Of a stretch of 20,669 nucleotides of DNA, positions 1 through 20,669 are shown piece by piece. The stretch is from Candidatus Saganbacteria bacterium. Lineage in GTDB: Bacteria > Margulisbacteria > WOR-1 > O2-12-FULL-45-9. The position numbers and the translations under genes are program-made. The notes beneath the pieces were generated by a model that was not told where the DNA came from, ran no database searches, and was given only the letters and a program-made list of their open reading frames with translations. The stretch lies in contig JABMSE010000102.1 in NCBI GenBank assembly GCA_013204645.1, positions 1-20,669 on the forward strand, read 5' to 3'. Positions within the stretch are counted from its first letter, which is position 1, and each line of letters starts with the position of its first letter.

Positions 1-110
1 AAGAATTTGATATTTTTTCTCGCTTGCCCTGAGCTTGCTTGCATTGAGCTTGTCGAAATGTCGAAGGGCTCGTCCAACTCGCTGCGAAAAAAAAATAAAT
101 TCTTGCACTT
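1..110. repeat. Palindromic TIR element, copy A, cut by the window start. Terminal repeats are AAGTGCAAGAATTT and AAATTCTTGCACTT. It is in inverted orientation relative to copy B (1447-1515) and carries a 46-nt internal insertion.
   Basis: Positions 1-28 and 70-110 align to the reverse complement of 1447-1515 with a few mismatches. Positions 25-70 are present only in this copy. The end 101-110 (TCTTGCACTT) matches the 3' end of the terminal inverted repeat. Confidence 0.6.
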
Positions 111-148
111 GTCTTCGATGGCTTATGTTGGTGTATGGTACAGTGTTG

Positions 149-211
149 CAATTCCCCTTCTCTTTCTAAGAGAAGGGGGCAAAGGCTTTACTTAAGCGGG
201 GATGAGTTAGG
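149..211. repeat. 63-nt dispersed repeat, copy 1. It contains a perfect 10-bp hairpin, CCCCTTCTCT/AGAGAAGGGG.
   Basis: 59 of 63 positions are identical to 7171-7233. It ends 1 nt before the dxr stop codon. Confidence 0.75.
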
Positions 212-212
212 T

Positions 213-1355
213 TTATTGGCCTGGGACCATTCTAGCCTCTTTATCCGCGGAAAGGATATCCTCTAAAGATGGGCTCTCTTTATTCTGATGTTTATCCAAG
301 GCTGCCTTAATTTTGAGGGGCAGCTCAGCAAAATTGATTTTGCCTTTTAAAAACAGTTTAATGGCTTCTTCGTTGGCGGCATTTAAAACCGCGGGAAGGG
401 TTCCGCCTTTTTTGCCGGCTTCATAGGCATATTCCAAACAGGGAAATTTGCTTTTGTCGGGTTGCATAAAATCCAGTTTAGAAAGTTTGGCAAAGCTTAA
501 GTGATTCCAGTGATTGGCCATTCTTTTTTCCTCGAGCAAGGCGTATTGAATGGGAATCCGCATATCTGGTGCGCCCAACTGCGCTTTAATTGACCCGTCC
601 ACAAACTCGACAAAAGAATGAATCGTGCTTTGGGGATGAATCAAAACTTCTATTTTAGAATAAGGAAGATCAAACAAATAATGGGCTTCAATTACTTCAA
701 AGCCTTTGTTCATCAAGGTAGCAGAATCAATGCTAATCTTGGGTCCCATTTTCCAGGTAGGGTGTTTTAAGGCTTCCCGAGCCGTTAGGCTGGCAAATTT
801 TTCAACTGGGGTTTTAAGAAAAGGGCCGCCTGAAGCAGTTAAAACAATTTTTTGAATGGTTTTTGGGTCTTCGCCTTTTAAGCACTGGGCAATGGCACTG
901 TGCTCGGAGTCAATGGGAAAAACTTTGATCCCGGCGGCCTTGGCTTCCTTCATAAAAATCTCGCCGGCTGCGACTAAGACTTCTTTGGTGGCTAAGGCAA
1001 TATCTTTTTTGGCTTTAACCGCCTCGAGCACCGGAATCAAGGAAAGAGACCCAGGGATAGCTGCTACAACCATTTTGGCCGATGGTTCGGTTGCGACTTT
1101 GATCAAGCCCTCTTGTCCAACAAAAATTTGGGTTTTGCTTGCGCCTAATTTTTCCGCAACTTTTTGCTTTACTTCTTCGCTGGCAACGGAAACAATCTTT
1201 GGGGAAAACTTCTTGATTTGCTCGACAATGAGGTCAACTTCATCCTTGGCTGCTAAAGCCACAACCGTTAAGCTGCTAGGAAAGATTGAGACTACTTCTA
1301 GGGTTTGTTTGCCAATTGATCCAGTTGAGCCCAAAATAGCGAGGCCTTTTTTCAT
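213..1355 (-). CDS. dxr: 1-deoxy-D-xylulose 5-phosphate reductoisomerase
   Basis: A 386-aa ORF with DXR hallmarks: N-terminal LGSTGSIG NADPH-binding motif, a DSEHSAI motif, and full-length colinearity. The likely true start is the ATG at 1355-1353 (MKKGLAILGSTGSIG). The ORF-track start at 1373 is GTG. Confidence 0.9.
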   Translation of the reverse strand: MKKGLAILGSTGSIGKQTLEVVSIFPSSLTVVALAAKDEVDLIVEQIKKFSPKIVSVASEEVKQKVAEKLGASKTQIFVGQEGLIKVATEPSAKMVVAAIPGSLSLIPVLEAVKAKKDIALATKEVLVAAGEIFMKEAKAAGIKVFPIDSEHSAIAQCLKGEDPKTIQKIVLTASGGPFLKTPVEKFASLTAREALKHPTWKMGPKISIDSATLMNKGFEVIEAHYLFDLPYSKIEVLIHPQSTIHSFVEFVDGSIKAQLGAPDMRIPIQYALLEEKRMANHWNHLSFAKLSKLDFMQPDKSKFPCLEYAYEAGKKGGTLPAVLNAANEEAIKLFLKGKINFAELPLKIKAALDKHQNKESPSLEDILSADKEARMVPGQ

Positions 1356-1446
1356 GATGAGGGTATTATACACTAAAATAATGACTAATTACTAACCCTT
1401 CGACAACGCTCAGGGTTAGTGCCAAGCACCAATGAGGCACCGAAGA

Positions 1447-1515
1447 AAGTGCAAGAATTTATTTTTTTTCGCAGCGAGTCGGACGAGCGAGAAAAAATAT
1501 CAAATTCTTGCACTT
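1447..1515. repeat. Palindromic TIR element, copy B, 69 nt, with 14-bp terminal inverted repeats. MITE-like.
   Basis: AAGTGCAAGAATTT at 1447-1460 and its exact reverse complement at 1502-1515. The internal sequence matches copy A (1-110) in inverted orientation. Confidence 0.6.
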
Positions 1516-1538
1516 ATCCGATAGGCACCTAGGGTACC

Positions 1539-1566
1539 AATTAAATAGTAACCTGTCCCCATTTAA
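1539..1566 (-). repeat. 28-nt repeat R3, an exact inverted copy of 18056-18083.
   Basis: AATTAAATAGTAACCTGTCCCCATTTAA is the reverse complement of TTAAATGGGGACAGGTTACTATTTAATT at 18056-18083. It lies immediately 3' of the 161-aa gene on the minus strand. Confidence 0.7.
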
Positions 1567-1568
1567 AA

Positions 1569-2054
1569 TTACCCCATCGGTAAATCTATAAGCTGCTCAA
1601 GTCTTTCTTTTACTCCTGGTGGTGGTTGAAGAATTGGTTCAACGCCCGCAAGCAAGTCCTGTAAAACCCTTCTCGCAGAGTCAGTGTGGCGGGTCAGAAG
1701 TCGATGGCCAGTGGTACTTTCTTTATATAAATACTCCCGTTCTAAAACATCCAAAACCGCACTAATAATAGCTGGTCTTTCAATAATAACATTAACCGCT
1801 ATGGGACGAAGCTCCTCTGGGCCAGCCACGGCGAGCTTCACTAATCCATCAAGGGTTAATCCTCCTCGCTGAAATCTTCCTGAAAGATTAGCACCTAGAG
1901 GCCCTTTGCCCCAGGGATGCTCCTTTAGGCTTGCCGCAAGCCCGGCATAAGTAACAAAACGGTTGCCAACTTTTTCTTTAGGCGACAAAGCCGCCCATAT
2001 CAAAGGGGCCAAGGCCGTTCGCGCCACAAACATAGTTTTTGATGTAAAACTCAT
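1569..2054 (-). CDS. Hypothetical protein, 161 aa. The family was not recognised. It has an R-x4-H (RLLTRH) motif near the C-terminus, which hints at a possible HEPN-like fold.
   Basis: Long ORF with an AAGGAAAAA-ATG ribosome-binding context. No family signature I can assign. The Rx4H motif is seen in the translation. Confidence 0.55.
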   Translation of the reverse strand: MSFTSKTMFVARTALAPLIWAALSPKEKVGNRFVTYAGLAASLKEHPWGKGPLGANLSGRFQRGGLTLDGLVKLAVAGPEELRPIAVNVIIERPAIISAVLDVLEREYLYKESTTGHRLLTRHTDSARRVLQDLLAGVEPILQPPPGVKERLEQLIDLPMG

Positions 2055-2092
2055 TTTTTCCTTACTTATCTTCTTCGTATATTATTTTAAGA

Positions 2093-2105
2093 AATTTCAC
2101 TTTTC
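2093..2105 (-). promoter_or_regulatory. Shared upstream motif AAAAGTGAAATTT, about 40 nt upstream of the 161-aa gene start
   Basis: The same exact 13-mer occurs at 13351-13363, at the same distance (about 40 nt) from the start of the 187-aa hypothetical gene. Chance expectation in 20 kb on both strands is about 6e-4. Confidence 0.45.
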
Positions 2106-2125
2106 CTGCAATTCTTTGGTTATCA

Positions 2126-2312
2126 TAAATCAGGGCATATCTTTTGCGCAGGCGGTCTCAATCAAGGGAGGCGGAAGGGGCATTTGATCCCGTCCAGGGA
2201 TCAAGGGGTCGCGGGTACCTGCGGGGAAGGCCGTAGCAAGCAGTCGTCCAGACTGCGAAGCGTGGGGAGGGGTGTTTTGAGAGCGCCGAGCAAAATGATA
2301 TGCCCTGATTTA
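2126..2312. ncRNA. GC-rich structured element bounded by 22/23-nt inverted repeats. Candidate ncRNA (6S-like long closing helix?) or MITE.
   Basis: TAAATCAGGGCATATCTTTTGC at 2126-2147 pairs with 2290-2312 as 16 bp, a 1-nt bulge, then 6 bp. The helix continues inward (TCTCAA/TTGAGA). The interior has two G-rich strands and two hairpins with identical GTCCA loops (2184-2204 and 2240-2256). GC is visibly higher than the flanks. Confidence 0.45.
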
Positions 2313-2365
2313 CTTTGCAAAGCTAAATAGTTACCTCAAAACTGCTATACTATACGTACAGCACA

Positions 2366-4180
2366 ATGAAAAAAAATTTGAAGTGGTTAGCGATCATAGT
2401 TGCAGCAATTGTTGCCCTTCTGATAATTGGGGCAGTTGCCCTCCCCTTTTTCCTTCCCTTAGAAAAAATAAAGGATTTTACAACCTCCAAAATTTCAGAC
2501 GCCCTGGGCTGCGAAGTAGCGATTGAAAAAGTTTCCTTTAACCTTTTTTCCGGCATTAAACTTGAGGATATTTCAGTTGGAAATGCTCCGGGTTTCTCTA
2601 AAACCCCTTTTGTCAGGGCTAAAAGCCTTGATCTTCGTTACGCCTTCTGGCCTATATTTAGACGACAACTAATTGTAAAAGAAATAAGATTAGTTTCCCC
2701 ACAAATTTATATTGAAAAAAACGCTCAAGGTCAATTTAATTTCACAAGCTATAAGGCAAAAGACAAATATCCTGACAAGATCTATCCCGATGAGGAAGAT
2801 GCAGCCAAAGAGGACAGCTCCTCCGATAAAAAAGCGCCCTTTTCATTAATTATAGATGCTTTTTCGGTGCGGGATGGGACCATTACCTATTTTGACCAGG
2901 CCACCAATACTAAAAGTAAACTAAAAAACACCAATTTGACGATTTCTGGAATTACCCTTGCACTACTAAAACCGGTTAATCTCCATTTCAAAACCCTGGC
3001 GATTTATCAAGACAAACAAGTCCCGATTTCTCTGGCAGGAAAAATTGAAGTCGACCCCACAAAGAATGAACTCAAAATACCTTCCCTAGAACTAAACATT
3101 GCCGGAGAAAAAGCCAAAATAGAACTTACTATTTCAAACTGGAAAACCGGACCAGACATTAATTTTTCAATTTCCTCGAAAAAATTATCAATTGACCCAT
3201 TGCTGGCTATTTTTGCAGCTGGCGCCCCCAGCGATAAAAAAGCTGCTAAGCCCGGGGCAATTACCAAGGCCGTAAACAAAACTACCTCATCCCTGCCGTC
3301 TACGCTAGCGCTAAAAGGCAAGATTGATCTTGAAAACATCACTTTCCAAAAATTTAAAATTGATAAGCTTGATTTAGACATAAGACTTTTTAAGAAGTGG
3401 TTAGAATTGGAAATAAATGAGGTTGGGCTTTATGACGGGAAACTGTCCGGCACGGCACTAATTAAGCTTGTACCCGGACTCTCATATCAAATAAAAGATT
3501 TAACCCTGACCGGCTTTAATGCCACCCCCTTTGTAAACGCTCTGGTTGAAACGTTTTTAGTCGACAAACCGGTTTATAAGGATTTAATCGATAAGGTTTA
3601 CGGCAGATTAGATCTTAGCTTAAATCTTAGCGGGAGCGGAGTTGAGCCAGGCCCAGCTTTTGCGAATGCCGTTGCAAAAGGGAGTTTCACATTAACCGGC
3701 GGTGAAATCAAGCGCATAAAAACTTTAGCTGAAATTGGGACGCTGATTAATTCAAACACCTTGCAGGAAAACGTGAAATTTAAAGATTTGGGAGCAAGCT
3801 TTAGCTTAAGAAATAAGGTTCTTGAGATCAAAGATCTCAAGCTTGAGGACACAGATTTTTCCGCCCAATTCAGTGGCGGTGCCGATCTAGGCAACGGACA
3901 ATGGATGGCCGGCAACCGTCTTCTGGTCCGCCTTTCCCCAAGCCTTACCCAGGGTCTTCCTTCCCAGCTCAGCGTTTTTCGCGATGATTCTGGCTGGCTC
4001 AATCTTACCTTTGAGCTGACTGGAGCATTTAAAAACACGCGGCTTACCCCAATCTTAGCTACCCCAATCGAGAAAACAGTTGGAAAGCTAAAGATTAAGA
4101 TTGAAGCCCAAAAACTTGAGATTGAGAAAAAAGTTAAAGAAGAATTAGAGAAAAAGGCTAAAGAACTCCTCAACTTTTAA
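2366..4180 (+). CDS. AsmA-family outer-membrane assembly protein
   Basis: 604 aa. It has an N-terminal transmembrane anchor followed by a characteristic AsmA N-domain (VSFNLFSGIKLEDISVGN...LRYAFWPIFRRQLIVKEIRLVSPQIYIE). The body is long and beta-rich, and the C-terminus is a K/E coiled coil. Confidence 0.75.
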   Translation: MKKNLKWLAIIVAAIVALLIIGAVALPFFLPLEKIKDFTTSKISDALGCEVAIEKVSFNLFSGIKLEDISVGNAPGFSKTPFVRAKSLDLRYAFWPIFRRQLIVKEIRLVSPQIYIEKNAQGQFNFTSYKAKDKYPDKIYPDEEDAAKEDSSSDKKAPFSLIIDAFSVRDGTITYFDQATNTKSKLKNTNLTISGITLALLKPVNLHFKTLAIYQDKQVPISLAGKIEVDPTKNELKIPSLELNIAGEKAKIELTISNWKTGPDINFSISSKKLSIDPLLAIFAAGAPSDKKAAKPGAITKAVNKTTSSLPSTLALKGKIDLENITFQKFKIDKLDLDIRLFKKWLELEINEVGLYDGKLSGTALIKLVPGLSYQIKDLTLTGFNATPFVNALVETFLVDKPVYKDLIDKVYGRLDLSLNLSGSGVEPGPAFANAVAKGSFTLTGGEIKRIKTLAEIGTLINSNTLQENVKFKDLGASFSLRNKVLEIKDLKLEDTDFSAQFSGGADLGNGQWMAGNRLLVRLSPSLTQGLPSQLSVFRDDSGWLNLTFELTGAFKNTRLTPILATPIEKTVGKLKIKIEAQKLEIEKKVKEELEKKAKELLNF

Positions 4181-4181
4181 C

Positions 4182-4216
4182 GCAAGTTTTCGTCGCCAAA
4201 ACCCGATATATATAGT
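4182..4216 (+). promoter_or_regulatory. Promoter-like motif copy D: GCAAGTT-N15-CGATATATATAGT
   Basis: One of four copies with identical spacing. The others are at 6060, 17553 and 18863. It sits immediately after the asmA stop and 12 nt before the 4228 ATG. Confidence 0.5.
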
Positions 4217-4227
4217 AGGAGAGCAAC

Positions 4228-4491
4228 ATGAGGAACGCGATTGCCATTTTACTCCTAATATTTGCTGTGCTGGCAAGCCCCGGTGCGTTGGCTGGCGAAG
4301 AAACACCCTATGCTTTCCCGATTAAAGAACTCCATGCTGCCCCGCTAGCAGACTCAGCTATCACCTACAACATCCCCGTTGAGGTGAAATTGCTGGATGT
4401 TTCCGGTGATTGGTATAAAGTCAAAATATCCTACGGCATCGGCCCCCTCCAATATAATTATGTAGGGTGGACACACATTCCCCTGCGCTAA
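4228..4491 (+). CDS. Small secreted protein, 87 aa, with a Sec signal peptide. Possible SH3b-like fold.
   Basis: AGGAG ribosome-binding site 6 nt upstream. Signal peptide MRNAIAILLLIFAVLASPGALA|GE. The GDWYKV...GW pattern is reminiscent of bacterial SH3 domains. Confidence 0.6.
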   Translation: MRNAIAILLLIFAVLASPGALAGEETPYAFPIKELHAAPLADSAITYNIPVEVKLLDVSGDWYKVKISYGIGPLQYNYVGWTHIPLR

Positions 4492-4492
4492 C

Positions 4493-4521
4493 TTGCTTCC
4501 CCTCCCCCAACCTGTTATAAT
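4493..4521 (+). promoter_or_regulatory. Sigma-70-type promoter with an extended -10: TTGCTT-N17-TGTTATAAT
   Basis: -35 TTGCTT at 4493-4498. Extended -10 TGTTATAAT at 4513-4521. It lies upstream of the sORF and the SPFH gene. Confidence 0.5.
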
Positions 4522-4556
4522 CTTTTTCAAATCACAACAAAAAGGAGGGGCATTTT

Positions 4557-4721
4557 ATGATATCAAAAGTAATAAAGATTATTATCGGACTGGCTCTAAT
4601 TGGCCTGGGCGCCTGGACAATTTACCTCTGGTGGGGAGATTTATTGACTTTAATTCGAGGAGGAATTGGCCTGGTTTTAATCCTGGCGGGATTAATTACT
4701 TTTGCCCTGGTTGCAGACTAA
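4557..4721 (+). CDS. Small hydrophobic membrane protein, 54 aa, with two predicted transmembrane segments. It is not in the ORF track.
   Basis: ATG with an AAAGGAGGGG ribosome-binding site 7 nt upstream. The translation MISKVIKIIIGLALIGLGAWTIYLWWGDLLTLIRGGIGLVLILAGLITFALVAD is almost entirely hydrophobic. It lies 50 nt upstream of the SPFH gene, a position typical of NfeD-like partners. Confidence 0.6.
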   Translation: MISKVIKIIIGLALIGLGAWTIYLWWGDLLTLIRGGIGLVLILAGLITFALVAD

Positions 4722-4771
4722 CGGGGACCGGCAAAACAAGCTAACAAGCTATTGTTTATTGGGAGGAAACT

Positions 4772-5533
4772 ATGCTTTCTTATGCCTCACCGATTATCCT
4801 TATAATCCTCTATGTTTTCTTTTCCATTAAACAGATTAACCAGTACGAGCGCGGAGTCAAATTTCGGCTGGGAAAATACGTCGGCATAATGGAGCCCGGG
4901 TGGAAAATTGTTTTCCCTCTTTTTGAAGGCTTTAAGCGGGTTGATATCCGAGTTAAGGCGGTGGATGTTCCGGACCAGGAAGCCATGACACGCGACAACG
5001 TTTCGGTACGCATCAATGCGGTAATTTACTACAAAATCAGCCAAGCCGAAAAATCGGTAATTGAAGTTGAAAACTACTACTACGCTATGTCTCAGCTGGC
5101 TCAAACCACTATGCGAAACATCATTGGAGAAGTAACTTTGGATGAGCTTTTGACCCAGCGCGAATTCCTGGCGAATAAAATTCAGCAAATTACTGATAAG
5201 GCATCCGACCCTTGGGGAATCACTGTTAAGGATGTTTCTCTAAAAGATATTATTCTTCCCGAAGAAATGAAGAGGGTAATTGCCAAACAGGCTGAGGCCG
5301 AAAGAGAAAAAAGGGCGGTCATTATAAAAGCTGAAGGAGAGGTTATGGCCTCCCAAAATATGGCACAAGCAGCTAGAACCCTTTCTTCGGCGCATGGAGC
5401 GCTCCACCTTAAAACCTTGCAATCCATAAAGGACCTTAGCTCTGACCAATCAAACACTATCGTTTTCGCGGTTCCCTTAGAGATTTTGCGGGCTTTTGAA
5501 AGATTTGGCCAGACCGAAACTAAGGCAGGTTAA
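4772..5533 (+). CDS. SPFH/band-7 (stomatin/prohibitin-like) membrane protein
   Basis: GGAGG ribosome-binding site. N-terminal transmembrane segment then an SPFH domain (NQYERGVKFRLGKY...TRDNVSVRINAVIYYKI...). The C-terminus has an EAEREKRA coiled-coil segment. Confidence 0.85.
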   Translation: MLSYASPIILIILYVFFSIKQINQYERGVKFRLGKYVGIMEPGWKIVFPLFEGFKRVDIRVKAVDVPDQEAMTRDNVSVRINAVIYYKISQAEKSVIEVENYYYAMSQLAQTTMRNIIGEVTLDELLTQREFLANKIQQITDKASDPWGITVKDVSLKDIILPEEMKRVIAKQAEAEREKRAVIIKAEGEVMASQNMAQAARTLSSAHGALHLKTLQSIKDLSSDQSNTIVFAVPLEILRAFERFGQTETKAG

Positions 5534-5535
5534 CA

Positions 5536-6048
5536 TTGAAAGAAGAACTTAAAAAACTACTAAAATCTACGGGGGCAGTTAAAACTGGTGAGTTTACTCT
5601 TTCTTCTGGCAAAAAAAGCAATTTCTATGTTGACTGCCGAAAAGTAACGCTTCATCCTCAAGGCGCTAAATTAATCGCTAAAATCATCCTAGAAAAAATA
5701 AAGGGGTTAAAAGTTGACGCCATTGGCGGCTTAACCCTGGGCGCAGATCCAATCACGTCTTCAGTTGTTGCCTTAAGCGATATTCCTGGTTTTATTGTGC
5801 GCAAAAAAGCAAAAGAACATGGAACCCAGCAAAGGATTGAAGGAATAATTGAACCAGGCTGGAAGGTGATAATTGTTGAAGATGTTGCCACCACTGGTGC
5901 GTCAGCCCTTCAGGCTATCGAAGCAGTTGAATCCATTGGCGCCAAAGTTATTAAGGTGATTTCCGTAGTCGACCGCCAAGAAGGCGCAGCCCAAACCCTA
6001 AAAGCCTACGACTTTGATCCGATCTGCACAAAGAACGAACTCCTGTAA
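5536..6048 (+). CDS. pyrE: Orotate phosphoribosyltransferase
   Basis: PRTase fold with a PRPP-binding motif (VIIVEDVATTGAS). The N-terminus GEFTLSSGKKSNFYVD is typical of OPRTase. The apparent start is TTG, overlapping the previous stop. Confidence 0.8.
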   Translation: MKEELKKLLKSTGAVKTGEFTLSSGKKSNFYVDCRKVTLHPQGAKLIAKIILEKIKGLKVDAIGGLTLGADPITSSVVALSDIPGFIVRKKAKEHGTQQRIEGIIEPGWKVIIVEDVATTGASALQAIEAVESIGAKVIKVISVVDRQEGAAQTLKAYDFDPICTKNELL

Positions 6049-6059
6049 CCCTTCCGAAT

Positions 6060-6094
6060 GCAAGTTCTGCCCCCTCAAATACGATATATATAGT
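6060..6094 (+). promoter_or_regulatory. Promoter-like motif copy A: GCAAGTT-N15-CGATATATATAGT
   Basis: Same motif and spacing as the other three copies. It sits right after the pyrE stop and about 95 nt upstream of the 313-aa protein start. Confidence 0.5.
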
Positions 6095-6189
6095 GTAAAC
6101 GAGCCAAAAACAGAAGAACATGATTCTCAAGCCACGCTTGTGCCCGCTTGAGTATTTTCTTCTGCGAAATAAAAGGGAGGAAACAAATA

Positions 6190-7089
6190 ATGGTACCACC
6201 AACCCCACCCCGCGGAGTGAGGAGAGCCCATATCTTAGGCCCGGGTCCTACTGGCCCACGAGGGAAAAACTCCCCACCCCCCACCTTAAAAGATCTTCTC
6301 CATGACATAGCGGCAAAAAGGGCCAAAAGATCTCACAAATATGCGGGGTATCTCCCTGAGCAAGTTACTGCTTACTTAACCGATAGATATGTGCGACAAG
6401 CACAGTTATTTGAAACCTTAGTTGCCAATCATGGCTTTAGGCTGCTAGCTCCCGAAGGAGAGGTTGAGACAGCTACTCCACTTTCGGTTATTTTCCTCAC
6501 CGCCGATGGATATGTGATGTGCCTTTCGGCTCCAAGACCAGATGGAACATTTGAGAATGCTCGAACCAGTGCTTATTTGAGTATTGGGAACACAACCAAG
6601 ATTGGGAAGGAAGATCAGAATACTGCTTTTTATGCTCCTGTTAAAGTAGGGGGGAGGTCCCCCATTGCGCGAACAAACACTATTTTTCAAGGTGGCAAAA
6701 TAATTTGCGTTGCCGTTGCCGAAGTTACCCCAGAGACAACTCCATTTGAAATATGTTTGGGAGTGATCTTAGGGCTTCGTGAGCAAAGATTACCTAAGCT
6801 AGAAGCACCAGCCGTTCCCACCGTTCGTCCTCCAGTGCAAGAAATGGCTGCAACAGTTGCGATGCCAACCCTGGGTGACCCCGGCGGCGTAAAATCAGAA
6901 CTAGACCGAGCATTACGTCCAGGAAGAGATCTGGATACACCCCTTCGTAAGCGACCAACCCACGAAAAGGGTGGCGTTTTCAGCATAAGAAAGGATTTCG
7001 GCCTTGAGCCCGCTTCCAAAAAACGCTCCTCGCTCGCCTGGCGAATTATCACTTGGCTGCCTAGGCAGATTGCAAAATTGTTTGAATAA
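6190..7089 (+). CDS. Hypothetical protein, about 300 aa, Pro/Gly/Arg-rich N-terminus, no signal peptide, compositional outlier
   Basis: Strong AAGGGAGG ribosome-binding site 8 nt before the ATG at 6190. The ORF track begins at an in-frame ATG at 6148. GC is visibly higher than in neighbouring genes. No recognisable family. Confidence 0.6.
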   Translation: MVPPTPPRGVRRAHILGPGPTGPRGKNSPPPTLKDLLHDIAAKRAKRSHKYAGYLPEQVTAYLTDRYVRQAQLFETLVANHGFRLLAPEGEVETATPLSVIFLTADGYVMCLSAPRPDGTFENARTSAYLSIGNTTKIGKEDQNTAFYAPVKVGGRSPIARTNTIFQGGKIICVAVAEVTPETTPFEICLGVILGLREQRLPKLEAPAVPTVRPPVQEMAATVAMPTLGDPGGVKSELDRALRPGRDLDTPLRKRPTHEKGGVFSIRKDFGLEPASKKRSSLAWRIITWLPRQIAKLFE

Positions 7090-7109
7090 TCTACTAACTC
7101 ACCTCCTAA

Positions 7110-7134
7110 CCTCCTCTCTTAAAAAGAGAGGAGG
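7110..7134 (+). terminator. Perfect 10-bp pyrimidine/purine hairpin (CCTCCTCTCT/AGAGAGGAGG), a candidate terminator for the 313-aa gene
   Basis: Seen directly. It has no U-tract. Its style is similar to the hairpin in the 63-nt repeat. Confidence 0.4.
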
Positions 7135-7170
7135 ACATTAGTTCAAGAAAATATTATTTTAGTTCTGTCA

Positions 7171-7233
7171 CAATTCCCCTTCTCTTTCTAAGAGAAGGGG
7201 GCGATGGCTTTCCCTAAGCGGGGATGAGTTAGG
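7171..7233. repeat. 63-nt dispersed repeat, copy 2. It contains a perfect 10-bp hairpin, CCCCTTCTCT/AGAGAAGGGG.
   Basis: 59 of 63 positions are identical to 149-211. Confidence 0.75.
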
Positions 7234-7240
7234 CCTCAAC

Positions 7241-7270
7241 TTGTCCACCTCCCTCATCTTCTGATATACT
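7241..7270 (+). promoter_or_regulatory. Candidate sigma-70 promoter for tRNA-Thr: TTGTCC-N18-TATACT
   Basis: -35 at 7241-7246, -10 at 7265-7270, about 22 nt before the tRNA. Confidence 0.4.
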
Positions 7271-7292
7271 ATCCCTTAGCCTATTTTTCGTT

Positions 7293-7365
7293 GCCCGTGT
7301 AGCTCAGTTGGTAGAGCATTTCCATGGTAAGGAAAAGGTCGCCGGTTCAACTCCGGCCGCGGGCT
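7293..7365 (+). tRNA. tRNA-Thr (anticodon GGU). No encoded CCA.
   Basis: Cloverleaf: acceptor GCCCGTG/CGCGGGC, D-arm GCTC...GAGC, anticodon stem TTTCC/GGAAA with loop ATGGTAA (anticodon GGT), T-arm GCCGG-TTCAACT-CCGGC, discriminator T. Lying upstream of tuf, as is typical. Confidence 0.9.
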
Positions 7366-7377
7366 TTTTTTAGTTGC

Positions 7378-7408
7378 TTGACAACCCCCTGGGGTTGTAT
7401 TGTATAAT
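7378..7408 (+). promoter_or_regulatory. Sigma-70 promoter for tuf: TTGACA-N19-TATAAT, with TG at -15/-14
   Basis: Consensus hexamers at 7378-7383 and 7403-7408. Note that the spacer is 19 nt. Confidence 0.55.
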
Positions 7409-7456
7409 ATAGCGTTGTCTTAATTTGAACGGTCGAAAATAAAGGGAGGAAAAAAT

Positions 7457-8644
7457 ATGGCAAGAGAAAAGTTTAAGAGGAATAAACCGCATGTAAACGT
7501 AGGAACGATTGGACACGTAGATCACGGAAAAACAACCTTAACCTCGGCAATCACAAAATATTTATCTGCAAAGGGTTTTGCAAAGGCTAAGGCCTTTGAT
7601 GAAATCGACGCGGCGCCTGAAGAAAAGGCCCGCGGAATAACCATTGCTATTGCCCACGTTGAATACGAAACCGAGAAAAGGCACTATGCCCATATCGACT
7701 GCCCGGGCCACGCTGACTATGTTAAAAACATGGTTATTGGTGCAGCGCAAATGGACGGAGCTGTCCTGGTTGTTTCTGCGGCTGACGGCCCAATGCCTCA
7801 AACCCGCGAGCACATTCTTTTAGCACGTCAGGTAAACGTACCAGCTATGGTCGTGTTTTTAAATAAGTGCGACATGGTTGACGACAAAGAGTTAATTGAG
7901 CTAGTGGAAGTTGAAACTCGCGACCTTCTTTCAAAATATGAATTCCCCGGGGATAAAATTCCGTTTATCAAGGGCTCCGCACTTAAGGCCATGGAAAATC
8001 CCGAGGGAGAAGATGGAAAAGTTATCCAGGAACTTTTGGATGCTCTGGATTCCTATATTCCTGAACCACAAAGGGCTCTTGACAAGCCTTTCTTAATGTC
8101 AGTTGAGGACGTTTTTTCAATCACCGGCCGCGGAACAGTTGGAACCGGAAGGATTGAAAGGGGAAAGGTTAAAACTGGTGAAGAAGTAGAAATCGTAGGC
8201 ATGGGCGCCAGCAAAAAGGCAACTGTAACTGGCGTTGAAATGTTCAGAAAGACACTCGACGAAGGGATGGCCGGCGACAACGTTGGATTACTTTTGCGCG
8301 GCGTCGAAAAAGAAGAGATCACCCGCGGAATGGTTATTGCAAAACCGGGCAGCATCAAACCCCACAAAAAGTTTGAAGCCCAGGTTTATGTACTTAAAAA
8401 AGAAGAAGGTGGAAGACATACCCCATTCTTTCCGGGCTATAAACCTCAGTTCTTTATCCGAACAACTGATGTTACCGGCGAAATCAAACTGCCCGATAAA
8501 GTTGAAATGGTCATGCCAGGTGACAACATTACCATGACAGTGGAGTTAATCATCCCGGTTGCGGTTGAAGAAGGTCTTCGCTTTGCTATTCGTGAGGGTG
8601 GCAAAACCGTAGGGGCAGGAGCAGTTTCAAAAATCATTGAGTAG
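7457..8644 (+). CDS. tuf: Elongation factor Tu
   Basis: 395 aa. G1 GHVDHGKT, G3 DCPGH, G4 NKCD, and full-length EF-Tu colinearity. GGAGG ribosome-binding site. Confidence 0.98.
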
Positions 8645-8675
8645 TTTTCTGGGTTTTGACAGAGATTATCAAGAA

Positions 8676-8703
8676 AAAGCCCCGTTTCTTCGGGGTTTTT
8701 TCT
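8676..8703 (+). terminator. Rho-independent terminator of tuf
   Basis: AAAAAGCCCCG-TTTCTT-CGGGGTTTTTT: a GC-rich stem, a 6-nt loop and a U-tract. Confidence 0.8.
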
Positions 8704-8717
8704 ATATTAGGTTTCTT

Positions 8718-10052
8718 ATGAAGACATTTCTAAAATTAATTGGCGTCTTTGCCTTTGCTTCAGTTGTAATTGCAGCCTCGTTTATATCCTATGACTTTAT
8801 CAAGACCCGTGAAGCATTCCCTCCGCAAACCTATATTGGCAAAATAGATGTTTCAAACTTAACCCAGAGCGAAGCAGTGGCTAAGCTAAAAAGTTTCCCT
8901 TTATCTGAAATCTTCGCTCCCCTAATTACGCTCGAGGCTGATATTGCAACCTTCACCTTTGCGCCAGAACAGTTAGGGATTAATCTCCTCTACAAGCAAA
9001 CCATTAGAAAGGCCTTCTTGCAAACCCACAAAGGCAACTATATTGAAGAGTTAAAAGAACGCATTAGCAAAGGCGAAAGTTACGGCTCTCTCATTTTAGG
9101 CATTGACAACCAGGCGTTGCGCGCCATGCTTGAGATAATCGCCAATAAAATTCAGAGCTCCCCCAAGGATGCCTCGATTGTTTTTTACGAAGATACTGGC
9201 GCGTATCACATTGAAGCCGAAGACGTAGGACGGCAAATTGACATCAAAAAAAGCATGGCAAATTTTAAAAAGGGGCTTTATGAGGGGAACTTGCTTGTTC
9301 CTTTAAGTATTGATTATAGCTATCCAGAAATATCTGAAAAAGAGTTGCGTGCTAATCCGCCCATCCAGCGCATAGGCGTTTACACTACCTACTATGGGGC
9401 CCATGATTCCCCCAACCGCATCCACAACATCAAGTTGGTTGCCTCCTGGATCGACGGAACGCTCCTAATGCCGGGAGAACGCTTTTCAGTTGCAGATGTT
9501 CTGGGGGTAGTATCTCCGGAAAAAGGGTTTAAGCGCGCGTTTGTTATTGTGGGCGGTGAGTTGGTTCCGCTTTTGGGTGGGGGCTCCTGCCAAATTGCCA
9601 CCACCTTATATAACACCGTTAAGCTGGCCAATCTTAATGTACTCGAGAGAAGAAATCATTCTTTTTACTTTAATATTTATCCTTTAGGCCGAGATGCTGG
9701 GGTCTATCCCGGACAACTCGATTTCAAGTTTGAAAATAATTCTGGTTATCCCATCCTAATCAAGACCGTGGCAACCGATAAAAAACTTTCTTTTAGGATT
9801 TACGGCACCCCTTCCGGAAAAACAGTTAAATTTTCTGGCGCATCCATTTTAGGACGAAGCTCCTCGGGTAAATATGTCCCCATGTCACTGCGTCAAGTAA
9901 TTGCTGCAGATATTCCCTTTAAAACCTTTGTGACGGTTACGGTTTATGATGAAAATGGAAAGCAGCTCAAGAAAGAAACCATAAGCAGTTTTTATAAACT
10001 ATATGGAGATAAAACCAATGTCCCGATCAGGGCCCCAGAACCCCGTCAATAA
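8718..10052 (+). CDS. VanW-family protein with an N-terminal transmembrane anchor
   Basis: VanW-like core (GGGSCQIATTLYNTVKLANLNVLERRNHSFY...YPLGRDAGV...PILIK). Start taken at the first ATG after the tuf terminator. The ORF track begins at a TTG inside the tuf stop region. Confidence 0.7.
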   Translation: MKTFLKLIGVFAFASVVIAASFISYDFIKTREAFPPQTYIGKIDVSNLTQSEAVAKLKSFPLSEIFAPLITLEADIATFTFAPEQLGINLLYKQTIRKAFLQTHKGNYIEELKERISKGESYGSLILGIDNQALRAMLEIIANKIQSSPKDASIVFYEDTGAYHIEAEDVGRQIDIKKSMANFKKGLYEGNLLVPLSIDYSYPEISEKELRANPPIQRIGVYTTYYGAHDSPNRIHNIKLVASWIDGTLLMPGERFSVADVLGVVSPEKGFKRAFVIVGGELVPLLGGGSCQIATTLYNTVKLANLNVLERRNHSFYFNIYPLGRDAGVYPGQLDFKFENNSGYPILIKTVATDKKLSFRIYGTPSGKTVKFSGASILGRSSSGKYVPMSLRQVIAADIPFKTFVTVTVYDENGKQLKKETISSFYKLYGDKTNVPIRAPEPRQ

Positions 10053-10848
10053 CAAACAAAAAACCATTGCTTCTCCTGTTCCTTTTTGTGGCATTGGCCT
10101 TCACTCCGGAAAAAACGTATCATTGCTGATTAGCCCGGCTTCGCCAAATGCCGGCGTATACTTCATTAAACAAGGAAAAAAGGTTCCCGCTCTGGCAAAT
10201 TGTGTTTCACAAACAAAAAGAGGAACAACGCTGGGCGGAATTTGTGTGGTTGAGCATCTCCTCTCGGCCGTTTATGCACTAGGCCTTGATAACCTCCAAA
10301 TTGAAATAGATGGAGATGAGGTCCCGGCTTTGGATGGAAGTGCGCTGCCTTTCGTTTTAGGCCTCGCCGCTGCCGGAATAGTTGAACAAAATACAGAAAA
10401 AGCCCCACTCTTTCTTTCCCGGCCTATTACACTCACTCAGGGAGAGGCTTCGCTTTCTGCTCTTCCCCATCATGGATTTAAAATCGATTTTATGGTAGAC
10501 TTCCCTTTTGTGGGGGAGCAAAGCTTTGGTTTTTGCTTAGAAGAAGAATCCTACAAAAAGGAAATCGCCCCCGCTAGAACGGTTGGGTATTTAGAAGAAT
10601 ACGAGGACCTAAAAAAAGAGGGTCTGGCTCAGGGCGCATCTCTTGAAAACGCACTGGTTATTTCAAAAAAAGGCTACGTTAACCAGCCACGTTTCAGAAA
10701 CGAAGTGGTGCGGCACAAGATTCTGGATTTAATCGGCGACCTTTCTTTGTCAGGGCGTCCATTAAGGGCTCACATTTTCGCCATTAAATCCGGGCATAAG
10801 CTAAATATCGAATTAGTAAGGAGGATATTAAACGCATGTCAGTGTTAG
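10018..10848 (+). CDS. lpxC: UDP-3-O-acyl-N-acetylglucosamine deacetylase
   Basis: Colinear with LpxC (GIGLHSGK...HLLSA...HKLN). ATG at 10018 has a GGAGA ribosome-binding site. The ORF track start at 10003 is also possible. It overlaps the end of the vanW-like gene. Confidence 0.88.
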
Positions 10849-12116
10849 GCATAAAAGAAATCCAAGAAATTATCCCCCACCGCTATCCTTTTCTTTTAAT
10901 TGACCGCATAATCGAGCTTGAAGAAGGGAAAAGAGCGGTTGCCATAAAAAATGTAACTATGAACGAGCCTTTTTTCCAGGGACATTTTCCCGACCACCCC
11001 ATAATGCCAGGCGTCCTAATTTGCGAAGCCATGGCTCAGGTTGGGGTTGTAATGGCCCTGCGCTCTTCAAAAACTGAAGGCAAAATCGTTTATTTTGCCG
11101 GTATTGATAAGGTGCGCTTTAGAAAGCCGGTTGTTCCTGGGGACCAATTGCGCCTGGAAGTAGAAACCCTGTGGCTGCGCGCGGCTCTGGGCAAAATGAA
11201 GGGTAAGGCCTTGGTTGATGGAGAAATTGTAGCCGAAGGGGAGTTTATGTTTTCTTTGGCCGATCGTGATGCGGGCGGAGCAATTATTCATCCAACCGCG
11301 ACAGTTGATCGAACAGCCAAGCTAGGTAAAAAAGTAGAAATTGGTGCACATGTTGTAATTGGGCCCGAGGTTGAAATTGGTGACAAAACAAAAATCGGCC
11401 CCCACTCTGTAATTGCGCGCTGGACCAAAATCGGAAAAGAAAATGATATCCATCAAGGGGTTAGCATCGGGGTTCCTCCGCAGGACTTAAAATATAAAGG
11501 GGAAAAGGGGCAAATCATTATTGGGGACAAAAACATCATCCGCGAATTTGTAACCATTCACCTTCCTTCCGGCGAGGGAAACAAAACTATACTCGGCAAT
11601 GAAAACTACATTATGGTCCATGCTCACATTCCGCACAATTGCAAAATCGGAAATCAAGTGGTAATTGGTGGCTACGTTGGTTTGGCTGGTTACACGGAAA
11701 TTGGCGACCAGGTAATCATTGGGGGCTTGGCCGGCATTCATCAATTTGTGCGCATTGGTCGCTTAACCATGGTAGGCGCGCAGTCAAAGGTTTTAAAAGA
11801 CGTTCCCCCTTTTATGTTAGTGGACGGTAATCCGGCACAACTCCGAGGAATAAATTCAATTGGCCTCCAGCGCAGAGGTGTTTCTTCTGATTCTATTTCC
11901 GAAATCAGAAAGGCCTTTAAGATAATCTATGAATCAGGAAACACAACAAAAGAGGCCGCCCTTGAGATAAAAAAGCGGCTGCGCCCCCTTCCCGAAATTG
12001 AAGAAATCCTTGCCTTCTTAAAATCCGAAAGTAAACGCGGGATCAGCAAAAAGACCGCCATTGACGTAGAAGAGGTTGATTTGTTGTTCCCAGAAATCCC
12101 AGAGCTTGGCATATGA
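10836..12116 (+). CDS. Fused 3-hydroxyacyl-ACP dehydratase (FabZ, about 145 aa) and UDP-GlcNAc(3N) O-acyltransferase (LpxA, about 270 aa)
   Basis: AGGAGG ribosome-binding site. The N-terminal half is a FabZ hot-dog fold ([11 protein letters not shown]...GHFP..PIMPGVL). A short linker DRDAGGA follows. The C-terminal half is LpxA with left-handed beta-helix hexapeptide repeats and a C-terminal helical domain. It is a single uninterrupted ORF. Confidence 0.9.
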
Positions 12117-13255
12117 AAATCATGATCTCGGCCGGAGAAGTCTCCGGCGATGTCCACGGAACTTATTTGGTTCGGGAGTTAAAAAAACTTTCTCCTGACT
12201 CCTACATCTTTGGTATGGGCTCTGAGAAACTCTTGGCCGAGGGCGTTGACGTAAAAGTTGATATAAGCCAGCGCGGCACGATTGGTGTTTTTGAAGTTCT
12301 GCCAAACCTTGTTCCCCTCTATTTTTCTTATCGCCAAATGATAGCTTTAATGAAAAAAGAAAAGCCGGACCTTCTTTTGCTGGTTGACTCCCAGGGCATA
12401 AACATGCCACTTGCCAAAGCTGCTAAAAAACTGGGCATAAAAACAGTTTATTATATTGCTCCGCAGGAATGGCTGTGGGGAACGAAAAGGGGAGTAAAAA
12501 AGGTTGCGGAAAGTATCAGTTTAATTGTTTCTATCTTTGAGAAAGAACACAACGCTTATAAAGAGGCTCAGGGTAACTCGGTTTATTTTGGGCACCCCTT
12601 ACTCGATATCGTTAAACCCGCTCTTTCAAAAGATGAGACGCGCAAAAAGTTTTTAGCAAGCACTGCCGGCCCGGTAATTAGCCTGTGCCCAGGTAGCCGC
12701 AGCCAAGAAATTCGAGGGTTGCTTCCAATTCTGCTGAGGGCTGGAGAATTAATTAAAAAAGAAATCCCCAATGCCCGCTTTTTAATCCCGGCTGCGTCAG
12801 CCAACATGATTAAAATGATTTTCTCCTACATTAACGAAGACTTTCGGCCTACGGCGGTCATCGGGCATACCTATGATATTTTGGCCGCTTCTGATCTAGC
12901 CATTTGCACCTCCGGCACAATTAACCTAGAGGCTTCCATCCTGGGAACTCCCAATATAATGGTGTATAAGCTTTCTCCTCTAACATATGTATTAGGAAAA
13001 TACGTTCTCAAAATTGGTGAGCGCCTTCCTTACTATAGTATGCCCAACCTATTGCTTGATCAGCGGGTAATTCCCGAGCTGGTCATGAACCAGGCCAATC
13101 CAAAAACGATTGCCGATTGTGCAATTTCAATCTTAAAAGACCATAAGCGCCAAGATGAGATGAAAAAATCATTTGCTAAACTTAAAAACAAACTCGGCTC
13201 CCCAGGCGTCATTTCTTCTGCGGCTAAATCTATTTCTGAATTTTCTTCTCTTTAG
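12113..13255 (+). CDS. lpxB: Lipid-A-disaccharide synthase
   Basis: 380 aa. The N-terminus [13 protein letters not shown] and the GT-B fold pattern are typical of LpxB. The start overlaps the previous stop (ATGA). Confidence 0.88.
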
Positions 13256-13350
13256 CTGTCCCGACGACATTAATATATTTGATAGTGGAATGTCGGGATC
13301 CCGTCCTTGGCGGGAAAATTTCGTAAACTGAAAATTTCAAAATCTTCGCA

Positions 13351-13363
13351 AAAAGTGAAATTT
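13351..13363 (+). promoter_or_regulatory. Shared upstream motif AAAAGTGAAATTT, about 41 nt upstream of the 187-aa gene start
   Basis: Identical 13-mer to 2093-2105 on the minus strand at the equivalent position. It is flanked by a related TGAAAATTTCA half-site. Confidence 0.45.
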
Positions 13364-13404
13364 TCCCCCAAATTTGTCGATAAAAGATATAGGAGGAATC
13401 ACAT

Positions 13405-13968
13405 ATGCGATCAGTAGGAAGACCTATGGCAAGCCGGGGCTCAAGTAGAACAGCCCCCCCGGCAAAACAAGTGGCTGTTCTAAGAACCAATAATAATACG
13501 TGGGGAATAAAGATTCGCGAAGGCACACGGCTTGGGATAACAAGAAACTTATCTGTTTTTGTTCTTAATGACCGGAAGCATTCGGATGTCATTGTTGAGC
13601 TAGAGTGTCGAAGAATTGCAAGCCAGCTTGTTTTAATGGTTAAGCCAATTAAGCCAGGAACTAGCATTAGGATAAATCAACCAAGTGCCCCTTCGCCCTT
13701 TAATCAAGAAACAACCTTGTCAAATACTCATGGTTCTACTCGCCCTCCCCAAATGCAGCTGGCATGGGATACAACTATTTCCGTTTCGCAAAATAATGCT
13801 GGGGGAAAAGAATCTCCAGGATTAATCAGACTAGAACTTGGCGACGATCCTGGTTTTTCTCGGGCACGCACTACATTAATAGAAAAAGCCGTTGCTGACA
13901 CAGTAGCTTCTCGCAATCGACACGTCTATCACGGGACACGACGTGGGCCCAACCTTAGGAATGGCTAA
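13405..13968 (+). CDS. Hypothetical protein, 187 aa. It is R/S/T/N-rich with an atypical composition for this genome.
   Basis: Canonical AGGAGG ribosome-binding site 8 nt upstream of the ATG. No family recognised. Its composition is unlike the K-rich neighbours, so the coding status is not certain. Confidence 0.45.
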   Translation: MRSVGRPMASRGSSRTAPPAKQVAVLRTNNNTWGIKIREGTRLGITRNLSVFVLNDRKHSDVIVELECRRIASQLVLMVKPIKPGTSIRINQPSAPSPFNQETTLSNTHGSTRPPQMQLAWDTTISVSQNNAGGKESPGLIRLELGDDPGFSRARTTLIEKAVADTVASRNRHVYHGTRRGPNLRNG

Positions 13969-14037
13969 AAATGATATTACAAAGAGCAACAGTGCCAATC
14001 GCAGCAAGGCGGGTGGGAACCTTTCGTCCGTTAACCA

Positions 14038-14436
14038 TTGTTTTGGTGGCCCGCGGACAACAAAAAAAAGGGGGGGGTGATTGCTGCTCTGTTCGCAAAA
14101 GGAATAGACGTTACCTCTCTTGGCCAAATTGGAATTAAAACTAAAAATGATCTTTCTGCTTTAAACGCTTTTCTTGATAGCAAAGAAAAACAAGGTTTAG
14201 ATCAACGGGTAAGAGAAAAGCTGGGTTTAATTGATGGGGTGGCGAAACTTATTCTTCCCTCCGGTACCACAATTTTCTATCGCTCTTCTTGCGCAGACGC
14301 AAATGGACGCCTTATAAAAGAGCTGCGTGCATTAGAGGACCAACGCCCGTGCCGCCCCGAAGAAGTTTTTAACACTCACTTATCCGGCCTTAAAACAGTT
14401 TCTTTAACTACTGGGGATTTTAGTTTACTTGCCTAG
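14038..14436 (+). CDS. Hypothetical ORF of 132 codons with no internal Met. It is possibly the 3' part of a phase-variable or frameshifted gene starting at ATG 13971.
   Basis: The ORF has only TTG (14038) or GTG (14077) as candidate starts. An ATG at 13971, 2 nt after the upstream stop, reads 35 codons and runs out of frame at the A8G8 tract. A 1-nt contraction of the tract would fuse the two into a protein of about 155 aa. Confidence 0.35.
   Translation: MFWWPADNKKKGGVIAALFAKGIDVTSLGQIGIKTKNDLSALNAFLDSKEKQGLDQRVREKLGLIDGVAKLILPSGTTIFYRSSCADANGRLIKELRALEDQRPCRPEEVFNTHLSGLKTVSLTTGDFSLLA
14062..14077. repeat. Homopolymeric tract A8G8
   Basis: Seen directly: CAAAAAAAAGGGGGGGGT. It lies at the junction between two reading frames: ATG 13971 in frame 0, and ORF 14038-14436 in frame +1. 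Confidence 0.9.
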
Positions 14437-14459
14437 TTCTTTCCTGCTCTTTAAAAAAA

Positions 14460-14468
14460 TGTTATAAT
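14460..14468 (+). promoter_or_regulatory. Extended -10 TGTTATAAT, 12 nt upstream of the aminotransferase ATG, implying a near-leaderless transcript
   Basis: Seen directly. There is no Shine-Dalgarno sequence between the -10 and the ATG at 14480. Confidence 0.4.
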
Positions 14469-14479
14469 ACCCACTTGTT

Positions 14480-15586
14480 ATGGCTGTTTCTTTTTTCGAC
14501 ATAAAAAGACAAAACGATGCTCTTAAGAAAGAGTTGGCCGCTGCCGTCTCCGCAGTTGTGGCGTCAGGCCGATTTATTCTCGGAGATAATGTTTCTTCTT
14601 TTGAAAAAGAAATTGCCGATTATTGCGGAGCAAAGTTTGGAGTTGGCGTTGCCTCGGGAACCGATGCACTGCATCTTGCTCTTCGCGCTTGTGGCGTAAA
14701 ACCCGGCGATGAGGTCATAACCTCCCCTTTTACGTTTGTGGCAACGGCCGAAGCGATTGCCTATTGTGGGGCAAAACCAGTTTTTTGCGATATCGACGCG
14801 AAAAGCTTTAACCTTGACCCTGCAAAGATTGAAGAGAAAATCACCAGCAAAACAAAAGCTATTTTGCCAGTTCATATTTATGGCCAAGCCTGTGAAATGG
14901 ACAAAATCATGGCTATCGCCAAAAAGCACAATCTAGCCGTCATGGAAGACGCTGCGCAAGCAATTGGTGCAGAAATTTGTGGCAAAAAAGTTTGCTCTTT
15001 TGGGGATGCGGCTGGAACTTCTTTTTTCCCCACTAAAAACCTAGGCTGCTTCGGCGATGGAGGAATGGTTATAACCAACAAGGAAAAGCTCGCCGATGAG
15101 TTGAAGGTTTTACGTGGTCACGGCAGCCGCAAAACTTACCATTATGATATTATCGGATATAACAGCCGGCTGGATGCGCTTCAGGCCGCTATTCTTCGCG
15201 TAAAACTTCCCCACCTAGATGATTTTTCGCGTGCTAGACGGAAAAATGCTGCACTTTATAATAAATTATTAAAGGATGTTGACCAGCTAACTCTCCCTGT
15301 CGAGCTCAAGGCCGGCATGCATGTTTATAACCAATATACCATTAGGGTCAAAGACCGAGATGGCCTTTTTGGCTATTTAAAGGTAAAAAACATAGGTGCG
15401 ATGGTCTACTATCCCTTGTGTTTGCACCTGCAAAAGGCCTTTGCTTTTCTTGGGCATAAACCCGGAGATTTTAAAGAAAGCGAAGCTGCGCAAAACGAAG
15501 TAATCTCCCTTCCCATCTATCCGGAACTAAACTCTTCGGAAATTGAGGAAGTAAGTTCCGCCATCAAAGAATTTTACAAAAAATGA
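14480..15586 (+). CDS. DegT/DnrJ/EryC1/StrS-family PLP-dependent sugar aminotransferase (GnnB/WbpE-like)
   Basis: 368 aa. Fold-type I aminotransferase pattern typical of this family (GDEVITSPFTFVAT...AILPVH..G). It is adjacent to a Gfo/Idh/MocA oxidoreductase and to the lpx genes. Confidence 0.88.
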   Translation: MAVSFFDIKRQNDALKKELAAAVSAVVASGRFILGDNVSSFEKEIADYCGAKFGVGVASGTDALHLALRACGVKPGDEVITSPFTFVATAEAIAYCGAKPVFCDIDAKSFNLDPAKIEEKITSKTKAILPVHIYGQACEMDKIMAIAKKHNLAVMEDAAQAIGAEICGKKVCSFGDAAGTSFFPTKNLGCFGDGGMVITNKEKLADELKVLRGHGSRKTYHYDIIGYNSRLDALQAAILRVKLPHLDDFSRARRKNAALYNKLLKDVDQLTLPVELKAGMHVYNQYTIRVKDRDGLFGYLKVKNIGAMVYYPLCLHLQKAFAFLGHKPGDFKESEAAQNEVISLPIYPELNSSEIEEVSSAIKEFYKK

Positions 15587-16512
15587 AAAAAAACCGCGGT
15601 TTAAGAATAGGAGTTATCGGCACTGGGACTATGGGCAAACATCATGCCAGAGTTTCTGCCCTGCTTCTAGATGGGGCTTATTTAGCAGCCGTTTCAGATA
15701 TCGACGAGAAAAAGGCACAGGAAATTGCTTCAAAGTATGAGGGGGTTTGCGTTTTCAAAGATTACAAGGAAATGCTTGCCTTAGTAGATGCCGTGGTTAT
15801 TGTTACCCCGACTGATACCCACTTTGAAATCTGCGGCGAATGCCTTAATGCGGGCAAGCATGTTTTAGTTGAAAAACCCTTTACCAAAACCTCCGATCAA
15901 GCCCAAAAACTCATGGAGTTGGCAGCCGAAAAAAACCTAGTTCTGGCCGTTGGTTTAATTGAAAGATTTAATCCAGCTTTCCAAGAAATATTGAAACTAA
16001 TTAAAAAAGAAAAAATAATTGGCATAAACATAAAGCGCTTTAGCCCTTTTCCAGAGCGCATAACCGATACAAATGTAATTTTTGATATGATGATCCACGA
16101 CTTAGACCTTTTATATAGTATGCGGCATAAAGACGAGGTCGAAGGGCTTAAGGCCGAGGGCCAAAAAGTTAAAAGCGATAAATTAGACAAGGTTTCCGCC
16201 ACCATTTTCTTTAATTCTGGCATTATCGCCAAGGTTGATGCTGATCGAGTTTTTGGCATAAAAACGCGGAAAATCTCGGTTGCAACCGAGCGGGCCATAG
16301 TTGAGGCCGATCTTTTGACTAAGCGGGTATACGTACGGGACCTAACCCATCATATCCCAAGCACGCATCATGTAAAAGACAAAGATCAGTTAACCGAAGA
16401 GTTAATGGATTTTATAGGCGCCATAAAAACCAATTCGCAGCCAACGGTCTGCGCAGAAGATGGTTTTCGTGCTCTCAAATTAGCTGAGGAGGTAGAAAAA
16501 GCATGTTCCTAA
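15583..16512 (+). CDS. Gfo/Idh/MocA-family NAD-dependent sugar oxidoreductase (GnnA/WbpB-like)
   Basis: N-terminal Rossmann motif GVIGTGTMGKHH and the conserved EKP motif (VLVEKPF). The start overlaps the upstream stop. Confidence 0.85.
   Translation: MKKNRGLRIGVIGTGTMGKHHARVSALLLDGAYLAAVSDIDEKKAQEIASKYEGVCVFKDYKEMLALVDAVVIVTPTDTHFEICGECLNAGKHVLVEKPFTKTSDQAQKLMELAAEKNLVLAVGLIERFNPAFQEILKLIKKEKIIGINIKRFSPFPERITDTNVIFDMMIHDLDLLYSMRHKDEVEGLKAEGQKVKSDKLDKVSATIFFNSGIIAKVDADRVFGIKTRKISVATERAIVEADLLTKRVYVRDLTHHIPSTHHVKDKDQLTEELMDFIGAIKTNSQPTVCAEDGFRALKLAEEVEKACS

Positions 16513-20669: not shown

What the first reader, a model, noticed from the sequence alone, without database searches (positions are those of the whole stretch)
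2126..2312. 187-nt GC-rich element closed by 22/23-nt inverted repeats with two GUCCA-loop hairpins: a candidate structured ncRNA or MITE
TAAATCAGGGCATATCTTTTGC at 2126-2147 pairs with 2290-2312 as 16 bp, a single-nucleotide bulge, then 6 bp. Pairing continues inward (TCTCAA/TTGAGA). The interior has two non-complementary G-rich strands (GGGAGGCGGAAGGGG and GGGGAGGGG), which could form a large internal loop or a G-quadruplex. There are two stem-loops whose loops are both GTCCA (TTGATCCC-GTCCA-GGGATCAA and GCAGTC-GTCCA-GACTGC). The element is far more GC-rich than the AT-rich flanks. It sits between the divergently oriented 161-aa hypothetical gene and asmA. A long closing helix plus internal bubble is 6S-like, and identical loop pentamers suggest a protein- or RNA-binding function. 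Alternatively it is a MITE with long terminal inverted repeats.
Basis: seen in the sequence. Interest (0 to 1): 0.65.

Follow-up and report, generated by a model that had tools for sequence, protein, structure and literature searches.

The report
Orphan GC-rich foldback element beside asmA
A real 187-base DNA segment closed by near-perfect inverted repeats sits in a lineage-specific insertion between two housekeeping genes of an uncultured Saganbacteria genome. It most likely is a small foldback (MITE-like) repeat, not a known regulatory RNA, but this could not be proven because no related genome exists in public data.

Summary
Positions 2126-2312 form a 16 bp + 1-nt bulge + 6 bp closing helix, extended by 4 + 6 bp, with two perfect hairpins that share a GTCCA loop. 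The element is 57% GC against 25-34% GC flanks. It is identical in two independent assemblies.

The exceptional fold energy (z about -7 on both strands) comes only from the terminal arms. The 115-nt interior alone scores z about -1. All 46 core pairs are Watson-Crick, so nothing marks an RNA strand.

No Rfam family matches, 6S included. Eight related dxr/asmA loci lack the element. Where dxr and asmA are neighbours they are 60-107 nt apart, or separated by an unrelated gene. The element and a 161-aa orphan ORF therefore lie in a lineage-specific insert of about 950 bp.

The same contig holds other foldback and palindromic repeats, some in two or more copies. No second copy or parent IS was found anywhere, but the source genome beyond about 22 kb could not be searched, and the nearest asmA homologue is only 56% identical.

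- **Best reading (about 0.4):** a MITE/ERIC-like foldback insertion with possible TA duplication.
- **Rivals:** a lineage-specific structured ncRNA (about 0.25) or an invertible segment (about 0.1).
- **Unexplained:** the twin GTCCA hairpins.

The parts
2126..2312 (.). The whole 187-nt foldback element (57% GC)
   Evidence: MFE z is -7.2 (+ RNA), -7.4 (- RNA) and -8.2 (ssDNA).
2126..2147 (.). Left terminal inverted repeat, TAAATCAGGGCATATCTTTTGC. It begins with TA, a possible target-site duplicate.
2290..2312 (.). Right terminal inverted repeat, GCAAAATGATATGCCCTGATTTA, with the extra base A2296. It ends with TA.
2151..2161 (.). Inner left arm, GGCG-G-TCTCAA. It pairs with 2277-2287 and contains a G/G mismatch.
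   Evidence: (I1: 36-nt arms, 81% complementary)
2277..2287 (.). Inner right arm, TTGAGA-G-CGCC
2184..2204 (+). Hairpin 1: an 8-bp perfect stem with loop GTCCA (TGGAC on the - strand). It starts 58 nt from the left end.
2240..2256 (+). Hairpin 3: a 6-bp perfect stem with loop GTCCA. It ends 56 nt from the right end.
2210..2223 (.). Short palindrome CGCGGGTACCTGCG (a weak central hairpin)
2166..2180 (+). G-rich unpaired strand GGGAGGCGGAAGGGG. On the - strand it reads C-rich, with a CCUCC-like motif.
   Evidence: G makes up 48% of the 95 unpaired nt.
2264..2272 (+). G-rich unpaired strand GGGGAGGGG
2197..2226 (+). The only canonical G-quadruplex motif (G3+N1-7 x4) in the 20.7-kb contig. It overlaps the 3' arm of hairpin 1.
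1569..2054 (-). The 161-aa orphan ORF that shares the lineage-specific insert. Its codon-position GC looks like that of a coding gene, with host-like GC3.
1374..2365 (.). The dxr-asmA spacer, about 990 nt here. It is 60-107 nt, or occupied by an unrelated lipoprotein gene, in relatives. It also contains foldback A (1447-1515) and motif B (1539-1566).
2343..2351 (+). Candidate extended -10 box TGcTATACT for asmA, read by eye and below the scan tool's threshold. It lies outside the element.
   Evidence: Sequence, compared with the TATAAT boxes of relatives. One search found no site under its criteria.
2084..2111 (-). Candidate promoter TTGCAG-16 nt-TAAAAT for the 161-aa ORF, followed by the SD AAGGA. 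Read by eye; it lies outside the element.
   Evidence: Sequence. Inference only; one search found none under its criteria.

Best explanation
The element is a small non-autonomous foldback DNA element. It resembles a MITE, or an ERIC/Correia-like palindromic repeat, that inserted into the dxr-asmA spacer of this Saganbacteria lineage.

Inferred mechanism: a transposase supplied in trans binds the 22-nt terminal inverted repeats (core AATCAGGGCATATC), excises or copies the 183-187-bp unit, and inserts it at a TA dinucleotide, which is duplicated.

At its present site it lies between two candidate core promoters that were read by eye and fall below the scan tool's threshold. It starts 15 nt upstream of the candidate -35 box of the 161-aa ORF. 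It ends about 10 nt upstream of the expected -35 position of asmA. If those promoter assignments hold, its most likely effect is passive or at the DNA level: spacing or insulating the two divergent promoters, or forming local structure. If transcribed by read-through, its arms would form a 22-bp duplex of the kind RNase III cleaves.

Shown: the anatomy, that the element is real, its absence from relatives, and the repeat-rich context. Inferred: mobility, the TA duplication, and any effect on expression.
For: - The terminal arms are near-perfect (16 + 6 bp, extendable to 36 nt at 81%) and are the longest local inverted repeat in the contig.
- The extreme fold energy comes from those arms alone. 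The interior scores z -1.2 and -1.1.
- All 46 core pairs are Watson-Crick, with no G-U, so the structure is equally present on both strands. This is expected for a DNA-level inverted repeat.
- TA is present at both extremities, at 2126-2127 and 2311-2312.
- No Rfam family matches at gathering score or at E<=10.
- The scan found no promoter-like site, and no terminator-like site next to the element; its single terminator-like hit lies inside asmA.
- L002/L003 and L004 have dxr and asmA 60-107 nt apart. L005 and L199 have an unrelated gene in the spacer. None of the eight related loci contains anything similar.
- The same contig carries other TIR-bounded foldbacks and palindromic repeats, several in two or more copies:
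  - family A at about 1-113 and at 1447-1515;
  - motif B at 1539-1566 and 18056-18083, and as a 22-nt TIR pair at 19368-19514;
  - a hairpin repeat at 144-211 and 7166-7233.
  The relatives' loci show far fewer such repeats.
- Prokaryotic MITEs can be present at only 1 to 22 copies per genome (review PMC10969869).
Against: - No second copy was found:
  - none in the 20.7-kb contig plus 1.7 kb of extension;
  - none in 185,579 species-representative genomes, where the two-arm pattern gave 0 hits and the 18-mer arm gave 66 chance hits, none extending beyond 24 nt;
  - none in JGI metagenome contigs, where the single hit L008 is a chance match;
  - none in viral contigs, phages or plasmids.
- No parent IS with the same ends was found.
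- The TA duplication cannot be told apart from two more bases of inverted repeat.
- The interior has two perfect hairpins with identical GTCCA loops on the same strand (p<0.004 for the hairpins; identical loops 0 in 5000 shuffles). It is 64% GC in a 44.5% GC genome. A decaying MITE does not predict either feature, and both hint at selection.
- The 161-aa ORF next to it has host-like GC3 (0.37). The GC-rich element is therefore either more recent or under constraint.
Confidence: 0.4

Rival explanations
1. A lineage-specific, independently transcribed structured ncRNA of about 187 nt. A long closing helix holds a three-way junction. Two hairpins present the same pentaloop (GUCCA on the + strand, UGGAC on the - strand) to a protein or RNA partner. 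The junction strands are G-rich on + (GGA/GGAGG motifs and a G4 motif) or C-rich and anti-Shine-Dalgarno-like on - (CCUCC).
For: - It is a GC-rich island (57-64%) between 25-34% GC flanks, similar to structural RNAs in moderately AT-rich genomes.
- The twin perfect hairpins with identical loops are non-random.
- Closing helix, junction and loop-presenting hairpins together form a typical ncRNA layout.
- The sequence is unchanged in two assemblies.
- The adjacent orphan protein is predicted to be all-helical and repeat-like (low confidence). Such a protein could be an RNA-binding partner, but this is speculation.
Against: - No Rfam match.
- No promoter-like site, and no terminator-like site adjoining the element, by the scan.
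- The interior is no more stable than shuffles.
- There are no G-U pairs among 46 core pairs, and no strand signal.
- A 22-bp near-perfect duplex would be an RNase III substrate.
- It is absent from all related loci examined.
- Covariation cannot be tested, because the nearest asmA homologue is 56% identical.
Confidence: 0.25
2. An invertible DNA segment (inverton). A site-specific recombinase acting in trans flips the roughly 140-bp interior between the 22-nt inverted repeats. This would switch expression of asmA and/or the 161-aa ORF.
For: - The inverted repeats are of typical length and flank a segment shorter than 300 bp. More than 75% of known invertons are shorter than 300 bases (PMC11602134).
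- It lies in an intergenic position directly upstream of an outer-membrane biogenesis gene and close to lpxC, fabZ-lpxA and lpxB.
Against: - No -10-like TAnnnT hexamer on either strand of the interior (by eye on the sequence), and no promoter-like site by the scan.
- No recombinase gene in the 22 kb available.
- Both full assemblies show one orientation.
- The Logan contig starts at 2274, not at the position expected for a graph branch caused by inversion within the arms (inference).
- The GC-rich hairpin-bearing interior is left unexplained.
Confidence: 0.1
3. A cis-acting 5' leader (riboswitch-like, or a structure that controls translation) of asmA on the + strand, or of the 161-aa ORF on the - strand.
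For: - It lies 54 nt upstream of the asmA ATG and 72 nt upstream of the ORF's ATG.
- asmA here lacks the GAGGTGAT Shine-Dalgarno sequence seen in relatives.
Against: - Candidate core promoters for both genes lie between the element and each gene (by eye).
- Relatives' asmA genes have short leaders with no such element.
- No Rfam cis-regulatory family matches.
Confidence: 0.07

Closest known systems
Correia repeat-enclosed elements (Neisseria MITE)
   Same: - Size of 100-200 bp, with terminal inverted repeats of 20-26 bp.
- TA at both ends.
- Intergenic location just upstream of genes.
- TIRs that form an RNase III-cleavable duplex when transcribed (PMC10969869; TIR length and TA duplication are from my own knowledge).
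   Different: - Correia elements occur in more than 100 copies and carry promoters and an IHF site. Here one copy is known, and no promoter or IHF-like site was identified.
- The interior here is GC-rich, with twin hairpins.
- There is no sequence relationship. The shared AAATCAGG octamer in the TIR is recalled from memory and is most likely chance.
ERIC/IRU and similar imperfect palindromic intergenic repeats
   Same: - An imperfect palindrome of about 130-190 nt in intergenic DNA that folds as one long hairpin.
- Copy number is very variable between lineages (PMC10969869).
   Different: - ERIC elements are usually co-transcribed at the 3' or 5' ends of genes. This element lies between two divergent genes.
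- No family of copies has been shown here.
Invertible promoters (invertons, e.g. the Bacteroides fragilis polysaccharide switches)
   Same: - Inverted repeats of about 20 nt bound a segment of under 300 bp, upstream of a cell-envelope gene.
   Different: No internal promoter, no nearby recombinase, and no evidence of two orientations.
6S RNA
   Same: - Length of about 185 nt.
- The 5' and 3' ends pair in a long closing helix.
   Different: - No match to any Rfam 6S model.
- The interior is a multibranch, not a rod with a central bubble.
- The closing helix is a perfect duplex rather than an irregular one.
- Not conserved in relatives.
IS200/IS605-type elements and their PATE derivatives
   Same: - Two subterminal hairpins with like loops on the same strand, at similar distances from the two ends (58 and 56 nt).
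   Different: - Those elements have no terminal inverted repeats and no duplication, and they need a Y1 TnpA.
- No such gene lies nearby.
- The resemblance rests on my own knowledge and was not tested.

Membership tests
MITE | Terminal inverted repeats | tested here: met
   Arms of 16 + 6 bp, extendable to 36 nt at 81% complementarity
MITE | Small (about 50-500 bp) and non-coding | tested here: met
   187 nt. No ORF with a start codon spans it. The six-frame translation finds no protein at E<=10 among 5.8 billion clusters.
MITE | Target-site duplication flanking the TIRs | tested here: inconclusive
   TA lies at both ends (2126-2127, 2311-2312). TA is palindromic, so it cannot be separated from the inverted repeat. 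No longer direct repeat is present in the flanks.
MITE | Multiple dispersed copies in the genome | tested here: inconclusive
   One copy in about 22 kb. None in public collections. The metagenome scan did not return even the identical JGI contig L001, so the source sample and the rest of the MAG were not searched.
MITE | Autonomous parent IS with matching ends | tested here: not met
   All 66 hits to the 18-mer arm in 185,579 genomes are single and extend no further than 24 nt. This applies only to the collections searched and to exact matches.
6S RNA | Match to the 6S covariance models | tested here: not met
   No hit at gathering score or at E<=10
6S RNA | Rod-like fold with a large central bubble flanked by irregular helices | tested here: not met
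   The MFE and centroid structures show a perfect closing helix and then a multibranch with 2-3 short hairpins
6S RNA | Binds the sigma-70 holoenzyme and templates pRNA | not testable with these tools
   Needs biochemistry
Inverton | Inverted repeats bounding a short intergenic segment | tested here: met
   typical inverton size
Inverton | Promoter inside the invertible segment | tested here: not met
   No promoter-like site by the scan. No TAnnnT hexamer in 2148-2289 on either strand (sequence).
Inverton | Both orientations present in sequencing reads | not testable with these tools
   Only assemblies are available, and they show one orientation
Retron ncRNA (msr-msd) | Adjacent reverse transcriptase gene on the same strand | tested here: not met
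   The neighbours are asmA (Pfam AsmA/DUF748) and a 161-aa orphan with no Pfam, PHROG or PADLOC hit
Integron attC site | R''/R' core sites (RYYYAAC ... GTTRRRY) at the ends of the palindrome | tested here: not met
   The ends read TAAATCAGGG ... CCCTGATTTA. The consensus is from my own knowledge.
Riboswitch / known cis-regulatory leader | Match to a curated family and conservation upstream of orthologous genes | tested here: not met
   No Rfam match. Relatives' asmA leaders are short and unrelated.

The most novel reading that the evidence does not exclude
The element is a previously undescribed, lineage-restricted structured RNA, or a single-stranded nucleic-acid element. Its two same-strand hairpins present an identical GUCCA (or UGGAC) pentaloop to a dedicated partner, possibly the adjacent orphan helical-repeat protein. 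G-rich/G4 or anti-Shine-Dalgarno-like C-rich junction strands would act as the effector surface. Element and orphan gene would then form a new two-part module that inserted next to asmA.
Probability: 0.15. Interest if true: 0.6.

Novelty: new member of a known kind. Interest (0 to 1): 0.3.

Why it matters
If it is a MITE-like foldback, it is an ordinary feature. Together with the other repeats on this contig, it would still show that at least one Saganbacteria lineage carries an unusually dense load of small palindromic insertions in core-gene spacers, in a group where mobile elements are hardly described. If it is instead a functional RNA or recombination substrate with twin GUCCA loops, it would be a new family. 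That claim needs transcript or read-level data that public assemblies cannot give.

Tried and rejected
- **Rfam:** searched at gathering score over the whole window, and at E<=10 over 2000-2450. Only tRNA-Thr and three noise hits appeared.
- **6S, retron, attC, riboswitch:** rejected on their defining features (see the membership tests).
- **Protein-coding fragment:** rejected. A concatenated six-frame translation found nothing at E<=10.
- **Phage or plasmid origin:** blastn found nothing, apart from one 35-nt chance hit.
- **Pattern scans:**
  - two-arm pattern in genomes: 0 hits;
  - arm 18-mer in genomes: 66 chance hits;
  - arm 21-mer in metagenomes: 1 chance hit in an unrelated contig carrying large unrelated ORFs;
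  - a 14-mer in viral contigs gave only random single hits, so that scan was wasted;
  - hairpin and two-arm patterns in viral contigs: 0 hits.
- **161-aa neighbour:**
  - no homologue by word-index search or by full HMMER search; the weak hits are low-complexity or repeat proteins;
  - no Pfam, PHROG or PADLOC family;
  - the single-sequence AlphaFold model (pLDDT 62) is all-helical and has no significant PDB match;
  - unrelated to the 313-aa orphan and to the genes that relatives have in the dxr-asmA spacer.
- **More sequence from the same genome:** identical EF-Tu, asmA and dxr proteins returned only overlapping pieces of the same locus. The ORF6N protein is not on record.
- **Logan contig break at 2274:** considered as a sign of inversion or repetition. 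Judged uninformative: the break is better attributed (my inference) to low coverage or the preceding G-run, and it is not at the position expected for an inversion branch.

Full report
**Source and context**

The window is an entire 20,669-nt contig of an uncultured Candidatus Saganbacteria MAG. The 161-aa ORF is GenBank HQ596_05035. A JGI contig (L001, sample 3300032738) is 100% identical over window 1-7353 and extends 1.7 kb further. A Logan contig from run SRR28106056 (L198) is identical over 2274-4587. The element is therefore not an assembly artefact.

**Checking the observation**

- 2126-2141 pairs with 2297-2312 (16 bp), A2296 bulges out, and 2142-2147 pairs with 2290-2295 (6 bp).
- Pairing continues as GGCG/CGCC and TCTCAA/TTGAGA around a G/G mismatch.
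- Hairpin 1 (2184-2204, 8 bp) and hairpin 3 (2240-2256, 6 bp) both have the loop GTCCA.
- The G-rich strands lie at 2166-2180 and 2264-2272.

GC content is 57% for the element and 64% for its interior. The flanks are 25% and 34%, and the contig as a whole is 44.5%.

Folding gives -90 kcal/mol on the + strand (z -7.2), -73.4 on the - strand (z -7.4) and -48.6 as ssDNA (z -8.2). No shuffle does as well. It is the longest local inverted repeat in the contig. It ties for the most structured 200-nt window on the + strand.

**What the structure does and does not say**

The 115-nt interior alone is not unusually stable. It scores z -1.2 on + and -1.1 on -, and 27-28 of 200 shuffles fold at least as well. 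The remarkable energy therefore comes entirely from the terminal arms.

All 46 pairs in the six well-defined helices are Watson-Crick. There is no G-U pair, so the core is equally present on both strands and nothing identifies an RNA strand. The extra stability of the + strand comes from G-U pairs among the G-rich junction strands.

The interior is still not featureless:
- Two perfect hairpins of at least 6 bp occur in only 0.4% of 5000 shuffles. Identical loops occurred in none.
- Of 23 GTCCA/TGGAC pentamers in the contig, only these two are hairpin loops.
- The hairpins sit 58 nt from the left end and 56 nt from the right end, on the same strand.
- The 95 unpaired bases are 48% G.
- The only canonical G-quadruplex motif in the contig lies at 2197-2226 on the + strand.

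**Known families**

Rfam finds only tRNA-Thr in the window at gathering score. At E<=10 it finds nothing relevant around the element. The consensus scan found no promoter-like site, and no terminator-like site adjoining the element.

By eye, a TTGCAG-16 nt-TAAAAT promoter with an AAGGA Shine-Dalgarno sequence precedes the 161-aa ORF (2084-2111, - strand). An extended -10 box, TGcTATACT, precedes asmA (2343-2351). Both lie between the element and the respective gene. If these assignments are right, the element fills the space between two divergent core promoters and lies in neither 5' UTR. This is inference only.

**Comparative context**

The nearest asmA homologue among 5.8 billion protein clusters is 56% identical. 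No close relative exists in public data, so covariation cannot be tested.

Eight related loci were examined:
- In L002/L003 and L004, dxr and asmA are divergent neighbours 60-107 nt apart. The spacer holds paired TATAAT boxes.
- In L005 and L199 an unrelated lipoprotein-like gene lies in the spacer.
- In L006/L007 and L200, asmA has other upstream neighbours.
- None contains anything similar to the element.

The roughly 990-nt spacer here is therefore a lineage-specific insert. It holds the 161-aa ORF and the element.

The ORF is an orphan:
- No homologue by word-index search or by full HMMER search.
- No Pfam, PHROG or PADLOC family.
- Its single-sequence model is helical, of low confidence, and has no significant PDB match.
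- Its codon-position GC (0.60/0.45/0.37) looks like that of a coding gene, and its GC3 matches the host.

**Repeat-rich contig**

The same contig carries several other small palindromic or foldback repeats:
- Family A (AAGTGCAAGAATTT...AAATTCTTGCACTT) flanks dxr, at about 1-113 and at 1447-1515.
- Motif B (TTAAATGGGGACAGGTTACTATTTAATT) lies at 1539-1566 and 18056-18083. It also forms a 22-nt TIR pair enclosing 103 nt at 19368-19514.
- A 68-nt hairpin repeat lies at 144-211 and 7166-7233.
- A direct repeat of about 520 nt surrounds an ORF6N gene.

Apart from the element itself, all the top structural outliers in the sliding-window fold lie in these repeat-bearing spacers. Relatives' loci show far fewer such inverted repeats. 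This makes a DNA-repeat origin for the focal element plausible by analogy.

**Search for other copies**

No other copy was found:
- The contig plus its extension hold only the one copy.
- Phages and plasmids gave nothing.
- In 185,579 species-representative genomes, the two-arm pattern gave 0 hits. An 18-mer arm pattern gave 66 single hits in unrelated taxa, none extending beyond 24 nt, which is roughly the number expected by chance.
- In JGI metagenome contigs, a 21-nt arm pattern gave one chance hit.
- Viral contigs gave 0 hits for three specific patterns.
- A six-frame translation found no predicted protein.

There is an important caveat. The metagenome scan did not return even the identical contig L001. 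The source sample is therefore not in the searchable set, and the rest of the MAG could not be reached. Copy number in the source genome, which is the decisive MITE test, remains untested.

**Interpretation**

I favour a MITE/ERIC/Correia-like foldback insertion, at about 0.4. The supporting observations are:
- long, purely Watson-Crick terminal inverted repeats that carry all the fold energy;
- TA at both ends;
- location in a lineage-specific insert;
- a repeat-rich contig;
- no RNA-family match and no transcription signals.

MITE families can have as few as one copy per genome (PMC10969869).

Against this reading: no second copy or parent IS is known, the TA duplication is ambiguous, and the GC-rich interior with twin identical-loop hairpins suggests constraint.

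The rivals are:
- a lineage-specific ncRNA, about 0.25;
- an inverton, about 0.1. The size and repeat length fit, but there is no internal promoter, no recombinase, and no second orientation;
- a cis-acting leader, about 0.07.

The 6S-like suggestion is not supported. The twin GTCCA hairpins remain unexplained under every reading.

**Verdict**

The element is real and statistically unusual. It is currently an orphan, most likely a new member of the known class of small foldback repeats. Interest is modest unless read-level or transcript data show otherwise.

Noticed in passing
window 1-113 (complete copy in L001 7247-7357, reverse strand) and window 1447-1515: A second foldback family with arms of about 23-29 nt (AAGTGCAAGAATTT...AAATTCTTGCACTT) and GC-rich interiors of different length (about 117 and 69 nt). 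The two copies flank dxr.
   Followed up: partly
window 1539-1566, 18056-18083, 19368-19389 and 19493-19517: A 28-nt motif, TTAAATGGGGACAGGTTACTATTTAATT, is present as two 100% identical inverted copies 16.5 kb apart. One copy lies 3 nt after the stop codon of the 161-aa ORF. The motif also forms a 22-nt TIR pair enclosing 103 nt near folD. Like the focal element's arm, its end begins TAAAT (10 of 16 bases shared, not significant).
   Followed up: partly
window 144-211 and 7166-7233: A 68-nt repeat (91% identical) containing the hairpin CCCCTTCTCTT-TCTA-AGAGAAGGGG. One copy is downstream of dxr and the other is upstream of tRNA-Thr.
   Followed up: no
window 17551-18072 and 18861-19383: A direct repeat of about 520 nt (89-95% identical in blocks) on both sides of an ORF6N-domain gene (18168-18809). 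Each copy carries a small ORF with a signal-peptide-like N-terminus and a terminator-like compound hairpin.
   Followed up: no
window 20618-20669: A 13-nt tandem repeat, GGTGACTGACAC, runs to the very end of the contig and turns into its own reverse complement. It is either the reason the assembly ends there or an end artefact.
   Followed up: no
window 6148-7089: A 313-aa proline/arginine-rich orphan ORF with no Pfam, PHROG or PADLOC match. It occupies the spacer between the phosphoribosyltransferase gene and tRNA-Thr/tuf. Relatives have no gene called there.
   Followed up: partly
window 13256-14479: About 1.2 kb between lpxB and the aminotransferase gene holds only orphan ORFs (187 aa and 132 aa, no Pfam) and no Rfam hit.
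   Followed up: partly
window 2340-2368, against L002 5975-6003, L004 5975-6003 and L005 3845-3871: asmA in this genome has no Shine-Dalgarno sequence (acagcacaATG) and may be nearly leaderless. Relatives have GAGGTGAT/GGGGTGAT 5-7 nt upstream of the ATG.
   Followed up: no
L002 5943-5989: In relatives, the whole dxr-asmA spacer is a palindrome of two back-to-back TATAAT promoters (CGGGGACATTATACTAC / GTGGTATAATGTCTCCG).
   Followed up: no
L005 3869-4924 and L199 2063-2842: Two relatives have different lineage-specific lipoprotein-like genes (351 aa and 259 aa) inserted between dxr and asmA. This spacer therefore looks like a recurrent insertion site in the group.
   Followed up: partly

Follow-up and report, generated by a model that had tools for sequence, protein, structure and literature searches.

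A lineage-specific orphan gene with a putative sigma-28-like promoter at the pyrE/tRNA-Thr junction of a Candidatus Saganbacteria contig

Between pyrE and the tRNA-Thr gene of contig JABMSE010000102.1 of Candidatus Saganbacteria (WOR-1, Margulisiibacteriota), whose 20,669 nt constitute the window studied here, lies an open reading frame that is absent from all syntenic relatives. The explanation that best fits the evidence as a whole, and to which we give a probability of about 0.6, is that of a lineage-specific orphan gene organized as a self-contained unit under a sigma-28-like promoter. We hold it to be highly probable that the orphan CDS is a real gene, a lineage-specific insertion, and of native composition. 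Orphan genes are common in uncultivated phyla such as this one, a phylum that to our knowledge has no cultured members.

Results

The order pyrE, tRNA-Thr(GGT), tuf reported in a preliminary description of this DNA was recovered in the window, within a conserved backbone that reads dxr-asmA-s87-pyrE-tRNAThr-tuf-vanW-lpxC-fabZ/lpxA-lpxB-degT-gfo-rseP-folD. The features of the junction are the following:

6049-7236: inserted block, about 1.19 kb, flanked by the stop codon of pyrE and the ancestral promoter of tRNA-Thr
6190..7089, plus strand: orphan CDS, 299 aa, 32.6 kDa, pI 9.9
7237..7270, plus strand: ancestral tRNA-Thr promoter, AACTTGTCC ... TCTGATATACT, from a promoter scan and the junction sequences of 25 relatives
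7293..7365, plus strand: tRNA-Thr(GGT), conserved neighbor of pyrE in relatives

The pyrE-tuf gap spans 1,409 nt here versus 158 to 233 nt in 18 of 24 syntenic relatives, where the compact junction holds tRNA-Thr alone, and no ortholog of the orphan gene occupies the pyrE-tRNA-Thr-tuf junction in any of the 24, which upholds its description as a lineage-specific addition. The term "lineage-specific" dates the gene only coarsely, since even the closest relatives sampled are remote, with pyrE proteins identical at up to 86-94%. The ancestral tRNA-Thr promoter (local alignment score, 26) has a -35 element that overlaps the pyrE stop codon in relatives, and it therefore marks the right-hand edge of the insertion. 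In other relatives, the same junction harbors unrelated cargo, namely, an SPase-II-domain membrane protein (L001), a radical-SAM/ABC cluster (L007), a repeat lipoprotein (L009), or a 132-aa ORF (L011).

Two more islets are present in the window, one between lpxB and degT and the other between rseP and folD. The first genes of the islets (the orphan CDS, o187, and o89), and also o84, each have the same clade-specific promoter type, which follows the stop codon of the preceding gene at a distance of 3 nt (o89), 11 nt (orphan CDS), or about 100 nt (o187). For o187, itself an orphan, a homolog with 71% identity (P0003) was detected.

The gene had been called compositionally foreign on the strength of a visibly higher GC content. 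The GC content is indeed the highest of the 22 ORFs (49.3% versus a window mean of 44.5%), though s87, at 49.2%, is only marginally lower. The excess is confined to codon positions 1 and 2 (58.3% and 50.3%, versus 39.3% at position 3), and GC is raised because the protein is rich in Pro, Arg, Gly, Ala, and Thr. At silent sites, the gene is native by comparison among the ORFs of the window: its GC3 of 0.393 is lower than the average of the window and than that of most genes (0.335 to 0.523 in the other ORFs), its synonymous-codon score of 0.039 falls within the window range of 0.002 to 0.128, and the atypical GC3 and codon use of a recent foreign gene are not seen. The label "foreign" is thus not supported, and we conclude that a genome with such a composition has either housed the orphan gene for some time or given rise to it.

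These figures bear directly on the reading adopted in the preliminary description, namely, a recent transfer from a donor of differing composition (phage, plasmid, or other phylum) followed by the gain of a host promoter. Such a transfer is unlikely: it agrees with a gene missing from every syntenic relative at a variable hotspot, with the top total GC, and with atypical amino acid usage (Arg, 8.4%, above Lys, 5.7%, and Pro at 10.4%, versus housekeeping genes with Lys far above Arg), but the silent sites are native, searches of ~15 billion proteins and of viral contigs gave no donor-like homolog, and the promoter of the block follows the consensus of the clade itself, along with a host-type Shine-Dalgarno sequence. 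Nor did we find signatures of mobility. The window contains no integrase or transposase, local alignment of the block ends revealed no direct repeat or target-site duplication better than in shuffled sequences, and the insert sits on the 5' side of tRNA-Thr rather than at the tRNA 3' end. The suggestion that hairpins bracket the gene in the manner of a mobile element is consequently not sustained, all the more as these hairpins fold unlike attC. A phage or defense origin was also considered and rejected, given that PHROG and PADLOC gave no match and that IMG/VR contained neither the promoter motif nor a relative.

The ORF is present on the plus strand at 6190-7089, with an ATG at 6190 preceded by a strong Shine-Dalgarno sequence, AAGGGAGG, at 6173-6180. 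Its product has 299 aa and not 313 aa as first announced, the latter length being reached only from a TTG at 6148 that lacks a Shine-Dalgarno site. The same DNA occurs with 100% identity in the MAG contig, in a JGI metagenome contig (L081), and in a Logan contig assembled from a sequencing run (L082). The ribosome-binding regions of the gene and of tuf share 88% identity, and their Shine-Dalgarno sequences are equally strong. The codon score is positive over the whole length in the gene's own frame only; minus-strand frames score negative, which led us to discard a shadow ORF, i.e., a true gene on the opposite strand.

That the frame is open by chance in recently inserted or rearranged DNA, so that no selected protein is made, is rather improbable. 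The status of the gene as a singleton without homologs, the low confidence of AlphaFold2 in two runs, the ~40% of the protein predicted to be disordered or of low complexity, the promoter-like motif inside the ORF (6360-6393), and a codon score of 0.153 bits per codon, lower than the 0.25 to 0.47 of housekeeping genes, are in keeping with a nonfunctional or very young proto-gene. What speaks against it is that 313 codons without a stop have a chance probability of ~1e-7 and that none of 2,000 shuffles gave 300 open codons, that the gene's own frame is the best of six in every 40-codon window, and that a consensus promoter and a Shine-Dalgarno sequence of tuf quality precede it. Furthermore, the gene cannot have arisen in place from ancestral noncoding DNA, because the junction in relatives offers only 3 to 40 nt.

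The orphan protein has no detectable relative in ~15 billion public proteins, and searches of 5.8 billion clusters and of 1.84 billion representatives returned self-matches only. Viral contigs (IMG/VR) and the ORFs read in six frames from 202 loci likewise contained no homolog. As already noted in the preliminary description, there is no recognizable domain: Pfam, NCBIfam, PHROGs, PADLOC, and PDB gave no match, including Pfam at E values up to 10 on four protein fragments and phmmer against PDB at E values up to 10. The protein is a strict orphan, for which family, structure, and homolog were all searched and not found. The structure prediction proposed earlier as a check was run with AlphaFold2 on the single sequence, and its confidence was too low for a fold search (mean pLDDT of 37 for the full protein and of 40 for the core, residues 30-207). 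Since the layout below rests on low-confidence secondary structure, it should be read as a predicted outline:

Residues 1-46: Pro/Arg/Gly-rich N-terminal tail
Residues ~33-81: predicted helices
Residues ~85-200: putative beta-rich core
Residues 201-280: Pro-rich basic linker
Residues 282-299: predicted C-terminal amphipathic helix, SLAWRIITWLPRQIAKLFE

The N terminus is rich in Pro, Gly, and Arg, as had been observed (P+G of 37.5% in the first 40 aa), and the absence of a signal peptide was likewise confirmed, with a best 12-aa Kyte-Doolittle window of -0.19 in the first 40 aa and therefore no hydrophobic h-region of the Sec or Tat type. No transmembrane segment was detected (maximum 19-aa window, 1.34). 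The hydrophobic moment of residues 282-299, 0.66, is the highest within the protein, and the predicted helix contains a proline in its middle. As judged from these predictions, the product is probably basic and disordered in part, and it probably ends in an amphipathic helix. Three likenesses noticed by eye were set aside: a GlcG/DUF336 or roadblock-like alpha-beta-beta-alpha-beta-beta-alpha core had no statistical support, and at the N terminus, a PilZ motif (RxxxR ... D/NxSxxG) and a Tat (RR) motif were both incomplete, RR at residues 11-12 being followed by AHILGPGPTGPRG and not by a hydrophobic core.

Upstream of the gene, we located a putative promoter, which recurs once in the window:

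6057..6094, plus strand: sigma-28 (FliA/SigD/WhiG)-like promoter, AATGCAAGTT-N15-CGATATATATAGT = GCAA-N16-TACGATAT, beginning 11 nt past the pyrE stop codon
4182..4216, plus strand: second exact copy, 5' of the conserved small secreted protein s87 (4228-4491)

The GCAAGTT-N15-CGATATATATAGT motif named in the preliminary description has exact matches at 6060-6094 and 4182-4216, with 0 occurrences expected by chance; the further claim made there that the motif is shared with small secreted proteins also holds, in that the clade-conserved promoter drives these as well and is kept upstream of s87 orthologs in 10 of 17 relatives. With a relaxed motif, 32 matches were obtained in 287 kb of Saganbacteria loci versus 5 in 1,033 kb of control loci. 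The class counts are based on at least 120 exact metagenome stretches containing the motif; among the matches listed, 90 unique sites belong to the class GCAAGTTT-N12-CCCGATATATATAGT, whose conservation extends over Saganbacteria and Margulisiibacteriota, whereas 23 fall into a second, unrelated class that contains TTGACA. A copy of the motif with promoter-like appearance is also found within the orphan CDS, at 6360-6393.

The Escherichia coli sigma-28 consensus is TAAAGTTT-n11-GCCGATAA (PMC2859248), and that of WhiG2 is T(A/C)AA-N16-GCCGATAA with an invariant central CGA (PMC12871210). The site at 6057..6094 reads TACGATAT at -10, i.e., 5 of 8 positions with CGA present, and the clade -10 consensus (C/A)CCGATAT agrees at 6 to 7 of 8 positions with GCCGATAA (90 sites, among the matches listed). 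The -35 element of the site reads GCAAGTT(T), with G instead of T as first base in 82% of the sites among the matches listed. All exact sites have GCAA-N16-xCCGA, which corresponds to a 12-nt spacer in E. coli notation. The orphan gene is fairly likely to be transcribed from a promoter of the sigma-28 family type.

The genes behind this promoter class encode mostly uncharacterized proteins without Sec signals; 45 of 55 first genes specify no hydrophobic N terminus. The preliminary description had proposed an effector exported by a route other than Sec, and these 45 genes give an indirect hint in that direction. A secreted substrate or effector of this kind, exported, e.g., through an apparatus of the flagellar type III under sigma-28 control with the disordered N terminus as signal, is unlikely, even if the promoter is sigma-28-like, if several class members begin with Gly/Pro-rich segments (e.g., L105 and L129, MVPPVPGG...) and if flagellins and flagellar genes have been reported in some Margulisbacteria (PMC7018530, PMC11607428). 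Indeed, the 20.7-kb contig carries no flagellar or secretion gene and no gene for a sigma factor of the sigma-28 family, Pfam searches on 57 and then 10 promoter-driven proteins revealed no flagellin, FlgM, or hook-associated-protein domain (only single weak matches to FliK and FlgD-Ig among the 57), motility, flagella, pili, and secretion go unmentioned in the main genomics paper on Saganbacteria, and a cytoplasmic protein at the membrane periphery would agree just as well with the predicted C-terminal helix and the high pI.

The flanks of the gene contain the following elements:

6095..6189, plus strand: 5' leader, 95 nt, with an imperfect stem-loop at 6111-6164 and the Shine-Dalgarno sequence AAGGGAGG at 6173-6180
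7110..7134: perfect CT/AG hairpin, 11 bp, 3-nt loop, no U-tract after it
7166..7233, plus strand: dispersed repeat, 68 nt, with its own 11-bp CT/AG hairpin at 7176-7200

The 95-nt leader and its 7-bp hairpin (6126-6132/6146-6152, with a U-rich 3' arm) are both as described previously, but the fold is not statistically unusual (-21.9 kcal/mol, z = -1.6), and Rfam yielded no match beyond chance for the leader or the hairpins. The CT/AG hairpin downstream is perfect, as had been claimed, with a stem of 11 bp and not 10 bp; its z score is -4.0, and none of 200 shuffles folds as well. A terminator scan did not flag it as a canonical intrinsic terminator, and it is probably an mRNA 3'-end or terminator-like structure. 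The dispersed repeat that follows the gene is also real and measures 68 nt rather than 63 nt. Its right end coincides with that of the inserted block, and a second copy at 144-211, which abuts the dxr stop codon, matches it at 91-94%. The repeat is absent from all 200 other loci.

That the gene is an integron cassette captured at a secondary site, where the hairpins downstream would serve as attC, is largely refuted: although ~130 nt of hairpin-forming sequence follows the ORF and ends with GTTAGGC (7227-7233), which fits the R' core consensus GTTRRRY, and although the other repeat copy ends with GTTAGGT and the repeat end is the insertion boundary, chance alone would produce such a 7-mer core about once per kb, either strand folds as single-stranded DNA into two independent perfect hairpins without R''/R' pairing and not into a single imperfect R''/L''-L'/R' stem, the upstream partner reads TCCTAAC and not RYYYAAC, the unit has its own promoter, which typical cassettes lack, and the window contains no intI gene and no attC array.

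Discussion

We propose that the inserted block would function as a self-contained unit composed of a putative alternative-sigma promoter, a 95-nt leader, a consensus Shine-Dalgarno sequence, a 299-codon ORF, and two stable CT/AG hairpins that probably set the 3' end of the mRNA. The product may consist of Pro-rich disordered arms flanking a small alpha/beta core, with the helix SLAWRIITWLPRQIAKLFE as its probable tether on the cytoplasmic side of the membrane, and it could act as an accessory component of a sigma-controlled envelope, surface, or motility program. A membrane-peripheral accessory role is a tentative suggestion at this stage.

By itself, the orphan CDS adds another hypothetical protein to those known from an uncultivated phylum; it is the context that adds value. 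The junction provides a clean, synteny-dated case of a singleton that came as a complete expression unit between core genes without a foreign compositional signature, and the window exposes a promoter class that resembles sigma-28 promoters and stands before genes for proteins largely without annotation. The motif, if confirmed, would offer a practical way to define a regulon and to prioritize "dark" genes. On a broader and frankly speculative view, which we consider improbable, the promoter might mark a Margulisiibacteriota-wide set of fast-turnover "dark" proteins, mostly without Sec signals and some of them giant, with singletons repeatedly installed as promoter-ORF-hairpin units behind core stop codons, and with products that would be placed at the surface or leave the cell independently of Sec, all under the control of a single sigma factor for development or motility. 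Such a repertoire, if real, would imply an uncharacterized mechanism that generates and wires accessory genes in an uncultivated phylum.

Among known systems, sigma-28 promoters offer the closest parallel to the putative promoter of the orphan gene. The register is the same (xCAA-N16-CCGATAT compared with T(A/C)AA-N16-GCCGATAA and TAAAGTTT-n11-GCCGATAA), AAGTTT is common to the E. coli -35 element and CAA to the WhiG2 form, and the motif sits 5' of nonhousekeeping genes, tuf having a promoter of the TTGACA/TATAAT type. In contrast, the first -35 base is G (82%, among the matches listed), often after AT, the orphan gene has GCAA and not TAAA at -35, a long conserved AT-rich extension (ATATAGT[G/A]nAA) follows the -10 element, and the downstream genes are mostly uncharacterized instead of being recognizable flagellar or chemotaxis genes.

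The 68-nt repeat, with its perfect 11-bp stem, adjoins gene 3' ends at two places, as do REP elements, MITEs, and terminator hairpins without a U-tract, and, as with REP/MITE sequences, assemblies break within it (Logan contig L082 ends inside the repeat). It differs from these elements in that only two copies are visible, that relatives lack it, and that it has neither terminal inverted repeats nor a target-site duplication.

MinD and FtsA carry C-terminal amphipathic membrane-targeting helices. Similarly, the orphan protein is predicted to end, after a flexible linker and a basic run, in an 18-residue helix at the extreme C terminus, with a Trp/Ile/Leu/Phe face opposite an Arg/Lys/Gln face; in contrast to MinD and FtsA, it has no ATPase or actin-like domain, and a proline is placed in the middle of the helix.

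Lastly, the inserted block resembles the ORFan islets found between core genes, being a singleton at a junction whose cargo differs from genome to genome. It departs from them by the absence of a silent-site anomaly and of mobility genes, and by the fact that the first gene of each islet here brings the same clade-specific promoter type.

The ORF between pyrE and tRNA-Thr is a real gene

The window spans a complete contig (20,669 bp) of a Candidatus Saganbacteria bacterium MAG. Its 6190-7089 ORF, annotated there as hypothetical protein HQ596_05065, is a real gene. The 313 aa given in the preliminary description hold only from TTG 6148, which lacks a ribosome-binding site; from ATG 6190 the product has 299 aa, and its initiation region is 88% identical to that of tuf. 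The probability of a stop-free run of 313 codons is about 1.3e-7 at the local base composition, and when the intergenic block (1,244 nt) was shuffled 2,000 times, no open frame exceeded 205 codons. With a codon model trained on the other genes of the window, the annotated frame scores +0.153 bits per codon, the other five frames are negative, and no window of 40 codons favours any of them; the score lies below those of housekeeping genes (0.25-0.47) and near those of lpxC, the small secreted protein s87 and orf161. A JGI metagenome contig (L081), which overlaps the window at 1-7353, and the Logan assembly of run SRR28106056 (L082, positions 5341-7201) contain the identical DNA, so that the pyrE-to-ORF junction is not the artefact of one assembler, even though the samples are possibly not independent.

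Features of the window, in map order
Minus strand: dxr, first of the neighbours
Between dxr and pyrE: AsmA-like protein, then small secreted protein s87 (4228-4491), then SPFH protein
4182-4216: exact copy of the promoter motif
5536-6048: pyrE, directly before the ORF
6060-6094: exact copy of the promoter motif, that of the ORF
6173-6180, plus strand: Shine-Dalgarno sequence AAGGGAGG, with ATG 6190 starting 9 nt further on
6190-7089, plus strand: the 299-aa ORF
7110-7134: perfect 11-bp CT/AG hairpin (z = -4.0)
Ending at 7233: 68-nt dispersed repeat, which contains a separate 11-bp CT/AG hairpin (7176-7200)
7237-7270: retained ancestral tRNA-Thr/tuf promoter, AACTTGTCC...TCTGATATACT
7293-7365: tRNA-Thr(GGT), after the ORF and before tuf
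3' of tRNA-Thr: tuf, then VanW protein, lpxC, fabZ-lpxA, lpxB
13356-13390: promoter variant TGAAATT-N15-CGATAAAAG, before orphan o187
Beyond lpxB: two unannotated ORFs, then DegT aminotransferase and Gfo/Idh/MocA-family oxidoreductase (gfo)
After gfo: RseP-like site-2 protease, then two small secreted ORFs around an ORF6N gene
17553-17587 and 18863-18897: promoter variants ...CGATAATACATATGT, before these two small secreted ORFs
Minus strand: folD, last of the neighbours

A probable promoter-ORF-hairpin unit inserted at a core-gene junction

A genome scan with pyrE yielded 17 Saganbacteria/WOR-1/Margulisiibacteriota loci and a metagenome scan eight further loci with this backbone, and the relatives keep the order asmA-s87-pyrE-tRNAThr-tuf-vanW-lpxC-fabZ/lpxA-lpxB-degT-gfo-rseP-folD. 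In 18 of 24 relatives pyrE and tuf lie 158-233 nt apart, which accommodates the tRNA and nothing else, versus 1,409 nt in the window. At this junction the remaining relatives have unrelated cargo: in L001 a minus-strand gene for a 427-aa membrane protein that has a signal-peptidase-II domain, in L007 about 8 kb encoding a radical-SAM protein and an ABC transporter, in L009 a 407-aa ORF plus a Thr-rich repeat lipoprotein, and in L011 a 132-aa ORF. The gene is not conserved across the clade at this position and, since only 3-40 nt separate pyrE from the tRNA in relatives, it was not born in place from ancestral non-coding DNA.

The tRNA promoter of compact genomes reads ...gaaCTTGTCtga|TCTTCTGAT..TCTGATATACT, and its -35 element (TTGTCT) shares bases with the pyrE stop codon. 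Its retention at 7237-7270 delimits the inserted block to about 6049-7236, which starts with the promoter motif and ends exactly at the end of the 68-nt repeat. The block has no significant flanking direct repeat, and neither an integrase nor a transposase is present. In compact genomes (L002-L016, L095, L181, L197 and others) a TGATATACT -10 element lies 13-17 nt before the tRNA, and in L012, L015 and L085 the pyrE ORF runs into the tRNA gene, its stop codon falling within the tRNA 5' end.

The hairpins that had been described around the ORF are present, with corrections: the perfect CT/AG hairpin has 11 rather than 10 bp, the dispersed repeat 68 rather than 63 nt, and the 7-bp leader stem sits within a longer imperfect stem (6111-6164 in the leader 6095-6189) whose fold energy is not unusual (z = -1.6). 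Neither 3' hairpin has a U-tract; canonical hairpin-plus-U terminators follow the small secreted ORFs o89 and o84 and the tRNA in the window. Rfam has no match in the leader or hairpins. Among 202 loci the 68-nt repeat occurs in this genome only, and the Logan contig terminates inside it. The GTTAGGC at its end recalls an integron attC R' core, a reading rejected since single-stranded folds give two independent hairpins with no R''/R' pairing and no integrase is present.

An orphan protein of ordinary silent-site composition

The ORF had been called compositionally foreign, which is true only superficially. Its total GC (49.3%; window mean 44.5%) is still the highest of 22 ORFs, but only codon positions 1 and 2 (58.3% and 50.3%) carry the excess; GC3 is 39.3%, lower than in most genes, and the synonymous-codon log-score of 0.039 falls within the window range (0.002-0.128). 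The GC excess stems from amino-acid composition: Pro reaches 10.4%, Arg (8.4%) exceeds Lys (5.7%), and Gly, Ala and Thr are also high; in the housekeeping proteins of the window Lys is far above Arg.

A search of 5.8 billion clusters and an exhaustive phmmer comparison with 1.84 billion representatives, which stand for about 15 billion proteins, retrieved nothing but the protein itself, and phmmer and BLASTP against six-frame ORFs of at least 50 aa from the 202 loci returned only the two identical copies. IMG/VR holds no relative. As first described, it has no recognisable domain, with no match in Pfam (for fragments also with E up to 10), NCBIfam, PHROGs, PADLOC or PDB sequences, and two single-sequence AlphaFold2 runs gave pLDDT of 37 and 40, too low for fold comparison.

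The protein (32.6 kDa, pI 9.9) is probably membrane-peripheral and would be partly disordered. Residues 1-46 (22% Pro) are strongly basic in net charge, 33-81 are predicted helices, about 85-200 are beta-rich and form the sole mildly hydrophobic part, and 201-280 are basic with 14% Pro. Residues 282-299 (LAWRIITWLPRQIAKLFE), just after KKRS, have a helical hydrophobic moment of 0.66, the maximum of the protein. MinD and FtsA carry membrane-targeting helices, which this C-terminal amphipathic arrangement may resemble. The protein has no transmembrane segment and, as noted earlier, no Sec signal; the RR at residues 11-12 lacks a following hydrophobic core and is therefore not a Tat signal. That it is an effector exported by a non-Sec route is a possibility.

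Other islets and elements of the window

Two other islets of the window are missing from relatives, o187 with o132 (lpxB-degT) and o89, ORF6N and o84 (rseP-folD). In the first (13256-14479), o187 lies behind the TGAAATT promoter variant and is followed by o132; o187 has 11.2% Arg, a GC2 of 0.516 and one homologue only (71% identical) in 5.8 billion clusters, and o132 likely starts at GTG 14077 after an A8G8 tract (14062-14077), a possible slipped-strand switch. The lpxB-degT interval of relatives is compact (20-175 nt) or holds other orphans, which in L003 and L010 stand behind the same promoter.

The second islet, missing as a whole from relatives, in which the rseP-folD spacing is -4 to 34 nt, contains a module tandemly duplicated within 17551-19400 (period about 1,310 nt) and made of promoter, leader of about 115-135 nt, small secreted ORF (o89/o84) and 77-nt terminator repeat; between the copies lies the anti-repressor-like ORF6N gene (18168-18809; PADLOC PDC-S05, E = 4.6e-56). 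The RseP-like protease (M50 plus PDZ domains, 16503-17549) ends 3 nt ahead of a promoter copy; in model bacteria, such proteases free alternative sigma factors from membrane anti-sigma factors. An element common to many leaders of the promoter class combines GCCAYCTGCA with a complementary TGCAGRTGG further downstream and a U-run terminator-like hairpin, and looks like an uncharacterised attenuator or riboswitch-like structure: it occurs in 11 of 88 metagenome leaders (loci L088, L098, L100, L134, L144, L153, L155, L176, L177 and L180) and in both the o89 and o84 leaders (17586-17702, 18896-19031), is absent from the leader of the 299-aa ORF and has no Rfam match.

Inverted duplicates, AT-rich and promoter-like (AAATTCTTGCACTT), flank dxr on both sides (1-113 versus 1447-1515), and the orf161 3' region (1539-1566) and the o89 terminator repeat (18056-18083) match perfectly over 28 nt in inverted orientation. 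The contig end (20618-20669) consists of 13-nt tandem repeats (GGTGACTGACAC[C/T]), also an inverted repeat, which is probably why the assembly stops there.

A conserved promoter class and its cargo

GCAAGTT-N15-CGATATATATAGT occurs exactly twice in the window (4182 and 6060; 0 expected by chance). Of 17 relatives, 10 keep it in front of the s87 orthologue; it also follows the lpxB stop codon, directly in L003 and after 27 nt in L010, in each case ahead of a different orphan. A relaxed motif gives 32 matches in 287 kb of Saganbacteria loci versus 5 in 1,033 kb of unrelated loci, and the exact 19-base version is found in at least 120 metagenome stretches. Among the matches listed, 90 unique sites define the class-1 consensus cATGCAAGTTTT..C.....AaCC-CGATATATATAGT(G/A)nAA.

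Also among the matches listed, 23 form a separate class with TTGACA inside the "spacer" and TATAGTATAAT downstream (e.g., L087, L102, L118, L122, L137, L140, L141, L150, L156, L157), ordinary sigma-70-type promoters before 65-100-aa ORFs of marine contigs, unrelated to the Saganbacteria motif. The latter (cATGCAAGTTTT-N-CCCGATATATATAGT, with TGAAATT as an alternative -35 element) is a conserved feature of Saganbacteria and Margulisiibacteriota (window, L001-L017, L083-L202). It starts 1-27 nt from the upstream stop codon at five of six junctions checked and about 100 nt away at o187. Within the 299-aa ORF lies a near-copy (6360-6393, GCAAGTT-N14-CGATAGATATGTG; by chance, the window should hold about 0.06 such sites), followed by a small hairpin (6390-6404); it may be fortuitous, or else an internal or vestigial promoter.

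Taking as cargo the first ORF 3' of each unique class-1 site, a hydrophobic N-terminus is absent in 45 of 55 (at least 60 aa), and most of 57 proteins (56 downstream ORFs plus ours) lack a Pfam domain, the exceptions being transglutaminase cores (four proteins), MltA/3D, LysM, Ig-like domains and one GGDEF, with single weak matches to FliK and FlgD-Ig. Giant cargo proteins, 900 to >3,700 aa on partial contig fragments (L107, L108, L121, L132, L135, L142 and others), share the N-terminus M(T/A)(D/E)P.INQ(I/V)NNI.QID.TSDIAGGAAV.PSYI, without a signal peptide and in some cases with transglutaminase cores; one relative bears the name [quoted passage not shown]. Some cargo, e.g., L105 and L129 (MVPPVPGGVQGPYFP), has a Gly/Pro-rich start much like that of our protein. 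Our protein thus matches what this promoter class typically drives. Functionally, the class as such is dark. In some Margulisbacteria, flagellins and flagellar genes have been reported (PMC7018530, PMC11607428); the main Saganbacteria genomics paper makes no mention of motility, flagella, pili, sigma factors or secretion.

The preliminary description is largely correct, and its proposal of a gene acquired and wired to the promoter of the secreted peptides finds support in synteny and in motif conservation; the label of compositionally foreign does not find such support. Most likely, the ORF is a true orphan gene of this lineage that arrived together with its own promoter and hairpins as one complete unit; an alternative sigma factor resembling sigma-28 would drive its expression. 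Taken alone, such a gene is nothing unusual in an uncultivated phylum; more interest attaches to the promoter class and to the pattern of promoter-bearing orphan islets where core genes meet.

From its register, and since the region upstream of tuf is of the TTGACA/TATAAT type, we infer that an alternative sigma factor, belonging to the sigma-28 family or similar to it, recognises the motif; the contig does not encode the cognate sigma factor. Written as GCAA-N16-(C/A)CCGATAT, it has the register of FliA/SigD/WhiG promoters, as in the WhiG2 consensus T(A/C)AA-N16-GCCGATAA, with its invariant central CGA (PMC12871210), and the E. coli consensus TAAAGTTT-n11-GCCGATAA (PMC2859248); it differs from that family in a -35 element that begins with G instead of T.

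Follow-up and report, generated by a model that had tools for sequence, protein, structure and literature searches.

A small orphan gene lodged in the lipid A cluster of a Candidatus Saganbacteria genome owes its split reading frame to one surplus base within a lineage-specific homopolymer tract of eight A followed by eight G, as sequence comparison with a relative confirms. We tentatively regard the allele seen here as the OFF state of a stochastic, reversible homopolymer switch, and we put the probability of this reading at roughly 0.45. That the sole lesion in a constrained gene lies in this mutable tract counts in favor of such a switch, as does the presence of two G/C runs in the same two-gene cassette (the G8 of the split gene and a C7 of its upstream neighbor), neither of which occurs in the relative.

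A two-gene insert between lpxB and gnnB

The window, i.e., the whole stretch of 20,669 nucleotides that was analysed, is a contig of a Candidatus Saganbacteria metagenome-assembled genome (MAG) and encodes, in order, EF-Tu, a VanW-like protein, LpxC, a FabZ-LpxA fusion, LpxB, two hypothetical ORFs (NCBI HQ596_05105 and HQ596_05110, hereafter gene 1 and gene 2), gnnB, gnnA and RseP. The gene named gnnB here is a DegT-type aminotransferase and the one named gnnA a Gfo/Idh/MocA oxidoreductase, for which the closest model is UDP-GlcNAc 3-dehydrogenase, with a score below the cut-off of that model. FabZ and LpxA form a single 426-aa fusion (10836-12116), a fusion that is found in all close relatives recovered (73-80% identity), and the sole tRNA is located at 7293-7365.

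Scans with GnnB and LpxB gathered ca. 25 syntenic loci from relatives (LpxB 57-75% identical). In nine of them (L085, L086, L094, L098, L099, L100, L101, L104 and L111) lpxB is directly followed by gnnB-gnnA-rseP with a spacer of 46-211 nt, and in the window 1224 nt separate the lpxB stop from the gnnB ATG, in line with the 1.2-kb insert relative to the usual arrangement that a sequence-only reading of this DNA had claimed. Three other loci carry unrelated insertions at the same junction, i.e., a 720-aa TPR protein (L005, 2753-4915), an aldolase-like gene (L088, 5148-6110, minus strand) and a protein-kinase-like gene together with a small zinc-ribbon ORF (L112, 5132-6217, minus strand), which points to the lpxB-gnnB slot as a hot-spot of repeated insertion within the lipid A cluster. 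The two-gene cassette itself was found in none of these junctions (nine short, three with other inserts), and the matches of its genes to the inserts of L005, L088 and L112 and to an orphan ORF of locus L089 (see below) were all insignificant. A gene 1 profile retrieved no further copies from metagenome_contigs and genome_contigs, collections that evidently hold neither the MAG nor the short JGI contigs, and a look-up of contigs encoding the 119-aa NCBI call for gene 2 (P0001) gave none. Judged from these sequences, the cassette is a lineage-specific 1.2-kb insert.

A TGnTATAAT motif is present 10-12 nt 5' of the gnnB ATG in the window and in every relative inspected. The window copy (TGTTATAAT, 14461-14469) stands 10 nt before ATG 14480, which has no Shine-Dalgarno (SD) sequence, and the motif was also seen in the lpxB-gnnB spacers of L086, L094, L098, L100, L101, L104 and L111. 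Such conservation suggests a dedicated gnnB promoter, extended -10-like, that would give rise to a leaderless or very short-leader mRNA. Given that the motif is kept in the window and in these relatives, the insertion point of the cassette falls between the end of lpxB and the gnnB promoter. The 1.2-kb cassette is bracketed almost exactly by an imperfect direct repeat of 14 nt (12/14 matching), with one copy at the end of lpxB (13241-13254, TTTTCTTCTCTTTA) and the other just past the gene 2 stop (14440-14453, TTTCCTGCTCTTTA); the insertion may have left this repeat behind, or it may be due to chance. Between 13100 and 14600, Rfam searches yielded no RNA family except a chance match to a miRNA model (E = 0.23), no terminator was found, and the sole promoter-consensus match was one minus-strand site.

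Gene 1 (13405-13968, plus strand) encodes a 187-aa orphan protein and is preceded by what had been described, correctly, as a textbook ribosome-binding site (AGGAGG, 13391-13396, 8 nt 5' of the ATG). This site is included in a conserved block of the upstream intergenic region of the cassette (13256-13404, plus strand), which in a DNA alignment with the relative's contig L003 reads AAAAAGTGAAATTT ... CGATAAA.GAT.TAGGAGGAA. A sigma-70 consensus scan of the plus strand upstream of gene 1 gave no match, and the promoter that we place there is putative, proposed from the conservation of this block. Among 5.8 billion proteins searched, the only homologue of gene 1 was P0003, of equal length and 71% identical, with a dN/dS of 0.28 against L003 (Nei-Gojobori, 184 codons). 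The codon-usage score of gene 1 (-0.02) is atypical in comparison with core genes (0.16-0.46), yet it is the best of the six frames. AF2 models of gene 1 (pLDDT 39.6) and of the fused gene 2 (pLDDT 31.8) were unusable, and neither product matched anything in Pfam, NCBIfam, PHROG, PADLOC or the PDB. Since no family or fold could be assigned to the products, their function gives no ground of its own for expecting a contingency gene here; a surface or LPS-related role of the cassette is a guess, for which the only hint is its position between lpxB and gnnB.

A homopolymer census located a tract of seven C in gene 1 (13454-13460, plus strand; codons 17-19, in frame, encoding part of TAPPA), which is not present in L003. 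A perfect inverted repeat with arms of 10 nt (13446-13455 and 13473-13482) has this C7 in its loop.

The split frame of gene 2 and its ancestral form

Gene 2 begins at ATG 13971, which lies, as had been claimed, 2 nt past the TAA of gene 1 (13966-13968). Its 5' segment, i.e., the ATG and the first 30 codons up to the tract (13971-14061, plus strand), is preceded by an SD-like AGGA at 13957-13960, 10 nt 5' of the ATG (GGAGG in L003), and both the stop/start junction (TAAAAATG) and the upstream SD are conserved between the window and L003. The frame opened by this ATG meets the tract at codon 31 and exits from it at codon 36. The sequence-only reading had this frame colliding with the tract, which it does, and gave it 35 codons, a figure that reaches only as far as the tract; the ORF continues to TAA 14136-14138 and has 55 codons in all. 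At the present tract length the predicted product is thus a truncated protein of 55 aa (13971-14138, plus strand), the post-tract tail of which (DCCSVRKRNRRYLSWPNWN) has no counterpart in L003.

The 3' segment is annotated as 119 codons from GTG 14077 (HQ596_05110; 14077-14436, plus strand). Its frame is open from 14035, with TTG 14038 as the first possible start, and we recovered the 14038-14436 frame as previously described, with 132 codons, no internal Met and a +1 position relative to the ATG 13971 frame. Its codon-usage score (0.29) is typical of the window genes (0.16-0.46). Deletion of one base does fuse the two frames as had been proposed, into a protein of 154 aa (ca. 155 aa in that proposal).

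The relative provides the ancestral state. P0003 is encoded on two short ENA contigs (L003 and L004), and L003 starts with the 3' end of lpxB, from which it follows that the cassette occupies the equivalent place in that lineage. The comparison of gene 2 concerns this one relative, L003, over the 77 codons at which its contig ends. There, gene 1 ends in the identical stop-AA-ATG arrangement, and the ORF from this equivalent ATG runs uninterrupted through all 77 codons. Its first ca. 21 residues match the ATG 13971 frame of the window (M.L.RA...A.RRVG.FR.L), and from residue 36 onwards it matches the window frame that follows the tract (.AAL.AKG...L...GI.TK.DL.ALN.FL.S.KQ.LDQ). A single tblastn segment, in a single L003 frame, spans residues 1-78 of the repaired window protein (E = 5e-18). 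L003 has no homopolymer at the junction, and shortening the window tract by one base leaves a linker of 15 residues, equal to that of L003. The continuous L003 ORF and the matching linker together establish that gene 2 was ancestrally one ORF of ca. 154 aa, and the proposed split of an ATG-initiated ORF by one nucleotide is borne out by this colinear frame. The frame break is the only lesion in an otherwise intact gene.

For gene 2, dN/dS against L003 (Nei-Gojobori) was 0.24 over the 20 N-terminal codons and 0.21 over the 42 post-tract codons, values that stem from two lineages only and thus do not separate recent relaxation from long-term constraint. Ratios of 0.2-0.3 in both genes of the cassette speak for purifying selection and hence for real genes. 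A word-indexed search with the fused gene 2 protein and a two-sequence profile returned only the protein itself and P0004, as did a full HMMER search of 1.84 billion representatives. P0004 is a 1482-aa DUF11 repeat surface protein, and its score adds up four identical weak stretches, each of 31 bits in pairwise comparison; this match is probably repeat-inflated and spurious.

Might the downstream half be a gene in its own right, with the C-terminal domain made from GTG 14077 or TTG 14038, the G run acting as an SD-like element and the locus representing a functional rearrangement? Both the NCBI and the JGI gene calls choose GTG 14077, and GGGGG can pair with the anti-SD. However, the GTG directly adjoins the G run or shares bases with it (spacing 0-2 nt), TTG 14038 has no SD, no credible or well-spaced SD for either start was found in the sequence, and the downstream frame is devoid of ATG codons. 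Moreover, the 20 conserved N-terminal residues would be lost, both lineages keep the ATG and the SD 10 nt before it, and in L003 the downstream ORF is present and starts from the equivalent ATG, i.e., it is neither absent nor independently initiated. We thus consider independent initiation very improbable. The current annotation of HQ596_05110, called as 119 aa from the GTG, is wrong or incomplete, as the real start would be ATG 13971 with a frameshift in between. Another candidate start, ATG 13961 ('MAKND...'), whose frame would be fused to the 3' segment by a +1 insertion or a -1 slippage, was rejected, as both ATG and frame are missing in L003.

The A8G8 tract and what it may mean for expression

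The tract had been placed accurately, with A8 at 14062-14069 and G8 at 14070-14077 (plus strand; AAAAAAAAGGGGGGGG, the same in L001 and L002). A dinucleotide-preserving shuffle gave an expectation of 0.14 matches for the tract when two mismatches were allowed, and the iid expectation for the exact A8G8 16-mer in the window was ca. 1e-5. Runs of at least six A are common in the window (49 vs 8.7 expected), long ones of G or C are rare, and the only runs of at least seven G or C in its 20.7 kb are this G8 and the C7 of gene 1, both inside the cassette. The tract falls in a linker of 15 codons that is neither conserved nor constrained between the window and L003 (pN 0.77), where a pure A8G7 encoding of QKKGGV has a chance of ca. 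1% given the codon usage of the window. Its length sets the frame: with 15 nt, both A7G8 and A8G7 encode the same peptide (QQKKGGV) within a 154-aa ORF, with the present 16 nt the frame is lost after the tract, and with 17 nt translation runs into TGA 14078-14080 after 36 aa. A one-base change would thus restore or abolish an ORF of 154 aa that is colinear with that of L003.

An exact-protein look-up of the 187-aa product led to two contigs from other JGI metagenomes, L001 (3300032738) and L002 (3300032608), which are 99.94% and 100% identical to the window, respectively. The tract is A8G8 in all three assemblies, i.e., in the 20.7-kb MAG/JGI contig, L001 and L002. The sole difference in L001 is a 1-nt deletion in lpxB (between positions 411 and 412 of L001; window 13009), outside homopolymers, which splits the gene calls into 156 and 71 aa and probably stems from faulty sequencing or assembly of a low-coverage contig, or else is a rare variant. 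This deletion reveals that L001 is a separate assembly and also that such assemblies are not free of indels.

If the tract were an artefact of sequencing or assembly, its true length would be 15 nt and the gene would be intact. Homopolymers are a classic source of indel errors, and the L001 deletion illustrates that indels do occur in such low-coverage assemblies. However, three contigs, assembled separately from different JGI samples, have the identical A8G8, a random error would not recur in this way, and these JGI assemblies are presumably short-read, a data type in which indel errors at 8-mers are rare. Three concordant assemblies make random sequencing error unlikely, and an artefact is in our view improbable.

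The same concordance sits well with another alternative, i.e., that gene 2 is a recent pseudogene, inactivated by a one-base homopolymer insertion, with an allele that is fixed or neutral and decaying, and with no meaningful switching. All three consensus assemblies have the out-of-frame length, with no tract-length polymorphism among them, and no protein of an in-frame (ON) allele was found in a collection of 15 billion proteins. Furthermore, the cassette is dispensable, being lineage-specific and missing in most relatives, and a G8 is tolerated in a core gene of these relatives. That G8 (3158-3165 in L085 and L099) is in frame and lies in the FabZ/LpxA linker of the fused fabZ-lpxA, a gene of the LPS pathway that is probably essential, and its tolerance in a core gene of the clade argues against extreme hypermutability of such runs. 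On the other side, the gene has one lesion only, placed precisely where the locus is most easily reverted, no stop has arisen in the 119 downstream codons (chance ca. 0.002, estimated at ca. 5% stops per codon), and downstream codon usage is normal. A recent pseudogene fits the data as well as phase variation does, and we hold it to be possible, at a probability well short of even.

The frameshift could also be bypassed during expression, by RNA polymerase slippage on A8 or G8 or by +1 ribosomal slippage on AAA-AAA-GGG-GGG, in which case the gene would be leaky and not switched. The mRNA can regain an intact frame when a disrupted ORF contains a slippage-prone A/T run (PMC1088944), and here either a transcript shorter by one base or a +1 shift of the ribosome would suffice. 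The sequence of the tract would permit perfect re-pairing of both tRNA-Lys and tRNA-Gly, and the SD-like AGGGGG inside it is presumably similar to the SD-like element that stimulates the +1 frameshift of prfB, which we count in favor of such a rescue. Nonetheless, the frameshift is not conserved, as the ORF of L003 is uninterrupted and has no tract, and an interruption that is not conserved is not a programmed, selected recoding site. The A run is 8 nt long, and A/T runs are typically selected against from 9 nt onwards (PMC1088944). There is also no slow codon and no stop codon in the A site (neither stop nor rare codon follows the tract), and the RNA of 14040-14140 has no stand-out structure (fold z = -0.67 vs shuffled controls). 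Programmed recoding is thus unlikely, transcriptional slippage on A8 may bring about some adventitious rescue, and expression despite the frameshift is, taken as a whole, hardly probable.

A candidate homopolymer switch in a presumably free-living lineage

We postulate the following for the mutable switch. The two orphan genes would form a translationally coupled operon that was inserted ahead of the gnnB promoter in one Saganbacteria lineage, with an ancestral gene 2 of full length read from ATG 13971. In the lineage of the window, the poorly conserved linker (codons 22-36) would then have gained a composite A/G homopolymer, and at 16 nt this tract would put the conserved C-terminal 119 codons out of frame and end translation early. 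As runs of eight G and eight A readily undergo slipped-strand mispairing, the loss of one base or the gain of two would open the full ORF and the gain of one would yield an even shorter product. It follows from this proposal that tract length should vary in the population and that switching should have a phenotypic consequence.

Such a switch would be akin to the polyG/polyC contingency loci of Campylobacter jejuni, Haemophilus influenzae, Neisseria and Helicobacter pylori. The likeness consists in a G8 placed in the 5' coding part, in a one-base change that toggles between full-length and truncated product (both OFF frames end soon after the tract), and in the adjacency to LPS (lipid A) genes, a frequent neighborhood of such loci. 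A tract of the same G8 length in cj1139 switches at a high rate in C. jejuni (PMC3401435). Unlike these loci, the one described here belongs to an uncultivated, presumably free-living Saganbacterium and not to a host-adapted pathogen, and it has a composite A8G8, an orphan product and one tract length in three of three assemblies.

Two other kinds of interrupted genes are similar in part. As in the poly(A)/poly(T) genes rescued by slippage (Baranov et al. 2005, PMC1088944), the ORF is broken exactly at an A run and the loss of one transcript base restores the frame, whereas here the run of 8 nt is below the usual threshold of 9 nt and the break is not conserved in the relative. As in the homopolymer frameshift pseudogenes or artefacts of MAGs, a single-base homopolymer break has led to annotation as a shortened hypothetical protein, whereas here the break occurs in three assemblies, the ancestral frame was checked against a relative, and both halves are under purifying selection. 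Poly(A) genes of endosymbionts are further cases of frameshifted genes that are rescued by transcriptional slippage.

Elsewhere, locus L089 has an in-frame G9 (2925-2933) at codons 11-13 of a 434-aa orphan ORF (2895-4199), which has a DUF4143/AAA_14 ATPase gene on either side and lies 1.3 kb past lpxB, on a Saganbacteria-like contig. The N-terminus of this orphan (MISTGGPLRTGGGTTPPSPA) is loosely like that of the 187-aa protein (MRSVGRPMASRGSSRTAPPA), at a level that is not significant (E = 0.53).

A more far-reaching version of the switch would make the whole cassette a contingency module, in which the two co-transcribed genes have each gained a lineage-specific G/C homopolymer close to the 5' end, and in which C7 and A8G8 slip independently and give combinatorial ON/OFF states of an envelope-associated function, e.g., under phage or grazer pressure. 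We regard this as unlikely; if it were true, classic pathogen-style phase variation would extend to Saganbacteria, i.e., to a free-living candidate-phylum bacterium. Were gene 2 only a pseudogene or an artefact, it would be an ordinary feature of a MAG. If, however, the tract length does vary, this locus would be a case of homopolymer phase variation in an uncultivated, non-pathogenic lineage (Saganbacteria/Margulisbacteria), inside a lipid A cluster and in an orphan protein family, and a true switch of this kind would help to ask how widespread contingency loci are outside host-adapted bacteria.
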